Source: an uncultured bacterium
Lineage (GTDB): Bacteria > Patescibacteriota > Minisyncoccia > Minisyncoccales > RBG-13-42-11
Direction of reading: 5' to 3'
Assembly: GCA_963790795.1 (NCBI GenBank)
Contig: CAWBPO010000003.1
Span: 50,855 to 114,854, forward strand
Length of the DNA stretch: 64,000 nucleotides
In this document: piece after piece, positions 1 through 64,000 of the stretch
Numbering within the stretch: position 1 is the stretch's first letter
How the letters are laid out: the number at the start of each line of letters is the position of its first letter
The notes under the pieces: generated by a model
What the model saw: only the letters and a program-made list of their open reading frames with translations
Databases searched by the model: none
Told to the model about the DNA's origin: nothing
Made by a program: the position numbers and the translations under genes

Positions 1-476
1 GGCAGTGCACGACAATTCAAATTGATTTCAATTTAACAGAGTGTTTCGATATAACATATATCAATGAAAAAGGAAAAAAACAAAAACCTTTCATGATTCA
101 TCGCGCCATCTTGGGCTCTCTTGAAAGATTTATCGGCGTTTTGCTTGAACACTATGCAGGTGCTTTTCCTTTGTGGCTCTCACCTGAACAAATCTGGGTT
201 ATTCCTTTGGGAACAAAACATGAAAAATATGCAAAAGAAATCGCCAAATCCCTGCAAACCGCAGGTTTCAGATTAAAAGTCAAAGATGAAAATGAAACTG
301 TCTCAAAAAAAATACGTGAAGGAGAAATCCAAAAAATCCCCTATTTGCTGGTAGTCGGCGATAAAGAAATAAAAGCAAAAACAGTCAGAGTGAGAGAGAG
401 GCAAAAAGGAGATATCGGTGAAATTAAAATAAATGAATTTATTGAAAGTTTAAAATTAAAAATTAAAAATTATTAA
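1..476 (+). CDS. thrS: threonyl-tRNA synthetase, C-terminal fragment (5' end lies outside the window)
   Basis: The frame is open from the window edge. Translation QCTTIQIDFNLTECFDITYINEKGKKQKPFMIHRAILGSLERFIGVLLEHYAGAFPLWLSP plus an anticodon-binding domain is typical ThrRS. Confidence 0.85.
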   Translation, partial: QCTTIQIDFNLTECFDITYINEKGKKQKPFMIHRAILGSLERFIGVLLEHYAGAFPLWLSPEQIWVIPLGTKHEKYAKEIAKSLQTAGFRLKVKDENETVSKKIREGEIQKIPYLLVVGDKEIKAKTVRVRERQKGDIGEIKINEFIESLKLKIKNY

Positions 477-481
477 TCCAT

Positions 482-2074
482 ATGGCGGAATTATCCCAAC
501 AAACGCAAAAACTTATTCAACAATACCATGCCTGGCATGATTCTTTGCAGCCGAAACCAAACATACCGACAATCCACGTTGACGAAGTTGCCTCAGCTGT
601 GGCTGCTTTTTACGAAAAGATACGAGGAGTAGTTGATTGGAGAGAAGAACATTTGATGAGAAGGGCGGCCATTGAAAGAATGTTAAAACGAAGGCTGCTT
701 TTGACCAAAGAAAGCCAGGAGGTTACCGAACCCTTAATACTGGAACTGATCAGGAGCGGACACTTCCCCAACGACAAAATACCAGAAATAGCAATCAGCC
801 AGGTCAAAAAAGTAATAGAAAAATACGTATATATTCTGGAAAATGCTCCTCCAGCTCCGGCTGAAAAAATGAAAGCTCAGCTTTACGACTGGCTCTTGTC
901 AATCGCTGCCTGCGAAGTTGAAGAACAGCTTGCTCCTCCTCATCGAGAAAGAGCGCTGATTGATTACATGACAGAAGCGATGACAGAAAGGGTAAAATTG
1001 AACAACGGAATAACTGAAGAACAAAAAAACATCCAGATTCATATTGCCGTCCAAAAAGCCCTTTTTAAACTGGACAACCCAATAATTGTTTACAATCTGC
1101 TAAAAAAACAATATCCCCAGTGGCAGGATTTGAAAAACGGAGACTTCCCTCTTCCGGAAATAGCCCAAAACATTTATTCAAGCTGGAAAGCCTTTGAAAA
1201 ACATTTAAAACGACGTCTCTCGGAAAAATTCTATAAAGTCTGTGAAAGATACGACACAGCATATTTGATTTTGGGAGACGTAATTTCCGAAGATCCAATG
1301 ACTGCCCAGGAAAAACTATCAATGCCTGAGGAATTGGAAAATAAAATAACGGCTGCTTACGAAAAAAGGCTGAAAACAGTAAGAAAAAGAATCACCAGAG
1401 CAGCCATTTACGCCACTATTTCCATATTTGTCACCAAGATACTTTTAGCCCTGGCAGTTGAAGTGCCTTTTGACAAATACGTTACAGGACAGTTCAGCTA
1501 CCAAGCTTTGGGATTCAGTATTCTGATTCCGGCTCTTTTAATGCTCTTTTTGATTCTGACCATCAAGCCTCCCAAAAAAGCGAATCTCCAGCAGGTAGTC
1601 ATGGAAGTGATGAAAATAGCCTATACGACCGAAAGTAAAGACGTTTACGCAATCAAACTGCCAAGAAAACGAGGCTGGCTGATGAACGCCTTTATCAACA
1701 GCTTTTATCTTTTGGGCTTTTTGGCTTCTTTCGGCTTAATAATTTGGGGCTTGTATGAGTTGAATTTCGGCATTCTCTCAATCATAATCTTTCTCATCTT
1801 CATTTCTTTGATTTCCTTTGCCGGAATGAAACTCAGAGAAAGGTCCCGCGAACTGGAAATTATGGAAAGAAAAGAGTCGTTTCTAATGTTTCTCATTGAT
1901 TTGTTTTCTCTGCCGATTATCCGCATGGGCAAGTGGCTGTCCGGTCAGTGGGCAAAATACAACGTAATAGTTGTTTTGTTTAATTTCCTGATTGATATGC
2001 CGCTTCAAACATTCATTGAATTCCTGGAAAAATGGCGTGAATTCCTGAAAGAGAAAAAGGAAGAAATACACTAA
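482..2074 (+). CDS. hypothetical membrane protein (soluble N-terminal ~300 aa, about 5 C-terminal TM helices)
   Basis: 530-aa ORF with hydrophobic segments from about residue 305. No family recognised. Confidence 0.6.
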   Translation: MAELSQQTQKLIQQYHAWHDSLQPKPNIPTIHVDEVASAVAAFYEKIRGVVDWREEHLMRRAAIERMLKRRLLLTKESQEVTEPLILELIRSGHFPNDKIPEIAISQVKKVIEKYVYILENAPPAPAEKMKAQLYDWLLSIAACEVEEQLAPPHRERALIDYMTEAMTERVKLNNGITEEQKNIQIHIAVQKALFKLDNPIIVYNLLKKQYPQWQDLKNGDFPLPEIAQNIYSSWKAFEKHLKRRLSEKFYKVCERYDTAYLILGDVISEDPMTAQEKLSMPEELENKITAAYEKRLKTVRKRITRAAIYATISIFVTKILLALAVEVPFDKYVTGQFSYQALGFSILIPALLMLFLILTIKPPKKANLQQVVMEVMKIAYTTESKDVYAIKLPRKRGWLMNAFINSFYLLGFLASFGLIIWGLYELNFGILSIIIFLIFISLISFAGMKLRERSRELEIMERKESFLMFLIDLFSLPIIRMGKWLSGQWAKYNVIVVLFNFLIDMPLQTFIEFLEKWREFLKEKKEEIH

Positions 2075-2075
2075 T

Positions 2076-2198
2076 GGTATTACCATTCGCCACCCTATAG
2101 AAACCCTCTGTTTCTATCGTTTTCGCCTTCGGCGAAAGCCTGTTTTCCTATACGGGGAAACCGGAGGGTTTCCCCGACCCCCTTCCGATTTATGACAG
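2076..2198. repeat. intergenic structured repeat, copy 1 of 3
   Basis: Shares the core TTTTCCTAyACrG-hairpin-CCGACCCCCTTCCGAT with 35292-35438 and 41087-41208. Hairpins: 2097-2117 (ATAGAAAC/GTTTCTAT), 2121-2137 (TTTCGC C-UUCG-G GCGAAA), 2154-2175 (GGGGAAACC GGAG GGTTTCCCC). Confidence 0.8.
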
Positions 2199-2208
2199 CT
2201 TAAAAAAT

Positions 2209-3222
2209 ATGAAATACTCTATTATTACTTTCGGCTGCCAGATGAACAAAGCAGACTCAGAAAGAATTGCGGCAACTTTGGAGAAAAAAGGATACAAACC
2301 CGAAAAAGACGTTAAAAAAGCCAATTTGGTTTTGGTTAATATGTGTTCTGTCAGGCAGTCAGCAGTTGACAGAGTCTACGGCACAATCAACAATCTGGCA
2401 AAACTGAAAATAAAAAACCCAAAATTAAAAACCATTCTCACAGGCTGCATTCTTAAAGGGGACAGAAAAAAATTTGCAAAGTTTTTTGACGAAATTTGGG
2501 ACAACAAGAATCATTTTAAAGAAAAAGCTAAATGCCAAAATAAGGATTTGGCCTTCGTGCCAATTTCCAACGGCTGCAATAATGCCTGCACCTACTGCGT
2601 TGTCCCCTACACCAGAGGCGCTTTGAACTGCCGGAACCACCAGGAAATAATAAAAGAAGTTAAAGGCTTTGTCAAAAAAGGATTAAAAGAAATCTGGCTT
2701 CTGGGCCAGAATGTCAACGACTATCATTCGCCGATAAACAAAACAATCAACTTTGCCAAGCTTTTAAAGCTGATAAACGACATTCCGGGAAACTTTAGAA
2801 TTCTTTTTACTTCTCCCCACCCTAAGAATTTCTCTGACGAATTAATTAATGTTCTGGCAAAATGCGAAAAATTCGGCAAATATCTTAATGTGCCTGTCCA
2901 ATCGGGAAACGATGAAATCTTGAAGAAAATGAACCGGAATTATGGCGCAAAAGAATACAAGGAGCTGATAAGGAAAATTAAGGAAAAGATACCAAAAATT
3001 AAATTATCCACTGATATAATTGTCGGCTTTCCGGAAGAAACCAAAAAACAGTTCCAAGATACGGAAAAACTGTTCAAAAAAATTAAATTTGACTGGGCAT
3101 ATATTTCCAAATACTCTCCCCGTCCAGGCACAGCCGCCTTTAAATTAAAAGATAATGTTCCATTAAAAGAAAAAAAGGAAAGAGAGAAAATATTAAGAGA
3201 AATTCTAAAGAAAAAGCGTTAA
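2209..3222 (+). CDS. miaB: MiaB/RimO-family radical-SAM methylthiotransferase, short form without a TRAM domain
   Basis: N-terminus FGCQMNKADSE (UPF0004 domain) and radical-SAM motif CNNACTYCVVPYTRG. The ORF ends right after the SPRPGT segment where TRAM normally follows. Confidence 0.75.
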   Translation: MKYSIITFGCQMNKADSERIAATLEKKGYKPEKDVKKANLVLVNMCSVRQSAVDRVYGTINNLAKLKIKNPKLKTILTGCILKGDRKKFAKFFDEIWDNKNHFKEKAKCQNKDLAFVPISNGCNNACTYCVVPYTRGALNCRNHQEIIKEVKGFVKKGLKEIWLLGQNVNDYHSPINKTINFAKLLKLINDIPGNFRILFTSPHPKNFSDELINVLAKCEKFGKYLNVPVQSGNDEILKKMNRNYGAKEYKELIRKIKEKIPKIKLSTDIIVGFPEETKKQFQDTEKLFKKIKFDWAYISKYSPRPGTAAFKLKDNVPLKEKKEREKILREILKKKR

Positions 3223-3224
3223 AT

Positions 3225-4148
3225 ATGAAACAAAAACTAATTGTTATTTTAGGACCGACAGCTTCGGGCAAATCTGAACTGGCGATAAAACTGGCCCTTC
3301 GACTCGGCTCAGGGCAAACCAAAAAAGAATTTAAAATAAATGGCGCTGAAGTTATTTCGGCTGATTCCAGACAAGTATATAAAGGAATGGATATTGGAAG
3401 CGGAAAAATATCCAAAAAAGAAATGCAAGGCATCCCCCACTATCTGCTGGATGTCGCTTCTCCAAAGAGAAGATTTACGGTTTCCCAATACCAAAAACTG
3501 GCAAAGAAAGCAATAAACAAAGTTTTAAAGAAAAGAAAAATTCCAATCTTATGCGGCGGAAGCGGCTTTTACATCCAAGCGGTGATTGACGGAATAGTAA
3601 TTCCTAAAGTAAAGCCAGACTGGCTGTTGAGGTTAAACCTCAACAAGCTTAAAACGGAAAAACTCTTTGAAAAATTAAAAAAACTGGATAAGAAAAGGGC
3701 AGAAAACATTGATAAAAACAACAGAAGAAGATTAATCAGGGCTTTGGAAATCGCAATAAAGACAAAAAAACCAATACCAACTCTCAAAAAGAATCCCCTA
3801 GCCTATCCCGTTTTAATTATCGGAATAAAAAAAGAAAAAGAAGAACTGAAAAAATTAATAAGGAAAAGACTTTTAAAAAGATTAAAACAAGGAATGATTG
3901 AAGAAGTGAAAAAACTCCATAAATCAGGAGTTTCCTGGAAAAGGTTGGAAGAATTTGGCTTAGAATACCGTTTTGTCTCGCAATATCTTCAAAACAAAAT
4001 AAATTACGAAGAAATGGTGAAAATCATTCAAAAAGAAATTGAACACTTCGTTAAACGCCAAATGACCTGGTTTAAGAAAGATAAACGTATTAACTGGATT
4101 AAAAGCCAAAATAAAGCAGAAAAATTGGTAAAAGAATTTTTAATATAA
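3225..4148 (+). CDS. miaA: tRNA dimethylallyltransferase
   Basis: P-loop GPTASGKS and SADSRQVYKGMDIGSGK, typical MiaA. Adjacent to miaB. Confidence 0.9.
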   Translation: MKQKLIVILGPTASGKSELAIKLALRLGSGQTKKEFKINGAEVISADSRQVYKGMDIGSGKISKKEMQGIPHYLLDVASPKRRFTVSQYQKLAKKAINKVLKKRKIPILCGGSGFYIQAVIDGIVIPKVKPDWLLRLNLNKLKTEKLFEKLKKLDKKRAENIDKNNRRRLIRALEIAIKTKKPIPTLKKNPLAYPVLIIGIKKEKEELKKLIRKRLLKRLKQGMIEEVKKLHKSGVSWKRLEEFGLEYRFVSQYLQNKINYEEMVKIIQKEIEHFVKRQMTWFKKDKRINWIKSQNKAEKLVKEFLI

Positions 4149-4171
4149 AATATCTATTTAAAAAATCAAAA

Positions 4172-4194
4172 GGGCCGGGCATAAAGCTCGGTCC
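4172..4194. terminator. bidirectional terminator-like hairpin between miaA and the gatB operon end
   Basis: GGGCCGGGC ATAAA GCTCGGTCC forms 9 bp, with two G.U pairs on the plus strand. An A-run lies on the 5' side and gives a U-run for the minus-strand reading. Confidence 0.5.
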
Positions 4195-4309
4195 TTCAAT
4201 GTTCAAATTACCCAGTCCCCGACAATTACCAAATTCGACATATATAGTCGAACGGTACGAATATTTCTGTTTCATCGGCTGTCCCCATGATTCCTGTTTT
4301 TACAACAAC

Positions 4310-4411
4310 CTACTTAAAGCCAATGAAGCTTATTTCTCCCATCCGAGGCGACTGGTCTTTGAACATCCGGCGGAATGTTATTATACCGCCTTTTTCTAGA
4401 TTATTGGGCAC
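4310..4411 (-). CDS. candidate small ORF (33 aa) downstream of gatB; continues in frame past a TAG to 4226
   Basis: AAGGAGG lies 8 nt upstream of GTG at 4411. Product (M)PNNLEKGGIITFRRMFKDQSPRMGEISFIGFK, then TAG, then VVVKTGIMGTADETEIFVPFDYICRIW, then TAA at 4226-4228. The terminator follows. Confidence 0.3.
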   Translation of the reverse strand: MPNNLEKGGIITFRRMFKDQSPRMGEISFIGFK

Positions 4412-4436
4412 AAATGCCACCTCCTTTTGCTTTAAA

Positions 4437-5903
4437 TTATACTACTTTTCTCATTTTTGTCAATATCTCTTTCAGGAGCTTATTCGCTGTTTGAGGATTG
4501 GCTTTTCCCTTTGATTTTGCCATTACTTGGCCGACTAAAAACTGAAAACCTCCTTCTTTTCCTTTTTGATAATCATCAACTACTTTTTTGTTTTCAGAAA
4601 TTACTTCTTTAATAATCTTTTCAATTTCAGATTCGTCGCTAATCTGAGTTAACCCCTCCTCTTGTATAATCTGTGAGGGGTCTTTTCCTTTTTTAATCAT
4701 TTCTTCCAAAACTATCTTTGCTCCCTTGCTTGAAATTTTATCTTTGAGAATGGAAATAATAAATTTGGCGAAATTTTCTGGCGAGGGCCTATCTGAAATA
4801 TTGTTTTTTTTCATTAACCCTTGTAAATCCGTAATCAAATAATTGGTAGCCAGATTGATCGCTTTAGGTAATTCTTGTTTTGAAACATCGGGCGAGGATG
4901 TAGTATCCCTAATAACCACCTCAGAATACTCTCCCAGACTTTTGTTGTATACGAAAATATCAACGCTTTTTTTATCCAATTGATATTCTTTGGCCAATCT
5001 CTCCCGCTTTTGCTGTGGTAATTCTGGAATTTCAGAACGAATATCCTCTATTTCTTTTTTAGTGAAATGAAGCGGCGGCAAATCAGGCTCGGGAAAATAC
5101 CGGTAATCGTGAGCTTCTTCTTTCTGCCTTTGGCTGACTGTTATCTCTTTGATATCGTCCCATCCCCTGGTTTCCTGAACAATCTTTTCTCCTTTACCTA
5201 ATAAATCAGTTTGCCTTTTAATTTCATAATCAATTGACCTTTCTACTGATCTGAAAGAATTAAGGTTTTTTATCTCCGCCTTTGTCCCTAATTTATCGTC
5301 TTTGCTCACAGAAATATTAACCTCAACCCTCATTTGTCCTTTTTCCATGTCAGCATCGGAAATATCAAGATAATGCATGATTAAATGCAGCTCTTGGGCA
5401 AACTCTCTTGCTTCTTTGGCTGAAGAAATATCAGGCTCTGTCACTAATTCCATTAAAGGAATGCCGGCCCTGTTAAAATCAACCAAAGAATACTCTGCAC
5501 CTTTGGGGTGAACTAATTTGCCAGTGTCTTCTTCTAAATGAACCTCTCGTATCCTAATTTTTATTCCATAAATTTCCAAAAATCCCTCCTTACAGAGAGG
5601 CTGATACAATTGAGAAATCTGATAACCTTTTGGTAAATCAGGGTAAAAATAATTCTTCCTGTCGAATTTAGAATGCTCGGGAACCCGACATTCTAAAGCC
5701 AAACCCGTCTTGATTGTTTTTCTCACTGCCTCCTCGTTAATAACCGGAAGACTTCCTGGTTGTGCAGTACACGTCGGACATATATTGATATTCGGACGAT
5801 GTTCGTTAGGGTCATTTTTACAACTACAAAACATTTTGGTTTTTGTATTCAACTCAACATGTATTTCAAGGCCGATTGTCGGTTTATACATAGGTTTACT
5901 CAA
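4437..5903 (-). CDS. gatB: Asp/Glu-tRNA(Asn/Gln) amidotransferase subunit B
   Basis: YKPTIGLEIHVELNTKTKMFCSC and a C-terminal GatB/YqeY domain. Confidence 0.95.
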   Translation of the reverse strand: MSKPMYKPTIGLEIHVELNTKTKMFCSCKNDPNEHRPNINICPTCTAQPGSLPVINEEAVRKTIKTGLALECRVPEHSKFDRKNYFYPDLPKGYQISQLYQPLCKEGFLEIYGIKIRIREVHLEEDTGKLVHPKGAEYSLVDFNRAGIPLMELVTEPDISSAKEAREFAQELHLIMHYLDISDADMEKGQMRVEVNISVSKDDKLGTKAEIKNLNSFRSVERSIDYEIKRQTDLLGKGEKIVQETRGWDDIKEITVSQRQKEEAHDYRYFPEPDLPPLHFTKKEIEDIRSEIPELPQQKRERLAKEYQLDKKSVDIFVYNKSLGEYSEVVIRDTTSSPDVSKQELPKAINLATNYLITDLQGLMKKNNISDRPSPENFAKFIISILKDKISSKGAKIVLEEMIKKGKDPSQIIQEEGLTQISDESEIEKIIKEVISENKKVVDDYQKGKEGGFQFLVGQVMAKSKGKANPQTANKLLKEILTKMRKVV

Positions 5904-6588
5904 TTTTTCTCCAATCTTCTTTATTCGAAAACTCTTTTCCTTTTACCTCATCGACTATTTCTACGCCGGAACTCGTTCCAATAATGTCAGCTCCGGCCTC
6001 AAGCATCATTTTCAAATCAGAATAACTTCTGATGGAACCTGCTGCTTTGACCAATATACCACTAGCTGATAACCGCATTATCTTAACGTGCTTTGCCTTT
6101 TCAGAAAGCTCTGAACTGTCCAAAGGGTCGTCAACAGTGGCAGTTTTAACGCAGATTGCTCCAGCTTCCTTGACAATCTCTGAGGCTTTTTTAATTTCCT
6201 CGTCAGTCAAATAGCCGGAACCAATAATCACTTTTGTCGGCAGAACTCTGCAAATCTCTTTTAAATCGCTTGAAACCTCTTCATATTTCCCGTTTTTAAA
6301 AGCGTCTATCTTCATTACCACGTCAACCTCATCAGATCCGTCTTCTTTTGCTTGCTGAACCATTTTAATTCTGTCTTCATGAGAACTGGCTCCTGTCGGC
6401 TCATCAATCAAAGTGGTAAGTTTGATATCGCTGTCTTTTAACAATTCTTTTACCAATTTAGTGTGTTCGGGATAAACGCAAAACCCCCTGAAGCCGTATT
6501 CTTTTGTTTCCTGGCAGACTTTTTTAAGCTCTTGTTCTGAAGCTCCTTTTTTAAGAAATGTCTGGTCAATAATTTTTGAAACATTCAT
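5896..6588 (-). CDS. deoC: deoxyribose-phosphate aldolase family protein
   Basis: IIDQTFLKKGASEQELKKVC, DEVDVVM, and ICVKTAT (Schiff-base Lys region). I prefer the start at MNVSK (6588) over the upstream Met at 6612, which overlaps folD. Confidence 0.7.
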   Translation of the reverse strand: MNVSKIIDQTFLKKGASEQELKKVCQETKEYGFRGFCVYPEHTKLVKELLKDSDIKLTTLIDEPTGASSHEDRIKMVQQAKEDGSDEVDVVMKIDAFKNGKYEEVSSDLKEICRVLPTKVIIGSGYLTDEEIKKASEIVKEAGAICVKTATVDDPLDSSELSEKAKHVKIMRLSASGILVKAAGSIRSYSDLKMMLEAGADIIGTSSGVEIVDEVKGKEFSNKEDWRKIE

Positions 6589-6592
6589 ATTT

Positions 6593-7387
6593 TTAGTTAT
6601 GTTTTGCTGCATAATAAACGTTTTTTAATAATAAAGCGACTGTTAAAGGACCCAAACCGCCTGGCACCGGCGTCAAAAAACTGGCCTTTCCGGCAACGCT
6701 CTTTCTGTCAACATCGCCTACCACTTTTTTATTCTTCAAAACAACAATACCAGCATCAATCAAAACAACTCCTTTCTTAATCATATCTCCTTTTATAAAA
6801 TTAGGAGAGCCGCAAACCGTAATTATGACGTCAGCTGATTTGATTTTAGAACTTTTTCTATCTTTAAGATAATTGATTTTAATTCTTTCTTTTTTAAGAG
6901 ACGACTCTAAAACATTGCCGAAAAAATCAGAATTAACCAAAGCGATAATTTTTTTCGCTTTAAGGTTTTTAGTAGAATCTCTCAAAGCAATCAGAATAAC
7001 TGAAATCAAAGGAGAAGAAAAATTGGTTTTTTTTCTAAAGCCGTCAACATCTTTATGCAAGCTTATTTTCCCTGTGATTTTGCCAGCCTTTAAGCCAGAA
7101 GGCAGGGGCAACTGGACAATAATGCCTTTAATCTCTTTGTCCTTGTTCAATATTTCAATCTGCCGTATGATTTCTCTTTCTTTGGTTTTGCTGTTAAATT
7201 TACAATGCAGAACTTCAATGCCTATTCTTTCAGCTGCAATTTTTTTGTTCCTGATAAAAAGCTCTGAAGCAGGATCTTTTCCAACTGAAATTACCGCCAG
7301 CTTTAATTTCATCCCTTGTTTCTTAATTCTCTTCTTCAAATCTGATAAAATCCTCTCTGCTTTCTTTTTACCATTGAAAATCTTCAT
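6593..7387 (-). CDS. folD: bifunctional methylenetetrahydrofolate dehydrogenase/cyclohydrolase
   Basis: LAVISVGKDPASELFIRNK, LPLP, DVDGF, TPVPGGLGPLTVALLLKN. Confidence 0.9.
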   Translation of the reverse strand: MKIFNGKKKAERILSDLKKRIKKQGMKLKLAVISVGKDPASELFIRNKKIAAERIGIEVLHCKFNSKTKEREIIRQIEILNKDKEIKGIIVQLPLPSGLKAGKITGKISLHKDVDGFRKKTNFSSPLISVILIALRDSTKNLKAKKIIALVNSDFFGNVLESSLKKERIKINYLKDRKSSKIKSADVIITVCGSPNFIKGDMIKKGVVLIDAGIVVLKNKKVVGDVDRKSVAGKASFLTPVPGGLGPLTVALLLKNVYYAAKHN

Positions 7388-8642
7388 AGATCAGAAACTT
7401 TTTAGTTATTCTTTTCACCTCGTTTTTAATCAAATTTTTAATTTTCTGGTTGTTAATATTCTTAATAAGTTTGACAATAAGACTCACAACCTCTCTTGAT
7501 TCTTTCTCTTTCAGACCCCTGGTGGTGATTGCCGGTGTTCCCAGCCTGATACCAGAAGGAAAATATGGAGGTTTTTTGTCAAAAGGAATGGCGCTCCTGT
7601 TAACGTAGATGTTCACTTTATCCAATTCGTCCTGAATTTCCTTAGATCCAACCTCAAAAGGAGAAACGTCAATCACCATTAAATGGTTATCGGTTCCTCC
7701 ACTAATCACCTTGATCCCCTGCTTTTGGAATTCATCAGCCATGGCTTTGGCATTCAAAACAATCTGTTTTTGATATCGCTTAAAAGAAGGCTTCATCGCT
7801 TCCAAAAAACAAATTGCTTTAGCAGCAATAACATGCTCCATTGGTCCTCCCTGAATACCGGGAAAAACAGCTTTATCAATTTTTTGAGCTAAATTTAACT
7901 TGCCTTTGAAATCCAGCCTGTCTTTCACTTTGCAAAGAATCAACCCTCCGCGCGGCCCTCTTAGGGTTTTATGGGTGGTTGTTGTAACAACGTCGCACCA
8001 AGGAAAGGGATGGGGATGGACTCCGGCAATAACCAAGCCGGCAATATGGGCGATATCAGCCATTAAATACGCTTTAACTTTATCGGCAATCTTTCTGAAT
8101 TTTTTAAAATCAAGAGTTCTGGAATAAGAAGTGGTGCTGACAATAATTAATTTCGGCTTGAACTTTAAAGCTATTTTTTCCACTTCTTTCAAGTCAATCT
8201 TTTCTGTTTTTGAATCAACTCCGTAATGAGAAAAATTATATAGCTTGCCGGAAAAATTAACCGGTGAGCCGTGCGTCAAATGGCCTCCGGCAGACAAATC
8301 AATGCCTAATATTTTATCTTTGTAGTTTAATAACGCCAGATAAACAGCTGAGTTTGCCTGTGAGCCAGAATGCGGCTGGACGTTGGCATGTTCAGCTTTA
8401 AACAATTTCTTAGCTCTTTCTATGGCTGTCTGCTCAATTTCATCGATGAATTTATTGCCACTGTAATACCTTTTGTATGGATAGCCTTCAGAATACTTAT
8501 TGCTTAAAGGAGTACCCATAACAGACAGCACTCGAGGGCTGGCGTAATTTTCCGAAGGAATTAAAACCAAGCCGTTTTTTTGCCTGACAATTTCTTTTTT
8601 AACTAAATTATATATTTTGGGGTCTGATTTTGAAAGTTTCAT
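7368..8642 (-). CDS. glyA: serine hydroxymethyltransferase
   Basis: LIPSENYASPRVL, VQPHSGSQAN, TTTTHKTLRGPRGG (PLP lysine). Confidence 0.95.
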   Translation of the reverse strand: MKLSKSDPKIYNLVKKEIVRQKNGLVLIPSENYASPRVLSVMGTPLSNKYSEGYPYKRYYSGNKFIDEIEQTAIERAKKLFKAEHANVQPHSGSQANSAVYLALLNYKDKILGIDLSAGGHLTHGSPVNFSGKLYNFSHYGVDSKTEKIDLKEVEKIALKFKPKLIIVSTTSYSRTLDFKKFRKIADKVKAYLMADIAHIAGLVIAGVHPHPFPWCDVVTTTTHKTLRGPRGGLILCKVKDRLDFKGKLNLAQKIDKAVFPGIQGGPMEHVIAAKAICFLEAMKPSFKRYQKQIVLNAKAMADEFQKQGIKVISGGTDNHLMVIDVSPFEVGSKEIQDELDKVNIYVNRSAIPFDKKPPYFPSGIRLGTPAITTRGLKEKESREVVSLIVKLIKNINNQKIKNLIKNEVKRITKKFLIYEDFQW

Positions 8643-8643
8643 T

Positions 8644-10254
8644 TCATTTCCCTAAATTTTTGAGATTTTTCTCAAATTCTTTAGTCAACTCTTTTTTCAT
8701 CTCCTGATGAAATTTCTCATTGTATTTTTTAACGATAGATAAAATCATGGGGCAGCTTTTTTCTTCCGGGCAAAAACCAACTAAACCGCACTTGGGAACT
8801 ATAAGATTATTTAACCAGGCCAAGCCTTTTCTCTTCAAAGCTTTTTTAATTATGGCTGTTTCTTTAATGGTGTTCCTTCTCATCTCCTCCTCGGCTGTCT
8901 GGCAAAGTCTCAAAGGATAATAACCGGTAAGCAGATTATATAAATCGTATTCTTGAAGAATGTCAATTTTTACTGCCCGCGGAATAACAAAAATAGCGTC
9001 TCTGGGCTTGATCCCTATTCTTATCAGCTTTCGATAGGCTTCAAAGGAACTTAAACCAACTGATAAATACTCTGAAAGCAGTTCTTTTCTTTGTTTCATC
9101 GAAGGCGGGATAGAAAACACCTCTTCGATTTTTTTAACGACAGCATTGTTAACTCTGCCTTCTTTAATCTGTTTTCTGAATCTTAGAAATAATTTTTCTG
9201 CCCTCTCTATACAATAATATATTGATTCTATAATCTGCTGACAGGTCCTATGCCTCTTTTTCTCCCCCCAAATACGCCAAGGAATCGAGGATAAAATCTT
9301 TAACTTTAATGATAGGTTATAGTCTCTGAAAATTTCTTGGTATTTTTCCAGTAAGTTCAACCAGTTCTGCTTAATTTTAGCCAGCGAGGAAAAAGCGGCT
9401 TTTTTCTCTTTTTCTAGTTCTGAAATTCTCTTTTTTAGCTCCGAAACGGTTAAAATATCGACGGAAACAACCTTAGGATCATTATTTAATTTTTTCTCTT
9501 TTTTTAAATCCCTGACCAGATTTGTTTTACTGGGATTTTTAAAAATATTCGGGTAGGGATAAACGTTTCGGGGAGCGGCAGCTCTCATGGAATAAAGCAA
9601 ATCAATACCCAGTCTTTTAGCTTCTTTTTTTACCTGGCCCAAAAGCAGTCCCACTTCGTCAGGCATCCATTCTTTTTCCTTTTGATATTCCCTTTTCAAC
9701 CCCACTATTGTTTCAATTGGCAGCTGAATGATACCGGTGCCGTAAATGCCGTACTGTAATATTTTACTGGCTTCGTCCTTTTGAATTTTTTTATCCAAAA
9801 GAGAATTGAAAAAACTGATTATCCTTTCTGAAGTTGCCTGGTAAATTTTACTCGCTTCTCTGTTTATGTAGATTTTTTTCGGGAAAATAATGTCCTTCTC
9901 CGTGGTTCCCGTTCTTCTTCCGGAAGAAACCAAGGAGGAAGAAAAATAAATTCCAGTTAATGTAGAATCTAAAAATTTACTTCCTTCATAAGTTAAACAA
10001 ACAGAAGGCGTAGTGGCAATAGAAGCATGGCCCCTTAAGGAAGACTTCTGCAAAATCATTTTAATTCTATCTGAAACGCTATTCTTCCCTTTTCCCATCT
10101 CTTCAAACAATTTTTTAATTGACCTGCCTTTGAAGGTTAATAAGGCAGAGAGAGCAACAATTTCCTGAGTATTTAAAACCCCGCTTCTATCTTTCAGGAA
10201 CGGGGTAATGCCCAAAAATTTTATTTTCAAATCACTGGTTAAAATGGGTTTCAT
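8644..10254 (-). CDS. long (536 aa) ThyX-like FAD-dependent thymidylate synthase family protein, apparently two ThyX-like halves
   Basis: N-half: RGHASIATTPSVCLTYEG resembles ThyX HGHxSxxEH, and SSLVSSGRR resembles SxRY. C-half: KRHRTCQQIIES (RHR motif) and YPLRLCQTAEEEMR resembles LRxxxxAQxEIR. Context is dcd/glyA/folD. Confidence 0.5.
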   Translation of the reverse strand: MKPILTSDLKIKFLGITPFLKDRSGVLNTQEIVALSALLTFKGRSIKKLFEEMGKGKNSVSDRIKMILQKSSLRGHASIATTPSVCLTYEGSKFLDSTLTGIYFSSSLVSSGRRTGTTEKDIIFPKKIYINREASKIYQATSERIISFFNSLLDKKIQKDEASKILQYGIYGTGIIQLPIETIVGLKREYQKEKEWMPDEVGLLLGQVKKEAKRLGIDLLYSMRAAAPRNVYPYPNIFKNPSKTNLVRDLKKEKKLNNDPKVVSVDILTVSELKKRISELEKEKKAAFSSLAKIKQNWLNLLEKYQEIFRDYNLSLKLKILSSIPWRIWGEKKRHRTCQQIIESIYYCIERAEKLFLRFRKQIKEGRVNNAVVKKIEEVFSIPPSMKQRKELLSEYLSVGLSSFEAYRKLIRIGIKPRDAIFVIPRAVKIDILQEYDLYNLLTGYYPLRLCQTAEEEMRRNTIKETAIIKKALKRKGLAWLNNLIVPKCGLVGFCPEEKSCPMILSIVKKYNEKFHQEMKKELTKEFEKNLKNLGK

Positions 10255-10826
10255 TTTAAATTTTCCTCATTTATTTTACTGGCTGTAGCGTTTTTCTGGT
10301 CAGCGTATTTGTGGTCTTTTTGTTTTAAATAAGAAATTTCAGCCGGCGAGGAAAGAGTTTCAAAAGTCATGGCGCAAATTCTCATTCCAGCATAAAGAAT
10401 AATCGGCATAATCCCCAAGTTTCCCAATTCCATGACTGCTTTACCTTTCCAGCCAGGATCAAACCTGGCAGCAGTAGAATGAACTACCAGACCTAATCTT
10501 CCCAAAGAACTCCTGCCGTCCAATCTTCCCATAACATCGTCTGGCAGAATAATTTCTTCCTTGGTTGTGGTAATAATGAACTCTTTCGGCTGAACAATAA
10601 ATGGGCTGTTGTCCTCGACAACAACCTCTTCCATCATCTCTTCAAAGTTCATTTTTCTTTTCAAGTCAAGATAAGGATACTGAGTCGGCCTGAACGTTTT
10701 AAAACTGTTGCCCAAATGCAAATCCAAAGAGCAAGGGCCGAGCTGCTCGGAAAAATCGGGTTCGGGAATAATCAAAATCTTTCTTTCCTGAATATATTTT
10801 TTGATATCGCGGTCAGATAAAATCAT
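10251..10826 (-). CDS. dcd: dCTP deaminase
   Basis: MILSDRDIKKYI, GPCSLDLHLG, GRSSLGRLGL. Confidence 0.9.
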   Translation of the reverse strand: MILSDRDIKKYIQERKILIIPEPDFSEQLGPCSLDLHLGNSFKTFRPTQYPYLDLKRKMNFEEMMEEVVVEDNSPFIVQPKEFIITTTKEEIILPDDVMGRLDGRSSLGRLGLVVHSTAARFDPGWKGKAVMELGNLGIMPIILYAGMRICAMTFETLSSPAEISYLKQKDHKYADQKNATASKINEENLK

Positions 10827-10829
10827 ATT

Positions 10830-11252
10830 TTATTCTATATCAATTCCCATGTTTTTGGCCGTACCCTCAATTGTCTTCATTGCCTGCTCAATATTGTCTA
10901 CGTTCAAATCAGGCATTTTTTTCAAAGCTATTTCTTTGAGCTGGGCTTTGGAAATCTTAGCCACTTTGGTTTTGTTGGGAGTGCCAGAACCCTTTTCAAT
11001 GCCTGCTGCCTTTTTCAACAACTCTGAAGCTGGCGGCTGCTTTAAGACAAAACTGTATGTTCTGTCTTCAAAAACCGTTATTTCAACCGGAATGACAAAC
11101 CCCTGATTGTTTTTTGTCGCATCGTTAAACCTCTGGCAGAATTCGGATATGTTCACTCCGTACTGAGCTAAAACAGGGCCAACCGGAGGAGCCGGAGTTG
11201 CCTGAGCAGCTTTGATTTGAAGTTTGACGATTGCTTTTACTTTTTTTGCCAT
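10830..11252 (-). CDS. rplK: ribosomal protein L11
   Basis: [34 protein letters not shown]. Confidence 0.95.
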
Positions 11253-11259
11253 ATTTAAA

Positions 11260-11805
11260 TTATACTTTCTTTATCTGTAAAGAATCAAGTTCAACAGGTG
11301 TGTCCCTGCCAAACATATTAACCAACACTTTAACCTTTCCTCGCTCCTGGTCAACCTCTGAAATCTTGCCGTCAAAATCTTTAAATGGACCGTCAATAAT
11401 TTTAACCAGATCCCCAGATTTTACTTCTATTTTGAATTGCGGTTCTTCACCGGAAATTCGTTTTTTTAAATTATCAATCTCTTCTGTGGAAACCGGCACA
11501 GGCGTTGTTCCTGCTCCGACAAAACCAGTAACATTCGGGGTATTTCTGACTACGTACCAGGAATCGTCAGTAACAATCATTTCAACCAGAACGTATCCAG
11601 GATAAATCTTTTCTTCGATCGTTTTCCTTTTGCCGTTCTTAATCTTAATCTTTTTCTCTTTGGGAACGATAACGTTGAAAATCTTATCCTCCATGCCCAA
11701 AGATTCAACTCTTTGTTTCAAAGCCTTGGCCACAGCGTCCTCATAACCTGAATAAGTATGTAAAACATACCAATTCTTTTCGCTGGTGATTTGTTGTTTT
11801 GGCAT
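11260..11805 (-). CDS. nusG: transcription antiterminator NusG
   Basis: [15 protein letters not shown] (NGN domain) and a C-terminal KOW ([18 protein letters not shown]). Confidence 0.95.
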
Positions 11806-11811
11806 AATGAT

Positions 11812-12006
11812 TTAAAAGGCGAGTTTTTCCAGAAAATTAGCGAACAAAACATCAAGCCCCCCCAAATAGGCGGCCACAGCAACCGAAATGCCGACAACGA
11901 TTAAAGTGTATTTTATAGTTGTCTCCCTTGTCGGCCAATTGACTTTCTTCATTTCCAGTCTGACTTCTTTTAAAAAAGTGATGATTTTATTAATAATATT
12001 TGCCAT
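11812..12006 (-). CDS. secE: preprotein translocase subunit SecE
   Basis: 64 aa with FLKEVRLEMKKVNWPTRETT followed by one TM helix. Lies upstream of nusG. Confidence 0.9.
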   Translation of the reverse strand: MANIINKIITFLKEVRLEMKKVNWPTRETTIKYTLIVVGISVAVAAYLGGLDVLFANFLEKLAF

Positions 12007-12016
12007 GTTTTTGGTC

Positions 12017-12036
12017 TAAAAAACGGCCTCCCGGCC
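12017..12036 (-). terminator. rho-independent terminator after gyrB
   Basis: Minus strand reads GGCCGGGAGGCC followed by GTTTTTT. It ends about 11 nt before the secE start. Confidence 0.6.
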
Positions 12037-12062
12037 ACAGTTTAAACTTAGCCGAAAACAAA

Positions 12063-14000
12063 TCAAATGTCAAGGTTTTTCACTCCTTTGGCATGCGTCT
12101 GGATAAACTTCTTTCTTGGCAAAACTTCATCTCCCATCAGTATGTCAAAAATCCTGTCAGCTTCTTTCGCTTCCTCAATATTTACCCTCAATAAAGTCCT
12201 TTTTTCCGGATTCATGGTGGTTTCCCAGAGCTGCTCCGGATTCATTTCCCCCAAACCCTTGTATCTTTGTAAGGAAATGCTTGAAGTTTTTTCTTTCCTC
12301 AGTTTAACTAAAAGTTTTTCTTTTTCTTCTTCAGTATAAGCATAATCTAATCTCTTGCCTGTCTGAATACGATAAAGGGGAGGCTGAGCGATATATATGA
12401 AACCTCGCTCAATTAAAGGCTTAAAATAGCGGTAAAAAAGAGTTAAAAGAAGAGTTCTGATATGCGAGCCGTCAACATCAGCATCGGTCATTATAATAAT
12501 GCGGTGATATCTGGCTTTTTCAATTTTGAAATCTTCAGCCACTGCCGTTCCCAAAGCGATAATCAAAGACTTTATCTCCTTTGAAGACAATATCTTATCC
12601 AAACGAGCGCGCTCAACATTTAATATCTTTCCCCTTAAAGGCAAAATAGCCTGGAACCTTCTGTCTCTGGCCTGACGCGAACTGCCGCCAGCTGACTCTC
12701 CTTCAACTATATATAATTCACTTTCTTCAGGGTTTCTTGAGCTGCAGTCAGCCAATTTGCCTGGCAAAGCCAAACCTTCCAAAGCTCCTTTTCTCAAAAC
12801 GGTTTCCCTGGCAACTTTAGCTGCTTTTCTCGCTTTTGAAGATAAAATGCATTTTTCAATAATCGCCCTGGCATCCTGCGGATTTCTTTCCAAAAAATCA
12901 GTCAGGGTTTCTGAAACAACCGCTTCCACTGCTGTTTTAGCCTCAGGATTGCCCAACTTTGCTTTTGTCTGGCCTTCAAATTGCGGCTCTTTGATTTTCA
13001 CGGAAACCACGCCCGTAAACCCTTCCCTGACATCATCCCCGGACAAATTGTCATCGCTGTTTTTTAAGATGCTGTTTTTCTTGGCATAGTCGTTAAAAGT
13101 CCTTGTCAAAGCTGTCCTGAAGCCAGTCAGATGGTTGCCGCCTTCACCGGTAAAAATATTGTTGGCAAAACTTTCTTCAAAACATTCATATTCTTCAGTA
13201 TATTGGAAAGCCGCCTCAACCAGAATTCCTTCTTTTTCTCCGATACCGTAATAAATGTTGGGATGGCGCTTAACCACGTCTCTGGTCAGATATTTGACAT
13301 AGGAAGATAAACCGCCTTCAAAATAAAAAACATAGAATTTTTCAGGCTTTTCCCTCTGGTCAATGGCAGTAATCTTTACCTTTTTGGTCAGATAGGCCTG
13401 CTGCCTGAGGTGCTTTAAGATTTTATTAAAATCAAACTTAATTTCGCTGAATATTTCAGAATCAGGCTCAAAGGAAACTATAGTGCCCGACTGCCTGCAA
13501 CCTCCGTCTTTTTTAACAGCTGTCTTAACTTTTCCTTTGGCATATTCCTGGAAATATTTAACGTTGTCCCGGCAAACTTCAACTCTCATCCATTTTGAAA
13601 GAGCACAGACAACGGAAACTCCTACGCCATGCAAACCGCCGGCCACCTGATAAGCCTTACCTCCGAACTTTGCTCCGGCATGCAAAGTGGTCATTACGGT
13701 TTCCAAAGCAGATTTTTTGGTCTGCGGATGCTTCTCAACCGGAATTCCCCTGCCATCATCAGTTGTTTTCACTCTGTTGCCGGGCAGAAGAATAACTTCA
13801 ATGTTTTTTGCATAACCTGCCATTGCCTCATCCAAGCTGTTATCAATGCATTCCCAGATTAAATGATGCAGGCCTTCTGCGCCAGTTGAACCGATATACA
13901 TGCCGGGCCTTTTCCTGACGGGCTCAAGGCCTTCCAAAACATAAATGTCTTTGGCTGTATATCCTTCTTCAGTTTTTGTTTTTTTAATCTTTGGTGACAT
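12063..14000 (-). CDS. gyrB: DNA gyrase subunit B
   Basis: LEGLEPVRKRPGMYIGS, GGLHGVG, LYIVEGESAGGS, PLRGKILNVE, IMTDADVDGSHI. Confidence 0.95.
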   Translation of the reverse strand: MSPKIKKTKTEEGYTAKDIYVLEGLEPVRKRPGMYIGSTGAEGLHHLIWECIDNSLDEAMAGYAKNIEVILLPGNRVKTTDDGRGIPVEKHPQTKKSALETVMTTLHAGAKFGGKAYQVAGGLHGVGVSVVCALSKWMRVEVCRDNVKYFQEYAKGKVKTAVKKDGGCRQSGTIVSFEPDSEIFSEIKFDFNKILKHLRQQAYLTKKVKITAIDQREKPEKFYVFYFEGGLSSYVKYLTRDVVKRHPNIYYGIGEKEGILVEAAFQYTEEYECFEESFANNIFTGEGGNHLTGFRTALTRTFNDYAKKNSILKNSDDNLSGDDVREGFTGVVSVKIKEPQFEGQTKAKLGNPEAKTAVEAVVSETLTDFLERNPQDARAIIEKCILSSKARKAAKVARETVLRKGALEGLALPGKLADCSSRNPEESELYIVEGESAGGSSRQARDRRFQAILPLRGKILNVERARLDKILSSKEIKSLIIALGTAVAEDFKIEKARYHRIIIMTDADVDGSHIRTLLLTLFYRYFKPLIERGFIYIAQPPLYRIQTGKRLDYAYTEEEKEKLLVKLRKEKTSSISLQRYKGLGEMNPEQLWETTMNPEKRTLLRVNIEEAKEADRIFDILMGDEVLPRKKFIQTHAKGVKNLDI

Positions 14001-14010
14001 ATTTTAAAAA

Positions 14011-16029
14011 TTATTTTCTAATATTCCATTCAAACTCCTTTTCCAAAGCATCAATAATTCTTTTTTGCAAAGAATCAATCTCATTGGAAGAAAGAGTTTT
14101 ATCTTCGGCTTGATAAATTATGTGAAAAGCTAAATTCTTTTTGCCGTCCGGCAATTCCTTGCCTTCGTAAAGATCAAACAATTCAACGTCCCTTATCTCT
14201 TTTCCGCCGGCCGCATAAATCTTATTCAATATTTCAGCCACTTTTACCTCTTTTGGAACCAAAACAGCTATATCTCTGACAGCTGACGGGAATTTGGAAA
14301 TCGGCCGGTATTCTTGCTCTTCAGAAGACAATTGAGAAAGCTTTTCAAAATCAATTTCAAATAAAATTACCTTGTTCTTAATTTTTAAACCGCTGAGAAT
14401 CTTCGGGGAAATTTCTCCCAAAAACCCTATTTCCTGGCCGTTGACTTTTATTTCAGCGCATTTCCGAGGATGCCAGATTGATTGCTTGCTCTGTTCAGGA
14501 GTCGGCTGATGCTCGTCGTACCAAACATCTCCCACTCCCAGTTTTTCAAAAACCAAATCAACCACTCCTTTCAAATAATGAAATTCTTCTCCTGATATTA
14601 AACCGGAAAGCTGTCTTTTCTCCGTCAAGGGCGGTTTGAAAACCCTACCCAATTCAAAAATTTTAAAATTACTAAAGTTGTTGATATTCTTTTCTGCGTT
14701 TTTCAGCAAACCTGGAATCAAACTGTTTCTGAGATATTTGTATTCCTGATTAAGCGGATTTTCCACTTCTATCAATTCTTTTCCCTTACAGCCGAAAAGC
14801 TTTGTTTCCTTTTCTCCGAAAAAAGAATAATTATATGCTTCAGCAAACCCTGCTTCTTTTAAAATATTCTTAACAAAATCCTCCCAGAAAATGTTCAGAT
14901 TTCTTTTGGCGGGTATTAAAGAAGATATCGGGGGAACCAAAGGAATCCTGTCATAGCCGTAAATCCTGCCGATTTCTTCAATTAAATCTTCCGGTAAAAA
15001 AATATCCAGCCTGAAAGTCGGCACCGTCACATTAAACGCTTTTGGTTGCGAATTCTTAACTTTAAAACCTAACCTTTCCAATATTTTTTTTATTTCAAAC
15101 GGTGCTATCTTTATACCCAATAGCTTCTCGACATAAACCAAATCTAATTTTAGCATTTTGGGCAAAACTTTTTTAGAACAAACGTCAACCAATCCGCCAA
15201 TAACCTTGCCGCCGGCAATCTTTTCTATCAAAAAAGCTGCCCTGTTGATTGCCGCCTCTGCTAAATTAGGGTCTATGCCGTGTTCAAATCTCAAAGAAGC
15301 GTCTGTTTTAATATTTAATTTTTTGGAACCTTTTCTTACAACCTGAGGGTTAAAGTTAGCTGACTCCAAAACTATTGTTTTTGTTGATTTTCCAATCTCA
15401 GAAGATTTCCCTCCTTTTATTCCGGCAATTGCTATCGGATGAGTATTGTCGGCAATAACCAGAACATCCGGACTTAAATTAAACCTTTGGTCGTCAAGCG
15501 TAACAATCCTTTCTCTGTCTTTGGCAAACCTTACCACGATTTTTCCTCCTCCAAGCTTATCAGCGTCAAAAGCGTGCAAAGGCTGGCCGGTCTCCAGCAT
15601 AACATAGTTGGCAATATCAACTATGTTGTTTATCGGCCTTAAGCCGCAAATCTTCAATTCATCGCTCAGCCATTTTGGGGAGGGTCCGACTTTAATATTA
15701 TTGATCGTCCTGGCAGTATATCTCGGACAGGCGTCTTTCACCTTAACTTCCACTTTAACAAAAGTTTGTTTGCCAGCTGCATTTTTTAACGAGGGAAAAC
15801 GCTTAATCTGATAGTTTAGAATAGCCGATATCTCCCTGGCAACTCCAATGTGGGAAAAACAGTCTGAAGCCCTGTTCGGTCTGATATCAATGTTAAAAAT
15901 AGAATCATTGCCTTTTTTTCTGACTTCCTCCACTTCGGCAAAGTGCTTTGTTAAAAGCTCGGCCAATTGATTGGGATGAGGCAATTTTCTGCTGAAAAAA
16001 GATTGTAGCCAATTATAGGAAAACAGCAT
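14011..16029 (-). CDS. pheT: phenylalanyl-tRNA synthetase beta subunit (compact, 672 aa)
   Basis: MLFSYNWL start, B3/4 and B5 regions, directly downstream of pheS. Confidence 0.9.
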   Translation of the reverse strand: MLFSYNWLQSFFSRKLPHPNQLAELLTKHFAEVEEVRKKGNDSIFNIDIRPNRASDCFSHIGVAREISAILNYQIKRFPSLKNAAGKQTFVKVEVKVKDACPRYTARTINNIKVGPSPKWLSDELKICGLRPINNIVDIANYVMLETGQPLHAFDADKLGGGKIVVRFAKDRERIVTLDDQRFNLSPDVLVIADNTHPIAIAGIKGGKSSEIGKSTKTIVLESANFNPQVVRKGSKKLNIKTDASLRFEHGIDPNLAEAAINRAAFLIEKIAGGKVIGGLVDVCSKKVLPKMLKLDLVYVEKLLGIKIAPFEIKKILERLGFKVKNSQPKAFNVTVPTFRLDIFLPEDLIEEIGRIYGYDRIPLVPPISSLIPAKRNLNIFWEDFVKNILKEAGFAEAYNYSFFGEKETKLFGCKGKELIEVENPLNQEYKYLRNSLIPGLLKNAEKNINNFSNFKIFELGRVFKPPLTEKRQLSGLISGEEFHYLKGVVDLVFEKLGVGDVWYDEHQPTPEQSKQSIWHPRKCAEIKVNGQEIGFLGEISPKILSGLKIKNKVILFEIDFEKLSQLSSEEQEYRPISKFPSAVRDIAVLVPKEVKVAEILNKIYAAGGKEIRDVELFDLYEGKELPDGKKNLAFHIIYQAEDKTLSSNEIDSLQKRIIDALEKEFEWNIRK

Positions 16030-16032
16030 AAG

Positions 16033-17052
16033 TTAAAATTGATTTAAAAATCTTAAATCTCCCGAACGGAACAATCTAATGTCGTTAATTTTATATTTGA
16101 GCATAGCCAGCCTTTCCAAGCCGAAACCGAACGCCCATCCCTGCCAGTTTTTAGGGATAAGCTTGGAATTTTTAAAAACGTTAGGATGGACCATTCCAGC
16201 GCCAGCCACTTCCAGCCAGCCTGTACCCTTACAAACAGAACATCCCTTGCCCTGACAAACAAAACAGTTTATAGCGATGTCAAAAGACGGTTCGGTAAAA
16301 GGAAAATAATCGGGCCTCAAACGGAATTTAACGTCTCTCTCAAAAAATCTGCGGAAAAATTCTCCGACAACAGCTTTCAAATTAGCCACTGATATATTTT
16401 TATCAACCATCAATCCTTCGACCTGAAACAATTGGAATTCGTGAGAAGCATCTGTCGCCTCGTGCCTGAAAACATTCCCCGGAACAATTATCCTCAAAGG
16501 AGGGTTGTTCTTTTCCAAGTAGCGAACCTGGACAGGACTGGTATGGGTTCTGAGCAAAAGCTTGTTTTTAAGATAAAATGTGTCCCAAACATCTCTGGCA
16601 GGATGGTCTTTGGGAATATTCAAGGCGTCAAAGTTATACCATTCATTTTCCATTTCCGGTCCTTCAATAACAGAAAAACCCATTGACTGGAAAATCTCTT
16701 CCGCTTTTCTTTTAGTCAAAGTTAAAGGATGCAAATGTCCGGAAAATGGTTTTTTGCCGGGAATCGTTATATCAATCCATTCTGATTCATTGACAGAACT
16801 GCCAGTAAGGCGCATCTTTTCCAATTCTTTTTCTATTTTCTGTTTTAAAAAGACCTTAAGTTCGTTCGCCTCGCTGCCGATTTTTTTTCTTTCGTCTTTT
16901 GAAAGCTTAACCAAAGAGCGCAAAACTAAAGTAAGCTCCCCTTTCTTACCCAAATACTTCTTTAAAACTTCATTCAAAAGCTCAGCATTTCCTGCACTGT
17001 CTATTTCCTTTTCTGCCTGTTTTTTGAGTAATTTTAAGTCAATTTTCAGCAT
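16033..17052 (-). CDS. pheS: phenylalanyl-tRNA synthetase alpha subunit
   Basis: HPLT, RTHTSPVQVR, FRHEATDASH, GWAFGFGLERLAML. The track ORF starts at a TTG (17076); I prefer the ATG at 17052 (MLKIDLK). Confidence 0.9.
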   Translation of the reverse strand: MLKIDLKLLKKQAEKEIDSAGNAELLNEVLKKYLGKKGELTLVLRSLVKLSKDERKKIGSEANELKVFLKQKIEKELEKMRLTGSSVNESEWIDITIPGKKPFSGHLHPLTLTKRKAEEIFQSMGFSVIEGPEMENEWYNFDALNIPKDHPARDVWDTFYLKNKLLLRTHTSPVQVRYLEKNNPPLRIIVPGNVFRHEATDASHEFQLFQVEGLMVDKNISVANLKAVVGEFFRRFFERDVKFRLRPDYFPFTEPSFDIAINCFVCQGKGCSVCKGTGWLEVAGAGMVHPNVFKNSKLIPKNWQGWAFGFGLERLAMLKYKINDIRLFRSGDLRFLNQF

Positions 17053-17196
17053 ATCCGTTCTTCTATTTCGAACCAAGTGAGAAACAAGGTTCTGAGGAAT
17101 TTTTATTCCTCATGGTTCTTATTTTACCTTAAATTTACCTTAAAATCAACTCTTTTTATCCACAAGAAAAGTAAAAAACGGCTCACCAAACCAGAA

Positions 17197-17217
17197 CCCG
17201 CCATTAATATAGGCGGG
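17197..17217 (-). terminator. terminator-like hairpin after the tRNA operon
   Basis: Minus strand CCCGCC-TATATTAAT-GGCGGG followed by a U-rich stretch, immediately 3' of tRNA-Asp. Confidence 0.5.
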
Positions 17218-17224
17218 AAATTTA

Positions 17225-17302
17225 TGGCGGGCGCGACGGGATTTGAACCCGTGATCTTTCCCGTGACAGGGGAATATGTTAACCAAACTACACTACGCGC
17301 CC
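17225..17302 (-). tRNA. tRNA-Asp(GTC), CCA encoded
   Basis: Hand-folded cloverleaf: acceptor GGGCGCG/CGCGCCC, anticodon arm TTCCC-CTGTCAC-GGGAA, T arm ACGGG-TTCAAAT-CCCGT, 3' GCCA. Confidence 0.9.
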
Positions 17303-17303
17303 T

Positions 17304-17379
17304 TGGTGCCGACGGTCAGATTCGAACTGACGACCCCTGCCTTATGAAGGCATTGCTCTAACCACTGAGCTACGCCGGC
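17304..17379 (-). tRNA. tRNA with CAT anticodon and G1-C72 pair (elongator Met, or Ile2 if lysidinylated), CCA encoded
   Basis: GCCGGCG TA GCTC AGTGGTTA GAGC A ATGCC TTCATAA GGCAG GGGTC GTCAG TTCGAAT CTGAC CGTCGGC A CCA. Confidence 0.85.
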
Positions 17380-17387
17380 GGAAATTG

Positions 17388-17728
17388 TTGCGGGGGCCGG
17401 AATTGCACCGGCGTCTCGAGGTTCTTAAAAGCTCTTTGTTTCCAAAAAGAATGGACTATCCCATCTCCCTCTAATTGTTAAAAGTAGGGAGTCCTTATTA
17501 TAGTCTCTGAACCTTTCTCTCACCACAATATATTGTGGTGAGAAACTTGGCTGCTGATTGCCGAATCATCTCTTTTTTTAGCATTCACGCTTGTCTTTAC
17601 AGAGAACGTTGTAGCAAGAGACGCTCTAACGGGTTCCCAGCAATTTAAAGGATTTTTCTGAAGATGTTTCCATTTTCAGCCACATTTTTAGATATGGGCC
17701 TCGCAAGGTACTACTCCTCCACCCCGCG
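17388..17728 (-). tRNA. initiator-type tRNA-fMet(CAT) interrupted by a group I intron (exons 17728-17694 and 17423-17388)
   Basis: Exon 1 is CGCGGGGTGGAGGAGTAGTACCTTGCGAGGCCCAT. Exon 2 is AACCTCGAGACGCCGGTGCAATTCCGGCCCCCGCAA. Joined they give a 71-nt cloverleaf with a C1:A72 mismatch and anticodon CAT. The acceptor and T-stem strings match the E. coli tRNA-fMet I remember (CGCGGGGTGGAG...TCCGGCCCCCGCAA). Confidence 0.85.
17424..17693 (-). ncRNA. group I self-splicing intron (270 nt, no ORF) in the tRNA-fMet anticodon loop after U36
   Basis: The 5' splice site follows U (CCCAU|AUCU) and the intron ends in G (UUUUAAG|AA). P1 CCAUAU/AUGUGG has U.G at the splice site. P2 and P9 carry GAAA loops. 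P3 is UCCUU/AAGGA, P4 UGCUG/CAGCA, P8 CUCCCU/AGGGAG. Core strings are UUCAGAGACUAUAAU and CAGCCAAGU. Confidence 0.8.
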
Positions 17729-17741
17729 GCAAAACATTTTA

Positions 17742-17769
17742 ATTATACTTTCTTTTTCAAAAAAATCAA
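17742..17769 (-). promoter_or_regulatory. sigma70-like promoter for the tRNA operon
   Basis: Minus strand TTGATT, 16-nt spacer, TATAAT. The -10 box ends 12 nt before tRNA-fMet position 1. Confidence 0.5.
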
Positions 17770-17771
17770 CA

Positions 17772-18338
17772 CTAGAAAGCATCCATATCTCTTAATGCTT
17801 TTTCATAAATACCCAATGCTTTTTTAACCTCATCCAGAGATAATTTGTAATCAGGACCATGAACAATATTGTTGCGAACATGATGAGCCTCTCTAATTTC
17901 CTCAATATTAGGAAGAGTGGCTGCGGTTAATTTGTTCAGGTTTTCTCCCAATGAAGCACCAGCATATCCCATCTTTTTCAAAACATCGTTCATCATATTG
18001 TCAGCTTCAATTACGGCCAGCTTGTATTCCGACTCCAAACCGGTATCCAGCCTGACAATAATCTTTCTCCAGTCTTTTTCCATCTTTTTTACTCCAAAAG
18101 GGCGATAGCTCAAAAATTCAGCCGCATCATACAGAATAAGCATTCTCAGCCAAGAGGTTTTAAAAAGCGCAAAAATAATAAAAACTATCGCAGAGAGAGC
18201 TAAAACCAAAAAAGCAATCTTGAAATAGAAAATCAAATTATCAAAAGCATGAGAAGAAAAAAACAACGTTAAATTCTCCAAAAAGTTTTCAATTGTTTCC
18301 ATATAATTTGGCTGTTTCCATAATTTTATCTTCTTCAA
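17772..18338 (-). CDS. hypothetical membrane-anchored protein
   Basis: 188-aa ORF with one TM helix (IAFLVLALSAIVFIIFALF). The start is uncertain and overlaps the gatA 3' end. Confidence 0.55.
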   Translation of the reverse strand: MKKIKLWKQPNYMETIENFLENLTLFFSSHAFDNLIFYFKIAFLVLALSAIVFIIFALFKTSWLRMLILYDAAEFLSYRPFGVKKMEKDWRKIIVRLDTGLESEYKLAVIEADNMMNDVLKKMGYAGASLGENLNKLTAATLPNIEEIREAHHVRNNIVHGPDYKLSLDEVKKALGIYEKALRDMDAF

Positions 18339-19719
18339 ACGGCTTGCCGATTATCTGGAGTCCAACCGGCAACTTGCCAATCTTGCCAACAGGCAGAGAA
18401 ACAGCCGGCAAGCCGGCCAAACTGACAGGCCCGGTAAAAACATCGCAAAGATACATTTGAAGCGGGTCTTTAATTTTTTCTCCGAGCTTGAAAGCTGGAG
18501 TCGGTGAAACAGGAGTCATTAAAACATCTACTTTCTGGAAAACCTTTTCAAAATCCTGCCTTATCAAAGTTCTTACTTTCTGGGCTCTCAAATAGTAAGC
18601 GTCATAATACCCGCTTGATAAAGCATAAGTTCCCAGAATAATTCTTCGTCTGACCTCGTCTCCAAACCCCTTACCTCTGCTCTGTAAATAAATATCTATT
18701 AGTTTTGAGCTTTGAGCTTTGAGCTTTGAGCTTTTACTATAACCGTATTTTATTCCGTCATACCTTGCCAAATTGGCTGAAATTTCAGAAGGCATGATTA
18801 TATAGTAAGTGGCTATGGCATAATCAGTGTGTGGCAAGCTGACTTCTGTAATCTTTGCACCCATTGCTTCGTATTTCTTTATCGCTTCTTTGATAATTTT
18901 TTCCACTTCCTTATCAACCCCTTTGACAAAATATTCTTTGGGAACGCCTATTCTTAAATCTTTAATTTTCAGTGCGCAATTTTTAACCTTTGTTTCAACT
19001 GAAGTTGAATCCAATTGGTCTTTTCCCCTGATTGCATCAAAAACAACTTTGCAGTCTTCTACGTTCTTGGCTAAAGGACCTATCTGGTCCAAAGAAGAAG
19101 CCATGGCAATCAAACCAAAACGGGATACTGCGCCGTAAGTTGGCTTTAATCCAACCACTCCGCAAAAAGAAGCAGGATAACGGATTGAGCCGGCTGTATC
19201 TGACCCTAAAGCGTAAATCGCCATGTCAGAAGCAACTGCTGCTGCTGAACCTGATGAAGAGCCGCCTGTCACTCGGGTTAAGTCATGCGGATTTTTTGTC
19301 GGACCGAAAGCGGAATTTTCTCCGGAAGCTCCCATAGCAAATTCATCCAAATTGGTTTTCCCCAAAATCACCGCTTTCCCCTCTTTTAATTTCTTGATAA
19401 CCGTAGCTTCGTAAGGAGCAATGTAATTTTCCAAAATCTTTGAAGCAGCCGTGCATTTTAACCCTTCAACCAAAATATTGTCTTTTACAGCGCAGGGAAT
19501 GCCTGCTAAAATCGGAATATTCTCTCCCTTCTTGATTATATCATCAACTTCTCTCGCTTCCGATAAAGCCGTCTCTTTGTTGACAGATAAAAAAGCGGAA
19601 ATATCTTTATCTTTTTCCCTTATCTTGTCCAAATAAGCTTTGCAGAGTTCAACGGCTGAGAATTCTTTTTTTACCAATCCCTGATGCGCCTGGCTGATGG
19701 TTAATTCTGTTGTCTTCAT
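18289..19719 (-). CDS. gatA: Asp/Glu-tRNA(Asn/Gln) amidotransferase subunit A
   Basis: Amidase signature GGSSSGSAAAVA, plus GSDTAGSIRYPASFCG. Confidence 0.95.
   Translation of the reverse strand: MKTTELTISQAHQGLVKKEFSAVELCKAYLDKIREKDKDISAFLSVNKETALSEAREVDDIIKKGENIPILAGIPCAVKDNILVEGLKCTAASKILENYIAPYEATVIKKLKEGKAVILGKTNLDEFAMGASGENSAFGPTKNPHDLTRVTGGSSSGSAAAVASDMAIYALGSDTAGSIRYPASFCGVVGLKPTYGAVSRFGLIAMASSLDQIGPLAKNVEDCKVVFDAIRGKDQLDSTSVETKVKNCALKIKDLRIGVPKEYFVKGVDKEVEKIIKEAIKKYEAMGAKITEVSLPHTDYAIATYYIIMPSEISANLARYDGIKYGYSKSSKLKAQSSKLIDIYLQSRGKGFGDEVRRRIILGTYALSSGYYDAYYLRAQKVRTLIRQDFEKVFQKVDVLMTPVSPTPAFKLGEKIKDPLQMYLCDVFTGPVSLAGLPAVSLPVGKIGKLPVGLQIIGKPFEEDKIMETAKLYGNN
18704..18731. repeat. heptanucleotide tandem repeat (TTTGAGC x4) inside gatA
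   Basis: Four perfect 7-nt units. They encode SKLKAQSSKL in a variable GatA loop. Confidence 0.9.
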
Positions 19720-20000
19720 TTAAAAATTGACTTTACTTTTAAATAATCTTCCTTTTTGTCAGGAGCCAAATCTATTAATTTTTTACTCGTTCCCTTTCCT
19801 CTCGCCTCGTCCTGTCTCATCACGTTCTCAACTTTGATTGAATGGCTGGTCGGCTCTATGCCGGAAATGTTCACCTCTTTCAGTTTCTCAAAATAATCCA
19901 AAATCAAAGAAAGCTCTTTCTGATATTTTGCAATTTCCTTTTCAGTCAGGCCCAATCTGGCAAGTTTGGCTATGTGTCGGACTTCTTCTTTTGAAATCAT
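19716..20000 (-). CDS. gatC: Asp/Glu-tRNA(Asn/Gln) amidotransferase subunit C
   Basis: ISKEEVRHIAKLARLGLTEKEI, 94 aa, upstream of gatA. Confidence 0.9.
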   Translation of the reverse strand: MISKEEVRHIAKLARLGLTEKEIAKYQKELSLILDYFEKLKEVNISGIEPTSHSIKVENVMRQDEARGKGTSKKLIDLAPDKKEDYLKVKSIFK

Positions 20001-21049
20001 CTTGGTGGTTCCAAATATTCTGTTTCAACCAATACTTCGTGAAGCTGGTCAAGATTTTCAAGCACCATGCCTGCTCCCCTGACCACGGCTGTTGTCGGGT
20101 CTTCAATGACTTTAGTCGGGATTTTCGTCTCTTTCTGGATTAAAGTGGCCAATCCCCTCAAAAGAGAACCGCCGCCTGCCATCTGTATGCCAGAAACCAT
20201 AATGTCAGCCAGCAATTCTGGAGGAGTCTCTTCAACCGCTGTTTTCATCTCGGCAATTATCTGCTTTATTGACTTTTCCAAAGCTTTTCTGATATCTTCG
20301 TCAGAAACTAAAATTTCTTCCGGCAGGCCGGTGACCAAGTTTCTTCCTCTCATTGGCAGCTGCTTTTTCTCTTTCAAAGGATAAGCTGAACCTATAATAA
20401 TTTTAAGCATTTCCGCTGTTCTTTCTCCGATTAACAGCTTGTATTCGTCCTGGGCAAACTGAATAATGTCCTGGTTTAACCTGTCTCCGGCAATTCGCAA
20501 GGTCTTGGATAAAACTATTCCTCCCAAAGAGATTACAGCAATGTCTGTTGTCCCTCCGCCGATATCAACGATAAAATTTCCCCCTGCTTCCTGAATCGGC
20601 AAACGGGCGCCCAAGGCAGCTGCCATCGGCTCTTCAATAATGAAAACTTCCCTGGCACCTGCGGATTTGACTGCATCGCAAACTGCTTTTTTTTCAACTT
20701 CTGTGACGCCGCAAGGAATGCCGATAATCACTCTGGGTCTTGGATTTAAAAAAAACTTTTTCTCATTGGCTTTTTCAATGAAATATTTAAGCATCTGCTC
20801 TGTCACTTCAAAATTGGAAACTACACCGGCAACCAAAGGCCTTGTTGCCACAATATGAGCCGGCGTGCGGCCCACCATTTTCTTTGCCTCGTCTCCAATA
20901 GCCAAAATCTGTCCTGTTTTCTGATTGATGGCAACCACTGAAGGCTCTGTGATGATAATTCCCCTGCCCTGAACGTAAACGCGGGAATTGGCTGTTCCCA
21001 AATCAATGGCAATGTCTTCTGAAAATATTCTCCAAAGCTTATTTAACAT
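19997..21049 (-). CDS. mreB: rod-shape/actin-like protein MreB (paralog 1)
   Basis: DIAIDLGTANSRVYV, VDIGGGTTDIAVISLGG, GIQMAGGGSLLRGL. Confidence 0.9.
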   Translation of the reverse strand: MLNKLWRIFSEDIAIDLGTANSRVYVQGRGIIITEPSVVAINQKTGQILAIGDEAKKMVGRTPAHIVATRPLVAGVVSNFEVTEQMLKYFIEKANEKKFFLNPRPRVIIGIPCGVTEVEKKAVCDAVKSAGAREVFIIEEPMAAALGARLPIQEAGGNFIVDIGGGTTDIAVISLGGIVLSKTLRIAGDRLNQDIIQFAQDEYKLLIGERTAEMLKIIIGSAYPLKEKKQLPMRGRNLVTGLPEEILVSDEDIRKALEKSIKQIIAEMKTAVEETPPELLADIMVSGIQMAGGGSLLRGLATLIQKETKIPTKVIEDPTTAVVRGAGMVLENLDQLHEVLVETEYLEPPR

Positions 21050-22292
21050 AATTGTTTAAAAATTTACCAAAATCTTTGATTTTTATCAATTTTATTTCCT
21101 TTTTATCCCTGAATTTCAGTTCAATAGAATTTTCCTTCAAAGTTCTTTCACTGACAACAATTCTCAAAGGCAGACCGATCAAATCAGCGTCAACAAACTT
21201 CTCTCCGGCGCTCTTATCCTGCCTGTCGTCATATAATACTTCAATTCCCTGCTTTTGGAAATCCTCGTATAAAACAACAGCTACCTTACTAACTTTCTGG
21301 CTGTTTTCTATTCGAACCAGATGAATTGAAAAAGGAGCAACTTCTTTTGGCCAAACAATGCCTTTCTCGTCATGATTAACTTCAACAACAGCTCCCATTA
21401 GCCTGCCCAAGCCAATCCCGTAGCAACCCATGAAAACAAGCTTTTCTTTTTTGTCCTTGTCAAAAAAAGTAAGATTAAATGGTTTAGAAAACTTGTCTTT
21501 TAATTTGAAGATATTGCCTATCTCAATCGCTTTTTCAACCGATAAGTTACTATTGCCGCATTTTGGGCATTTGTTCTTCTCTTGCTTGATTATTTCTCTG
21601 TTTACGGCCAGCTTGCACTTTTTGCAGAGAAATATCTCGTCTTCGCCATAAGGCGTCACTGTCTGGAATTCATGGGAATATTTTGAAAAACTGCCCCCAG
21701 AAGCCAAAGTTAAATAGGTTTTTCCGTTTAAACCGCATCTGCCAAAGATTTTAAAATATGCTTTCTTTATTTTTTCGTAATAATCGTCTAAATCTTTTTC
21801 ATCAGAATGAAAAGAATACAAGTCCTTCATTAAAAACTCCGCTCCTCTCAAAAGCCCTGATTTAGCCCTTAATTCGTCGCGAAACTTGTCTTGAATCTGA
21901 TAAACGTAAAACGGCAAATCTTTATATGAATTAACGAATTCTTTAACCAAAGGAGTAACAATCTCTTCATGGGTCCAGCCAAGGGAAAAATCCTTATCTG
22001 CCCGGTTTTTCAATTTAAACATTTCCGGGTAGCGCCATCTATCAGTAGTTTCCCAGTTTTTTTTCGGCTGGAGAGCTGGCATTAAAATCTCCTGGCCTCC
22101 GACTGAACTCATTTCCTGCCTGATGATTGCTTCTATTTTTTTCTGAATCCTAAATCCAAGAGGCAAAAAAGTATATACGCCAGCCATTAGCTTGCGGATA
22201 AAGCCACCTCTTATCAAAAGCTTGGCATTGATGCTCTGCTCATCCTTTGGCGCTTCCCTGATTGTTTTTGTGAAAAGTTGCGATTGTCTCAT
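21039..22292 (-). CDS. proS: prolyl-tRNA synthetase, short form without INS editing domain, with a 4-Cys mini-insertion
   Basis: MRQSQLFTKTIREAPKDE, class II motifs, 417 aa. CKKCKLAVN...CPKCG sits where INS normally lies. Confidence 0.85.
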   Translation of the reverse strand: MRQSQLFTKTIREAPKDEQSINAKLLIRGGFIRKLMAGVYTFLPLGFRIQKKIEAIIRQEMSSVGGQEILMPALQPKKNWETTDRWRYPEMFKLKNRADKDFSLGWTHEEIVTPLVKEFVNSYKDLPFYVYQIQDKFRDELRAKSGLLRGAEFLMKDLYSFHSDEKDLDDYYEKIKKAYFKIFGRCGLNGKTYLTLASGGSFSKYSHEFQTVTPYGEDEIFLCKKCKLAVNREIIKQEKNKCPKCGNSNLSVEKAIEIGNIFKLKDKFSKPFNLTFFDKDKKEKLVFMGCYGIGLGRLMGAVVEVNHDEKGIVWPKEVAPFSIHLVRIENSQKVSKVAVVLYEDFQKQGIEVLYDDRQDKSAGEKFVDADLIGLPLRIVVSERTLKENSIELKFRDKKEIKLIKIKDFGKFLNNYVK

Positions 22293-22294
22293 AG

Positions 22295-23371
22295 TTAAAA
22301 TAATCTGGCAATGTCTTTTATCGTTACCAAAACCATTAATAAAAGTAATAAGCTGAAAAAAACAGCTGTCACGTTTTGTTCCACTTTTTCGCTTATCGGC
22401 CTTCTCCTGATAGCCTCAATTCCTAAAAACAACATCTTGCCCCCGTCAACTGCTGGAATGGGCAGGATATTGAAAATAGCGATATAGATAGCGACCATTC
22501 CGACGAACTGGAGAAAATAACTCACTCCCATCTGACTTGCCTGGGTAAAAAGATGGACAACTCCCACCGGCCCCATCAGCTCAACTCCTGTGGGCTGGCC
22601 TTGAACAACGTTCTTTATCACTTGCCCGTAACCCTGGATTATCGCTCCTGTCATGTTGACTGTGGTCACTAATCCCTGCCAAGGAGCCTGATACCAGGAA
22701 AAAGATTTTACAGCTGTCCTGACCAAACCCACTCCCAAAGGACCTTCTCCAGCTGGCGGTGAAATGCGGGGCACAACTTTTACGTCAAAAACTTCATTAC
22801 CCCTCTCAATAGTCAAAGTAATCTCTTTTCCCAATTTATCATTACTAAACTCTTGCACTTCTTTTATTTTATTGATAACCAATCGTTCCTCGCCGATTGT
22901 CATTTCTTTTATCGTATCTCCGGGCTCCAAGCCAACAAGCTTTGCCGGAGAACCAACAGAAATACTGGCAATTTGCACTTTCGGATTAACCAAGCCAGAA
23001 GCTTCATCGTCTACAGCCACTGCTGTTCCCAAATTGAAAACAATGGAAAATAAAATTGCTGCCATTATCCAGAAAGAAAGTACTCCGGCAAAAGCAATCA
23101 AAACTCTTTTCCAAACAGCCTGGCTTGAAAAGCTTCTGGGGTCTGCTGCTTGGCCTATTTCACCTGGCATTTTGACAAAAGCTCCAAAAGGCAGAAGATT
23201 TAAAGAATAAAGTGTCTCCCCTATCTTTTTGCCGAAAATACGGGGCGGATAACCGATGCCAAACTCTTCCACTTTTACGCCAAATCTCTTTGCCACGATA
23301 AAATGGCCGAATTCGTGAAGAGTCATCAGCCCTATTAAACTGAAAAAAGCGATTAAAATTGTTAAAACCAT
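22295..23371 (-). CDS. rseP: RseP-type site-2 (M50) zinc metalloprotease with PDZ domain
   Basis: HEFGHFIVAKRFGV (HExxH), a PDZ-like middle region, NILPIPAVDGG. Confidence 0.9.
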   Translation of the reverse strand: MVLTILIAFFSLIGLMTLHEFGHFIVAKRFGVKVEEFGIGYPPRIFGKKIGETLYSLNLLPFGAFVKMPGEIGQAADPRSFSSQAVWKRVLIAFAGVLSFWIMAAILFSIVFNLGTAVAVDDEASGLVNPKVQIASISVGSPAKLVGLEPGDTIKEMTIGEERLVINKIKEVQEFSNDKLGKEITLTIERGNEVFDVKVVPRISPPAGEGPLGVGLVRTAVKSFSWYQAPWQGLVTTVNMTGAIIQGYGQVIKNVVQGQPTGVELMGPVGVVHLFTQASQMGVSYFLQFVGMVAIYIAIFNILPIPAVDGGKMLFLGIEAIRRRPISEKVEQNVTAVFFSLLLLLMVLVTIKDIARLF

Positions 23372-23372
23372 A

Positions 23373-23933
23373 TTATTCCGCTATTTCTCTTTTTTTATTT
23401 TCCCCCAATTCCTCAATCTTTTTATTGTATTCGTCAACTAATTCCTGAAGCTCGTCTTTTGCCCTGAATTTGTCGTCTTCCCTGATTTCTCCCTGTTTTG
23501 TTTTTTCCTGGATTTCGCTCCAAACTTCTTCTCTCCACTTTCTGATAGTTCTGCGAGACTGCTCTTCTTTTTCGGAAATTGTCCTAGCCAAGTTCTTTCT
23601 GTATTCTTCGTTTAAAGGAGGCAAATTGATTCTGACTACGTCTTTGTCCACAATCGGATTGGCGCCAATGCCTGTCTTTTCCAAAGCTGAAACAATACCC
23701 TCAATATAGGACTTGTCCCAAGGCTGGATTAAAATCTGCTTTGCCTCAGGAGTGGAAATGGCTGCTAACTGTTTCAAAGGAAACTTCTGGCCGAAACAAT
23801 CGACAACAACATCCTCCACCAAAGAAGGCGTTGCTCTGCTGGTGCGAATCTTGCTTAATTCTTTTTCCAGAAACCCGATTACCTTGTCCAATTCCGGTTT
23901 GATGTTTTGAATAATTGTTTTGTAGCTATCCAT
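23373..23933 (-). CDS. frr: ribosome recycling factor
   Basis: LSKIRTSRATPSLVEDVVVDCFG, INLPPLNEEYRKNL. The start is trimmed to MDSYK (23933), which abuts the holB stop. Confidence 0.9.
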   Translation of the reverse strand: MDSYKTIIQNIKPELDKVIGFLEKELSKIRTSRATPSLVEDVVVDCFGQKFPLKQLAAISTPEAKQILIQPWDKSYIEGIVSALEKTGIGANPIVDKDVVRINLPPLNEEYRKNLARTISEKEEQSRRTIRKWREEVWSEIQEKTKQGEIREDDKFRAKDELQELVDEYNKKIEELGENKKREIAE

Positions 23934-23938
23934 AAAAA

Positions 23939-24835
23939 TTAAATTTCCAGCATCAGTCTTTCCAAAGCCAGTCTCGTATTGACATTGGTCTGAGAAAGCA
24001 GCAATTTCGTAGTTTGGATAAGATTGATAATGTTTTTCAGCTTGCCAATCGAGCAACTTTTAAAGCTTTCATCTTTTAATTGAATTTTAGAAGAAAAACG
24101 GGAAAGCAAAATGTCCCTGAAATAATTAAGCCAGATATCCAGAGTTTTTTGCGTTTCCTGTGGCTCTTCGCTTAATTCTTTTACGTACTGAAACCGTGAA
24201 TAAAGCATTGATTTTGAAAGACCTTTAACCTTTTCTATCTTCTGCTTGAAAGAGTTAATTTCTGTTTTTTTAGTAATAAAATTAACAGCTGTTCCCGGCC
24301 TTCCCGAAGCAAGCAAAGAAAGATCTTCTGCATCTTTTTTCGAAAGCCCTTTATCCACTAAATAATTATTAATTTCTTCGTGTTTAACTGGATTGAATTT
24401 AACAACCTGAACACGAGAAAGAATAGTCGGAAAAAGATAATGCGTTTTATCGCTGATTAAAATTAAAAGGCTGCTACCCCTCGGTTCTTCCAAAGTTTTC
24501 AAAAGGGCTGTCTGAGCTTCCTGGTTCATCAAATGAGCATTGTCTATGACCGCTGTTTTTACAGGAGACAAAGAACTTTTAAGCGACAATCGCCAAATCA
24601 AATCCCTTATCTGGGAAATCTTTATTTCTTTTTCAACAGGTTCTATAAAAATGAAATCAGGATGACTAGCAAAATCCTGACTGACACTGTCTCCCAAAAG
24701 AAGTGAAACCCATTCTAAAGCCAGAGTTTTTTTCCCCAGTCCTTCAGGACCGGCAAACAAATAAGCATGGGAAAAGCTTTTACTATCAGCTAATTTCTTT
24801 AAAAAATTCCATTGTTTTTGATGGCCAATTATCAT
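23939..24835 (-). CDS. holB: DNA polymerase III delta-prime subunit
   Basis: HAYLFAGPEGLGKKTLA, LLKTLEEP, SRVQVVKF. Confidence 0.85.
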   Translation of the reverse strand: MIIGHQKQWNFLKKLADSKSFSHAYLFAGPEGLGKKTLALEWVSLLLGDSVSQDFASHPDFIFIEPVEKEIKISQIRDLIWRLSLKSSLSPVKTAVIDNAHLMNQEAQTALLKTLEEPRGSSLLILISDKTHYLFPTILSRVQVVKFNPVKHEEINNYLVDKGLSKKDAEDLSLLASGRPGTAVNFITKKTEINSFKQKIEKVKGLSKSMLYSRFQYVKELSEEPQETQKTLDIWLNYFRDILLSRFSSKIQLKDESFKSCSIGKLKNIINLIQTTKLLLSQTNVNTRLALERLMLEI

Positions 24836-24838
24836 ATC

Positions 24839-25840
24839 CTATCTTTTGTTCATAATACTCTTTTTATACACGTCCAGATTTTCAAGCATCACGCCGGTCC
24901 CTTTTGCAACGCAAAGCAATGGATCTTCAGCCAGAAAACAAGGAACGCCGGTCTCCCGAGAAATTCTTTCTGTAATATTTCTCAGCAAAGCGCCGCCGCC
25001 AGAAACAATCATTCCTTTGTCAATGATGTCAGCTGACAATTCCGGAGGCGTGTCTCTCAACACTGTTTTAATCACGTGGATAATATCTCCCAAAATATCA
25101 GAGATTGCTTCGGAAATTTCATTGGAAGATATTTTAATGGTTTTAGGAAGACCTGAAATCAAATCTCTGCCGCGAATTTCCATAAATTTTGGCTCCTTTT
25201 CCGGCAAAGCAGTGCCTATTTTCATTTTTACCTCTTCTGCTGTCTGTTCGCCGATGGCTAAATTGTATTTTTTCTTTATGTAGTCTGAAATGGCAAAATC
25301 CATTTTGTCCCCGCCGATTCTGACAGAATCGCAAGTAACTATCCCTCCCAAAGAAATAACCGCTATTTCAGAGGTTCCGCCACCAATATCAACAATCATA
25401 TTGCCTGAACAAGAATTAATCGGAATATTAGCGCCGATGGCCGCTAAAATCGGCTCTTTGGCCAGATATGCCTGTTTAGCTCCTGCGTTTAAAGCAGCTT
25501 CAATCACTGCCCTTCGCTCAGTAGAAGTGATGCCAGCTGACACCCCTATCATCAGTTCAGGTTTTAAAAAACGCCAAAAACCGCAGACCTTGTCAATAAA
25601 ATATTTAAGCATTGCCTGAGTCACTCTGAAATCAGCAATCACCCCGTCTTTGAGGGGCCGATAAACTCTGATTGTATCTGGAGTGCGGCCAACCATTTCT
25701 TTTGCTTCCTCGCCAATTGCCAAAATTCTGTTCTCTTCAAGAGCCACTGCCACAACTGAAGGCTCTTGCAGAACCACTCCTTTGCCAGGGAGAAAAACTA
25801 AAGAATTGGCAGTACCCAAATCTATGCCTATTTTCTTCAT
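24839..25840 (-). CDS. mreB: MreB-family actin-like protein (paralog 2)
   Basis: KIGIDLGTANSLVF, VDIGGGTSEIAVISLGG, GMIVSGGGALLRN. Confidence 0.9.
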   Translation of the reverse strand: MKKIGIDLGTANSLVFLPGKGVVLQEPSVVAVALEENRILAIGEEAKEMVGRTPDTIRVYRPLKDGVIADFRVTQAMLKYFIDKVCGFWRFLKPELMIGVSAGITSTERRAVIEAALNAGAKQAYLAKEPILAAIGANIPINSCSGNMIVDIGGGTSEIAVISLGGIVTCDSVRIGGDKMDFAISDYIKKKYNLAIGEQTAEEVKMKIGTALPEKEPKFMEIRGRDLISGLPKTIKISSNEISEAISDILGDIIHVIKTVLRDTPPELSADIIDKGMIVSGGGALLRNITERISRETGVPCFLAEDPLLCVAKGTGVMLENLDVYKKSIMNKR

Positions 25841-25870
25841 AAATATATCAATAATTAATTCAAATTTATC

Positions 25871-27067
25871 TTATCTTAATTCTTGGCTTTTGACAACTGC
25901 TTTAGCTAAAAAAACAACAAAAACCACAAAGATTCCGCCGAAAATGAACAGCAACCGGTATCCTAAAAAACCAATGAGCAGACCTGAAACCAAAGCGCCC
26001 AAAGCAACCCCCAGAGGAGCAAAAATAGTATCAATGGCGCTGGCTTCTTCCGGTTCTGTTTTAAGCCGTCTGGAAACTAATCCGGAACGGCTAGAATTGC
26101 AAATCAAAGAACCGGCTGAACGAATTAGGTCAATAACCAAGACGCTGATAAAATTTAAGAAACCCAAAGCTACGCCAAAAATAATTGAAAATAGCCCGTC
26201 AACCAATCCGCCCTGAAAAACGTTCGTCTTGCTGTCGGTTTTTTCCAAACGCTTAATAAGAAATAAAGATAAAGGGACGAATAAAGCCGAAGAAACAGAA
26301 GCAAAAATTAAAATCAAATTCTGCGACCAAACCAATTGGTCTTTTAAAAATAAAACGAAAAATGCTCTGTAAAATCCACCCAAAAGCAAAACGGAAAAAG
26401 AAATCAAAAGAAAAGGCAAAATGTTTTTTCTCTTCAAAATCTGAAAAACCTTGTGATAATTGTCTTGAGAATCGTCTAATCCAAAGTTTTCATCAGTCAA
26501 AGGGGCTGCCGGCTTTCTCAATTTAATAAAGCAAAAAACAGCTGTAAAAAGATGAAGAATTAAGCTTAAGATAAACACGCCGACAAAATCAAACTGCCAG
26601 ACAAAAAAAGCGCCGACAGCCGGAGCTATGGCATCAGCGTAAAAAGGAGCGGAGTAAAACCAGCCGAAAGACCTGTCGGAATTCTCCAAAGAAAATCCCA
26701 TTAAAATTGAACGCATTGAAACAAAAAACAAAGCAGCGGAAATCCCCAGTAAAACCTGCCAGAAATAAAACAAAACCTGGTTTTGAATCAAAATCATGCC
26801 CAAAGCGTAAAGAGCGTAACCAAAAATTCCAAGACTTGAAAGTATCGCCGGATTAACCTTGTGATTTAAAAAACCGGCAATCGGAGAAAAAAGAGAAAGA
26901 GGCAGATAAATCAGCAAAAATGAATAACCGACCTCAGGCAGAGATAATCCTCGCGCAACCAAAAACAAAGGAAAATATAAAGAAAATGTTTTGTAGCCGA
27001 ATAATAAAAAGAAATGGACTATTGTTGCGTCCTTGGTAATCTTTTCGATCTTGGGAATAAAAAACAT
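25871..27067 (-). CDS. MFS-type transporter
   Basis: 398 aa with about 12 hydrophobic helices arranged as in MFS transporters. Confidence 0.7.
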   Translation of the reverse strand: MFFIPKIEKITKDATIVHFFLLFGYKTFSLYFPLFLVARGLSLPEVGYSFLLIYLPLSLFSPIAGFLNHKVNPAILSSLGIFGYALYALGMILIQNQVLFYFWQVLLGISAALFFVSMRSILMGFSLENSDRSFGWFYSAPFYADAIAPAVGAFFVWQFDFVGVFILSLILHLFTAVFCFIKLRKPAAPLTDENFGLDDSQDNYHKVFQILKRKNILPFLLISFSVLLLGGFYRAFFVLFLKDQLVWSQNLILIFASVSSALFVPLSLFLIKRLEKTDSKTNVFQGGLVDGLFSIIFGVALGFLNFISVLVIDLIRSAGSLICNSSRSGLVSRRLKTEPEEASAIDTIFAPLGVALGALVSGLLIGFLGYRLLFIFGGIFVVFVVFLAKAVVKSQELR

Positions 27068-27145
27068 ATTTTATAAGTTTAGCAATTTTTAAAGAAAAAA
27101 TAAAATGCGCCCAACCACGTCCAGCGTAATTAAGCGCATATAGTT

Positions 27146-27865
27146 TCATAAATGCAATTCCTTCCGGAACAGAGATAAAGCCTCTTCTATATCCATGAAA
27201 TATTCAGTCCGTCGCCAATCAGGTTTTACCTCCGTTAGCATTATCCTTGCCTCGTTTACATACTTAGGGTTTGTGCTGGCGGCAAAAATTGCTCCCAGAC
27301 TCATCCGGCACATGCGCTTTCCCCAACCGGATAGCAATTGTTCTCCCTTAGGCTGCATAGCTAGCGAAAAGAGTTCTTCGGGGTTAATGTCAATTGTCTG
27401 ACGTTTCATCTCGGCTTGTTCATCCCAGCATTCCGGGGGCAGTGGAATCATAAGCGCCCAGTCCTCTGAGCTCTTCTCTTGATTAATAAATTTAGCTCGA
27501 TATAGCTGTAATTTACTGGGCATGGAAACTGCCAAGCCCAATTCTTCTTTGCTTTCCCTTTGCCCCTCGTCGAATAATCCTTGCGAGGTTAATAATTTTT
27601 TAAAATCTTTTTCTTTTACTCCCCCGCCGGTCAGTTCAAAATCACCTTTATAAGATACCCCGGGCGTAACCGTTGAACCCTTCTCTGTGCGCTTTTGCAG
27701 ACGCAATTTACCTTCTTTGGTTATTAGGCCGAAAAAGACTCCAACGGTTATTTTCTCTCGGCGCGTTTCCTGCTCTTCTTTTAAGCAGAAATAAATTACT
27801 CCGTTGCAGCCGGCAACGAAAGCCACTAGACATACGAATCCTACAAAAAGAAATAACTCTGCCAT
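27146..27865 (-). CDS. membrane-anchored Nudix-like protein in a GC-richer island
   Basis: N-terminal TM helix. TGGGVKE, about 12 aa, then QRESKEELGL resembles a Nudix box (REuxEExGu) with an insertion. AAGGAG lies 8 nt upstream of the ATG. Hand counts gave about 47-57% GC in two 60-nt lines versus about 32% in a flank line. Confidence 0.45.
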   Translation of the reverse strand: MAELFLFVGFVCLVAFVAGCNGVIYFCLKEEQETRREKITVGVFFGLITKEGKLRLQKRTEKGSTVTPGVSYKGDFELTGGGVKEKDFKKLLTSQGLFDEGQRESKEELGLAVSMPSKLQLYRAKFINQEKSSEDWALMIPLPPECWDEQAEMKRQTIDINPEELFSLAMQPKGEQLLSGWGKRMCRMSLGAIFAASTNPKYVNEARIMLTEVKPDWRRTEYFMDIEEALSLFRKELHL

Positions 27866-28090
27866 TTCAATAACTCCTTTCTTCTCTTATTTTTTCGTTA
27901 TATATCAACCCATATTGGGGAATTAAAATGAACTTCCTCCTCCCTCCTTATAATCCAATATACTACCATGCTCTTTTCAAAATGTCAAGATTGGTATAGA
28001 ATAATCTTATGCCCGGTAGTGAAAATTCGACCACTGCCGGAGCAGTAAAATAAAAATTAATAATTTTTGTCGAATTTCTACTAACCGGGT

Positions 28091-29395
28091 ATGACCAAAA
28101 AAACCAGAACAATCCTATTTTTAGCTTGTTTGTTTTTATTCGTCCTAATTGCGCCCTCAATAGTCCTGTATTCACAAGGATACAGAATTGATTTTAACCC
28201 TCCGGTTGACGGAAAAAGAATCACTCAAACAGGAGGTCTTTTTCTGAAAGTCGTACCCAAACAAACGGATATTTACATTGACGGCAAATTAAAGAAAAAA
28301 ACTGACTTTTTCTTCGGTTCTGTTTTGATTGAAAACCTCATTCCCAAAAAATATAAAATAGAAATTAAAAAACCAACTGGCCAGGAAGAATACTATCCCT
28401 GGGAGAAAAACTTGGAAATATGGGAAAAGCAGGTAGCTGAAGCTAAAAACGTTGTCCTTTTCCCAAAAAACGTCAACTTCAACTCCTTGTCGGCCAACGT
28501 GGAAAAACTCTGGCTTTCTCCAGACCAAAAGAAACTGATCTTGAAAGAAAATGAAAACGCCAGTTGGTCTTTAAAGCTCTATGACATAGAAAAGAATATA
28601 AAGAGTCATTTAATAAGCGACGAGGACTTTTTCGCAAAAGAACCGCAATTAGTCAATCTGGAATTCTCAGACGATTCAAGGAATCTTAATCTGGAAATCA
28701 GCGTAAAAGAAGCAGTACAATATTTCACTTTGGATCTCAATCAAGCAAAACCGACCCTGAATAAAAAAGAATTAACCGCGAAGCCAGCGGTAAATATCTT
28801 AGTTCAAGAACAGGCTGGCAACGACCTATATTATCTGGATAATTTCGGCTATCTTTTCAGAAACAAAGAAAAGCTGGCAGAAACGCCTTTCCCGGCAAAG
28901 CAGGAAACAGAATATTCCTTAAACGTTTTCAACGGCAATATCTTTTTAAAAGAAAACGACAGCCTGTATAAATTCAACTACGACCTGAAAACTTTTGAAA
29001 ATTTCTTTGAAGGAATCAACGTTTTAAAACTTTCTCCGGACAGCAAAAAACTATTGTATTCTTCAAACAATGAAATCTGGATTCTCTTTCTAAGCGACAA
29101 AACAGACCAGCCGCAAAAAAAAGCAGGAGAAAAACTTTTCCTGATCCGCCTAACAGACACGATAACAGATATTTCCTGGATAAACGACAATTATCTGGCT
29201 TTGGTTGCCGGTAATGTCATTAAAATAACCGAAATAGACGAAAGAGACAAAATTAATATTATAGACATCTTTGAAACAAAAAAACTTCCCCAAGAAGGAA
29301 GCATCAATAAAATGTTCTGGAACCGGCTTGACGACAAAATCTATCTTTTAAACGAAAACGGCTATTTATACGGTTCTAACGTTCTCCTCCCTTAA
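28091..29395 (+). CDS. hypothetical membrane-anchored protein with PEGA-like and TolB/beta-propeller-like repeats
   Basis: N-terminal TM helix. IDGKLKKKTDFFFGSVLIENLIPKKYKIEIKK is PEGA-like. LSPDQKKLIL / LSPDSKKLLYSSNNEIWI motifs are repeated. Confidence 0.6.
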   Translation: MTKKTRTILFLACLFLFVLIAPSIVLYSQGYRIDFNPPVDGKRITQTGGLFLKVVPKQTDIYIDGKLKKKTDFFFGSVLIENLIPKKYKIEIKKPTGQEEYYPWEKNLEIWEKQVAEAKNVVLFPKNVNFNSLSANVEKLWLSPDQKKLILKENENASWSLKLYDIEKNIKSHLISDEDFFAKEPQLVNLEFSDDSRNLNLEISVKEAVQYFTLDLNQAKPTLNKKELTAKPAVNILVQEQAGNDLYYLDNFGYLFRNKEKLAETPFPAKQETEYSLNVFNGNIFLKENDSLYKFNYDLKTFENFFEGINVLKLSPDSKKLLYSSNNEIWILFLSDKTDQPQKKAGEKLFLIRLTDTITDISWINDNYLALVAGNVIKITEIDERDKINIIDIFETKKLPQEGSINKMFWNRLDDKIYLLNENGYLYGSNVLLP

Positions 29396-30073
29396 TTTAA
29401 TCTTCTTTTTGAAGGTTTCCCAATTCATTTCTCCATTATTGGCTATGGCGCAAACTTCTCTAAACTGGCAGTAACGGCACTGCCAACTGTCAGGGTAATC
29501 CGCTAGTCTGTCCGGAATAATATTCTTGTCAATCTTTTTTTTAACATCATTCAAACCGTCCAAAAGTGAAAGGGCGCGTTTTTTATCGTATTTAACGACA
29601 AAATCCTTTAATGTCTGGTTATCTTTATTAACATAAAGCAGTATGCCTTTAGGAATCTTAAAATAATGCAAATAAAGCTGAAGCTGGTCAATGTTCTCCT
29701 CTTTTGGTTCATCAAGCTTGCTGAAAATCATGCTGTTCATGCTTTTAATGTCCAAAACATATAATTCCGTGCCGTCGCTGATTATCGCATCAGCCCTGCC
29801 AGAAATCAATTCCTGGGGAGGAATATTCACCTCGGCAGCTACCACATGTATTTCTCTGGTACTCAAAAGAGGCTTCATGATGAGCTGGTGAATGTGGTCG
29901 CCGTGGTCAAACAGCCTTAAGATATTGGCTTCCATTTCTTTTCTGGGAATGTTTTTAAATTTAAAAAACAAAGCTCTGCCGCATTTGCCTGCGTCAGTAA
30001 TGTAAAAGTGATGCTGCTCTTTATCTCTCTGCCTGTCCAAATAGAATTTATCAATAATCTCTTTTAAAAACAT
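29366..30073 (-). CDS. PD-(D/E)XK nuclease of the Cas4/DUF83 type with a 4-Cys Fe-S signature
   Basis: One Cys in GKCGR plus C-terminal CRYCQFREVC (CX2CX5C). GRADAI, LDIKS (DxK) and QLQLY (QxxxY) motifs. Confidence 0.65.
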   Translation of the reverse strand: MFLKEIIDKFYLDRQRDKEQHHFYITDAGKCGRALFFKFKNIPRKEMEANILRLFDHGDHIHQLIMKPLLSTREIHVVAAEVNIPPQELISGRADAIISDGTELYVLDIKSMNSMIFSKLDEPKEENIDQLQLYLHYFKIPKGILLYVNKDNQTLKDFVVKYDKKRALSLLDGLNDVKKKIDKNIIPDRLADYPDSWQCRYCQFREVCAIANNGEMNWETFKKKIKLREENVRTV

Positions 30074-30079
30074 ATATTT

Positions 30080-30577
30080 TTATCGTTTCTGCCACTGAGG
30101 AGCGCGACGAGCACGCTTTAATCCGAATTTCTTTCTTTCCCTCATTCTGGGATCTCTTTTCAAAAAACCTGCCTTTTTCAACTTTTTCCTCAATTCCGCA
30201 TCATATAAAACTAAAGCACGAGCCAAACCGTGCCTGGCAGCTTCAGCCTGAGAAGATATCCCCCCACCTTTTGCTTTTATTGAAACCTTAAACTTATCCA
30301 AGCAATCAGTTAAGCCCAAGGGAGACAAAACAATCAACTGCAGGCCTTTTATCGGGAAATACTTTTCCAAAGGCTTTTCATTAATTGAAAAAGTCTTTTC
30401 TTTTTGGGCAGAAATTCTCACCCTGGCTACAGATGTCTTTCTTCTGCCTATACCTTCAAAATACCTGGCTGCTTTGGGCTTGACCGCTTCTTTGGAAGCT
30501 TTTTTAACCGAAGTAGTTTTTTTAACTTTTTTAACTTTCTTCGGATTTTCTTTTTTTATTTTTTTAAACTTTTTCAT
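30080..30577 (-). CDS. rpsI: ribosomal protein S9 with Lys-rich N-terminal extension
   Basis: GIGRRKTSVARVRI, C-terminus KFGLKRARRAPQWQKR. Confidence 0.95.
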   Translation of the reverse strand: MKKFKKIKKENPKKVKKVKKTTSVKKASKEAVKPKAARYFEGIGRRKTSVARVRISAQKEKTFSINEKPLEKYFPIKGLQLIVLSPLGLTDCLDKFKVSIKAKGGGISSQAEAARHGLARALVLYDAELRKKLKKAGFLKRDPRMRERKKFGLKRARRAPQWQKR

Positions 30578-30917
30578 ACTTTAATCGCTTTATCATTTTT
30601 GCTCTTAATTTGTTCTTGGGCAGCATACCAAAAACAGCTTTGTCTAAAACTTCCTTCGGATTTTTCTCAAACAGCTTTTCCAAAGTTATTTCTTTCAACC
30701 CTCCCAGATATCCGGAATGATGATAGTATTTCTTCTGTTTTAATTTCCTGCCGGTAAACTTCATCTTGTCAACGTTTTTAACAATGACGATGTCGCCTAT
30801 GTCTTTGTACGGCGCAAAATCTGCTTTTTGTTTGCCACGTAAAAGCACGGCTATTTCAACAGCCAATCTGCCCAAAACCTTGCTGCTGGCGTCTATTGTG
30901 TGGGTTTTCCTTTCCAT
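30564..30917 (-). CDS. rplM: ribosomal protein L13
   Basis: VLGRLAVEIAVLLRGK, YYHHSGYLGGLK. Confidence 0.95.
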   Translation of the reverse strand: MERKTHTIDASSKVLGRLAVEIAVLLRGKQKADFAPYKDIGDIVIVKNVDKMKFTGRKLKQKKYYHHSGYLGGLKEITLEKLFEKNPKEVLDKAVFGMLPKNKLRAKMIKRLKYEKV

Positions 30918-30918
30918 T

Positions 30919-31269
30919 TTATTTAATCAGCTCTATTACGGCCATTCTGGCAGCGTCTGCCTTTCTCTGACCAAACTTGATAATCCTGGTGTATCCCCCT
31001 TTTCTCTCTTTGAATCTGGGAGCAATTTCATCAATCAATTTCTTAACTACTTTAGCGGAAAAAAACTTTGCCAATAATCTCCGGGAAGCCAAATCAGCCT
31101 TTTTTGCCTTGGTAATCTTTTTTTCGACAAAAGAGGAAAGCTCTTTTGCTTTAGCTTGGGTAGTCTTAATTTTTTCTTTCAATATCAAAGAAGAAGCCAG
31201 AGACTTCAAAAGAGCGGATCTTTGGTCCTTCTTCCTATTTAGTTTTTTCCCCTTTTTTCTTTTTCTCAT
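30919..31269 (-). CDS. rplQ: ribosomal protein L17
   Basis: LLKSLASSLILKEKIKTTQAKAKE, GGYTRIIK. Confidence 0.9.
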   Translation of the reverse strand: MRKRKKGKKLNRKKDQRSALLKSLASSLILKEKIKTTQAKAKELSSFVEKKITKAKKADLASRRLLAKFFSAKVVKKLIDEIAPRFKERKGGYTRIIKFGQRKADAARMAVIELIK

Positions 31270-32062
31270 TTTTTGTTTTTTTGCTTACTGGTTTTTCTTT
31301 TTTGGGCTTTTTGGTAATTTTTTTCTTTTCCTCAACCTTCTTTGTTTCAAGACCAACTTTCGGTCTGAAAGAATCAGCAAACAAAGAAAAGTGACTAATC
31401 AGGATTTCTGAAGCCTGTAAGAAGGCCTGCTCTGGCTCAATAATACCGTCTGTTTCAATTTCCAGAAACAATCTGTCAAAGTCCGTTCTTTCCCCAACAC
31501 GCATATTCTCAACCCTGTAGGTTACTCTCTTTACTGGCGTGAAACTGGCATCCAATAAAATGGCTCCTATCTCCAGTTTCTCCTGTACAGAGCCAGCAGT
31601 TTTCTTCCTTGTTTCCCGGCTGGAATAGCCAATCCCCTTTTCAATCTGAATCTCCATTTCCAGCTCAGCTGACCTTGAACTCAAGGTGGCAATATGGCAG
31701 TTTTTATTTGCCAGTTCCACTTGGCTTGACAATTTGAAGTCAGAACCTTTCACTATTCTTTCTCCCTTTACTTTTAAAGTTGCTTTCTGCGGTTCATCGC
31801 TGAACAATTTAAATCTTAACTGCTTCAAATTGAGCATTATGGTGATAACATCTTCCAAGATTCCCGGAATTGTTGAAAATTCATGGGAAACGCCTTTAAT
31901 TTTAACCTGAGTGACAGCTGCCCCTTCTAAGGAAGACAATAAAATCCGTCTCAAGGAATTTCCAATTGTCACTCCGTAGCCAGGATGCAAAGCCTCTATT
32001 TCAAAAACAGCTTTATTCCCTTCTTTTTTAACGATTTTTGGAGCGTGAGATAAATTAATCAT
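31235..32062 (-). CDS. rpoA: RNA polymerase alpha subunit, N-terminal domain only, ending in a Lys-rich tail (no alpha-CTD)
   Basis: FEIEALHPGYGVTIGNSLRRILLSSLEGAAVT. After about 235 aa the sequence becomes KKVEEKKKITKKPKKEKPVSKKTK. The start is trimmed to MINLSH (32062), next to the rpsD stop. Confidence 0.85.
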   Translation of the reverse strand: MINLSHAPKIVKKEGNKAVFEIEALHPGYGVTIGNSLRRILLSSLEGAAVTQVKIKGVSHEFSTIPGILEDVITIMLNLKQLRFKLFSDEPQKATLKVKGERIVKGSDFKLSSQVELANKNCHIATLSSRSAELEMEIQIEKGIGYSSRETRKKTAGSVQEKLEIGAILLDASFTPVKRVTYRVENMRVGERTDFDRLFLEIETDGIIEPEQAFLQASEILISHFSLFADSFRPKVGLETKKVEEKKKITKKPKKEKPVSKKTKNEKKKKGEKTK

Positions 32063-32063
32063 A

Positions 32064-32693
32064 TTATTTTGAATAAAACTCAAAAATTGCGGAGAGTTCT
32101 GCCGGCGGGACAGCCTCTTCCAAATTTGGTGAATCAATGACCTTTGCCTCCAGTTTCTCAGCATCTAATTTCAGCCAAGACGGAGGATTATGTTTTTTTA
32201 AAACAGAAGATAATTTCTGGAAAATAATTTTCTTCGTAGAATGAGGGTTAATACTGATCTTGTCTCCTTTTTTGACCAGATAACTGGGAATGTTAATCGC
32301 TCTGTCGTTTATCATAAAATGACGGTGGGAAACCATTTGACGGGCAGCCAGCTTGGAAGGAGCAAAGCCCAATTTAAAAACCACATTGTCCAAACGGCTC
32401 TCCAAGGTCTTAATCAAAGCAGCTCCGACATCTGCCACTTTCCCCCGCGCTTTTAAAATCTCTTTTACATATTTTCTGAACTGCTTCTCTTCCAAATTAT
32501 ACCAGTTTTTAAGCTTTTGCTTTTCCTTTAATTCTTTGCCGTATTCAGAAAGTGCTTTTACTCTTTTCTTCGCTTTGGGCCCTGGCGGATAAGGTTTTTT
32601 GACCATGGAGCATTTCTGCGATAAACACCTCTCGCCTCTTAAAAAAAGCTTTATTCCTGCCCGACGACAAATTTTACATTTAGAATCTCTCAT
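32064..32693 (-). CDS. rpsD: ribosomal protein S4
   Basis: CKICRRAGIKLFLRGERC, LESRLDNVVFKLGFA. Confidence 0.95.
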   Translation of the reverse strand: MRDSKCKICRRAGIKLFLRGERCLSQKCSMVKKPYPPGPKAKKRVKALSEYGKELKEKQKLKNWYNLEEKQFRKYVKEILKARGKVADVGAALIKTLESRLDNVVFKLGFAPSKLAARQMVSHRHFMINDRAINIPSYLVKKGDKISINPHSTKKIIFQKLSSVLKKHNPPSWLKLDAEKLEAKVIDSPNLEEAVPPAELSAIFEFYSK

Positions 32694-32697
32694 AAGT

Positions 32698-33147
32698 TTA
32701 AACCCTTCTTACTTTTGGCCGCCTGCAGCCGTTATGAGGAACAGGCGTTATGTCTTTTATTGAAACTATGTCTAAGCCCCTGGCAGCCAATGACCTTATC
32801 GCTGATTCCCGTCCTGAGCCTATCCCCTTCACAAAAATCTCTATCTTTTCAATGCCGATTTTCTGAGCGATCTGTGTTATGGCTTCAGCTACTTTTGAAG
32901 CGGCAAAAGGCGTTGCTTTCTTGGTTCCTTTAAAGCCGATATTGCCTGAACTCGTCCACCCCAAAACATCCCCTTTGTTGTCTGTCAAAGTGATAAGAGT
33001 GTTGTTGTAAGAAGAAGCAATATAAATTCTCCCCTCTTTAATTTTTTTAAGGGTTTTTTTGGACTGCTCTTTCACTTTCGTTTCTACCTTTTCACCTTCT
33101 TTTAACAGCTCTTCTTCAGTTTGTCGTATAACGCGTTTTTTACCCAT
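32698..33147 (-). CDS. rpsK: ribosomal protein S11 (with N-terminal extension)
   Basis: GRIYIASSYNNTLITLTD, PHNGCRRPKVRRV. Start trimmed to MGKKR. Confidence 0.9.
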   Translation of the reverse strand: MGKKRVIRQTEEELLKEGEKVETKVKEQSKKTLKKIKEGRIYIASSYNNTLITLTDNKGDVLGWTSSGNIGFKGTKKATPFAASKVAEAITQIAQKIGIEKIEIFVKGIGSGRESAIRSLAARGLDIVSIKDITPVPHNGCRRPKVRRV

Positions 33148-33151
33148 AATA

Positions 33152-33541
33152 TTATGTAGGACCCGGAGGCGGCTTTCTGCCTGAACCAACAGTCTTTCTA
33201 ACATTACCCCTGACAGTTCTCGTATTGGTTCTGCTTCTTTGCCCCCGCACAGGCAAGCCTTTTATATGTCTAATGCCCCTCCATGTGCCTGCGTCTTTTA
33301 ACCTTTTAATATTCATCATAATTTCTCTTTTTAATTCACCCTCTGCTTTGTAATTCTTCTCAATTATGTCTTTGAGATGAGCAACTTCCTGAGCCGTTAA
33401 CTCAGAAGCTTTTTTTGTCGCTTGAATACCGGCTTCCGTTAAAATCTTTCTAGCCAAAGAACGGCCTATTCCGAAGATATAGGTTAAAGCTATTTCTATT
33501 TGTTTTTTTTCAGGGATGTTGATCCCGGCAATTCTTGGCAT
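33152..33541 (-). CDS. rpsM: ribosomal protein S13
   Basis: MPRIAGINIPEKKQIEIALTYIFGIG. Start trimmed so it does not overlap rpmJ. Confidence 0.9.
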   Translation of the reverse strand: MPRIAGINIPEKKQIEIALTYIFGIGRSLARKILTEAGIQATKKASELTAQEVAHLKDIIEKNYKAEGELKREIMMNIKRLKDAGTWRGIRHIKGLPVRGQRSRTNTRTVRGNVRKTVGSGRKPPPGPT

Positions 33542-33549
33542 AAATAAAC

Positions 33550-33666
33550 TTATCCTTGGCGCTGCTTGTGCTTTGGATTTTTTTTGCAAATAACATAAAT
33601 TCGTCCTGATCTTCGGACGATTTTACAATCTTTACAAATTTTTTTTACTGAAGGACGCACTTTCAT
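33550..33666 (-). CDS. rpmJ: ribosomal protein L36 (38 aa, missed by the 60-aa ORF cutoff)
   Basis: Hand translation gives [38 protein letters not shown], then stop. Lies between infA and rpsM. Confidence 0.9.
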
Positions 33667-33694
33667 ACTAAAAACAATATGCGACTTTAAGAAA

Positions 33695-33910
33695 TTATTT
33701 ATTGCGATATGTTATTCTCCCTTTTTTGGAATCGTAAGGGCTTAATTCAACCGTAACCCTGTCCCCTGGCAAGACCTTTATTCTGAACATCCTTAATTTG
33801 CCTGCCAAATGGCAAAACACTTCCTCCCCGTCGTCCAGTTTGACTTTAAAGTGAATACTGGGCAGGGCCTCTGTAATGGTTCCGGTTTTTGTTAAGTTTT
33901 TTTTGTCCAT
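33695..33910 (-). CDS. infA: translation initiation factor IF-1
   Basis: [40 protein letters not shown]. Confidence 0.95.
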
Positions 33911-33968
33911 TAAGTAAGCAATTTTTAAGTTTATCAGAAATTGTTTATTTGGTCAATCCCAGCTTCAG

Positions 33969-35291
33969 TTAATCAATAACCAAATTGAACTTAATTTTAT
34001 TCAAGTCCTCAGGCACTTTATTGACCCAAAAAGGCCAAAACTTAACGCTGGTCTTGATAATTCTGGGTTGGTTTTCCAAGAACAATTTGGCTTCAAGTAA
34101 AGTCCTGTCTTTCAGAGCGTTTTTAAAGGTATATACGTCAACATCGTAATAGGTTTTAGCTGAAATCTTCAAAGAGACAGTGGTTTTGCCGGTCTCAACA
34201 TCTGTAATCTCAGGGTAATAATCTATTTGCAGGCTTTCCTCGTAAAGCTTTTTATCTTGAGCAAGCTGATAACTAATCATATCTTTGGCAAAGTTTCTGA
34301 CATCCTCTTTTTTGAACAATAATGTCTGGCACTGAGCTTTTACCTGATACTTAAATTCTTGTGTCTCCTCTCCGGCAGAAGCCAAAGAAAACTTTTCAAC
34401 GATTTCTGTCTGGATATTGTCTGGAATGTAGTCAAATTTTGAAGCAGTTTCCCCTGTTTGCAATTCGCTCTTTAAAAGCTCTTCGCATTCTTTCTTGGCT
34501 TGCTTTGTTAAAGATTCTTCAGCTTGAGCTAAATCTTGTTCTGTCATTTTGGCAACTTCTTCCTGAAAGCCGCCTGTCATCGCTTCAAAAGATTCTCCGT
34601 AAAACTTAGTATACCTGTCAGTGCCGGCAAACCCTGGTATGGAAAACTTGGTCGGGCCGATATTGTATTCTTCGCCTGACTGATCTGCCACAACTTTAAT
34701 GTCTATTTCTCCCGGAACAAACTTACCTTTTTCATAAGTGCTGCCTGGAACAGTAGATTTAATAGGCGTTCTAAACAGCTTTCCGTCAGCTGAAACAAAA
34801 CGGGTAGTCGCCAATAAAACCTGAGGAGAGGTTGAGTAAGAGTTGTATACCCTTATTATACCCTCTGCTTTTTCCTCTTTTAAAACTTTGCCAGAAGCCA
34901 AAAATCCCTGAACAACGGTCTTTTCCTTCTGCAGAATCTGAGCAGGAATTATTTTCATCAAAGAATCAGCTACTGTTGCATGCTGGTCAAGACTTACTTC
35001 CTCTTCCAAACTAATAAGTTCTGTTTCCGGCCAAACCTGTATTTCAGCTTTTGACAGAGTAATGTAGCAAAAAGCTCCCAATAAAAACAAAAAAAACAAA
35101 GAAAAAATCAAACCCTTTTTAAAAGGCGGAATCGGAACTTTTTTGACAAAAGATTTGAGAGATACCCGAGATTTCTTCTCGGCTTTCACCTCTGTTCTTT
35201 TTTCTTCCTGCTCCTCCTCCTTTTCTACCTCTATCTCTTTTTTTATCTCTATCTTTGAAGGAGGAAAAATGTCTATTACTTTTTTACTCAT
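33969..35291 (-). CDS. hypothetical membrane-anchored protein (acidic/Lys-rich N-terminus, one TM helix, large extracytoplasmic domain)
   Basis: 440-aa ORF with TM helix GLIFSLFFLFLLGAFCYITL. No family recognised. Confidence 0.6.
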   Translation of the reverse strand: MSKKVIDIFPPSKIEIKKEIEVEKEEEQEEKRTEVKAEKKSRVSLKSFVKKVPIPPFKKGLIFSLFFLFLLGAFCYITLSKAEIQVWPETELISLEEEVSLDQHATVADSLMKIIPAQILQKEKTVVQGFLASGKVLKEEKAEGIIRVYNSYSTSPQVLLATTRFVSADGKLFRTPIKSTVPGSTYEKGKFVPGEIDIKVVADQSGEEYNIGPTKFSIPGFAGTDRYTKFYGESFEAMTGGFQEEVAKMTEQDLAQAEESLTKQAKKECEELLKSELQTGETASKFDYIPDNIQTEIVEKFSLASAGEETQEFKYQVKAQCQTLLFKKEDVRNFAKDMISYQLAQDKKLYEESLQIDYYPEITDVETGKTTVSLKISAKTYYDVDVYTFKNALKDRTLLEAKLFLENQPRIIKTSVKFWPFWVNKVPEDLNKIKFNLVID

Positions 35292-35438
35292 AGTGGTAAT
35301 ACCTAATTAGGTCGCGGCACGCGTCGCTTACGCTCCGCTAACACCGCTCTTTAAAAACCCTCGGTTTTTAATATTTTCCTACACGGAAGAACCGAAAGGT
35401 TCTTCCGACCCATCTCCGATATGGGATGCTATCATTTA
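35292..35438. repeat. intergenic structured repeat, copy 2 of 3
   Basis: Hairpins at 35351-35371 (TTAAAAAC CCTCG GTTTTTAA) and 35385-35406 (GGAAGAACC GAAA GGTTCTTCC). Flanks align with copies 1 and 3. Confidence 0.8.
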
Positions 35439-35455
35439 TTATATAAAATTTTGTT

Positions 35456-37102
35456 TTATTGTAAAATAGCTCTGATTCTCCTGATGCCGGCGCTGGAAGA
35501 CTCTTCTTTGACAACCTTAAAATGACCGAGCTCTCCCGTCCGACTAACGTGGGGGCCGCCGCATATCTCTTTTGAAAAATCGCCAATGCTGTAAACTTTT
35601 ACTATCTCTTCGTATTTATTTTCAAAAACTCCTGTTGCCCCTTTTTCTTTTGCTTCTTTTAAAGTCATCTCTTCACAGATTACGGGCAAATCCTCTTTGA
35701 TTTTTTGATTGACTAAGTTCTCAACTTCTTTAATCTCTTTTTCTGTCATTTTTTCCGGATGGGAAAAATCAAACCTTAATCTCTCAACCGTAATATTGCT
35801 TCCTTTCTGGAAAATATGGCTGCCTAAAACCTGCCTTAAAGCAGCTAATAATAAATGATTGACAGTATGATATTTAATTGTTTTTTCTGAAACATCGGCT
35901 AGTCCACCCTTAAACATTCCTGAAGAAGAGGTTCTTGAAAGTTCTTGGTGTTCCTTAAATTTTTTATTAAATTCTTCCACATCTATATCTTTCCCCCTTT
36001 CTTTAGCCAGCTCTAACGTTAACTCTAATGGAAAACCGTAACTCGTGTACAGTTCAAAAGCATCTGTGCCTTTTTCAAATTGTTTCAATCCCTCCTCCAG
36101 CGTTTTCTCAAACTTTTCCTCTTCATTTTGAATTGCCGTCAAAATATCACTTTCTTTTGATTTTAATTCCGGATAAACGTCTTTATGCATTTCAATCGCT
36201 TTTTGCGCCAAAGGAATCAGGAAATTCTCCGGCAAATTCAATAATCTCCCGTATCTTATCGCTCTTCTTAAAACCCTTCTCAAAACATATCCCCTTTCAA
36301 CGTTTGAGGGTAAAATTCCTTCAGAAATTAAAAAAACAGAACCTTTGACATGGTCAGCAATTATTCTTTTTGCTTTTTCATTTTCACCTGGAATCCAGTT
36401 AACAATCGGCAAAAATAAATCAGTCTCGTAAACTGAATATTTGCCCTGAACAACCGTTGCCAATCTCTCCAATCCCATGCCCGTATCAACTCCTTTCTGT
36501 TTCAAAGAAACAAGTTTGCCAGCCTTATCCTGATAATATTCGTTAAAAACTAAGTTCCAAACCTCAATACCGTTAAAATGAATTTCAGTTGTCGGACCGC
36601 AAGGCCCTTCCTCTCCAGTCGGCCCCCAGAAATTGTCCTTTCTGCCGCATTTTTTAATTTTGTTTTCTGGAATGCCAAGTTTTTTCCAGATTTCAACTGA
36701 TTCTTTGTCTTCTGAAACATTTCCATCTCCTTCAAAAACAGTAAAAACAGCCTTATCCAAAGGCAATTTCAACTCTTTAAAAAGAAACTCAAAAGCTGCG
36801 CTTATCGCTTCTTCTTTAAAGTAACCGCCGAAAGAAAAATTCCCCAGCATTTCCAAAAAAGTCAGATGGCTCTCGTCTCCCACTTCTTTAATATCAGAAG
36901 TTCTGAAGCATTTTTGGCAAGAACAGACATTTTGGCCAAAAGGAGATTTCTCGCCCAAATAATACGGTTTGAACTGCTGCATGCCAGCAGTCGTAAATAA
37001 AACGCTGGGGTCTGCGGGTATAAGGGAAGACGAAGGCAAGACTTTATGCCCTTTTTTCTCAAAAAATTCCAAAAACTTTCTTCTCAATTCGTTTGAGTTC
37101 AT
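35456..37102 (-). CDS. alaS: alanyl-tRNA synthetase, compact form (548 aa) lacking the C-Ala domain
   Basis: FTTAGMQQFKPYYLG, editing-domain HTVNHLLLAAL and CGGPHV. The protein ends soon after the editing domain. Confidence 0.85.
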   Translation of the reverse strand: MNSNELRRKFLEFFEKKGHKVLPSSSLIPADPSVLFTTAGMQQFKPYYLGEKSPFGQNVCSCQKCFRTSDIKEVGDESHLTFLEMLGNFSFGGYFKEEAISAAFEFLFKELKLPLDKAVFTVFEGDGNVSEDKESVEIWKKLGIPENKIKKCGRKDNFWGPTGEEGPCGPTTEIHFNGIEVWNLVFNEYYQDKAGKLVSLKQKGVDTGMGLERLATVVQGKYSVYETDLFLPIVNWIPGENEKAKRIIADHVKGSVFLISEGILPSNVERGYVLRRVLRRAIRYGRLLNLPENFLIPLAQKAIEMHKDVYPELKSKESDILTAIQNEEEKFEKTLEEGLKQFEKGTDAFELYTSYGFPLELTLELAKERGKDIDVEEFNKKFKEHQELSRTSSSGMFKGGLADVSEKTIKYHTVNHLLLAALRQVLGSHIFQKGSNITVERLRFDFSHPEKMTEKEIKEVENLVNQKIKEDLPVICEEMTLKEAKEKGATGVFENKYEEIVKVYSIGDFSKEICGGPHVSRTGELGHFKVVKEESSSAGIRRIRAILQ

Positions 37103-37133
37103 TAAAAATTAGAAATTAAAATTAAAGTTTTCA

Positions 37134-37646
37134 TTAGCTGTATCTATCAGCTACTGATGAAGCAGCGAAAGATTCCGGCTTAATTTTAGGTTCAAAGCCG
37201 TTTCCTTTAATCAAACCAGTAACCTCTTTAATCATGTCCTTGGTTTTTCCGTTTTCGCCGACATCGGCATGGATATAGCGGAACTGGTAATTAAGGTTTG
37301 TTTTTCCGGATTTCTCAACCACCTTTTCAAAATTCTCCCTCAGATATAAAGCTAATTGGCAGGAAAGATAAACCTCCTCCAAAATTCTCTGCTTCCAGTT
37401 GTAAAAAATCCTTCCTTTATAAGCTATTTTTTTGAGGAAAAACCTGCCTCCTTCGCCCACTCTCAAAACAACTAAAGCCAAAGGAAAATTAGGCTCTATC
37501 CCGGAAGAGGAATCGCAACCAACAATAACATCGTAAAACTTTTCCGGTTTTTCAGAAATATAATTAATTACTTCCTCAACCATCTTCTCAATTTTAAGAT
37601 TTCCTTTGGTCGGATTGAAAAAATAGCCGTTTAAAATCTTATCCAT
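37134..37646 (-). CDS. DUF458/YkuK-like (RNase H-like fold) protein
   Basis: IVGCDSS, IHADVGENGKT, and C-terminal KPESFAASSVADRYS match my memory of the YkuK family. Confidence 0.55.
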   Translation of the reverse strand: MDKILNGYFFNPTKGNLKIEKMVEEVINYISEKPEKFYDVIVGCDSSSGIEPNFPLALVVLRVGEGGRFFLKKIAYKGRIFYNWKQRILEEVYLSCQLALYLRENFEKVVEKSGKTNLNYQFRYIHADVGENGKTKDMIKEVTGLIKGNGFEPKIKPESFAASSVADRYS

Positions 37647-37670
37647 GGTATAAAAATATTAGCATTTCCC

Positions 37671-38354
37671 CTAGATTTTATCAATGTTTTTTAATATATT
37701 CAAAAACTCTCCTGCGCTTAAAGAAGCGCTGCCGATTAGCAACCCCTGAAAACCTCCCTCTTTAATGTAATTTCCGGCATTCTGAGAATTAACGCTGCCG
37801 CCGTAAAGGATTGGAATGTTTTTGCCCAATTCTTTCCTGATTGAAATTCTAATTTTTTTGGCTTTTTCTATACTGCAGGCTTTTCCCGTGCCTATGGCAA
37901 AAACCGGCTCGTAAGCCAAAATTAAATTTTCAATTTTTAATTTGCGATTTTCAATTTCTTCCAAGCTCTTTTTAAGTTGGTTTAAATTGGCAACGCACAA
38001 AATTGGCCTTAATCCCGATTCTAGAGCTGCTTTTAACTTTCTGTTAATCATTTCATCTGTTTCATTCAGGTTTGCCCTCCTTTCGGAATGGCCGAGAATT
38101 ACATACTGAATACCAGCATTTTTCAGCATTGATGCCGATATTTCACCGGTAAAAGCGCCTTCACTCCAAAAACAATCCTGAGCGCCTAATTTCAAACCGG
38201 ATTTAAGAGAAAAAATATATAAAAAAGGAGGACAAATAGCCACTTCTGACTTTTTAAAATTTTTTATCCCTTTGGTAACGGAATCAAAAAGTTTTTTGGC
38301 TTCAGACAAATTCTTGGGATTGCACTTCCAGTTTGCGACAATTAATGGTTTCAT
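37671..38354 (-). CDS. tpiA: triosephosphate isomerase
   Basis: LIVANWKCN, ILGHSERR, YEPVFAIGTG, GGSV. Confidence 0.9.
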   Translation of the reverse strand: MKPLIVANWKCNPKNLSEAKKLFDSVTKGIKNFKKSEVAICPPFLYIFSLKSGLKLGAQDCFWSEGAFTGEISASMLKNAGIQYVILGHSERRANLNETDEMINRKLKAALESGLRPILCVANLNQLKKSLEEIENRKLKIENLILAYEPVFAIGTGKACSIEKAKKIRISIRKELGKNIPILYGGSVNSQNAGNYIKEGGFQGLLIGSASLSAGEFLNILKNIDKI

Positions 38355-38377
38355 AATGTTTTATTTATATAACTTTT

Positions 38378-39124
38378 TTAAACTTCTGTTAATATTTTAC
38401 AGCCTTTTTCTGTCGCAACAACCATATGCTCAAAATGGCAAGATAAAGAACCATCAGCAGTCTGATAACCGTAGCCATCAAAAGATTTTTTAATTTTCCA
38501 ATCACCCATTGCCACCATCGGCTCAATGCAAAAAACCATTCCTTGTTTGATTTCAGGCCCGCTCTTTCTTCTGCCATAATTTAAAATTTGCGGCTCTTCG
38601 TGAATCTCTCTGCCTATTCCATGGCCGCACAAATCCCTGATAACGCTGAATCCCTGCGACTCAACATATCTCTGGATAGTGTTGCCTATGTCACCGAAAG
38701 TATTGCCTGGTCTGACTTTTTTCAATCCTCTTTTGAAAGCTTTTTTAGTTACGCGGATAAGCCGCAAAACATCAGAATTAACTTTGCCGACAGCCAAGGT
38801 CACTGCCATGTCGCTGTGAAAACCTTTGTAAAGCATTCCCAAGTCAAGAGAAATTATGTCTCCTTCTTTCAATGTCCGGTTAGAAGGAGCAGCATGAACC
38901 ACTTCCTCGTTTATTGAAGTGCAAAGACAATTAGGATAACCTTCGTATCCTTTGAAAGAGCATTTTCCTCCTGATTTTAAAATCAGGCTCTCGCTGAGCC
39001 TGTCTAATTCTTTCGTCGTAATGCCCGGCTTCACCTTTCCTTCCAAATCTCGCATAATCTTTGCCAGGATACTGCCGCCTTCTGCCATTATCTTAATTTC
39101 TTCTTTTGTTTTTATTAAAATCAT
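38378..39124 (-). CDS. map: methionine aminopeptidase type I
   Basis: VVHAAPSNRTLKEGDIISLDLG, CGHGIGREIHEEP, FCIEPM. Confidence 0.95.
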   Translation of the reverse strand: MILIKTKEEIKIMAEGGSILAKIMRDLEGKVKPGITTKELDRLSESLILKSGGKCSFKGYEGYPNCLCTSINEEVVHAAPSNRTLKEGDIISLDLGMLYKGFHSDMAVTLAVGKVNSDVLRLIRVTKKAFKRGLKKVRPGNTFGDIGNTIQRYVESQGFSVIRDLCGHGIGREIHEEPQILNYGRRKSGPEIKQGMVFCIEPMVAMGDWKIKKSFDGYGYQTADGSLSCHFEHMVVATEKGCKILTEV

Positions 39125-39822
39125 TTAAGAGCTTTTAAAATATCTTTAAAAACGCCTGCTACTGGCTGCTCTCCCTTAATTATTCTCACCTTCAACCCCT
39201 GCTTTTTGAACAAATCAAGCAAAGGAGCGGTTTTCTCTTTAAATTCTTCAAGACGAATTTTTATCGCTTTTGCATTATCGTCTTTTCTGCGCATTAATTT
39301 TGAACCGTCCAAAGGACATTTTGTCAGTTTTTTCGTTTCTTTTGTGTATAAGATTGAATGAGTTGCCAGCTGGCATTCCCTGCGATGGGAGTTTCTCCAA
39401 ATTGTTGCTGCTGGCGTCAGTTTCAAAAAGATTACAAAAACGTTCTCTGTCCCATATAATTTCTTCAAAAGAGGAATCAAGGATTTTCCTTCGTCCAAAG
39501 TTCTGGGTGAACCGGACAAAACAATACCCTTTCCTTGTCTGGCGATTTCTTCAATTTTTTTCTTGGTCAGATAAAATACAAAATTTGAATCCCATAATAA
39601 TCCTTTTTCGCGCATTTCAGCCTGCTTTGCAAAATAATATTTCTTGCCTTTTATAGCCACGAACCCTCCTTTTTTTGCCTGTTCAATAATCCTGCCGACA
39701 AAGCTGCTGGTTTCCCATTGGAAAAAACCAAATTTCCCGGACAATAATTCAGCCTGGGTTCCTTTGCCAGAGCCTGGCGGTCCGAGAACGATTATGGCTT
39801 TTTGCTTGTTAAAACGTCTCAT
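39121..39822 (-). CDS. adk: adenylate kinase-like protein (divergent)
   Basis: IVLGPPGSGKGTQAELL and the position between secY and map. The central region is divergent. Start trimmed to MRRFNKQ. Confidence 0.7.
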   Translation of the reverse strand: MRRFNKQKAIIVLGPPGSGKGTQAELLSGKFGFFQWETSSFVGRIIEQAKKGGFVAIKGKKYYFAKQAEMREKGLLWDSNFVFYLTKKKIEEIARQGKGIVLSGSPRTLDEGKSLIPLLKKLYGTENVFVIFLKLTPAATIWRNSHRRECQLATHSILYTKETKKLTKCPLDGSKLMRRKDDNAKAIKIRLEEFKEKTAPLLDLFKKQGLKVRIIKGEQPVAGVFKDILKALK

Positions 39823-41086
39823 ATTCCCGCATTTGCAGTTGAGCTTTAACCTGGCGCATTGAATCCAAAGCAACGGAAACAACTATCAATAAAGCCGTAC
39901 CTCCGATTAAAAAGCTGAAAACATGAACGCCGGTAATGCCGCCGATGATTGAAGGCAAAACAGCAATAAGTCCCAAGAATAAAGCGCCGATCAGCAGCAC
40001 CCTGTTCAAGATAAAATACATGAAATTAGCTGTGTTTTCGCCCGGCCTGATACCGGGTACAAATCCGCCCATTTTCTGCAGATTGGAAGAAATGGCTTTC
40101 GGGTCAAAAGTAACTGCTGTATAGAAATAAGTGAAAAGCACGACCAGAATAAAGTAAGCAATACCGTAAAACCACTGATTGGCAAACAAGTTTCCTATGG
40201 TTTGAGCAACAGAACCTATTGTTCCTCCAGCCCCTCCCAAAAAATTAGCAATCATTCCGGGAAAAAGCATAATTGATAAAGCAAAGATAATAGGGATAAC
40301 TCCAGCAGGATTAATGTTCAAAGGCAAATAAGTGGAAACTCCTCCGTACATTTTCGTTCCCCTCACTCTTTTGGCGTAGGAAACAGGAATGTTCCGACGT
40401 CCCTCGTTAATCAAAACTACGCCAGCGATGATAACCAAAGCCATGCCAAAGAAAAACAGATAAGCAGGGACATTGGCCGGATTCCAAGCAACAATCATCT
40501 TTCTGATGTTATTGGGAACGTCGGCAATAATACCGGCAAAAATCAAAAGAGAAACGCCGTTGCCAATCCCCTTTTCTGAAATCAATTCTCCCAGCCACAT
40601 CAAAAACACGGTTCCAGTGGTAATGGTCAATATTGAAGTGATGGTCAGTTCCAAAGAAAGCTGGCCGATTATCTGCTGTCTTTGAAAAAGAGAAAGCATG
40701 GCATATCCTTGCAAAATGCCCAAAGGAATGGTTAAAATCCTTCCGTACTGATTAAATTTTTTCTTGCCTTGCTCTCCTTCTTCTTTATACATTCTTTCCA
40801 GGGCCGGAAATATCATTGTTAACAGCTGCATGATAATGACACCAGTGATATATGGACCCAAGCCAAGCATAACGATTGAAAGGTTGTCTAAAGCTCCTCC
40901 GGTAAACAAGTTCAAAAGGCCGAATATCTGATTGGCGCCGAAAAACTCCTGTATCTTTTCAGCTGAAATCCCGGGAATGGGAATATTGGCCATCAATCTG
41001 AAAACGGCAAAAACTCCCAAAACAAAAAGAATCTTATTGCGCAAGTCCTTTATCTTGAATATTTGAATAATCTTCTGGTACCACAT
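39809..41086 (-). CDS. secY: preprotein translocase subunit SecY
   Basis: 425 aa, 10-TM pattern, GGALDNLSIVMLGLGPYIT, GISLLIFAGI. Confidence 0.95.
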   Translation of the reverse strand: MWYQKIIQIFKIKDLRNKILFVLGVFAVFRLMANIPIPGISAEKIQEFFGANQIFGLLNLFTGGALDNLSIVMLGLGPYITGVIIMQLLTMIFPALERMYKEEGEQGKKKFNQYGRILTIPLGILQGYAMLSLFQRQQIIGQLSLELTITSILTITTGTVFLMWLGELISEKGIGNGVSLLIFAGIIADVPNNIRKMIVAWNPANVPAYLFFFGMALVIIAGVVLINEGRRNIPVSYAKRVRGTKMYGGVSTYLPLNINPAGVIPIIFALSIMLFPGMIANFLGGAGGTIGSVAQTIGNLFANQWFYGIAYFILVVLFTYFYTAVTFDPKAISSNLQKMGGFVPGIRPGENTANFMYFILNRVLLIGALFLGLIAVLPSIIGGITGVHVFSFLIGGTALLIVVSVALDSMRQVKAQLQMREYETF

Positions 41087-41208
41087 AGTGATAATACTAA
41101 GTTAGTCGCTCGCTTCGGGCTCGCTCTTTAAAAACCCTCAGTTTTTAATCTTTTCCTACACAGGGAAACCGGAGGGTTTCCCCGACCCCCTTCCGATATG
41201 GGATGTCA
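41087..41208. repeat. intergenic structured repeat, copy 3 of 3 (rplO-secY spacer)
   Basis: Hairpins at 41128-41148 (TTAAAAAC CCTCA GTTTTTAA) and 41163-41182 (GGGAAACC GGAG GGTTTCCC). Nearly identical to copy 1 across H2 and the 3' flank. Confidence 0.8.
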
Positions 41209-41649
41209 TTTAATTGCGCCGCCCGCCTTTTCTATCTTTGCTTTGGCGTTTTTTGAAACAAGACAGTTTTCAAACTCCAAAGGCTTGGTTATCTCTCCCT
41301 TGGCCAAGATTTTAACCTTTGTCCCTCTTTTTAATATCTTACGAAGAAAACCCTTTTCAATCAATGCTTGGGGAGTTACTTTTTCTCCAACCTTAAAGAT
41401 TTTCTCTATATCAACCAAATTAAAAACTGCAGCTTTCGGCTTCTTAAATTTAGGATTTGAACCCAAACGATGACCTCTTAATTTAGGATATCTTTTAATC
41501 AGCTCGCGTATTGCCGGCTTAAATCTTCTGCCTGCCCTTGATCTCTGCCCTTTCATGCCCCTTCCGGAATAAGTGCCTCTTTTACCTCCCCGTCCCACGC
41601 GCTTTGATTTTTTTGATTTACCAGATGATTTTAATTCGTGCAGCTGCAT
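41206..41649 (-). CDS. rplO: ribosomal protein L15
   Basis: KRVGRGGKRGTYSGRGMKGQRSR. Confidence 0.95.
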   Translation of the reverse strand: MQLHELKSSGKSKKSKRVGRGGKRGTYSGRGMKGQRSRAGRRFKPAIRELIKRYPKLRGHRLGSNPKFKKPKAAVFNLVDIEKIFKVGEKVTPQALIEKGFLRKILKRGTKVKILAKGEITKPLEFENCLVSKNAKAKIEKAGGAIK

Positions 41650-41653
41650 AATT

Positions 41654-42148
41654 TTAATTATCCTTTGTTTTTACGTTTTTGATTCTCAGTTTTTTCAATG
41701 CGATAATCGTTGCTTGGGCATTATTCAATTTATTTCCGGTTCTGCCCAGAATCTTGGAAGAAATGTTCTTTATACCGGCCAAAGTGCAAATTACCCTGAC
41801 CACTCCGCCAGCCACCAAGCCTCTTCCTTTTCTCTGGGGTTTCAGAATAACTTTGGCTGCTCCAAACTTGGCGTAGATCTCGTGGGGAATGGTATCTTCG
41901 ACTGTGGGAACTTCAATCAGGTTTTTCTTGGCAATCCTTGTCGCTTTTTCAACTGCCTGGGCCACGTCCAACCCTTTTGACACGCCGACCCCTACTTTTC
42001 CCTGCTTGTTGCCAACAACTACCACTGCCCTGAATCTGAGCCGTTTGCCGCCAGCTGTCACCCTGGTTACTCTGGCCAAATCCAAAAGCTTTGATTCAAA
42101 CTCATCCTTTATTTTTTCTTCTCTGTTTCTTCTAAATCTGTCTCTCAT
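41654..42148 (-). CDS. rpsE: ribosomal protein S5
   Basis: VTRVTAGGKRLRFRAVVVVGN, GRGLVAGGVVR. Confidence 0.95.
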   Translation of the reverse strand: MRDRFRRNREEKIKDEFESKLLDLARVTRVTAGGKRLRFRAVVVVGNKQGKVGVGVSKGLDVAQAVEKATRIAKKNLIEVPTVEDTIPHEIYAKFGAAKVILKPQRKGRGLVAGGVVRVICTLAGIKNISSKILGRTGNKLNNAQATIIALKKLRIKNVKTKDN

Positions 42149-42174
42149 TTTATTTTGAAACTAAAAATATACGT

Positions 42175-42261
42175 TTCATTAAAAATAAATGTTTCACTAC
42201 AAATTTTAACTTCATTAAAAATAAACGCTTCGCTACAAATTTTAACTTCGTTAAAATTTTA
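42175..42261. repeat. 36-nt tandem repeat (2.4 units) in the rplR-rpsE spacer
   Basis: Unit 1 is TTCATTAAAAATAAATGTTTCACTACAAATTTTAAC (42175-42210). Unit 2 (42211-42246) has 3 substitutions. A partial third unit overlaps the rplR stop. Confidence 0.85.
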
Positions 42262-42595
42262 ATCCTCCTTCCCTTGCGCCTTCAGCCAGCGCTTTTACCT
42301 GGCCGTGATATTTGTAGCCGCCTCTGTCAAAAACAGCCTTTGTAATCTTCAAATCGTTGGCTTTCTTGGCGATTGATTTGCCGATTTCTTTTGCCTTGCC
42401 TGTTTTGATTTTTTTGAAATCAAAATCACTGGCAGCGGCAACAGTCTTTCCTTTTTCATCGTCAATCAATTGGGCGTAGATGTGCCTGCCTGATTTAAAA
42501 ACGCAAAGCCGCGGCTTTACTTTCGTACCGAAAACTCTTGCTCTTATCTTTTTGTGGCGCTTTTGCCTTTTTTTCTGTTTTGCCAACATAAACAT
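42251..42595 (-). CDS. rplR: ribosomal protein L18
   Basis: RLCVFKSGRHIYAQLIDD, FDRGGYKYHGQVKALAEGAREGGLKF. Confidence 0.95.
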   Translation of the reverse strand: MFMLAKQKKRQKRHKKIRARVFGTKVKPRLCVFKSGRHIYAQLIDDEKGKTVAAASDFDFKKIKTGKAKEIGKSIAKKANDLKITKAVFDRGGYKYHGQVKALAEGAREGGLKF

Positions 42596-43176
42596 TATTT
42601 GCCGCCGGCTGTTACCACCTTCTTGCCGACTTTTCTTCTGATTATTTCACCTGCGTATCTCAACCCTTTTCCTTTGTAAGGTTCAGCCGGTTTTACTTTC
42701 CTTAAAATTGAAGCGAATTGACCGACCAGGTCTTTTTCAATTCCGGAAACAGTTATGACGTTCTTCAGCACGGAAACCTTAAGGTTTTCCGGAATTTGTA
42801 TGTTCACCTGCTTGCTGAAACCGACATACAATACAATATCCTGGCCGGAAACTTCTGATTTGAAGCCCACTCCTTCAATTTCCAATTTTTTCTCAAATTC
42901 GGCAACAACCCCTTTTATCATATTATCAATCAACATTCTTGTCAGACCCCAGAAAGATTTTATCTGCTTTGTCTTTCTGCCGGGTATTTTTTTCTCACCC
43001 AATATTTCCTTTCGCGGCGAAACAAATATCTTGTCTTCTTTCAGTTCAATCTTAATTTCAGGCCGGAAATCCTTTGAAATTTCGCCTTTTGGGCCTTTAA
43101 CCGTTACTTTATCTCCCTGTATTTTCACTTCAACCCCCTGCGGTATTAAAATTGGTTTTTTACCTACTCTAGACAT
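42595..43176 (-). CDS. rplF: ribosomal protein L6
   Basis: MSRVGKKPILIPQGVEVKIQGDKVTVKGPKG. Start trimmed. Confidence 0.95.
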   Translation of the reverse strand: MSRVGKKPILIPQGVEVKIQGDKVTVKGPKGEISKDFRPEIKIELKEDKIFVSPRKEILGEKKIPGRKTKQIKSFWGLTRMLIDNMIKGVVAEFEKKLEIEGVGFKSEVSGQDIVLYVGFSKQVNIQIPENLKVSVLKNVITVSGIEKDLVGQFASILRKVKPAEPYKGKGLRYAGEIIRRKVGKKVVTAGGK

Positions 43177-43218
43177 ATATTTGTTAAAAACAATTTTTGC
43201 CGACACGCGACATAAGTT

Positions 43219-43608
43219 CTACCATATTTCGCATAATACTTCTCCTCCTCTTTTTTGTTTTTTCGCTTCTTTATTGGTCATCAACCCTTTTGAAGTGGAA
43301 ATGATCGCTATGCCGTGGCCTTCTTTTACTCTTCTTATCTGGGTTGAATTGACGTAAATCCTCTGGCCGGGCTTGGAAATCTTTCTCAATCCGGAAATTG
43401 CCGGAATCTTTTCCTCGTATTTCAAAACAATTTCAATGGTTTTTTTCGTTTTTCTGCCTTTTTTCTCAATTCCACTGATAAAACCGTGTTTCTCCAAAAT
43501 CTTGACAATCTCATATTTCAAATTAGAAAAGGCAACTTCGACTGTCGGATGATCAACAGCCTGAGCGTTTTTTATTATGTTTAGCATGTCTGCTACTGGA
43601 TCTGTCAT
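43219..43608 (-). CDS. rpsH: ribosomal protein S8
   Basis: MTDPVADMLNIIKNAQ, GHGIAIISTSKGLMT. Confidence 0.95.
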   Translation of the reverse strand: MTDPVADMLNIIKNAQAVDHPTVEVAFSNLKYEIVKILEKHGFISGIEKKGRKTKKTIEIVLKYEEKIPAISGLRKISKPGQRIYVNSTQIRRVKEGHGIAIISTSKGLMTNKEAKKQKRGGEVLCEIW

Positions 43609-43615
43609 ATGTTTT

Positions 43616-43801
43616 TTACCAGCTGCTTTTTTTAACTCCTGGTATTAATCCCTGATTGGCCATTTCCCTGAAACATATTCTGCATAAGCCGAACTTTCTC
43701 ATGAATGCCCTTTTCCTGCCGCACCTGAAACAGCGCCTGACTACTCGACTTTTATACTTTGGCTTTTTCTTTGATTTTTCTATTTGTGATTTTGTGGCCA
43801 T
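43616..43801 (-). CDS. rpsN: ribosomal protein S14 (61-aa zinc-type form)
   Basis: [24 protein letters not shown]. Confidence 0.95.
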
Positions 43802-43806
43802 ATTTT

Positions 43807-44364
43807 CTATTTTTTAATGGGAAATCCCAGCAATTTAAACAATTCCAATCCTTCCTCTTTTGATTTGGCATTGGTGGCAATGCTAATTTCCAGGCCGAAA
43901 ATATTCCTGGCTTTCTCCGGCAGAATCTCAGGAAAAGCAATGTGCTCTTTAATGGGAAATGTCAGATTGCCCTGCCTGTCAATTGATTCTTGGGTAATTC
44001 CTCTGAAATCCCTTGTCCTGGGCAGAACAATATGAATAATCCTTTCCAAAAAATCTGCCATTCTTTTGCCTCTTAAAGTGACTTTAGCGCCAATGGCCAT
44101 GCCTTGGCGGGTTTTAAAGCTGGCAATAGCTTTCTTGGCATGTGTTTTTACCGCTCTCTGGCCGCAAATCAAAGTAAGGTCTTCTGCGATAAAATCAGCT
44201 GTCTTTTTCTGCTCGTCATTTGTTTTGCCGGCCACCTGCTTTCCATAGCCGGTATTAACGACCACCTTCTCAATTTTAGGCACGGCCATGACGCTCTTGT
44301 AACCGAACTTCTCCATCATTTTGGGAATTGCTTCTTTTTTGTATTTTTCAATTATATGCATCAT
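43807..44364 (-). CDS. rplE: ribosomal protein L5
   Basis: [36 protein letters not shown]. Confidence 0.95.
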
Positions 44365-44377
44365 AAATGTAAAAGCT

Positions 44378-44698
44378 TTAAGTTTCCTGGCCGCACTTCT
44401 TGCACACTCTAACTTTTGATTTTTCGCCTTTGGCGTTTGTTATCAATTTGTATCCTGTTCTTGTCGGCCTGCCGCACTTTAAACAAATCAATTTTACATT
44501 GGAAACAGAAATGGCGCCAGGCAAAGTAATAATCTGCCCTTTTTCTCCGGAGCTTTTCGGCCTCTTGTGCTTTTTTCTCAAATTAACGCCTTCTATCATC
44601 AGTCTGTTTTTTGAAGGGAAAACCTGCAAAACTTTTCCTTTTTTGCCCCGATCTTTGCCGGAAATCACTAAAATTGTATCGCCTTTTTTTAATTTCAT
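44378..44698 (-). CDS. rplX: ribosomal protein L24 (with 4-Cys ribbon segment)
   Basis: KLKKGDTILVISGKDRGKKGKV (KOW domain), CLKCG...CKKCG. Confidence 0.9.
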   Translation of the reverse strand: MKLKKGDTILVISGKDRGKKGKVLQVFPSKNRLMIEGVNLRKKHKRPKSSGEKGQIITLPGAISVSNVKLICLKCGRPTRTGYKLITNAKGEKSKVRVCKKCGQET

Positions 44699-44759
44699 AT
44701 AACAAGTTTTTTAGAATAAAAAATGAAGTTGGAAATGAAAAATTTATTTTTCATTGACT

Positions 44760-45131
44760 TTAAATTATTTCAGTCGCCAAACTGGCTATTTTTTCAAAAC
44801 CTTTTTCTCTGATTTCTCTTGGAATGGGACCGATAATTCTTCCGCCTTTGGGCTCTTTGGTCTTGCCTTCCAGAATGACAGCAGCATTTTCATCAAACTT
44901 AATATATGTGCCGTCAGCTCTGCGGAAATTCTTCCTTTGGCGGACTATCACTGCCCTGACAATCTCGTGCTTCTTGACTATCCTTCTCGGTTCAGCTTCC
45001 TTGACTGAAGCGACAACAATATCGCCTATTTGGGCATAGCGCCTTTTTGTACCGCCTAAAATATTGAAGCACTGGATAATCTTTGCTCCGGTATTGTCAA
45101 TAACTTTTAAGTTTGTTCTTGTTTGAATCAT
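44760..45131 (-). CDS. rplN: ribosomal protein L14
   Basis: [17 protein letters not shown]. Confidence 0.95.
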
Positions 45132-45136
45132 ATTTC

Positions 45137-45373
45137 TTATGCCAATTTTTTAACAACTTTCCATCTCTTGTCTTTGGAAAGCGGCCTGCATTCCTCAATA
45201 ACCACCCTGTCTCCTGGCTTGTATTCTCCTTCTTCAACGTGGACTTTGTAATTCTTGTGGACCTTGAACCTTCTTTTGTATTTTGGGTGCTCTTTCAACC
45301 GTTCAACCCTAACAACAACTGTTTTTTGCATTTTATTTGAAATAATATTTCCGGTTAATTTTTTCTTTGGCAT
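45137..45373 (-). CDS. rpsQ: ribosomal protein S17
   Basis: [29 protein letters not shown]. Confidence 0.95.
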
Positions 45374-45375
45374 AG

Positions 45376-45558
45376 TTATTGGACTAAAATGGTTAATATT
45401 TGGGAAATTTCTTTTTTAATTCTGCGGATTTCCCTGACGTTTTTTACTTTTCCGGCAGCCAAATCAAACCTAAGCTGCCTTGTCTTCTCCCTGTTGTCTT
45501 TTAAAATCTTTTTAAGCTCTTCTTTTGGTTTTTTGCGCAATTCGTCAATCCTCTTCAT
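45376..45558 (-). CDS. rpmC: ribosomal protein L29
   Basis: 60 aa, ELKKILKDNREKTRQLRFDLAAGKVKN. Lies between rplP and rpsQ. Confidence 0.9.
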   Translation of the reverse strand: MKRIDELRKKPKEELKKILKDNREKTRQLRFDLAAGKVKNVREIRRIKKEISQILTILVQ

Positions 45559-45561
45559 AAT

Positions 45562-45972
45562 TTATCTTTTTATCAATTTTGTTTTTACCGGCAGTTTGTC
45601 CGTTGCTTTTCCGAAAGCTTCTTTGACAATTTCTTCTTTCAGACCATCCAGTTCAAAAATAATCCTGCCTGGCTTTACGGGAAAAGCATAATGGTCTACA
45701 CTTCCTTTGCCTCCGCCCATGGGAACTTCCGTTCCTTTTTTGGTTATTGGTTTGTCAGGGAAAATTCTTATCCAAAGCTTCCCTCCTTTTTTAAGATATC
45801 TGAGAATGGCTCTCCTAGCTGCTTCTATCTGTCTGGCAGAAATCCAGCGGGTTTGCAAAGAAACCAATCCGAAAGAACCGAAAGACAGTTTGTTTCCCCG
45901 GGTTTCCACTCCTTTTGAGCGTCCTCTTCGCCACTTTCTGTGTTTGACTTTTTTGGGCATTAATATGGACAT
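45562..45972 (-). CDS. rplP: ribosomal protein L16
   Basis: [35 protein letters not shown]. Confidence 0.95.
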
Positions 45973-45977
45973 GGTCT

Positions 45978-46625
45978 TTAATCGAATTTATCCCCTTTAT
46001 ATATCCAAACCTTTATACCTATTGTTCCGTAAGTACAGAAAGCTTGGTCTTGAATAAAATCAATGTCAGCTCTTATTGTCTGGCGCGGCAGCCTGCCTTT
46101 TTGCAGCCATTCCCTTCTGGCGATTTCTGCGCCGTTCAGTCTTCCGCGCATCTCAATCCTGGCTCCCTTAACCTGTTTTGATGTAGAAATCTTTTCCAAG
46201 GTCTGCTTCAAAACCTTTCTGAAAGGAACTCTTTTTTCAATCTGCTGGGCAATATATTGGGCAGACAAGGCTGCTGAAGACCAAATATCTTTGACTTCCC
46301 GTATTTCAATTCTGACCTCTTTCTTGGTTTTATTGTTTTTCAATGTTTTCATTTCCAATCCCTTTTTCAATTCTTCAATGCCGCTGCCTCCCCGGCCGAT
46401 AATCAATCCTGGCCTGGCGCTGGAAATAATAATACTCAATTTACCGGGAAATCTTTCAATCTCAACCTTTTCTACTCCCAGCTTGCCGATTTTCTCTTTA
46501 AGATATTCTCTAATTTTAAAATCCTCCTCCAAATATTTGGGGTAATTCTTTTCGTCGAACCAGCGGGAATTCCAGTCTGCAAGATTTTTTAACCTGAATG
46601 ATTTTGGATGAACTTTGTGCGCCAT
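45978..46625 (-). CDS. rpsC: ribosomal protein S3
   Basis: [14 protein letters not shown] domain [12 protein letters not shown]. Confidence 0.95.
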
Positions 46626-46661
46626 ATAATTTAACCGCTACGCAGAAATTGCTACGCAATT

Positions 46662-47195
46662 TTAAAATGCTTTTCTTCTGAAAATACGACTTAATCCTTT
46701 TTGGACCTTTGGTTTCTTTTCTTCAAATTTCGGATTAAATTTGGCCCTGTCCGGAAAAGCTTTTTCTGTTTTCAATGGTTTTTTCTCCACTTTTTCTGTT
46801 TCTGGAAGTTTTTTATCAGACAGCTTTTCAATTTTTGCCTTTTTTGTTTTTTTCTTGGTTTTAACTTTTTCGTCGAGAACAAGGATAATATGAGAGCTTT
46901 TTTTCTGAATCTCATAAGCCTGTCCTTTGGCTCTGGCCCTCCATCTTTTTAATTTCGGACCCTCATCCACCATAATTCTGGAAACATATAAATTGTCAGG
47001 TTCTAATTGAAAAGTGTTCTGGGCGCTGGCAACAGCTTGTTTTAAAAGTTTTGTCAAAGGTGCTGTTGATTTTTTAACGGCAAAATTAAGCAAGGTTTCA
47101 GCTTCTTTCACTGACTTTCCCCTTATTAAATCCGCTATTAAACGGACCTTTCTGGGAGCTATTCTTAAATAATTTAATCTTGCTGTAACTGGCAT
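46662..47195 (-). CDS. rplV: ribosomal protein L22 with about 65-aa Lys-rich C-terminal extension
   Basis: YLRIAPRKVRLIADLIRGKSV. Tail is KVKTKKKTKKAKIEKLSDKK.... Confidence 0.9.
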   Translation of the reverse strand: MPVTARLNYLRIAPRKVRLIADLIRGKSVKEAETLLNFAVKKSTAPLTKLLKQAVASAQNTFQLEPDNLYVSRIMVDEGPKLKRWRARAKGQAYEIQKKSSHIILVLDEKVKTKKKTKKAKIEKLSDKKLPETEKVEKKPLKTEKAFPDRAKFNPKFEEKKPKVQKGLSRIFRRKAF

Positions 47196-47203
47196 AGTTT
47201 TTT

Positions 47204-47518
47204 CTATTTCTCAGGCGCCCCGGCTTCTTTTTCTGAGGCTTTGGATTCCAATTCTCTTTGCATTCTTCCTCCGTGTCTGCCGAATTTGGTGGTCGGAGAA
47301 AATTCGCCGAGCTTGTGGCCAACCATATTTTCTGCCGCTTTCACCGTAATAAAATCTTTTCCGTTGTGGACGCCAAAAGTAAAGCCGATCATTTCAGGCG
47401 TGATTGTTGACCTTCTTGACCAGGTTTTAATGATTTCTTTCCCGTCCGCCTTCAAATTCTTTATCTTTTTCAATAACTTTTCGTCCACAAAAGGACCTTT
47501 TTTAATTGATCTTGGCAT
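47204..47518 (-). CDS. rpsS: ribosomal protein S19
   Basis: [39 protein letters not shown]. Confidence 0.95.
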
Positions 47519-47519
47519 G

Positions 47520-48299
47520 TTATTTCTTCTTGTGTTTTCTCCTTTGAATAATTAATTTGTTTGTCCATTTCTTTTTTCTTGTTTTAACTCCCAATGCCGG
47601 CTTGCCCCAAGGAGTTTTCGGGTGCTTCAATCCGATTGGAGACCTTCCTTCTCCTCCGCCATGAGGATGGTCACACGGATTCATGGCTGTTCCTCTGACT
47701 GCCGGCCTTATACCTTTGTGCCTTGTTCTTCCTGCTTTTCCCACTTTGATAAACTTGTGCTCAGGAAAAGAAACCTGACCTATTGAAGCAAAACATTCAG
47801 CTAAAATCTTTCTTGTTTCGGAAGATGGAAAAATCAAATGAGTATATCTTCCTTCCTGGGCGACAATTCTTGCTGAAGTTCCTGCTCCTTTTACCAGTTT
47901 TCCGCCCCTGCCAGGCTCCATTTCAACGTTATAGACCTGAGTGCCAACAGGAATGTTCTTCAACTTCATTCTGTTCCCTATTTTTATCTCTGCTTTTTCG
48001 GAACAAATTAGATTGTCTCCAACTTTCAATCCATGAGAACATATCACATATCTTTTTTCTCCATTTTCATACTGCAAAAGGCATATGAAAGAAGTTCTGT
48101 TTGGGTCGTATTCAATGGCTAAAACCTTAGCTGGCATATCCAACCTCTCTTGGCCAAAATCAACAATTCTGTAAAGACGCTTAACGCCACCGCCCTTGTG
48201 CCTGACAGTAATTCGGCCTCGGCAATCACGGCCTGCCCTTCTTTTCAAGGATAAAAGCAATTTCTTTTCCGGTTCCTTTTTGGATAATATTTTTTCCAT
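47520..48299 (-). CDS. rplB: ribosomal protein L2 (N-terminus about 20 aa shorter than usual)
   Basis: [37 protein letters not shown]. An in-frame TGA lies 12 codons upstream of the ATG. Confidence 0.9.
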
Positions 48300-48316
48300 A
48301 AAAATTGGTATCGCGG

Positions 48317-48751
48317 TTATCTTAGGAGGACTTCAATTTTCTGTCCCTCTTTTATTTTGGCAATCGCTTTTTTATAACCAGGCCTTATACCTTTAGTCTT
48401 GCCCAACCTTCTTTCTTTGGAAGGCATATTAATAATCTTAACTGAAACAACGTCAACTCCGTAAGCGTCTTCTATCGCTTTTTTCACTTCTGTTTTGTTG
48501 GCCCTTGGAAAAACCCTGAAAGCATACTGATTCTTTTCTGTAAAATCAGAGGCTTTTTCAGAAACGTGCGGGGTTTTCAAAATCCGATAAGCCTCTCCTA
48601 TTTTTATCGCTTTTCTGATTTTTGGACCTTCTTCTTTGACTGCTTTCTTTCCAGACTTAACTTCTTTAACTTTTTTCAATTTTTCTTTCTTTTCTGCCTT
48701 AACTGGAACAGCAGCTTTCTTTTTCTTTTTAAAAATGTCGAAAACAGCCAT
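48317..48751 (-). CDS. rplW: ribosomal protein L23 with Lys-rich N-terminal extension
   Basis: ILKTPHVSEKA, FRVFPRANKTEVKKAIE. Confidence 0.9.
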   Translation of the reverse strand: MAVFDIFKKKKKAAVPVKAEKKEKLKKVKEVKSGKKAVKEEGPKIRKAIKIGEAYRILKTPHVSEKASDFTEKNQYAFRVFPRANKTEVKKAIEDAYGVDVVSVKIINMPSKERRLGKTKGIRPGYKKAIAKIKEGQKIEVLLR

Positions 48752-48755
48752 ATGA

Positions 48756-49385
48756 TTATTTCAAAAAAGTTTCTTTTATTAATTTAATCGCTTCTTTCGG
48801 CATAATTAAGTATTTCAAAGAAAGTAAATCCAGGGCGTTCAAATCCTTGGCCTGGATAGTTTTAATATTGGGAATGTTCCTACTGGCTGTAATCAAACTT
48901 TTGTCCATTTTAGGAAGAACGATTAAAGCGCTCTGCTCTTTTGAAGGAAGCTTTTTCAAGATTGCAACCATTAATTTTGTTTTTGGCTTTTCTACTTTCA
49001 AATCTTCCAAAACAACCAGCATATTATTCTTTACTTTGCCCGATAGAACCATGAACAGGACTTGCCTTTTCATTTTCTTGTTTATCTTTTTTTTGAAAAC
49101 TCTGTCTTTTCTCGGACCGAAAGTTATGCCGCCTCCCCGCCATATAGGAGAACGACGAGAACCGTGCCTGGCGCGGCCTGTTCCTTTCTGTCGCCAGGGC
49201 TTTCTTCCTCCTCCCCTGACTTCTCCCCTGGTTTTGGTATTGGCTAAAACCTGCCTGCGGTTTGCCATTTGAGAGATAACAACCTGGTGAACCAGATTGG
49301 GATTTATCTTTACCTCAAAAATCTCCTTTGGCAACAAAGTATTTCCAACTTCTTTTCCTTCTTGATTGTAAACATTTATCTTCAT
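48756..49385 (-). CDS. rplD: ribosomal protein L4
   Basis: TKTRGEVRGGGRKPWRQKGTGRARHGS. Start trimmed to MKINVYN, next to the rplC stop. Confidence 0.95.
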   Translation of the reverse strand: MKINVYNQEGKEVGNTLLPKEIFEVKINPNLVHQVVISQMANRRQVLANTKTRGEVRGGGRKPWRQKGTGRARHGSRRSPIWRGGGITFGPRKDRVFKKKINKKMKRQVLFMVLSGKVKNNMLVVLEDLKVEKPKTKLMVAILKKLPSKEQSALIVLPKMDKSLITASRNIPNIKTIQAKDLNALDLLSLKYLIMPKEAIKLIKETFLK

Positions 49386-49386
49386 A

Positions 49387-49977
49387 TTATCCTTTAATTT
49401 CCAATAATCCCCCTGATATTCCGGCAACAGCTCCTCTTATCGCCAACAAATTATTTTCTTCATCAACCTTAACAACTTTTAAATTCTTAATCGTTGTCCT
49501 TTCTCCGCCTGTTCGGCCTGGCATCTTTCTGCCTTTTATCACTCTTTCCGGAAAAGAAGTTCCGGTAGAGCCCAAAGTTCGTTGCTCGTGCTTTGTGCCG
49601 TGCGTAGCCGGACGCCCGGAAAACCCCCATCTTTTCACTCCTCCCTGAAAACCTTTCCCTTTTGAAGTGCCGGAAATCTTTACCTTATCCCCTTCCTGAA
49701 AAACAGCAACATTTATTTCATCTCCTTGTTTCATATCGCACTTTTCATCAATCCTGAACTCTTTCAAATACTTGAATTCTTTGCCTTTTTCCGATTTTTT
49801 GGCTTTCTTTTCTTTTTTGACAAAGCCGATCTGAACGGCCAGGTAATCGTCTTTCTCTTTTGTCTTGATTTGGGTAACAAAACATGGACCGGCCTCAATA
49901 ATGGTTACCGGGATAACGTTTCCTTTTTCGTCAAAAATCTGCGACATTCCCAGTTTTTTACCTAAAATAAATTTCAT
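49387..49977 (-). CDS. rplC: ribosomal protein L3
   Basis: GKKLGMSQIFDEKGNVIPVTIIEAGPC, GKGFQGGVKRWGF. Confidence 0.95.
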   Translation of the reverse strand: MKFILGKKLGMSQIFDEKGNVIPVTIIEAGPCFVTQIKTKEKDDYLAVQIGFVKKEKKAKKSEKGKEFKYLKEFRIDEKCDMKQGDEINVAVFQEGDKVKISGTSKGKGFQGGVKRWGFSGRPATHGTKHEQRTLGSTGTSFPERVIKGRKMPGRTGGERTTIKNLKVVKVDEENNLLAIRGAVAGISGGLLEIKG

Positions 49978-49996
49978 AGCGATTCTCAAACAAAAT

Positions 49997-50015
49997 ACGG
50001 GGATGCTAACCCCGC
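49997..50015 (-). promoter_or_regulatory. terminator/attenuator-like hairpin in the 146-nt rpsJ-rplC spacer
   Basis: Minus strand GCGGGG-TTAGCAT-CCCCGT followed by ATTTTGTTT, about 20 nt upstream of the rplC start. Confidence 0.4.
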
Positions 50016-50135
50016 ATTCATTTCAAGTGGGTTAGTTTTTAATTTATTACTTCATGAAGTTTTCGAAATAATTATTCTGTTCATAATAGCACTAAAATAA
50101 GAATTCGTAAATCCTTAATCCTTTCCGATTGAGTT

Positions 50136-50477
50136 TTACATTTTTATCTCAATGTCAACGCCAGCCGGCAAATTCAGGTTCATTAAAGCGTCAATCACTT
50201 TCTGGCTCGGATTTAATATGTCAATCAGTCTTTTGTGAACCCTCATCTCAAATTGCTCTCTTGCATCCTTGTGAACGAAAGAAGACCTGTTCACTGTTTG
50301 CTTGTGAATTTCCGTAGGCAAAGGAACAGGACCCAATGTTTGGACACCGTAACGCAAAGCCACCTCGATAATCTGACGGGCAGAAGTATCAATCACCTTA
50401 TGGTCAAAAGCTCTCAACTTTATCCTGATTTTGGATTTGACTTCTTCTTCAACTGCAATTGTCTTCTTTTTTGGCAT
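50136..50477 (-). CDS. rpsJ: ribosomal protein S10
   Basis: [38 protein letters not shown]. Confidence 0.95.
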
Positions 50478-50517
50478 CTTAAAAGAACCTTAACTTAAAA
50501 CTTTTTGTCAAATAATT

Positions 50518-51717
50518 TTATTTTATGATTTTCGTTACCACTCCAGCTCCCACCGTTCTGCCGCCTTCTCTGATGGCGAATCTTTGCTTCTCTTCCATGG
50601 CAATCGGAGTCAATAATTTTACTTTCAAATTAACAGTATCTCCGGGCATTACCATTTCAGTGCCTTCCGATAAAGTCACTTCTCCTGTGACATCAGTGGT
50701 CTTAAAATAAAGCTGGGGTTTGTATCCGGTAAAGAAAGGAGTGTGGCGTCCGCCTTCTTCTTTTGTCAAAACATAAACTTCCCCTTCAAATTCAGTATGG
50801 GGGGTTATGGAACCGGGCTTGGCTAAAACCTGTCCTCTTTCAACGTCTTCTTTCTTCAATCCTCTGAGCAATATGCCGACATTGTCTCCAGCTCTTCCTT
50901 CATCTAAAATCTTGTTGAACATTTCCACGCTGACAGCAATTGTTTTGGCAGTCGGCTTTATTCCAACCAGCTCCACTTCCTCGTTAGAATGGACAATACC
51001 TCTTTCAATACGTCCTGTGGCAACTGTTCCTCTGCCAGCAATGGAGAAAACGTCTTCAATGGCCATTAAGAAAGGTTTGTCCACTTCTCTGGTCGGTTCT
51101 AAAATATGCTCATCTATTGCTTTGACCAATTCTACAATTGGTTTTGTTGCTTCGTCATCAATGGAATTGGCTGATAAAGCTTTTAAGGCTGACCCTTTGA
51201 TTATGGGAGTGGTATCTCCGGGATAACCGTATTTCTTTAAAAGCTCTCTTAATTCCGATTCAACCAAAGTAATGATTTCCGGATCGTCAACTGCATCGCA
51301 TTTGTTCAAGAATACGACCATTGCCGGCAAACCGACCTGCCTGGCCAAAAGAATGTGCTCCCTTGTCTGAGGCATGGGCCCGTCAGGGGCTGAAACAACC
51401 AAAACTGCTCCATCCATTTGTGCAGCTCCAGTAATCATGTTTTTAATGTAGTCAGCATGTCCCGGGCAATCAATCCAGGCATAGTGCCTTTTGTTTGATT
51501 CAAACTCAACGTGGGTAACGTTGATGGTCAGGCCGCGAGCTTTTTCCTCGGGTGCTGAGTCAATTTGGTCTACGGATTTTTCCGTAGCTTTCATCCCCGC
51601 CAATTTCTGAACTTTAAGAATGGCGGCGGTTAAAGTGGTTTTACCATGGTCAACGTGGCCAATGGAACCAATGTTAAGATGGGGTTTTTCCCTTGAAAAT
51701 TTTTCTTTTTCTGCCAT
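50518..51717 (-). CDS. tuf: elongation factor Tu
   Basis: [25 protein letters not shown]. Confidence 0.97.
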
Positions 51718-51809
51718 ATGTTTTTATATATTAATTATTAATTATGTAATTTTGAACCTTTAAATAATATATATATTTTAGTAGACTTTTAAGATTTGTC
51801 AATTGTGGA

Positions 51810-53915
51810 TTACCTTCTTTTACCTTCAATGATTTCTTGAGCAATGTTCGCAGGAACTTCATCGTAATGGTCAAATTCCATAGTAAATGTTCCTCTGCCT
51901 TCAGTCAAGCTGCGAAGAGCTGTGGCGTATCCGAACATTTCAGACAAAGGTACTTTAGCATCAATTACTTTCATTTGCAATCTGTCTTTTGTTTCTTCAA
52001 TTTTGCCTCGTCTGGCTGACAAATCGCCGATAACATCGCCGAAAAAGTCAGAAGGAACAATCACTTCCAGTTTCATAATCGGCTCAAGCAATATGGGCTT
52101 TGCTTTTTTAGCTGCTGCCTGGAAAGCCATGGAACCGGCAATCTTAAAAGCCATTTCTGATGAATCAACTTCATGGAAAGAACCGTCAAAAAGCGTGGCA
52201 GACAAATCAACAATCGGATAGCCGGCAACCACTCCTTTGTCCGCTGCTTCAATTATTCCTTTTTCAACAGCTGGAATAAACTCTCTGGGGATAGTTCCGC
52301 CTTTTATCTCGTTAATGAAATCAAATCCCTCTCCTCTCTCTTTCGGTTCTACTCTCAAAAAAACATGGCCGTACTGACCCCTGCCACCTGACTGTCTGAT
52401 ATATTTGCCTTCTGCTTCAGCTTCTTGCTTAATGGTTTCTTTATAAGCAACCTGCGGCCTGCCAATATTCGCTTCCACTTTGAACTCTCTTTTCAATCTG
52501 TCTGTAATAATTTCCAAGTGCAGTTCTCCCATACCGGAAATAATCGTTTCGCTGGTTTCCAAATCTCCCTTGACTCTGAAAGTCGGGTCCTCATCCATTA
52601 ATCTCTTCAAAGCAGTGCCCATTTTTTCCTGGTCAGCTTTTGTTTTCGGCTCAATTCTGATTGAAATGACAGGCTCCGGGAAAACGATTTTCTCAAGAAC
52701 AATAGGACTGTTCTCATCGCAAAGCGTGTGGCCGGTAGAAGTGTTTTTTAGGCCTACGGTAGCGGCAATGTCTCCGGCAAAAACTTCTTCCACTTCTTCC
52801 CTTTCATTGGCATGCATTCTCAAAATTCTGCCGATTCTTTCCCTTTCGCCGGTTGTCGTATTTAAAACGTAAGAGCCGCGCTTTAATAAACCGGAATAAG
52901 CCCTGAAAAATGTCAGGGTGCCCACATAAGGATCTGTAGCAATTTTAAAAGCCAGAGCGCAAAAAGGCTTGGCATCTGAAGCTTGTCTTTCAATGATTTC
53001 ACCGCTTTTTGGGTCTGTTCCTGTTACAGGAGGAAGCTCAGTCGGATTTGGCAAATATTCAACAATCCCATCCAACATGAGCTGTACTCCTTTGTTTTTC
53101 AGAGCTGAACCGCAAAAAACAGGGATAAGCTTGTAAGCGATGGTCGCTTTTCTCAAAGTTTTTTTTAATTCTTCAAGGGAAATTTCCTGCTTGGCTAAGT
53201 ACTTGTCCAAAAGAGATTCGTCTTCAGCAGCAATTTTTTCCATTAATTTTTCCCTCCACTCTTTTGCTTTTTCCAGCAAGTTTCCTGGTATTTCTTCTTT
53301 TTTAACGTTCTGGCCGAAATCTCCTTCAAACTTCAAAGCTTTCATTTCCAACAAATCAATTACGCCCTCAAATCTCTCTTCTTCGCCAATAGGCAATTGA
53401 AGGGCGACAGCCAAAGGAGAAAGCTTTTGCAAAATGGAGTCAAAGCTTTTTTCAAAAGAAGCTCCCATCCTGTCCAGTTTGTTTATAAAACAAATCCTGG
53501 AAACGTGGAACTTATCTGCCTGGCGCCAAACAGTTTCAGACTGGGGCTCCACTCCTGCCACTCCGTCAAAAACAACGACTGCTCCATCCAAAACTCTTAA
53601 AGCCCTCTGAACCTCAACAGTAAAATCAATGTGACCTGGAGTGTCAATAATATTTATCCTGTATTCGTTTTCTTTAGATTTTTCCAAATCAAGAGGCGTC
53701 CAAAAACAAGTAGTGGCAGCGGAAGTAATGGTAATTCCCCTTTCCCTTTCCTGAACCATCCAGTCCATGATAGCTTTACCGTCGTGCACCTCCCCGATTT
53801 TGTGGGAGATGCCCGTGTAAAATAAAACCCGCTCGGTTACGGTTGTTTTCCCAGCGTCAATGTGCGCGATAATCCCTATGTCTCTGTATTTTTCTATTGG
53901 ATAAATCCTAGGCAT
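51810..53915 (-). CDS. fusA: elongation factor G
   Basis: [23 protein letters not shown], 701 aa. Confidence 0.97.
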
Positions 53916-53949
53916 AATTTAATAATTTTCAATGTTATAATTTTTAATT

Positions 53950-53972
53950 CTGTTGAAGTTAGACTTCAACAG
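53950..53972. other. perfect 10-bp hairpin in the rpsG-fusA spacer
   Basis: CTGTTGAAGT TAG ACTTCAACAG. Confidence 0.7.
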
Positions 53973-54044
53973 TCTACGTTTCGGAGTTCAGCGAGGCAAC
54001 AAGTTTTAAAGTAGCTTTCGGATTAAAGCTTATTTGAGCGACCC

Positions 54045-54512
54045 TTACCAGGAAAAATGAGCAAAAGCCCTGTTTGCTTCCGCCATTCTGTGAGTGTCTT
54101 CTCTCTTTTTCACTGCTGCTCCTTCGTTGTTTGAAGCCAGAATTAATTCATCAGCCAGTTTTTCTCTCATCGGTTTGCCTTTTTTTGATTTTGCCGCATT
54201 AATTATCCAGCGCATGGCCAAAGTCACCATTCTGTCTCCTCTCACTTCGCGAGGCACCTGATAAGTTGCTCCGCCGACTCTTTTTGGTTTTATTTCCAGT
54301 AAAGGAGAAACGTTTTTTATCGCCCTTTCAAAAACTTCCAACGGCTCTTTCTTCGTTTTTTCTTTAATAATATCAAAAGTGCCGTAAATGATTTTTTCGG
54401 CTATTGTTTTTTTGCCGTTCCTCATCACTTGGTTGATGAATTTGGCGACAACAACATTATCATAAACGGAATCAGGAACGACAGCTATTCTTTTTTTCTT
54501 CTTTCTAGCCAT
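54045..54512 (-). CDS. rpsG: ribosomal protein S7
   Basis: [24 protein letters not shown]-terminus [10 protein letters not shown]. Confidence 0.95.
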
Positions 54513-54515
54513 ATA

Positions 54516-54929
54516 TTATTTTTCTCTTTTTTTACCGTATTTGCTTCTCTGCTGTTTTCGTCCTTCAACTCCGGCCGTGTCCAAAACGCCTCTGACTATA
54601 TGATATCTGACGCCCGGCAAATCTTTTACTCTTCCTCCCCTAAGCACAACCACTGAATGCTCCTGCAGATTGTGGCCCTCACCAGGAATGTAAGCTGTCA
54701 CCTCCATGCCATTGGTCAATCTGACTCTGGCCACTTTTCTCAAAGCAGAGTTTGGTTTCTTGGGAGTGGAAGTGAAAACTTTTAAACAAACTCCCCTTTT
54801 AAAAGGAGAATAATAATCTTTCGGCCGATTCTTTAAAACATTAAAACCAAAAGACAAAGCTGGCGACTTGGTGCGCTTTTTTGTTTTTTTCCTTCCTTTT
54901 TTAATTAACTGATGAATTGTCGGACACAT
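54516..54929 (-). CDS. rpsL: ribosomal protein S12
   Basis: [30 protein letters not shown]. Confidence 0.95.
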
Positions 54930-54954
54930 AAATTACAATTTATCACAAAGCCAA

Positions 54955-55572
54955 TTAAATTACAAGAGGCTGGCCGGTTACCAAAGAAAAAAGCAGATAA
55001 GCTGAACCGAAAATTAATTTCAGGCCTCCAGCGAAAATGAAAAGCAAAAAAATGAAAAGACCGTATCTTTCAAGTAACATTCTGATTTCAAGAAGCTTTC
55101 CCGGGAAAAAAGAGAACAAAATATGAGAACCGTCAAAAGGCGGAATGGGAATAAGATTGAAAACTGCCCAGGCAAAATTATATATAACGATTATGCTGAA
55201 AAGTATCAAAAGTGGTTGAGGTAGAGATAAAAATCTTATAGCCAATCCAAATATCACTGCCAGAAGGAAATTGGTGGCTGGACCGGCAATAGCCACTTTT
55301 AAATTACCCCATCTTTGGTCTCGGAAATTAAGAGGATTAACCGGCACTGGTTTTGCCCAGCCGATAATCGGACCTTTGCCCAAAGTGGCAAAAAGCAAAA
55401 GCAGAGGGACAAAAATCGTGCCCAAAGGATCAATGTGCTTTATAGGATTTAAGGTTAAGCGGCCGGCTTGTTTTGCCGTTTCATCTCCCAAATGCAAAGC
55501 AACGCTTCCATGCGCCACTTCATGAATGACAATGGAAAAGAATAAAATCAGTAAAATAAAAACAATTTCCAT
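54955..55572 (-). CDS. M50-family (SpoIVFB-like) site-2 zinc metalloprotease
   Basis: HEVAHG (HExxH), LNPIKHIDPLGT, NLIPIPPFDGSH. Confidence 0.8.
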   Translation of the reverse strand: MEIVFILLILFFSIVIHEVAHGSVALHLGDETAKQAGRLTLNPIKHIDPLGTIFVPLLLLFATLGKGPIIGWAKPVPVNPLNFRDQRWGNLKVAIAGPATNFLLAVIFGLAIRFLSLPQPLLILFSIIVIYNFAWAVFNLIPIPPFDGSHILFSFFPGKLLEIRMLLERYGLFIFLLFIFAGGLKLIFGSAYLLFSLVTGQPLVI

Positions 55573-55663
55573 ATTTTTAATGATAACATAACTTGAAGGA
55601 AATAAGAATTTCTGCTAGGATAAAAAAGTCGTGATTAATTATTTTTAAGAAATTATCAAGAAT

Positions 55664-55852
55664 ATGGCAAACGAATGCCCAATCTGCGGCAAAAAAACTC
55701 TAATGGTTTGGAAAAGAGTGAAACTCCGAGGAAGATATAATCCAACAACGAAAACAAGAAAAAAACCAAATCTGCAATGGGTAAAATTGCCTTCGGGCAA
55801 AAGAGTAAAAGCCTGCACAAAATGTATTAAAGCAATGGCTAAAAAGAAATAA
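55664..55852 (+). CDS. rpmB: ribosomal protein L28 (zinc-ribbon form)
   Basis: 62 aa. CPICGKK...KKPNLQWVKL...KACTKCIK matches the bL28 pattern CxxCGK...PNLQ...VCTKC. Confidence 0.75.
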   Translation: MANECPICGKKTLMVWKRVKLRGRYNPTTKTRKKPNLQWVKLPSGKRVKACTKCIKAMAKKK

Positions 55853-55860
55853 TCTTTTGA

Positions 55861-55931
55861 CGGGGTGTAGTATAACGGCAGTATTTGCCCTTGGGGTGGG
55901 TAAGACCCGGGTTCAATTCCCGGCACCCCGA
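55861..55931 (+). tRNA. tRNA-Pro(GGG), CCA not encoded
   Basis: CGGGGTG TA GTAT AACGGCA GTAT T TGCCC TTGGGGT GGGTA AGAC CCGGG TTCAATT CCCGG CACCCCG A. Confidence 0.85.
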
Positions 55932-55941
55932 AAAGTAAACT

Positions 55942-55968
55942 AAAAACCCGCTGAAATAGCGGATTTTT
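55942..55968. terminator. bidirectional rho-independent terminator
   Basis: AAAAA-CCCGCT GAAAT AGCGGA-TTTTT. It serves rpmB/tRNA-Pro on the plus strand and the convergent minus-strand gene. Confidence 0.7.
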
Positions 55969-56127
55969 AGTGGCTCCGTTTTCTAGGAAGTTTTCTCGGA
56001 AAAAGTTACAAGTGGGAATCCTAGTCTCGGCCCAAGAGCCAAGAATCATTTCAGACTCCCTAAAAAAACTTTTGTACCAGAACTAACTAGATACAGAGCC
56101 AATTTAATTATAACGAACCTCAATATA

Positions 56128-57216
56128 TCAAGTCAAGTCCTGACTTACCATCAAAACATCGCTGATTTGTTTTATCAAAGAAACGACAACAGGCGGCGGA
56201 AGCAAACTGTATGATGGCTCTTTACTGTCGTCTTGAACCAGCCAGGGCCTTTCTTTGACAATTGCTTTATCTTCCTTCCATTCGTAATAATATTCAGGAG
56301 TAATTTCATAATCGTCAACGCAACTTTTGGCTAATTTTTTGGGAATTGAATTTCTTAAAAGAATCTTGGGAATGCCGTAAAGGGAAAAAGCCTGATTGAT
56401 TAATTTTTCGTCTTTTTTCAACCTCTCTTTTATCGGCTTTATACCAAACTCATCGCCTTCTTTGCGCACCATTCTCGTTTCCCTGCATTTCGGGTTGTCG
56501 CAAAGCAGATAGAATTCTTTTTTCTTTGAATCGTGCCCTATCTTGGAAGTGGGCAGTAATTTCAAATTCCTGGAAGTCTGGCAATGAGGACAAATCACCC
56601 TGTATTTTATTCTTTCATCAATCACTTTTTCCGGAACGTCAATTAAAACAAAAAAATCAGGGTCGTCACGATAGCCGATCAAATCCCTGAAAAACAAAGC
56701 AAAATTTATCTGGTCCAAATCCCTGGGAAATCCGTCAACAAAAATAGTCTTTCTTTTCCTCTTTGCGATTTCCCTTTTGACCAAAGGCAGTATCAGTTCC
56801 GTGGGCAAAAGAGTTTTTGTGCTTCTCTTTTCCAGAATAGAGATTAATTCTTTAACGGGCTGCCAGCCGCGATAATTCTTTTCCAAAAAGAAAGTTAATT
56901 CCTTTTTCTTTTTTTTGTCTTTCAATTCACTGTCAATTCCGCGAATCATATCGCCTATTGAAAAATGCTCAATTCTTTCCGGATCAATAATTTCAGCGAA
57001 CATCTTAGAATATGTCCCCTTTCCTGAGTTTTTCTTTCCGATAAGATAAGCGACGAAAGTGTTTCCTTTTCTGAAATATTCTCTTAATTTTTTTATCTCT
57101 TGGCCCGCTTTCAATCGAAAATACCTTTCTCTTTCTTTGGGATTGTTCAAATCAAAAGTTTCTTTTACTTTTGAATCTTTGGTTTTAAAAATTGGAAACT
57201 GCATAGTTTGTGCCAT
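56128..57216 (-). CDS. adenylate/nucleoside-monophosphate kinase-like protein with 4-Cys lid and extended termini (362 aa)
   Basis: P-loop GKKNSGKGT, FVDGFPRD, lid CPHCQTSRN...CDNPKCRETR. Confidence 0.6.
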   Translation of the reverse strand: MAQTMQFPIFKTKDSKVKETFDLNNPKERERYFRLKAGQEIKKLREYFRKGNTFVAYLIGKKNSGKGTYSKMFAEIIDPERIEHFSIGDMIRGIDSELKDKKKKKELTFFLEKNYRGWQPVKELISILEKRSTKTLLPTELILPLVKREIAKRKRKTIFVDGFPRDLDQINFALFFRDLIGYRDDPDFFVLIDVPEKVIDERIKYRVICPHCQTSRNLKLLPTSKIGHDSKKKEFYLLCDNPKCRETRMVRKEGDEFGIKPIKERLKKDEKLINQAFSLYGIPKILLRNSIPKKLAKSCVDDYEITPEYYYEWKEDKAIVKERPWLVQDDSKEPSYSLLPPPVVVSLIKQISDVLMVSQDLT

Positions 57217-58045
57217 TGGAAATAATTTTAATATCGCCTTGCTCGTCTGTTCTGAATATTCTTATACCATATTTTGCCAAAGTATCCAAAGTTTCCTGAT
57301 TGGGATGGCCGTATTTATTATCTTTACCAACAGAAATTATGGCAACCTCTGGCATAACATTTTCAATAAATTCTTGACTGCTTGATGTTTTACTGCCGTG
57401 ATGGCCGACCTTCAAAACATCAGAACACATATCAATATTTTTTCCAACCAGCTGTTCTTCCACTGATTTTGACGCATCGCCAGTAAATAAAAAAATATTC
57501 TCTCCAAAAATCAATCTGGCAACAACTGAACTGTCGTCTATATCTTTAACTTTTTGATTCTCCAGATTTTCAAAAGGGTAAATAATTTCCAAAATCACTG
57601 AACCAGCAATAACACTCTGCCCTGGTTGAGCCGTATAAACCTTGGCTTCCTTTATCGCTTCCTGCCATTTTTTAAAAGCAGCTGTTTCCATTGCAATGCC
57701 TGTCCACAAAACATTTTCAACTTCATAATTTTCCAAAACTTCAATAAGGCCTGACAAATGGTCCTCGTGCGGATGAGTCAATATTATTAAATCAATTGTC
57801 CTGTCCCAAAAAGGCATCTCATCTCCCAGTTTTTCCAAAATAGTTGAGCCCGGTCCCCCGTCAATCAGGATTTGCTGGTTTCCCGGCGTCTCAATAAATG
57901 CGGCGTCTCCCTGTCCAATATCAAAGAAATTCACTTCCAGATAACCTTCCTTACTTAAATCAAAAACAGCAAACCAAGCCAGAACGTTAAAACAAAATAA
58001 AACTGCCAAAACTGCCAATATCCTGTTTCCTGTCTTTTTTTGCAT
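57185..58045 (-). CDS. membrane-anchored metallo-beta-lactamase fold protein (ComEC C-terminal domain-like)
   Basis: N-terminal TM helix, FFDIGQGDAAFIETPG, ILTHPHEDHLSGL, KVGHHGS. Confidence 0.75.
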   Translation of the reverse strand: MQKKTGNRILAVLAVLFCFNVLAWFAVFDLSKEGYLEVNFFDIGQGDAAFIETPGNQQILIDGGPGSTILEKLGDEMPFWDRTIDLIILTHPHEDHLSGLIEVLENYEVENVLWTGIAMETAAFKKWQEAIKEAKVYTAQPGQSVIAGSVILEIIYPFENLENQKVKDIDDSSVVARLIFGENIFLFTGDASKSVEEQLVGKNIDMCSDVLKVGHHGSKTSSSQEFIENVMPEVAIISVGKDNKYGHPNQETLDTLAKYGIRIFRTDEQGDIKIISNGTNYAVSNF

Positions 58046-58137
58046 TTCTTAATGGTATATCAATTGAATTAAAAAACAAAATCCCGTTAGTAAAAACAGG
58101 ATTTTGCTCAAGAAACAACGTTATTTCTCAGGAAAGC

Positions 58138-58293
58138 TTAGGCATTTCCCATGATTCTGAACATCTTGGTTCCGCATTTCGGACAAGTTCCGGTCATTGC
58201 TCTTCTTTTTACTCCGCCCTTTCCTTTCATTGCTACTTCTTTTGGGTTAGATATTTCTTGTTTCTTTTTGCATTTTACGCAGTAACCTTCCAT
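58138..58293 (-). CDS. small zinc-ribbon protein (51 aa, DUF5679-like), below the ORF-track cutoff
   Basis: Hand translation gives MEGYCVKCKKKQEISNPKEVAMKGKGGVKRRAMTGTCPKCGTKMFRIMGNA. Confidence 0.55.
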   Translation of the reverse strand: MEGYCVKCKKKQEISNPKEVAMKGKGGVKRRAMTGTCPKCGTKMFRIMGNA

Positions 58294-58390
58294 AATATTG
58301 TAAAAAATGTAAATTTTTCAAAACCGACCTTTATCCACAACTTTATTTAGCTTAATTTAAGCACAATTTTAAGTCAAGCCCCTTAAAAGA

Positions 58391-59098
58391 TTATCCTCTT
58401 ACCTGACAAACGTCAAAAAACTTTGAAATTTCTTCTTTTATCGCCAAAAGAAGGTCTTTGGAATACGGTTTTATCTTTTCAAACTCAGGATTGATTGTTT
58501 TCTCGGCGCGAAAATTCTGCAAAAAGAATTTTTTTGCCGGACTTATCTCTTTGACAACCAAAATAACGTCTTCTTTTTCGTGCAGCGAAGGAACAACCGT
58601 CATTCTGAACTCGCAATCAATGCCCGAGTTCTTTATTGTTTCAATACTTTCTTTAATATCGTCCAAAATTACATTCGCGCCGGTTGCTTTATCATATTTT
58701 TCCTTATTAAGGGGGGCTTTAATATCCATTGCCACGTAATCAATTAATTTATTATTAATTAATTCATTTAACAATTCAGGGTTGGAACCGTTAGTGTCTA
58801 ATTTAACCAAGTAGCCAAGTTTTTTAATTTTCTTTATAAAATTTGGCAAATCATTATTAATTGTCGGCTCTCCCCCGCAAATTACCACTCCCTCCAAAAG
58901 CTTTTTTCTTTTTTTCAAAAAATCAAAAAAATCTTTTTCTGAAATTCTCGGCTGCAGCTTAATTTTTTCCGGCAAGACCAATTCTGCAGAATAACAGAAA
59001 GGACAACGGAAATTGCAGCCAATGAGAAAAACAGTGGCCGCAACGCGGCCAGGAAAATCAATTAGAGTAATTTTTTGAAGTCCGCCAATCTCAATCAT
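58391..59098 (-). CDS. nrdG: anaerobic ribonucleoside-triphosphate reductase activating protein (radical SAM)
   Basis: FLIGCNFRCPFCYS, GGEPT. Lies downstream of and overlaps nrdD. Confidence 0.9.
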   Translation of the reverse strand: MIEIGGLQKITLIDFPGRVAATVFLIGCNFRCPFCYSAELVLPEKIKLQPRISEKDFFDFLKKRKKLLEGVVICGGEPTINNDLPNFIKKIKKLGYLVKLDTNGSNPELLNELINNKLIDYVAMDIKAPLNKEKYDKATGANVILDDIKESIETIKNSGIDCEFRMTVVPSLHEKEDVILVVKEISPAKKFFLQNFRAEKTINPEFEKIKPYSKDLLLAIKEEISKFFDVCQVRG

Positions 59099-61218
59099 TT
59101 TACTGCTGTTAAATTAGGCACCTTGTATTCTTTCCTTTCTTTGAATTCCTCTTGTTTCCCTTCGTTCCATTGCTGGACCGGCCTCAGATATCCGACAACT
59201 CTTGAATAAACTTCGCAGGGCTGCTTTATCGTGCATTCGGGGCAGAAAAATTGTTCTCCTGCCAAATAGCCGTGGGTCGGACAAATTGAAAAAGTCGGAG
59301 TTATTGTTATGTAGGGCAAATGAAAGTTTTCAAAAACTTTTTTAACCAAACTTTTGACTGTCTGCGCGTCATTAATTCTTTCCCCTAAAAAGAGATGCAA
59401 GACAGTGCCGCCGTTGTAAAGGCATTGCAATTGATCCTGAAGCTCTAAAGCTTCGAAAATATCGCTGGTGAAATTTACTGGCAATTGGGTGGAATTCGTG
59501 TAGTAGGGTATTTTTTTGGTTCCCGCGGTAACTATTTCCGGATATTGCTCTCTGTCTTTAAGAGCCAATCTGTAAGCCGTCGATTCGGCGGGCGTTGCTT
59601 CCAAGTTATAAATATTTTCCGTTTCTTTTTGATACTGCACCAACCTCTCTCTCATAAACTCTAAAACTTCCAAAGCGAATTTTCTTCCTTTTGGCGAAGC
59701 GATATTTTCGCCAATAAAATTAAGAACGCTTTCGTTCATGCCCACTAAGCCGATAGTGGCAAAATGATTGGCGTAGTAACCGCCTCTGGCTTTTTTAATG
59801 TCCGCCAAATAGAATCTCGAATAAGGATACAGGCCTTTCAAAATGAAATTTTCAATGGTTTTTCTTTTGATTTCCAGGCTTTCTTTCGCCAGATCCATCA
59901 TCTTTCCCAATCGGTCAAAAAAATCCTTTTTAGTTTTGGAAAGATAACCGATTCGCGGCATGTTTATTGTTACGACGCCGATGCTTCCCGTCTTGCTCCC
60001 CGAACCGAATAATCCTCCTCCTCCCCTGTTATAAAGGTCTTTCAGGTCCAATCTCAAACGACAGCACATGCTTCTCACGTCCTCCGGGCTCATGTCCGAA
60101 TTAATGTAATTGGCAAAATAATTCGTCCCGTATTTTGCCGAGGCCTCAAAAATCAAATCGAAAGCGGGCTCATCCCAGGGAAAATCCTTGGTGATGTTAA
60201 TGGTTGGAATCGGAAAATGAAACGGCCTGCCCGATTTGTCTCCTTCAAGCATTATCTCATAAAGGGCTTTGCCAAAGATTTTCATTTCTTCTTCAAATTC
60301 TCCGTAAGTTTCTTTCTGGGGTTTTCCGCCGATAATAACCGGCTGCTTGGCAAAAACCAAAGAAGGCTTCAAATCCAAAGTAACATTGGAAAATGGGCAT
60401 TGAAATCCTACCCTGGTAGGCACAGCCATGTTAAACAAAAATTCCTGGAGAGATTGCTTGACTTGCTGGTAACTCAAATTGTCATAACGGATAAAAGGAG
60501 CCAACAAAGTATCAAAATTTGAAACAGCGACCGCTCCGGCCACCTCGCCCTGCAAAGTGTAAAGAAAATTTACCAACTGCCCGAGTGCCGCTCTAAAATG
60601 TTTTGCCGGCTTTGTTTCAATTTTACTCGGCACTCCGCAAAAACCTTTTAAAAGCAAATCATACAAATCCCAGCCGGCGCAATAAGGGCCCAGGGTATCC
60701 AGATTATGGACGTGGAGATCTCCAGACTCATTCGCCTCTCTGATTTCCTGGGGATAGATTTTGTTCAGCCAATATTTTTTTGTGATGTTGGAAACAGAAT
60801 AATGATTTAATCCCTGAAGAGAAAAAGCCATGTTGGCATTTTCCTGCACTTCCCAGTCAAGCTTTTCCAAATATTGGTCCATCCTCTCCACTGATTCCTC
60901 GGAAATTGCCACTGCATCTCTGATTCTTCTTCTCTGCTCGCGGTAAAGGATATAGGACTTGGCAGTTTCTACTAAGTTTTCTAAAACCAAAACCTCTTCA
61001 ACAATATCTTGGATTTGCTCAACGGTAGGAATTTCCCCTTCTTTGAATCTGCGGCTTAATAATTGGACTACTTTGTCTGAAACCTTCTTCGAAATATCGC
61101 CGTCGCCCTGCCCGGTAGCAGTAACAGCCTTAAAAATGGCATTGGTAATTTTGGACTGGTCAAAATCAACAATCGTGCCATCTCTTTTTTGAATTTTTGT
61201 AATTTTATTCTGCGTCAT
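59095..61218 (-). CDS. nrdD: anaerobic ribonucleoside-triphosphate reductase (class III) with N-terminal ATP-cone
   Basis: ATP-cone KIQKRDGTIVDFDQSKI, C-terminal CPECT zinc site, and glycyl-radical region SRVVGYLRP. Confidence 0.9.
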   Translation of the reverse strand: MTQNKITKIQKRDGTIVDFDQSKITNAIFKAVTATGQGDGDISKKVSDKVVQLLSRRFKEGEIPTVEQIQDIVEEVLVLENLVETAKSYILYREQRRRIRDAVAISEESVERMDQYLEKLDWEVQENANMAFSLQGLNHYSVSNITKKYWLNKIYPQEIREANESGDLHVHNLDTLGPYCAGWDLYDLLLKGFCGVPSKIETKPAKHFRAALGQLVNFLYTLQGEVAGAVAVSNFDTLLAPFIRYDNLSYQQVKQSLQEFLFNMAVPTRVGFQCPFSNVTLDLKPSLVFAKQPVIIGGKPQKETYGEFEEEMKIFGKALYEIMLEGDKSGRPFHFPIPTINITKDFPWDEPAFDLIFEASAKYGTNYFANYINSDMSPEDVRSMCCRLRLDLKDLYNRGGGGLFGSGSKTGSIGVVTINMPRIGYLSKTKKDFFDRLGKMMDLAKESLEIKRKTIENFILKGLYPYSRFYLADIKKARGGYYANHFATIGLVGMNESVLNFIGENIASPKGRKFALEVLEFMRERLVQYQKETENIYNLEATPAESTAYRLALKDREQYPEIVTAGTKKIPYYTNSTQLPVNFTSDIFEALELQDQLQCLYNGGTVLHLFLGERINDAQTVKSLVKKVFENFHLPYITITPTFSICPTHGYLAGEQFFCPECTIKQPCEVYSRVVGYLRPVQQWNEGKQEEFKERKEYKVPNLTAVK

Positions 61219-61318
61219 TTTTAGAGAAAAAATTAGAGATTAATACATCTTATCCAAAATTTAAAGAGGAGTCAAACTTTGTCAACTTCTCTTAAAAATT
61301 CGGCTTTTCCACAAGTAA

Positions 61319-61495
61319 TTATTCCTCTTTTTTTTCAATGGCTCCGTAGGGACAAATGCTTTCTCCGCCACATTCTTCCAGCTTTTGGGGATTGATAACC
61401 TCGGCCTTGCCGTCGTCTTTCAACTCTGTCCCATCCGGGCATTCAGTAACGCAAAGCCCGCAGCCAATGCACTTTTCTTTGTTTATTTTATACAT
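61319..61495 (-). CDS. small 4Fe-4S ferredoxin (58 aa), below the ORF-track cutoff
   Basis: Hand translation gives MYKINKEKCIGCGLCVTECPDGTELKDDGKAEVINPQKLEECGGESICPYGAIEKKEE. CxxCxxCxxxCP plus distal Cys residues. Confidence 0.75.
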   Translation of the reverse strand: MYKINKEKCIGCGLCVTECPDGTELKDDGKAEVINPQKLEECGGESICPYGAIEKKEE

Positions 61496-61511
61496 ATATA
61501 TTAAAAAACCT

Positions 61512-61955
61512 TTAATCTCCGATTATTTGTATTTGGAATTTCCTTTGCCTCGGCTTGTCCAATTCAACAAAAAAAATTCTCTGCCATTGTCCAAGCTGCA
61601 ACTTTCCGTTTATCAGATTCAAAACAGCTGCCACCGGCAAATGAATGGCTCTACAGTGGGCATGGCCGTTGATGCATTCTTCAACGCACATGTTTACCGT
61701 CCTGACAGAAAAATCATTATGTTTGTAGTCCCTGTCCCGGCTGGCTGTCTCTTTCAAATCTCTTTTGAAATCTTCAATAAGCAAAGGTTCGTTTTCATTG
61801 ACGATGATTGTCGCTGTCGTATGTAAAGTTTGAACGTTTACCAAACCGTCTTTGATTTTGCTTTCTGCAACAAAAGCTGTCACTTGGTCTGTAACATCAA
61901 TAAAATCCAGTTCCTCTTTTGTCTGAAGTTCAATTGTTTTATGCAACGACTTCAT
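61512..61955 (-). CDS. YjbQ/UPF0047 family protein
   Basis: FIDVTDQV, GLVNVQTLHTTATIIVNENEP, GHAHCRA, LQLGQWQRIFFVELD. Confidence 0.75.
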   Translation of the reverse strand: MKSLHKTIELQTKEELDFIDVTDQVTAFVAESKIKDGLVNVQTLHTTATIIVNENEPLLIEDFKRDLKETASRDRDYKHNDFSVRTVNMCVEECINGHAHCRAIHLPVAAVLNLINGKLQLGQWQRIFFVELDKPRQRKFQIQIIGD

Positions 61956-61960
61956 TTGGT

Positions 61961-62245
61961 TTATTCTCCGGTTAATTCTTCAATTTCTTTTTTTCCTTCT
62001 TCCAGTTCTTTTGACTGTTCTCTATCTTCCCGCAAAAGCAATGTTTCAAATTCTCCAACGTGGGTCTTCTCTTCCTTGGCAATATCAAGAAGCACTTTTT
62101 TGATATCTTCTTTTTCCGTCATTGCTGCCAACTGCTCGTAAAGAGAAACAGCGTCAAGCTCGGCAATAATGCCCAGCCTTAAAATCTCTTTGTCTAAATC
62201 TTCCTTTTTGACTTTTTCAAGTGAAATTGGTAATTGTGATAGCAT
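61961..62245 (-). CDS. ferritin-like (rubrerythrin/EncFtn-type) small diiron protein
   Basis: AELDAVSLYEQLA...IAKEEKTHVGEF resembles the EncFtn pattern ExxAVxxY...EEKxH. Confidence 0.55.
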   Translation of the reverse strand: MLSQLPISLEKVKKEDLDKEILRLGIIAELDAVSLYEQLAAMTEKEDIKKVLLDIAKEEKTHVGEFETLLLREDREQSKELEEGKKEIEELTGE

Positions 62246-62326
62246 ATTTTTTAAAAATTAATTATTAACGACCTTTTAAATTATAAATTCCAATCCTGCT
62301 CCCAAAACAACGTAATCCAACATATT

Positions 62327-62758
62327 TTATTCCCTCTTTTTTTTAATCAACAGAATAATGCTGCCCAATAAACCAATTAAAAAGGTTATCGGGCAGACAA
62401 CAATTGCCAAAAGAAAAAAGAAAGGTTCGTCTCCCATACCGATTCTTTCCCAAAAGTTTGCTCCAAAAAATAAAATAAAAAGACCATAAACCAGATTGTG
62501 CAGTATGATGCTGACAACCATTGCCAGAGGAGAAATGCCGGTTAGCAATAAGAACTTTTTGAACTTTCCTTGCACTTTCTTTTTCAGGGTTAAAAATATC
62601 AAAACAATGCTCAATAAAACAAATATTAAATAAGACAGCCAAAAAAGAACAGGTTTCCAAAAACCATTTAGCATTTGCCCAACGAACTGAAAACTAGCTA
62701 TGACGTACAAAAAAACTACCATTAATGCTCCGAGGATTATTGCCAAAGGTTTTTTCAT
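62327..62758 (-). CDS. hypothetical integral membrane protein (4 TM helices)
   Basis: 143-aa hydrophobic ORF. The overlapping 105-aa ORF in another frame is rejected. Confidence 0.55.
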   Translation of the reverse strand: MKKPLAIILGALMVVFLYVIASFQFVGQMLNGFWKPVLFWLSYLIFVLLSIVLIFLTLKKKVQGKFKKFLLLTGISPLAMVVSIILHNLVYGLFILFFGANFWERIGMGDEPFFFLLAIVVCPITFLIGLLGSIILLIKKKRE

Positions 62759-62774
62759 ATTAATTTATTCTACC

Positions 62775-62803
62775 AAAAAACCGCCTCTTGTGCGAGACGG
62801 CGG
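62775..62803 (-). terminator. rho-independent terminator
   Basis: Minus strand CCGCCGTCTCGCACAAGAGGCGG followed by TTTTTTGG. Confidence 0.65.
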
Positions 62804-62872
62804 AAAAGATTTGCTCTTTTGGTTAAACAATTTTAAAATCTCTCTCAAATAAGCATAATTAAAAACTAATAA

Positions 62873-63343
62873 TCAGAAAATTCCTAAAACTACTAATAGG
62901 CCTAAGAAAATTTGTATTAAAATGAACAAACTATCCTTGGCCAATCTTTCCTTTATTGCTGTCCTATTATCGATTACATCCACTAAAGAGTAAATTATTG
63001 TAAGCAACCATGAAAAAAGAAAAAATAGTACAGCAATTTTAACGCTAATAATATTACCTATCAGAATACCTATTACATTAAGCAAAAAAGTGTAACCGAA
63101 AATGAAACTAACCCACCCTAAAACGTTCCATTTGGCCACCTTTTCCCTATAGCCGATCTTTGAATAGGCCAAAATGGAAGTTAAGAACAATGGTATACTG
63201 AAAACAAGCTGGACCAAGAGAATCTTTTGGAACAATAATTCTTCCCGGAGATTGATTGTAAGAAAAAAGACTCCTGCTGAAATGGCAATCAGGCTTCTGT
63301 TTAAGGCTATTCTGCTTGAAGATTTGGATTCCAAAACAGACAT
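62873..63343 (-). CDS. hypothetical integral membrane protein
   Basis: 156-aa ORF with about 5 hydrophobic helices. Confidence 0.55.
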   Translation of the reverse strand: MSVLESKSSSRIALNRSLIAISAGVFFLTINLREELLFQKILLVQLVFSIPLFLTSILAYSKIGYREKVAKWNVLGWVSFIFGYTFLLNVIGILIGNIISVKIAVLFFLFSWLLTIIYSLVDVIDNRTAIKERLAKDSLFILIQIFLGLLVVLGIF

Positions 63344-63344
63344 A

Positions 63345-63449
63345 TTATTTCTTTTTATCCAACCTATCCAATTTAAGCAATTTCACGCCAAAATAAACGA
63401 CAAGCGCAACAACTCCTTGTTTTCTTATAAATTCAATGAATCCTGACAT
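63345..63449 (-). CDS. candidate 34-aa membrane peptide with stop/start overlap to the next gene
   Basis: Product MSGFIEFIRKQGVVALVVYFGVKLLKLDRLDKKK. The junction TAATATG joins it to 62873..63343. The N-terminus resembles an MscL N-terminus, but the peptide is far too short to be MscL. Confidence 0.3.
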   Translation of the reverse strand: MSGFIEFIRKQGVVALVVYFGVKLLKLDRLDKKK

Positions 63450-63490
63450 GTTAATTTATTATAGCAGAAAATTGTTAAAATGGCGATTTT

Positions 63491-63949
63491 CTAAAATTCT
63501 GTATTAAAAATAGCTTTATCCCCGACCTCCAAACCAATCTTGTCTGCTGTTCCCCCGTTCAATTCTAAAACGTACTGCGCTTTTACATTGGGATTAATAA
63601 CGGGACAAGGAATAGAATTGCACGGCTGGGCATTTTTGCTTACAAAAACCACTTCCTTTTTTTCATTAATCCAAATTATATCCAAATCTATTAAAGTGTT
63701 TTTCATCCAAAAAGAAGACTCTTCTCCGTTTTCAAAAATAAAAAGCATACCTTTGTCCAAATCCAAGCTTTCTCTAAATATCAAACCTCGAGCTTGTTCT
63801 TGGGGGGTTACCGCCAATTCAACGGTAAAACAATTATCTTCAAAACAGACTTGGTTTTTATTTTTTGGACAAAAAGAAAATAAAACTATTATGAATGTTA
63901 ATAATAAAATTACAGATAAAGAAACGATAAATACTAATTTCTTTTTCAT
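63491..63949 (-). CDS. DUF192 family protein with signal/anchor sequence
   Basis: ARGLIFRESLDLDKGMLFIF, WMKNTLIDLDIIWI, VLELNGG. Confidence 0.75.
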   Translation of the reverse strand: MKKKLVFIVSLSVILLLTFIIVLFSFCPKNKNQVCFEDNCFTVELAVTPQEQARGLIFRESLDLDKGMLFIFENGEESSFWMKNTLIDLDIIWINEKKEVVFVSKNAQPCNSIPCPVINPNVKAQYVLELNGGTADKIGLEVGDKAIFNTEF

Positions 63950-63963
63950 TGAATTATCCTATC

Positions 63964-63990
63964 AAAAAACCGCCTTCTTGAGAAAGCGGC
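63964..63990 (-). terminator. terminator-like hairpin for a minus-strand gene beyond the window end
   Basis: Minus strand CCGCTTTCTCAAGAAGGCGG followed by TTTTTTGA. Homologous to the module at 62761-62803. Confidence 0.5.
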
Positions 63991-64000
63991 CGAAATCAGC

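Follow-up and report, generated by a model that had tools for sequence, protein, structure and literature searches.

The window, the 64-kb stretch of DNA analysed here, belongs to Candidatus Nealsonbacteria (Patescibacteria), a tiny groundwater bacterium, and very probably contains a functional initiator-tRNA gene with a compact group I ribozyme inserted in the anticodon loop between tRNA positions 36 and 37; the intron has no endonuclease gene, and its splicing is predicted from conservation. As the first-pass annotation had proposed, the gene stands at the head of a three-tRNA array, and both downstream tRNAs encode CCA (Table 1). The spacers within the array are 8 nt and then 1 nt, and the three genes are probably co-transcribed. 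The promoter-like site upstream matched at 10 of 12 positions in a promoter scan; the terminator-like hairpin was absent from the scan output because the loop limit of the scan is 8 nt. The array is kept in nine lineages, and in each syntenic relative examined its head position is occupied by the initiator-type tRNA of this locus.

Table 1. Features of the interrupted tRNA locus (window coordinates; all on the minus strand).
Feature	Position	Strand	Description
Sigma-70-like promoter	17742..17769	-	TTGATT-16 nt-TATAAT, 13 nt upstream of exon 1; putative function
Exon 1, initiator-type tRNA(CAU)	17728-17694	-	35 nt, ends CAU; acceptor 5' strand, D arm, anticodon stem 5' strand, loop C32 C33 C34 A35 U36
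P1	17680..17697	-	Exon CCAU + intron AU paired with internal guide AUGUGG; U36.G wobble at 5' splice site
Group I intron	17693-17424	-	270 nt, first base A, last base G
P2 hairpin	17658..17679	-	GAAA loop; 8/9 pairs compensatory in family
P3 5' strand	17648..17652	-	UCCUU, partner 17496-17492; 4/5 pairs compensatory
P4, P5 and P5a-P5b-P5c extension	17552..17642	-	P4 UGCUGG/UCAGCA; P5 CCG/CGG
P6 and long P6a hairpin	17511..17551	-	P6 GCC/GGU
P7 5' strand	17500..17505	-	GACUAU, complementary to 17459-17454
P3 3' strand	17492..17496	-	AAGGA
P8 hairpin	17465..17491	-	CUCCC...GGGAG; 3/5 pairs compensatory
P7 3' strand	17454..17459	-	AUAGUC
P9 hairpin	17433..17448	-	GAAA loop; 6/6 pairs compensatory
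Omega-G	17424	-	Last intron nucleotide; invariant G preceding exon AACC (33/33)
Exon 2	17423-17388	-	36 nt; A37 A38, anticodon stem 3' strand, 4-nt variable loop, T arm (loop UGCAAUU), acceptor 3' strand; discriminator A73, then CAA instead of CCA
Second tRNA(CAU)	17304..17379	-	G1-C72 pair, CCA encoded
tRNA-Asp(GUC)	17225..17302	-	CCA encoded
Terminator-like hairpin	17197..17217	-	CCCGCC-9 nt-GGCGGG, then UUCUGGUUU; read directly; putative function

The 270-nt insert is a group I intron with intact exons and resolved boundaries. The Rfam model RF00028 (Intron_gpI) matched positions 17703-17432 of the minus strand at 89.5 bits (E = 1.5e-21), above the gathering score of 50, and the match spanned model positions 1-253, the full model length. 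The orthologous locus in another Nealsonbacteria lineage gave the same match at 86.9 bits. When joined, the exons form a 71-nt molecule that ARAGORN recognized as tRNA-Met(cat) with a normal cloverleaf, and which has a single mismatch in 71 nt to its uninterrupted orthologue in lineages L005/L007. Exon 1 is collinear with the intronless orthologues, and the L005/L007 orthologue fixes the boundaries. A U at position -1 and the omega-G were present in all 33 family members. The exon and intron coordinates and strings of the first-pass annotation proved exact, and its 71-nt tRNA(CAU) cloverleaf and group I assignment were borne out by these results. No endonuclease gene was found in the intron, as judged from the ORF list, which held no overlapping ORF longer than 43 aa; nor was the 3' exon seen to form a convincing P10.

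The split gene was missed by ARAGORN with default settings and by the Rfam tRNA model. The intron mode of ARAGORN (-i), which had been suggested as a check, agreed on the span and on the intron length of 270 nt but set the intron at offset 31 and read the anticodon as aag (tRNA-Leu); it likewise labelled 14 of 31 family members Leu (cag or aag) among the matches listed. Taken at face value, this output would mean that the boundaries lie elsewhere, with the intron starting 5 nt earlier and a tRNA-Leu with anticodon AAG as the product. We regard this as having a negligible chance of being correct. Such boundaries would put G rather than U at -1 and destroy the U.G wobble of P1, a tRNA-Leu requires a long variable arm that is absent here, and the intronless orthologues read CCCAUAA, with anticodon CAU. 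The intron mode was rejected as a boundary caller, since it misplaces the intron, and the family boundaries were re-derived by the U-1/omega-G rule combined with a cloverleaf check.

The fold was tested on an alignment of the 33 family sequences, with 66 pairs in 13 helices from P1 to P9. In this alignment 97.2% of cells were paired, as compared with 38–45% when the partners were slid, and 44 of the 66 pairs showed compensatory changes on both sides. The covariation score was 0.523 as against 0.08–0.11, and none of 500 shuffles reached the observed values. Double changes affected 2/3 pairs of P5, 6/6 of P5a and 5/5 of P6a; within this intron lineage P6a is hypervariable. The single-sequence minimum free energy fold recovered P1, P2, P3, the P5 extension, P6, P8 and P9 (z = -4.2 against 200 shuffles). 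Every helix that had been listed on first reading (P1, P2, P3, P4, P6, P8 and P9) was present, and P3, one of the helices named in the proposed checks, forms in the covariance alignment.

Within P1, the U36.G wobble was invariant in 33 of 33 sequences, while the neighbouring P1 pairs covaried: pair 3:60, which joins tRNA nucleotide 33 to the guide, was U-A in 25 sequences and C-G in eight, without exception. P7, which in group I introns holds the guanosine-binding site, had gone unlisted; it was found in its canonical place as two perfectly complementary strands. These strands were invariant in the 33 sequences, in part because the genome search pattern fixed P7, and because they never vary there is no covariation signal at P7 or the G-binding site. 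The gap between P7 and P3' is AAU only, with no P7.1 or P7.2, giving a compact core as in subgroup IC3. Also in keeping with IC3, the L2 and L9 loops read GAAA in this intron and are GNRA-like in the family as a whole. The P5 extension resembles phage introns, and IC3 is a candidate subgroup. The conservation of the core suggests that the intron is catalytic and self-splicing.

Several features support the assignment of the interrupted gene as an initiator-type tRNA. The C1:A72 mismatch, reported in the first-pass annotation, leaves position 1:72 without a Watson–Crick pair; this position is C:A or A:A in all nine orthologues of the Nealsonbacteria clade and is mismatched in 28 of the 31 other family hosts among the matches listed. 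In E. coli the best match was to the initiator cluster metZ-metW-metV, which lies between mltA and amiC, over the full length at 77–79% identity and at four places per genome. The likeness of the acceptor and T stems to E. coli tRNA-fMet, noted in the first-pass annotation, withstood comparison: the acceptor stem and discriminator A73 are identical, and the T stem differs by one base. The window gene also has A11:U24, a purine11:pyrimidine24 pair.

It is very unlikely that the interrupted gene is instead an elongator tRNA-Met or a tRNA-Ile2(CAU), interrupted at 36/37 as in Azoarcus, with the neighbouring CAU tRNA or another gene serving as initiator. In its favour, tRNA-Ile2 is the classical host of an intron at CAU|A (Ile2.5Ug in the accessible text of 10.1101/2020.01.27.920355), and the anticodon stem (A29:U41, G30:C40, G31:C39) has two of the three consecutive G-C pairs of the textbook initiator. 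A U1-A72 pair occurs in 3 of 31 family hosts (among the matches listed), and two clade members, L014 and L017, have the elongator-like U11:A24, so that A11:U24 is not fixed in the clade. Against this stand the mismatch at 1:72, the acceptor identity with tRNA-fMet and the properties of the adjacent tRNA(CAU), which has a normal G1-C72 pair and an encoded CCA. This second gene could be either an elongator Met or an Ile2; its best E. coli match was tRNA-Thr, which is uninformative for identity.

The oddities that had been listed for this tRNA, namely C33, A29:U41, the T loop UGCAAUU and a 3' end that lacks an encoded CCA (here CAA), were all present, but they are not peculiar to it. Because intronless orthologues have them too, they are lineage traits, neither signs of decay nor effects of the intron. 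C33 in place of U33 and G at position 55 both depart from textbook bacterial initiators and are conserved in the intronless orthologues; the two-G-C anticodon stem is common to all nine clade orthologues, intronless ones included. C33 was for this reason rejected as an adaptation to the intron: the guide matches the host base at position 33 rather than the base adapting to the intron. All stems are kept across the nine orthologues, with changes in the acceptor, D and T stems compensated on the opposite strand. The 18:55 tertiary pair covaries (G18/U55 or A18/G55) with zero exceptions.

These data also bear on whether the locus is a disabled copy whose intron no longer splices, with an uninterrupted initiator tRNA elsewhere in the genome doing the work. 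The departures from canonical initiators (C33, G55 and two G-C pairs in the anticodon stem) would fit such a copy, and the genome is covered here to the extent of 64 kb and four tRNAs. However, the exons are identical at 70 of 71 positions to the intronless orthologue, the same non-canonical features recur in all nine orthologues along with compensatory stem changes, and all core helices, along with U-1 and omega-G, remain intact, with covariation over the 33 sequences. The promoter-like site and the head position in a conserved array are both kept, and every syntenic relative examined has this initiator-type tRNA at the same place. A disabled copy is thus very unlikely. No second initiator-type candidate was found among the four tRNAs visible within the 64-kb window, and the interrupted gene may be the sole initiator tRNA gene of the genome.

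The arrangement suggests the following route to a functional initiator tRNA. Transcription of the fMet-Met-Asp array would begin from the promoter at 17769-17742, and the intron RNA would fold into its P1–P9 core. Pairing of the guide AUGUGG with exon CCAU and intron AU would place U36 in the U.G wobble, and an exogenous guanosine bound at P7 would attack after U36. The omega-G (17424) would next take over this site, and U36, with its 3'-OH now free, would attack after the omega-G. Exon joining would create the anticodon loop CCCAUAA, and end-processing with addition of the unencoded CCA would yield the mature initiator tRNA.

The first-pass annotation had considered an intron in an initiator tRNA unusual in a CPR genome. 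This was contradicted by a search of species-representative genomes with a pattern that required the J6/7-P7 and P7' core strings, which turned up at least 31 more initiator-type tRNA(CAU) genes interrupted by an intron at 36/37, almost all of them labelled as Patescibacteria. The same pattern also matched at least 48 Asn introns at 35/36. The presumed rarity of tRNA introns in CPR is likewise overtaken by the description of Patescibacteria tRNA group I introns in 2026 (accessible text of PMC13011429). The window intron is one member of a family whose target, throughout Patescibacteria, is the YCAU|A site of initiator tRNAs. The arrangement is of a known kind, and this is a well-supported case of it, not a singular oddity.

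Distribution of the intron is sporadic, with two of nine syntenic lineages carrying it. Its core is identical to that of lineage L142 at 240 of 240 positions outside one hairpin, despite flanking genes that are only about 70% identical (68–74%) and exons that differ at 4 of 71 positions. This implies a recent lateral transfer, in which the intron lineage would have moved between divergent hosts. L140 (intron present) and L017 (intron absent) come from the same metagenome and have identical exons; they were rejected as alleles of one population since their flanks are only 82–87% identical, and they appear to be related species. A free-standing LAGLIDADG gene was rejected as a mobility factor, as no correlation was seen in a small sample: L009 has the intron and the gene, L014 the gene only and the window the intron only. 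Searches for a plasmid vector gave no plasmid match. Active spread of this intron among divergent Patescibacteria by an RNA-guided route, with reverse splicing into YCAU|A of initiator tRNAs through the GUGR guide, reverse transcription and recombination, and with P6a as an exchangeable or fast-diversifying cassette, is a speculative and rather doubtful possibility.

An identical core in hosts about 30% diverged, together with the lack of an endonuclease gene, offers a clean natural setting in which to study the movement of group I introns without a homing endonuclease gene (HEG). If spread were indeed RNA-guided, it would provide unusually direct natural evidence for HEG-independent mobility of group I introns, and translation initiation in these minimal cells would be hostage to a mobile ribozyme. 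Should this be the only initiator gene, a ribozyme would be needed for each round of protein synthesis. There is also a consequence for annotation. Because default tRNA finders miss the gene and the intron mode of ARAGORN mislabels it, many Patescibacteria genomes would seem to be without an initiator tRNA or to have a spurious Leu tRNA, which distorts analyses of tRNA complement and genome completeness.

A close likeness in design is with the Azoarcus-type tRNA-Ile2 intron, an IC3 intron of ~200–270 nt that lacks an endonuclease ORF, has P2 and P9 capped by GNRA loops, and uses a guide GUG that pairs with CAU through a G.U wobble. Compared by description, the two share the guide logic, compact size, lack of an endonuclease ORF, GNRA L2 and L9, and an insertion point after the third anticodon base (CAU|A). 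The window intron differs in its host tRNA, an initiator and not Ile2, in its phylum, Patescibacteria, and in having a P5a–c extension and a long P6a. The tRNA-Ile2(CAU) intron at 36/37 is the classical type Ile2.5Ug among the 21 bacterial tRNA intron types listed in the accessible text of a 2020 preprint (10.1101/2020.01.27.920355).

Introns of tRNA-fMet at 33/34 (fMet.2Ug) are described from cyanobacteria and other bacteria; some encode the PD-(D/E)XK endonuclease I-Ssp6803I, and their sporadic distribution is taken as evidence of lateral transfer (accessible text of PMC13011429 and PMC3984707). They too are sporadic group I introns in the anticodon loop of an initiator tRNA, but they insert after U33, whereas the window intron inserts after U36 and has no endonuclease gene. 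A group I 5' splice site normally needs U, and the usual 33/34 site is impossible in the window tRNA because position 33 is C.

Phage introns, from E. coli phage W70 near primase/helicase and from the Staphylococcus Twort-like phage CF5, share a P3-P4-P5 extension module of ~113 nt that is 73–78% identical (...CUACAACG...CGUGAAUG...). Only a third of the window intron aligns with them, and they sit in protein-coding genes and adjoin HNH or 'intron encoded nuclease' genes. A phage vector was rejected: the matches are confined to the P3–P5 module, and at this level of identity they do not fit a phage as a recent vector.

Introns from the same phylum are those of Nakagawa et al. (2026), who describe Patescibacteria tRNA group I introns in Asn, Asp and Tyr at 35/36, in 'Met(CAU)' at 33/34 in Microgenomatia and in Phe at 33/34; for Asn and Asp, self-splicing in vitro is reported (accessible text of PMC13011429). 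In the same text, which uses the Nawrocki 2018 set of subgroup-specific covariance models, the Asn introns are classed as IA and IC-type tRNA introns are reported absent from the phylum. These introns resemble that of the window in phylum, in similar size, in mostly lacking an endonuclease gene, in being missed or mislabelled by standard tRNA finders, and in their J6/7-P7 and P7' core strings. They differ in that none of the 25 Patescibacteria cases in the accessible text is an initiator tRNA at 36/37 (PMC13011429); moreover, the Asn intron of GCA_016700035.1 (Table S4 as parsed by eye) has a hairpin between P7 and P3', where the window intron has AAU only. In the searchable literature text, the combination of initiator tRNA, 36/37 and Patescibacteria is not named, and 'fMet.5Ug' gave no match. 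The accessible parts of these sources show that group I introns are already published for Patescibacteria tRNAs, for tRNA-fMet (33/34) and for tRNA-Ile2(CAU) (36/37); the present case extends the recently described Patescibacteria set to the initiator tRNA at 36/37.

The intervening RNA in the interrupted tRNA(CAU) gene matched the Rfam group I intron model over the whole model length (89.5 bits, E = 1.5e-21; gathering score 50), which bears out the covariance check proposed in the first-pass annotation. Joining the exons gave a normal cloverleaf, called by ARAGORN as tRNA-Met(cat), while the split gene was detected neither by default ARAGORN nor by the Rfam tRNA model. In intron mode, ARAGORN returned the span and the 270-nt length that had been annotated, but moved the boundary by 5 nt and called tRNA-Leu(aag). 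This alternative boundary was rejected, as it gives G instead of U at -1 and is contradicted by the intronless orthologues. Folded alone, the intron had a minimum free energy of -81.1 kcal/mol (z = -4.2 relative to 200 shuffled sequences), and its structure included P1, P2, P3, the P5 extension, P6, P8 and P9. In the ORF listing, no ORF of more than 43 aa overlapped the intron, indicating that it contains no homing-endonuclease gene (HEG). The intron is presumably active in splicing.

Positions of features in the window and in comparison records
Feature	Record	Positions (strand)	Description
Exon 1	window	17728-17694 (-)	CGCGGGGTGGAGGAGTAGTACCTTGCGAGGCCCAT
Intron	window	17693-17424 (-)	270 nt; first nucleotide A, last G
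Exon 2	window	17423-17388 (-)	AACCTCGAGACGCCGGTGCAATTCCGGCCCCCGCAA
Rfam intron match	window	17703-17432 (-)	
D loop	window	17708-17714	AGNAGUA (A18)
T loop	window	17401-17407	UGCAAUU (G55)
P6a	window	17516-17545 (-)	hypervariable hairpin
Second tRNA(CAU)	window	17379-17304 (-)	G1-C72 pair, CCA encoded; elongator Met or Ile2
tRNA-Asp(GUC)	window	17302-17225 (-)	
176-188-aa protein	window	17772-18338 (-)	hydrophobic N-terminal stretch
tRNA array	L003	4459-5499	Nealsonbacteria RBG_13_38_11 and its relative (L004); array on strand opposite flanking genes
tRNA array	L004	3069-4109	as L003
Extra ORF	L009	5073-5759	228 aa; resolvase-type HTH match below threshold
Extra ORF	L005	4954-5670	no Pfam match
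Extra ORF	L013	3961-4797	weak Ku-like match
Extra ORF	L017	3848-4588	weak phosphoribosyltransferase match
LAGLIDADG gene	L009	5895-6512	between tRNA-Met and tRNA-Asp
LAGLIDADG gene	L014	3789-4460	between tRNA-Met and tRNA-Asp
Variant intron	L126 (Yanofskybacteria)	6798-7115	~44 nt inserted in P1 loop; P5 extension rebuilt
Four Rfam group I intron matches	L149 (Staphylococcus phage CF5)	1156-2288	head to tail in ~1.1 kb, between virion structural gene and 'intron encoded nuclease'

An uninterrupted 71-nt tRNA(CAU) stood first in the array in seven lineages. The predicted spliced product differed from the copy in two of these contigs (L005/L007) at a single base, G9 to A9, which puts the junction at CAU|AA; of the two placements one base apart, 36/37 and 37/38, the former is the one with U at -1 and G at omega. 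Across nine orthologues all stems were kept via compensatory changes in the T stem (GCCGG/CCGGC, GGCCG/CGGCC, CCCCG/CGGGG, GUGGG/CCCAC), the acceptor stem (G6-C67 to C-G, G7-C66 to A-U) and the D stem (G13-C22 to A-U). C33, A29:U41, the T loop UGCAAUU and CAA in place of CCA, noted earlier as oddities, are indeed present but are not peculiar to the split gene, as all nine orthologues share them, along with a 4-nt variable loop. Judged by these comparisons, the odd features belong to the lineage, in a gene under constraint, and reflect neither pseudogene decay nor an effect of the intron. The T loop UGCAAUU always occurred with the D loop AGNAGUA, and hosts with the T loop UUCNANU had AGNGGUA, without exception in 31 family hosts (among the matches listed) and nine clade orthologues. 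This pattern implies a compensated 18:55 elbow pair, with G18/U55 probably replaced by A18/G55.

The acceptor stem and A73 of the window gene were identical to those of E. coli tRNA-fMet. The 1:72 pair was C1:A72 in the window, A1:A72 in the comparison locus L019, and A:A (17), C:A (11) or U:A (3) in 31 further family hosts among the matches listed. The best E. coli match, full length at 77–79% identity, was a cluster of three tRNA-Met genes flanked by mltA and amiC (median of four matching places per genome), the initiator genes metZWV. Pair 11:24 was A11:U24 in the window and U11:A24 in two clade members. Textbook bacterial initiators show three successive G-C pairs in their anticodon stem, whereas the window gene has two. 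We infer that a second initiator gene is absent.

Species-representative genomes were scanned with the core pattern AAGGTTCAGAGACTA-N25-55-RGATAGTCC, yielding at least 119 loci, and junctions were re-derived by requiring U at -1, omega-G and exons that join into a valid cloverleaf. At least 48 loci were of the published tRNA-Asn 35/36 type, and at least 31 were tRNA(CAU) genes interrupted at 36/37, each with an initiator-type acceptor. Among the matches listed, exon 1 of the 31 tRNA(CAU) loci was 35 nt long in 30 and 37 nt in one (L096), a window-like layout, and by record title the hosts were Saccharibacteria (12), Parcubacteria/Paceibacterota (7), 'Patescibacteria group' (6) and 'bacterium' (3), the others being Yanofskybacteria, Nomurabacteria and one Azotimanducaceae MAG. 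The first-pass annotation had considered such an intron unusual; this claim fails, given at least 31 intron-split initiator-type tRNA(CAU) genes at 36/37, mostly in Patescibacteria-titled records. On the genomes scanned, intron-split initiator tRNA genes are a widespread class in Patescibacteria.

In the gammaproteobacterial Azotimanducaceae MAG (L075), the split initiator tRNA was of the Patescibacteria type. An archaeal MAG assigned to Bathyarchaeia (L122) had an intron-split tRNA, likened to several Limnocylindria (Chloroflexota) loci by the kind of ARAGORN call only. Both assignments may be binning errors. ARAGORN in intron mode called tRNA-Leu(aag)/(cag) for the window and, among the matches listed, for 14 of the 31 relatives (L021, L027, L028, L035, L041, L044, L050, L074, L075, L077, L130, L131, L133 and L139). 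With that mode off, ARAGORN gave no call for this class of split gene. Patescibacteria genomes are systematically misannotated in this way, their initiator tRNAs being missed or labelled tRNA-Leu.

The 31 scan loci, the window and the intron-bearing relative L009 were aligned (33 sequences). RNAalifold recovered P1, P2, P3, P4, P5, P5a-c, P6/P6a, P8 and P9, and P7 was added as a pseudoknot. Standard pairs occupied 97.2% of 2067 cells, as compared with 38–45% in controls with the 3' partners slid by 1–3 columns; double-sided changes occurred in 44 of 66 pairs, and the covariation score was 0.523 as against 0.08–0.11 in the slid controls. The observed pairing and covariation values were not reached in any of 500 shuffles. 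P7 (GACUAU/AUAGUC) was invariant, in strings that the scan pattern itself required. In P1, the pair of tRNA position 33 with the guide was either U-A (25 sequences) or C-G (8) in all 33, indicating that the ribozyme guide tracks the host anticodon loop. The Rfam, orthologue and covariation evidence together uphold the original structural interpretation, an initiator-type tRNA split by a group I intron. Some family members had lineage-specific insertions: one further copy (L147) had ~50 nt added downstream of P9, and beside P7' it had U in place of G.

In the window, gyrB, pheT, pheS, the tRNAs, a 176-188-aa protein gene, gatA, gatC, mreB, proS and rseP all lie on the minus strand. A scan found a sigma-70-like candidate promoter (TTGATT-16-TATAAT) just upstream of exon 1; the spacers within the tRNA array measure 8 nt and 1 nt, and tRNA-Asp is followed by a GC-rich hairpin ending in a U-rich stretch, features which suggest that the three tRNAs would be co-transcribed. 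The order proS-mreB-gatC-gatA-176aa-[tRNA CAU, tRNA CAU, tRNA Asp]-pheS-pheT was conserved among the relatives compared, whose contigs were chosen by orthologues of the 176-aa protein (58–74% identity). This protein had no above-threshold Pfam domain, weak HEPN-family matches only, and more than 450 homologues, all taxon-named ones being from Candidatus Nealsonbacteria, which belongs to the Paceibacteria/Parcubacteria (Patescibacteria). In L003 and L004, the initiator tRNA was set apart from the Met-Asp pair by an ORF of 259 aa that matched no Pfam family. Differing extra ORFs were found in or beside the array in four further relatives and none between tRNA-Asp and pheS in the window; the array thus looks like an insertion hotspot.

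The intron was present in two of nine syntenic Nealsonbacteria-like lineages, the window and L009-L012. The window and L009 introns were identical at 147 of 148 positions 5' of P6a and 89 of 92 positions 3' of it, as compared with 65 of 71 exon positions, 78–85% in the neighbouring tRNAs and 71–78% nucleotide identity in protein genes. [quoted passage not shown] Against two contigs, L142/L143, the intron was fully identical over the 240 positions outside P6a, with 4 differences in 71 exon positions and 68–74% identity in syntenic flanking genes. An intron less diverged than the surrounding exons arrived after the hosts split, and these comparisons carry a clear signature of what would be recent lateral transfer of a HEG-less intron. 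Two contigs from one sample, L140 (with the intron) and L017 (without), had identical exons; their being alleles was rejected, as flanks 82–87% identical point to related species.

Candidate routes of transfer would be DNA uptake followed by recombination between the homologous, highly conserved exons, an endonuclease acting in trans, or reverse splicing, for which 4–6 nt of complementarity to P1 suffices and which has never been directly demonstrated (PMC3984707). Two relatives, L009 and L014, had a free-standing two-domain LAGLIDADG gene in the array (Pfam LAGLIDADG_3 and a weak LAGLIDADG_1 match); the window lacks this gene, and across these three the occurrence of the gene does not follow that of the intron. 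P6a differed at up to 18 of ~30–37 positions between variant types, as against 0–7 differences per 240 positions elsewhere in this intron lineage between hosts. At least four variants were distinguished among the window, L009, L140, L141, L142 and L147, and in all four copies that were folded (window, L009, L140 and L142) P6a remained a hairpin. It looks like a cassette that may be swapped or rapidly diversifying. The recent HEG-less transfer signature, this hypervariable hairpin and the annotation problem somewhat raise the interest of the locus.

Patescibacteria tRNA introns are already in the literature. The accessible text of a survey of 95 complete Patescibacteria and 4,934 complete bacterial genomes (Nakagawa et al., 2026; PMC13011429) describes Asn/Asp/Tyr introns at 35/36, Phe at 33/34, divergent Thr introns and a 'Met(CAU)' intron at 33/34 in Microgenomatia, with self-splicing demonstrated for Asn and Asp; there, no Patescibacteria tRNA intron is classed IC and none of the 25 Patescibacteria cases is an initiator at 36/37. 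The classical bacterial types are Leu 34/35, Arg 36/37, fMet 33/34 and Ile2 36/37, all IC3, in the accessible text of a 2020 preprint that widens the types to 21 (10.1101/2020.01.27.920355). A literature text search gave no match to 'fMet.5Ug', the preprint's 21-type table lying outside its searchable text, and the combination of initiator, 36/37 and Patescibacteria was not found named in searchable text.

The Azoarcus-type Ile2 intron is like the window intron in its CAU|A site and GUG guide, and the cyanobacterial fMet intron shares its tRNA at a different site. Group I introns normally need U at -1 of the 5' splice site; with C33 in the window's lineage, a 33/34 site would be without it. 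A P7.1/P7.2 hairpin between P7 and P3' is a hallmark of IA introns and is absent from the window intron, which resembles IC3 introns in this respect and in the GNRA loops on P2 and P9. Its architecture looks IC3-like, and this resemblance is tempered by the P4-P5 extension, which shares 73–78% identity with its counterpart in group I introns of phage genes.

Follow-up and report, generated by a model that had tools for sequence, protein, structure and literature searches.

The genomes of Patescibacteria rank among the smallest and most densely packed in bacteria, their genes lying 1-5 nt apart; that several non-coding elements of 120-210 nt are nonetheless tolerated inside their most essential operons needs explaining. 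The stretch of 64,000 nt studied here (the window) raises the question of what such an element is and on which strand its structure acts. A preliminary description of this DNA reported three copies of an unclassified structured element, all of one polarity. The three copies are real and each lies on the plus strand, at 2075-2189, 35292-35428 and 41087-41205, although the last 10 nt formerly assigned to copy 2 (to 35438) are flank and not element. The order of parts given there (box, GC-rich variable segment, hairpin H1, linker, hairpin H2, flank) is borne out. The sequence CCGACCCNNNTCCGAT occurs three times in the window compared with 0.41 expected, a count reached in none of 100 shuffles, and an nhmmer profile of the element finds exactly these three window sites, with E-values of 1e-22 to 1e-26.

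Copy 2 (35292-35428) ends flush with the ATG (35289-35291, minus strand) of a gene encoding 440 amino acids (33969-35291). Its first segment on the plus strand, 35292-35310, is the 3' tail in the sense of that minus-strand gene, and consists of the palindromic box GGTAWTACC (plus strand AGTGGTAATACC) and TAATTAG; this tail is without structure and conserved family-wide. A variable GC-rich domain of type I follows at 35311-35350 (GTCGCGGCACG ... CTAACACCGCTC), with a GCGG/CCGC stem that is lengthened by G.U pairs on the gene-sense strand, and its 3' end overlaps a boxA-like CGCTCTTTAAAAAC on the plus strand. Next come H1 (35351-35371, TTAAAAAC-CCTCG-GTTTTTAA), the conserved linker TTTTCCTACAC (35374-35384), H2 (35385-35406; purine arm GGAAGAACC, loop GAAA, pyrimidine arm GGTTCTTCC), the turn GAC with a third strand, CCATCTCC, proposed to complete an intrastrand triplex (35407-35417), and the conserved end GATATGGGATG (35418-35428), which as the gene-sense 5' end reads CATCCCATATC. 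A strong sigma70-like promoter, TTTACA-16-TATAAT (35438-35465, minus strand, 11 of 12 matches), overlaps the end of alaS and stops 10 nt before the element. Its predicted start lies 2-3 nt before the element, and thus copy 2 would be the 5' UTR of the 440-amino-acid gene.

Copy 3 (41087-41205) occupies the whole gap from the rplO stop (41206-41208) to the secY ATG (41084-41086), with the box at 41087-41097, H1 at 41128-41148, the linker at 41151-41161, H2 at 41162-41183 and GAC plus third strand at 41184-41194; a promoter and terminator scan predicts none in this junction. Copy 1 is reversed relative to its flanking plus-strand genes and has a degenerate left end, with a conserved extent of about 2075-2189. 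Its degenerate box (TGGTATTACCAT, 2075-2086) overlaps the TAA stop at 2072-2074, and is followed by H1 (2097-2117), an optional hairpin (2119-2139), the linker (2143-2153), H2 (2154-2175) and GAC plus third strand (2176-2186). By arrangement alone, locus L006 looks like the site of copy 1, with a reversed element after the stop of an ORF of similar length. The C(UUCG)G tetraloop of copy 1 sits in its optional extra hairpin, and the argument drawn from tetraloops for a plus-strand RNA fails, given that H2 loops are GNAN and not GNRA.

Compensatory changes in H1 and H2 had been noted among the three copies; they are real, and across the family they are far broader than three copies reveal. H1 occurs as TTAAAAAC/GTTTTTAA, TTAGAAAC/GTTTCTAA, CCAGAAAC/GTTTCTGG, CTAAAAAC/GTTTTTAG and ATAGAAAC/GTTTCTAT. 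Among 33 distinct versions of H2, 99.6% of cells pair, a figure that is partly circular given that copies were chosen for at least seven pairs, and changes on both sides, which are free of this circularity, occur at seven of the eight pairs. None of 500 shuffles reaches the observed percentage paired, the count of both-side changes or the covariation score; the copies are mutually related, so that such shuffle statistics overstate independence, and every copy set was picked by a pattern that fixed part of the sequence. About half of the family members have the optional hairpin, in which the sequences are unrelated and a hairpin is formed every time, and some have optional helices and three-way-junction expansions inside H2. 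The covariation of H1 and H2 supports the earlier view of selection on structure over plain recent duplication, and we show that the element is under selection for a defined single-strand fold made up of variable GC hairpins, H1, the optional hairpin, H2 and a third strand that mirrors H2. Long-range pairing of the linker CCUAYA with the flank URUGGG was rejected, the Y/R positions being without covariation, and no pairing between the two element ends was found in the Nealsonbacteria-type copies.

The 3' flank had been described as a separate box, but it covaries with H2. H2 is followed by a pyrimidine tract (CCGACCCmyyTCC) that complements the H2 purine arm in parallel orientation and mirrors the H2 pyrimidine arm. 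There are 161 parallel-complement matches out of 200, compared with 113 ± 5.6 after permutation (reached in 0 of 20,000 permutations), and 93.9% of cells obey the triplex rules, compared with 78.4% when shuffled (0 of 500 shuffles) and at most 74% when slid. An intrastrand triplex repeat consists of a purine block, its Watson-Crick pyrimidine partner and a Hoogsteen or reverse-Hoogsteen third block, with stems of at least 6 and loops of 1-6 nt (PMC4666352); the element, with 6-9 triples, a 4-nt loop and the 3-nt GAC turn, falls within this sequence definition. Judged from sequence, H2 and the third strand carry the signature of an intrastrand triple helix. An exception at triple position 3, found in three sequence classes, is compatible with the purine motif only (motif rules from PMC4666352), and an A opposite A-U at this triple position is forbidden in the pyrimidine motif. 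We infer that the triplex on the gene-sense strand would be of the purine type (G.G-C, A.A-T, T.A-T), which would be stable at neutral pH. A purine-motif triplex cannot form in RNA, and the plus strand, with its pyrimidine motif (class III), is the sole strand able to form the triplex as RNA, if any (PMC4666352).

The window copies are part of a large, uncatalogued family from ultra-small Patescibacteria, and the hosts are of the Parcubacteria/Nealsonbacteria type. Pattern scans of genomes gave 53 matches, spread over the window and 49 genome loci and raised to 55 by profile search, and the copies in genomes belong to Nealsonbacteria/Parcubacteria; the scan of metagenomes gave at least 124 matches in at least 120 loci. 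The preliminary description had matched the element to no Rfam family, and indeed a scan of the window at gathering thresholds returned only a group I intron and tRNAs. Rfam 15 E-value scans of copy 2 and one distant relative gave chance-level scores (best 18 bits, gathering threshold 49), and no known ribozyme or leader family was matched in the Rfam scans. A phage origin found no support among viral contigs, phage records and plasmid collections, which were searched without a match, and the element was not found in the literature searched. The search for a partner protein beside the copies gave neither a transposase nor a recombinase nor any other candidate, and no neighbour protein is recurrent within ±3 kb of 39 distant copies, near which rpsI recurs solely as an insertion target. 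A tmRNA, a tRNA intron or another known RNA was considered for the T-arm-like flanks of distant relatives and rejected, with ARAGORN and Rfam finding only ordinary adjacent tRNAs.

The "5' box" of the preliminary description does adjoin a gene boundary, but it is the gene-sense 3' end of the element, at an opposite-strand start codon. In about 40 of the 55 copies, the box abuts the opposite-strand ATG of a housekeeping gene, or tRNA position +1; in four tRNA cases, +1 occupies the place of the A in ATG. The unstructured tail ...GGUAUUACCACU leads directly into the AUG. Downstream genes include rplN, rplP, rpsM, secY, nusG and ftsA; they are highly expressed housekeeping genes, many at classical sub-operon starts (rplN, rpsM, mraZ, nusG, secY), and the box decays in gene-reversed copies (copy 1, L006, L061 and L104). 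From this abutment to ATG codons and tRNA 5' ends on the opposite strand it follows that, at copies 2 and 3, transcripts of operons or 5' UTRs certainly include the minus strand. The formerly proposed functional plus-strand RNA, antisense to the operons, is unsupported, with orientation tied to the opposite-strand flanking gene. Copy 1 is reversed relative to its genes, yet its polarity is the same as that of copies 2 and 3, and GC skew suggests that there is no replication switch near it. Gene orientation and replication orientation are confounded, save in the few reversed copies.

Such positions would be expected of a gene-sense, cis-acting RNA that punctuates operons from the 5' UTR or between cistrons, with hairpins that stabilize the mRNA upstream or downstream or direct endonucleolytic processing and a tail that presents the AUG or the tRNA 5' end at or near the new 5' end. 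We consider this possible but doubtful. The organism is without Shine-Dalgarno use and has many leaderless-type genes: genes in the window lack Shine-Dalgarno motifs, and in several of them the ATG is preceded at 6-9 nt by a -10 box. Together with the abutment, the nature of the downstream genes and the decay of the box, this agrees with an RNA function, as do the RNA-like helix expansions, the G.U and tandem G.A pairs of the type I domain on the gene-sense strand, and a folding energy lower on that strand in 25 of 34 copies, by a slight margin. However, the strongest covariation would then be left unexplained, given that RNA cannot adopt the purine-motif triplex, junction occupancy varies among close relatives, and no known ribozyme or leader family was matched. 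Counts of G.U versus A.C pairs were rejected as a means of assigning the strand, H2 and the optional hairpin contradicting each other: H2 wobble positions favour the gene-sense strand 7 to 1, and the common form of the optional hairpin has a conserved U.G pair on the plus strand that becomes A.C on the gene-sense strand.

Several more specific roles were rejected. The box would be a poor sigma70 -10 for leaderless mRNAs, for which we required a TAnnnT hexamer with its end 6-9 nt ahead of the transcript start, as at the leaderless-type genes of this genome: its hexamer TA(T/A)TAC ends in C only 4 nt before the ATG, and variable hairpins intervene, so that no -35 sits at a constant distance. Genuine promoters of this genome are canonical, such as the TATAAT ahead of tRNA-fMet. 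A likeness of the tail to T7/SP6-type promoters (TAATAC...CACTAT) has the wrong spacing and no TATA at -4 to -1, and was judged a coincidence. For boxA/Nus antitermination, CGCTCTTTAAAAAC is antisense to the flanking genes, and in L026 antisense to the rRNA operon that hosts the element. A riboswitch or cis-regulatory leader is at odds with downstream genes that are diverse housekeeping genes and tRNAs, and with orthologous junctions that are empty in relatives. The tail read as a tRNA-like ACCA 3' end has no matching tRNA in any locus (at best 3 mismatches in 10), and a small coupling ORF as in MIRU is contradicted by stops in every frame of copies 2 and 3.

Quite unlikely, in our judgement, is a discrete plus-strand small RNA, in which H2 and the pyrimidine tract would form a C+.G-C / U.A-U triplex, for example for 3'-end protection, and the boxA-like motif would serve as a NusB/NusE site (CGCUCUUUAAAAAC). 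This motif, which we take to resemble the E. coli rrn boxA, is conserved on the plus strand, the only one on which the triplex could form as RNA and the one on which the common optional hairpin has its U.G pair. A bidirectional intrinsic terminator follows the element in distant relatives, in plus-strand orientation, and TTGACT-17-TACTAT points this way in the variant of one genome, but no conserved plus-strand promoter or terminator was found in the Nealsonbacteria-type copies. Such an RNA would read antisense into the 3' ends of essential genes at many loci, and its triplex would need three to five consecutive C+.G-C triples, which are unfavourable at neutral pH, and an A opposite A-U at position 3 that the pyrimidine motif disallows. 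The H2 wobbles favour the other strand, and it is the start codon of that strand which orientation follows.

As has been proposed for the E. coli boxC/PIT repeats, the element might instead act as double-stranded DNA, with a cruciform and an H-DNA mirror repeat serving as a supercoil-sensitive insulator, a pause site for replication or transcription, or a recombination hotspot. The pyrimidine arm, GAC and pyrimidine tract do form a homopyrimidine mirror repeat, wobble-type mismatches are found on both strands, and comparable triplex repeats of E. coli, which lie between genes, have a link to genome rearrangement (PMC4666352). We nevertheless regard this role as very improbable: a mirror repeat suffices for H-DNA, which leaves the conserved same-strand purine arm, H1, the variable hairpins and the long conserved unpaired segments unexplained, strict orientation and start-codon abutment would be unexpected, and synteny around the copies is conserved.

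Occupancy of the junctions differs from one related genome to another. The rpsQ-rplN junction is empty in the window (TAAgaaatATG) and occupied in L023, and the rplO-secY junction is empty in L024 (TAAtATG) and filled by copy 3 in the window. Since junction occupancy varies among close relatives, the element is not something on which any gene depends. In 18 of 37 cases, compared with 2.2 expected, the copy nearest in sequence to a given one comes from its own genome, orthologous-site copies share 63-77% identity in five of six scored pairs and 91% in the sixth, and there are genome-specific derived variants, such as an insert common to the JAZDIT copies. We show that element DNA is gained, lost and homogenized within genomes. 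No record matched the SecY of the window exactly, as was sought for strain-level empty sites.

Our preferred explanation, held tentatively and with somewhat less than even confidence, is that the element is a non-autonomous, structure-constrained, non-coding modular interspersed repeat that is co-transcribed with operons. It fills gaps between co-directional genes in one preferred orientation in this lineage, and is therefore transcribed with the operon on the gene strand (minus at copies 2 and 3). In this scenario, the fold would act mainly on single-stranded DNA while the element spreads, with the gene-sense strand as the lagging-strand template on which the purine-type triplex would form. 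Elements may survive only at sites and in orientations harmless to expression, and the conserved tail would have been turned into the region from which translation of the downstream gene starts; mRNA stability or processing is likely to be affected as well, but secondarily. Against this mobile repeat stand the lack of a transposase, recombinase or partner protein next to the copies, the optional helices and H2 three-way-junction expansions, which resemble the evolution of functional RNA, and the exact abutment to ATG and tRNA +1, which single-stranded DNA mobility leaves unexplained; the triplex is also read from covariation alone. Nealsonbacteria-type copies are, moreover, without the terminal inverted repeats of a MITE (the ends CATCCCAYATCGG ... 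GGTATTACCACT are not inverted) and without target duplication at occupied versus empty sites, and their longest flanking direct repeats, at most 11 nt, are at chance level. In favour of mobility, the distant relatives are flanked by perfect direct repeats of 14-73 nt from tRNA, rpsI or rnhA gene ends, and some lie in tandem arrays.

A bolder proposal, which we consider unlikely, is that the family is a new structured nucleic-acid class with a naturally selected intrastrand triplex as its core, punctuating the operons of Patescibacteria that lack Shine-Dalgarno sequences either as a self-contained RNA-processing or ribozyme-like module or as a folded single-stranded DNA mobile element. If the former, leaderless mRNA and tRNA 5' ends would be made exactly at the 3' boundary of the element; if the latter, single-stranded DNA copying would be targeted to gene termini by an insertion mechanism undescribed for known transposons, and would leave scars of the form [target][core][inverted target][hairpin][target] in the distant relatives. 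The family comprises hundreds of natural copies with three-way triplex covariation, a kind of support that is very rare for any natural nucleic acid, and it offers a test case for intrastrand triplexes acting in DNA or RNA and a candidate handle on gene expression in lineages without Shine-Dalgarno pairing. Its covariance model could improve the annotation of CPR genomes and flag assembly breakpoints.

Pneumococcal BOX, enterobacterial ERIC and REP-BIME, neisserial Correia and mycobacterial MIRU elements are non-autonomous, hairpin-forming, dispersed intergenic repeats that are co-transcribed with their neighbours and can alter mRNA stability or processing. Our element is modular with optional internal units like BOX, and operon-oriented with a stop-to-start span like MIRU. 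Unlike Correia elements and MITEs, it has no terminal inverted repeats or TA duplication; unlike REP, it has no GTAG-tagged hairpin, and no RAYT recurs within ±3 kb of 39 distant copies; and unlike MIRU, it is not a tandem VNTR and has no coupling mini-ORF. It differs from all of these repeats in its triplex module and in its phylum. In the E. coli tyrT operon, the tRNA 3' end is duplicated at the close of 178-bp repeats. Similarly, L157, L163, L062, L058 and L136 among the distant relatives come directly after a tRNA gene and end with a second copy of the 3' end of that tRNA, and the match to this RtT family (RF00391) is sub-threshold, at 17.3 bits versus a gathering threshold of 45. Unlike in RtT, the core of the distant relatives also duplicates rpsI and rnhA ends, and the window copies are without such duplication.

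As in IS200/IS605 ends, PATE/REP derivatives and integron attC sites, the structure of one strand is conserved and not the duplex sequence, and there is no coding capacity and a uniform polarity consistent with the lagging-strand template. However, the element has a far more complex fold than these, and its ends are without a conserved target or cleavage motif of 4-5 nt. Among the proteins encoded within ±3 kb of 39 distant copies, neither a Y1 transposase nor TnpB nor an integrase recurs, and no conserved tetra- or pentanucleotide flank motif of the REP/BIME or PATE type was found beside a hairpin. The E. coli boxC/PIT/TM_ECO repeats (Hoyne & Maher 2000; Holder et al. 2015, PMC4666352) are also short, non-coding, intergenic and present in many copies without an associated transposase, with consecutive Hoogsteen, purine and pyrimidine blocks on one strand, and with a G/C-rich purine motif on one strand and a pyrimidine motif on its complement. 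TM_ECO comprises nothing more than a triplex motif of 37 nt and favours no particular strand of, or distance from, a gene, whereas the element described here, which shares no sequence similarity with it, has a preferred orientation and an end flush with start codons. Its triplex is one module of a multi-hairpin unit of 120-210 nt with long conserved unpaired segments, and is arranged as class I/III compared with class II/III in TM_ECO.

The intergenic element belongs to a real, large and uncatalogued family. All three copies proposed in the preliminary description are present in the window on the plus strand: copy 1 at about 2075-2189, without the left part and with an extra hairpin at 2119-2139; copy 2, the feature under study, with conserved sequence over 35292-35428; and copy 3 at 41087-41205, which occupies the entire gap between two genes. 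The C(UUCG)G tetraloop reported for copy 1 exists, and sits in that copy's extra hairpin. The flank pattern CCGACCCNNNTCCGAT occurs three times in the window versus 0.41 expected (0 of 100 shuffles reach three), and a profile of family members matches exactly these three sites (E-values 1e-22 to 1e-26). An exact-pattern scan of species-representative genomes, with linker and flank fixed and the two conserved hairpins, H1 and H2, left free, found 49 loci in Nealsonbacteria/Parcubacteria-type MAGs (53 matches including the three window copies); five of the matches come from CP179888.1, a closed genome of 640 kb. Searching the same DNA with a profile brought in two more copies. When only H1 was forced, metagenomes yielded at least 120 loci and at least 124 matches. 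Viral contigs, phage records and plasmids gave no match. Rfam 15 returned nothing at gathering or E-value thresholds, and a literature search found no description of the family.

Along the plus strand, as first written, the order of parts begins at CAT (the neighbouring gene's start codon, read from the opposite strand), followed by the box AGTGGTAATAC with its palindrome GGTAWTACC and then nAGTTAG. Next come GTCGC and a variable GC-rich domain of two types, with 0-3 hairpin modules that recur across different copies; CGCTCTTTA; H1; an optional hairpin, unrelated in sequence between copies and always flanked by CG...CTG; the linker TTTTCCTAYAC; H2; GAC with a pyrimidine tract; and CGATRTGGGATG. 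Among the matches listed, metagenome copies also have three-way-junction expansions within the H2 loop and a hairpin inserted after H2. Two expansions of ~45 nt recur, both with compensatory changes of their own: an insert of two hairpins within the loop of H2 (GGCGAAGAAGACTATCGCTTCTTC...TTGCCACTCGGCAA; L050, L054, L068, L077, L113, L137, L146, L151 and L165) and a hairpin between H2 and the tract (AGGTCGGGAGTTTCCGCTTCGCGGAGAACTCTCGCGACC; L083, L101, L133 and L167). All family members carry the plus-strand motif CGCTCTTTA(A/G)AAAC or CGCTCCTTAACAAC (window 35345-35358 and 41122-41135), which is antisense to the flanking genes and closely resembles the rrn/lambda boxA, UGCUCUUUAACAA.

The compensatory changes noted in H1 and H2 are abundant across the family. 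We used an ungapped alignment (A2) of 33 distinct strings, each made by removing the loop and joining the two 8-nt arms (5' then 3'), the GAC turn and the 8 nt that follow it. H2 pairing was 99.6%, a value that is partly circular because at least 7 pairs were required for selection; free of this circularity are the both-side changes, seen in 7 of 8 pairs (63 cells). None of 500 shuffles matched the observed covariation score, percentage of cells paired or number of double-change cells; controls made by sliding were at most 80% paired.

Missed in the preliminary description is a relation between the purine 5' arm of H2 and the tract that follows GAC: read in parallel, the tract complements the arm, with C for G and T for A. 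Arms GGGAGA, GGGGAA, GGGAGGA, GGGGGAGA, GGGAGAGA and GGGGAAAA go with tracts CCCTCT, CCCCTT, CCCTCCT, CCCCCTCT, CCCTCTCT and CCCCTTTT, respectively. Over positions 3-7 of 40 distinct pairs, 161 of 200 positions match versus 113 +/- 5.6 under permutation (0 of 20000 reach the observed value). An antiparallel Watson-Crick reading fitted these arm/tract pairs much more poorly than the parallel one. In the pair-counting tool, with parallel pairs written in four bracket types, positions 3-6 are 93.9% complementary versus 78.4% when shuffled (0 of 500), and a shift of 1-3 columns leaves at most 74%; position 7 has no constraint in the common types. Both two-way and three-way covariation are strong.

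The 5' box does abut a gene boundary, which proves to be the start codon of the opposite-strand gene. Of 55 copies, 39 have an ORF of 60 aa or more that starts with ATG directly beside the box or within a few nt of it, and several further copies have CAT plus box at the locus edge or ahead of a short ORF. In four copies, representing two independent sites, a tRNA gene adjoins the box, and its predicted +1 takes the position of the A of ATG (for instance GTATTACCACCT|GGG). The downstream genes are housekeeping genes, including L14, L16, S7, S13, NusG, MraZ and SecY (Pfam-confirmed) and, from translations read, S17, S18, S20, L20, L32, GroEL, FtsA, FtsX, MreB, NusA, HolA, GlmS and RnpA. On the side away from the box, most copies have a co-directional gene whose stop codon lies 0-45 nt before the element.

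Copy 2 separates alaS from a gene for a hypothetical protein of 440 aa, and upstream of it is a minus-strand promoter, TTTACA-16-TATAAT (11 of 12 matches), with 10 nt from the end of its -10 box to the element. Copy 3 occupies the rplO-secY gap, within one operon, since spc operon organisation is conserved and no promoter or terminator signals are predicted there. From these contexts the minus strand is certainly transcribed, as a 5' UTR at copy 2 and an intercistronic spacer at copy 3, which goes against the original idea of a functional plus-strand RNA. A reversed minority with a degenerate box (copy 1, L006, L061 after secY, and L104) follows a stop codon on the plus strand; L006 and copy 1 look like the same site. 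Both gene-strand transcription and an element end flush with gene starts are established.

Several neighbouring features are worth recording. The window alaS (35456-37102) encodes an alanyl-tRNA synthetase of just 548 aa, with the catalytic core and second additional domain and without the long C-terminal extension. Downstream of the L018 element, a 735-aa NusA homologue appears to carry a mid-protein intein-like insertion (...CFPGRTLILMEDFS...VAAHNC...). In L026, from a related genome, an intrinsic-terminator-like hairpin (AAAAAAGCCGTTAATTGACAGGCTTTTTATTTTTT; 4470-4530) separates the 16S rRNA gene from the element/tRNA-Ile-tRNA-Ala-23S part, and therefore the rRNA operon may be split; the 16S 3' tail (4640-4700) is GGAUCACUACAUUU (GGATCACTACATTT), not ...CACCTCCTT. 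No Shine-Dalgarno motif precedes any window gene start (e.g., 63949, 62758, 54929, 37646), and the sequence upstream is rich in A/T. In several first genes a TAnnnT (-10) hexamer stands 6-9 nt ahead of ATG, the arrangement of leaderless or near-leaderless mRNAs. At 17380-17751 on the minus strand, a group I intron (17432-17703; Rfam, 89.5 bits) splits what reads as an initiator-type tRNA-Met (CAU), with exons GCCGCGGGGTGGAG...CCCATA (5') and ...CCGGTGCAATTCCGGCCCCCGCAACA (3'), a canonical TATAAT upstream and tRNA-Met and tRNA-Asp directly downstream; ARAGORN made no call for the split tRNA.

The element turns over within genomes. At rpsQ-rplN the window reads TAAgaaatATG, where L023 has a full element; at rplO-secY, L024 reads TAAtATG and L023 has a different palindromic insert. 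That insert (7754-7851) spans ~100 nt and contains long inverted repeats (GTTAGATTGTTAGAATGT ... ACAATCTAACATTCTAAC), so this junction also hosts palindromic intergenic inserts of a second kind. For 18 of 37 copies the nearest neighbour is another locus of the same genome (2.2 expected), and orthologous-site copies from different genomes are 63-77% identical in five of six scored pairs and 91% in the sixth. Five JAZDIT01 copies (L027, L031, L036, L037 and L046) share a 34-nt insert, TATTTTGACTGTAAGGAAGAATATATATACTATA, between H1 and linker, accompanied by an altered H2 loop; it contains a near-perfect promoter, TTGACT-17-TACTAT, directed along the plus strand into H2. L006, the sixth JAZDIT01 copy, has an ordinary optional hairpin without the insert.

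Distant relatives have the same core with other ends, and perfect 14-73 nt direct repeats of local sequence on both sides. The duplicated pieces are 3' ends of tRNA-Ser, tRNA-His, tRNA-Gly and rpsI and the 5' end of rnhA; L136 has a shorter 9-nt repeat beside tRNA-Val. A partial copy in inverted orientation base-pairs with the repeat on the left, closing the core; the order is target, core, inverted target, hairpin, target. A bidirectional terminator often adjoins the core, and tandem arrays sometimes occur. Tandem units or perfect 18-73 nt flank duplications were seen in L071 (two units), L105, L057, L142, L092 and L109; in L092 the first ~20 rnhA codons are duplicated, leaving the element joined to a truncated pseudo-start, with intact rnhA behind TATAAT. 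No protein family recurs near distant copies except the target gene itself. The window-like Nealsonbacteria-type copies have fixed ends, and inverted termini and duplication are absent.

The shared polarity of the window copies stands, despite a gene flip at about 4.3 kb, where GC skew falls to 0 without reversing; together these weakly suggest that polarity tracks replication and that the purine-motif strand is on the lagging-strand template. We tentatively read the element, at somewhat less than an even chance, as a non-autonomous interspersed repeat. Its fold would be selected on single-stranded DNA and serve its spread, operons would tolerate it mainly in one orientation, and its tail would now serve, by co-option, as the initiation region for the gene downstream.

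Evidence on the strand is divided. The gene-sense strand, the transcribed one, has the lower folding energy in 25 of 34 copies (the mean difference being 2 kcal/mol); it is also favoured 7 to 1 by the wobble positions of H2, by G.U and tandem G.A pairs of the type I domain, and by the position-3 triple. A punctuation or leader element in gene-sense RNA is nevertheless unlikely in our estimation; purine-motif triplexes are impossible in RNA and pyrimidine-type ones possible (PMC4666352). The plus strand is favoured by a conserved U.G in the commonest optional hairpin, the boxA-like motif, terminators after distant relatives and the triplex, possible as RNA for this strand only. We nonetheless regard a plus-strand sRNA with a pyrimidine-motif triplex as improbable: in three different sequence classes, including copy 2 (GGAAGA/CCATCT), the position-3 A-T pair goes with plus-strand A (minus-strand T), a combination legal in the purine motif only. 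A structural element of double-stranded DNA seems slightly less probable again.

The element can be set beside known intrastrand triplexes. When the strand of the purine arm also carries a pyrimidine arm, a short turn and the mirror image of that pyrimidine arm, it would by definition make an intrastrand triple helix. By the scheme of Hoyne & Maher and Holder et al. (PMC4666352), the element's plus strand would be class III (pyrimidine motif; C+.G-C, T.A-T) and its minus strand class I (purine motif; G.G-C, A.A-T, T.A-T). Purine-motif stability is driven by G.G-C triples (PMC4666352), and G-C based triples make up two-thirds of those in the element.
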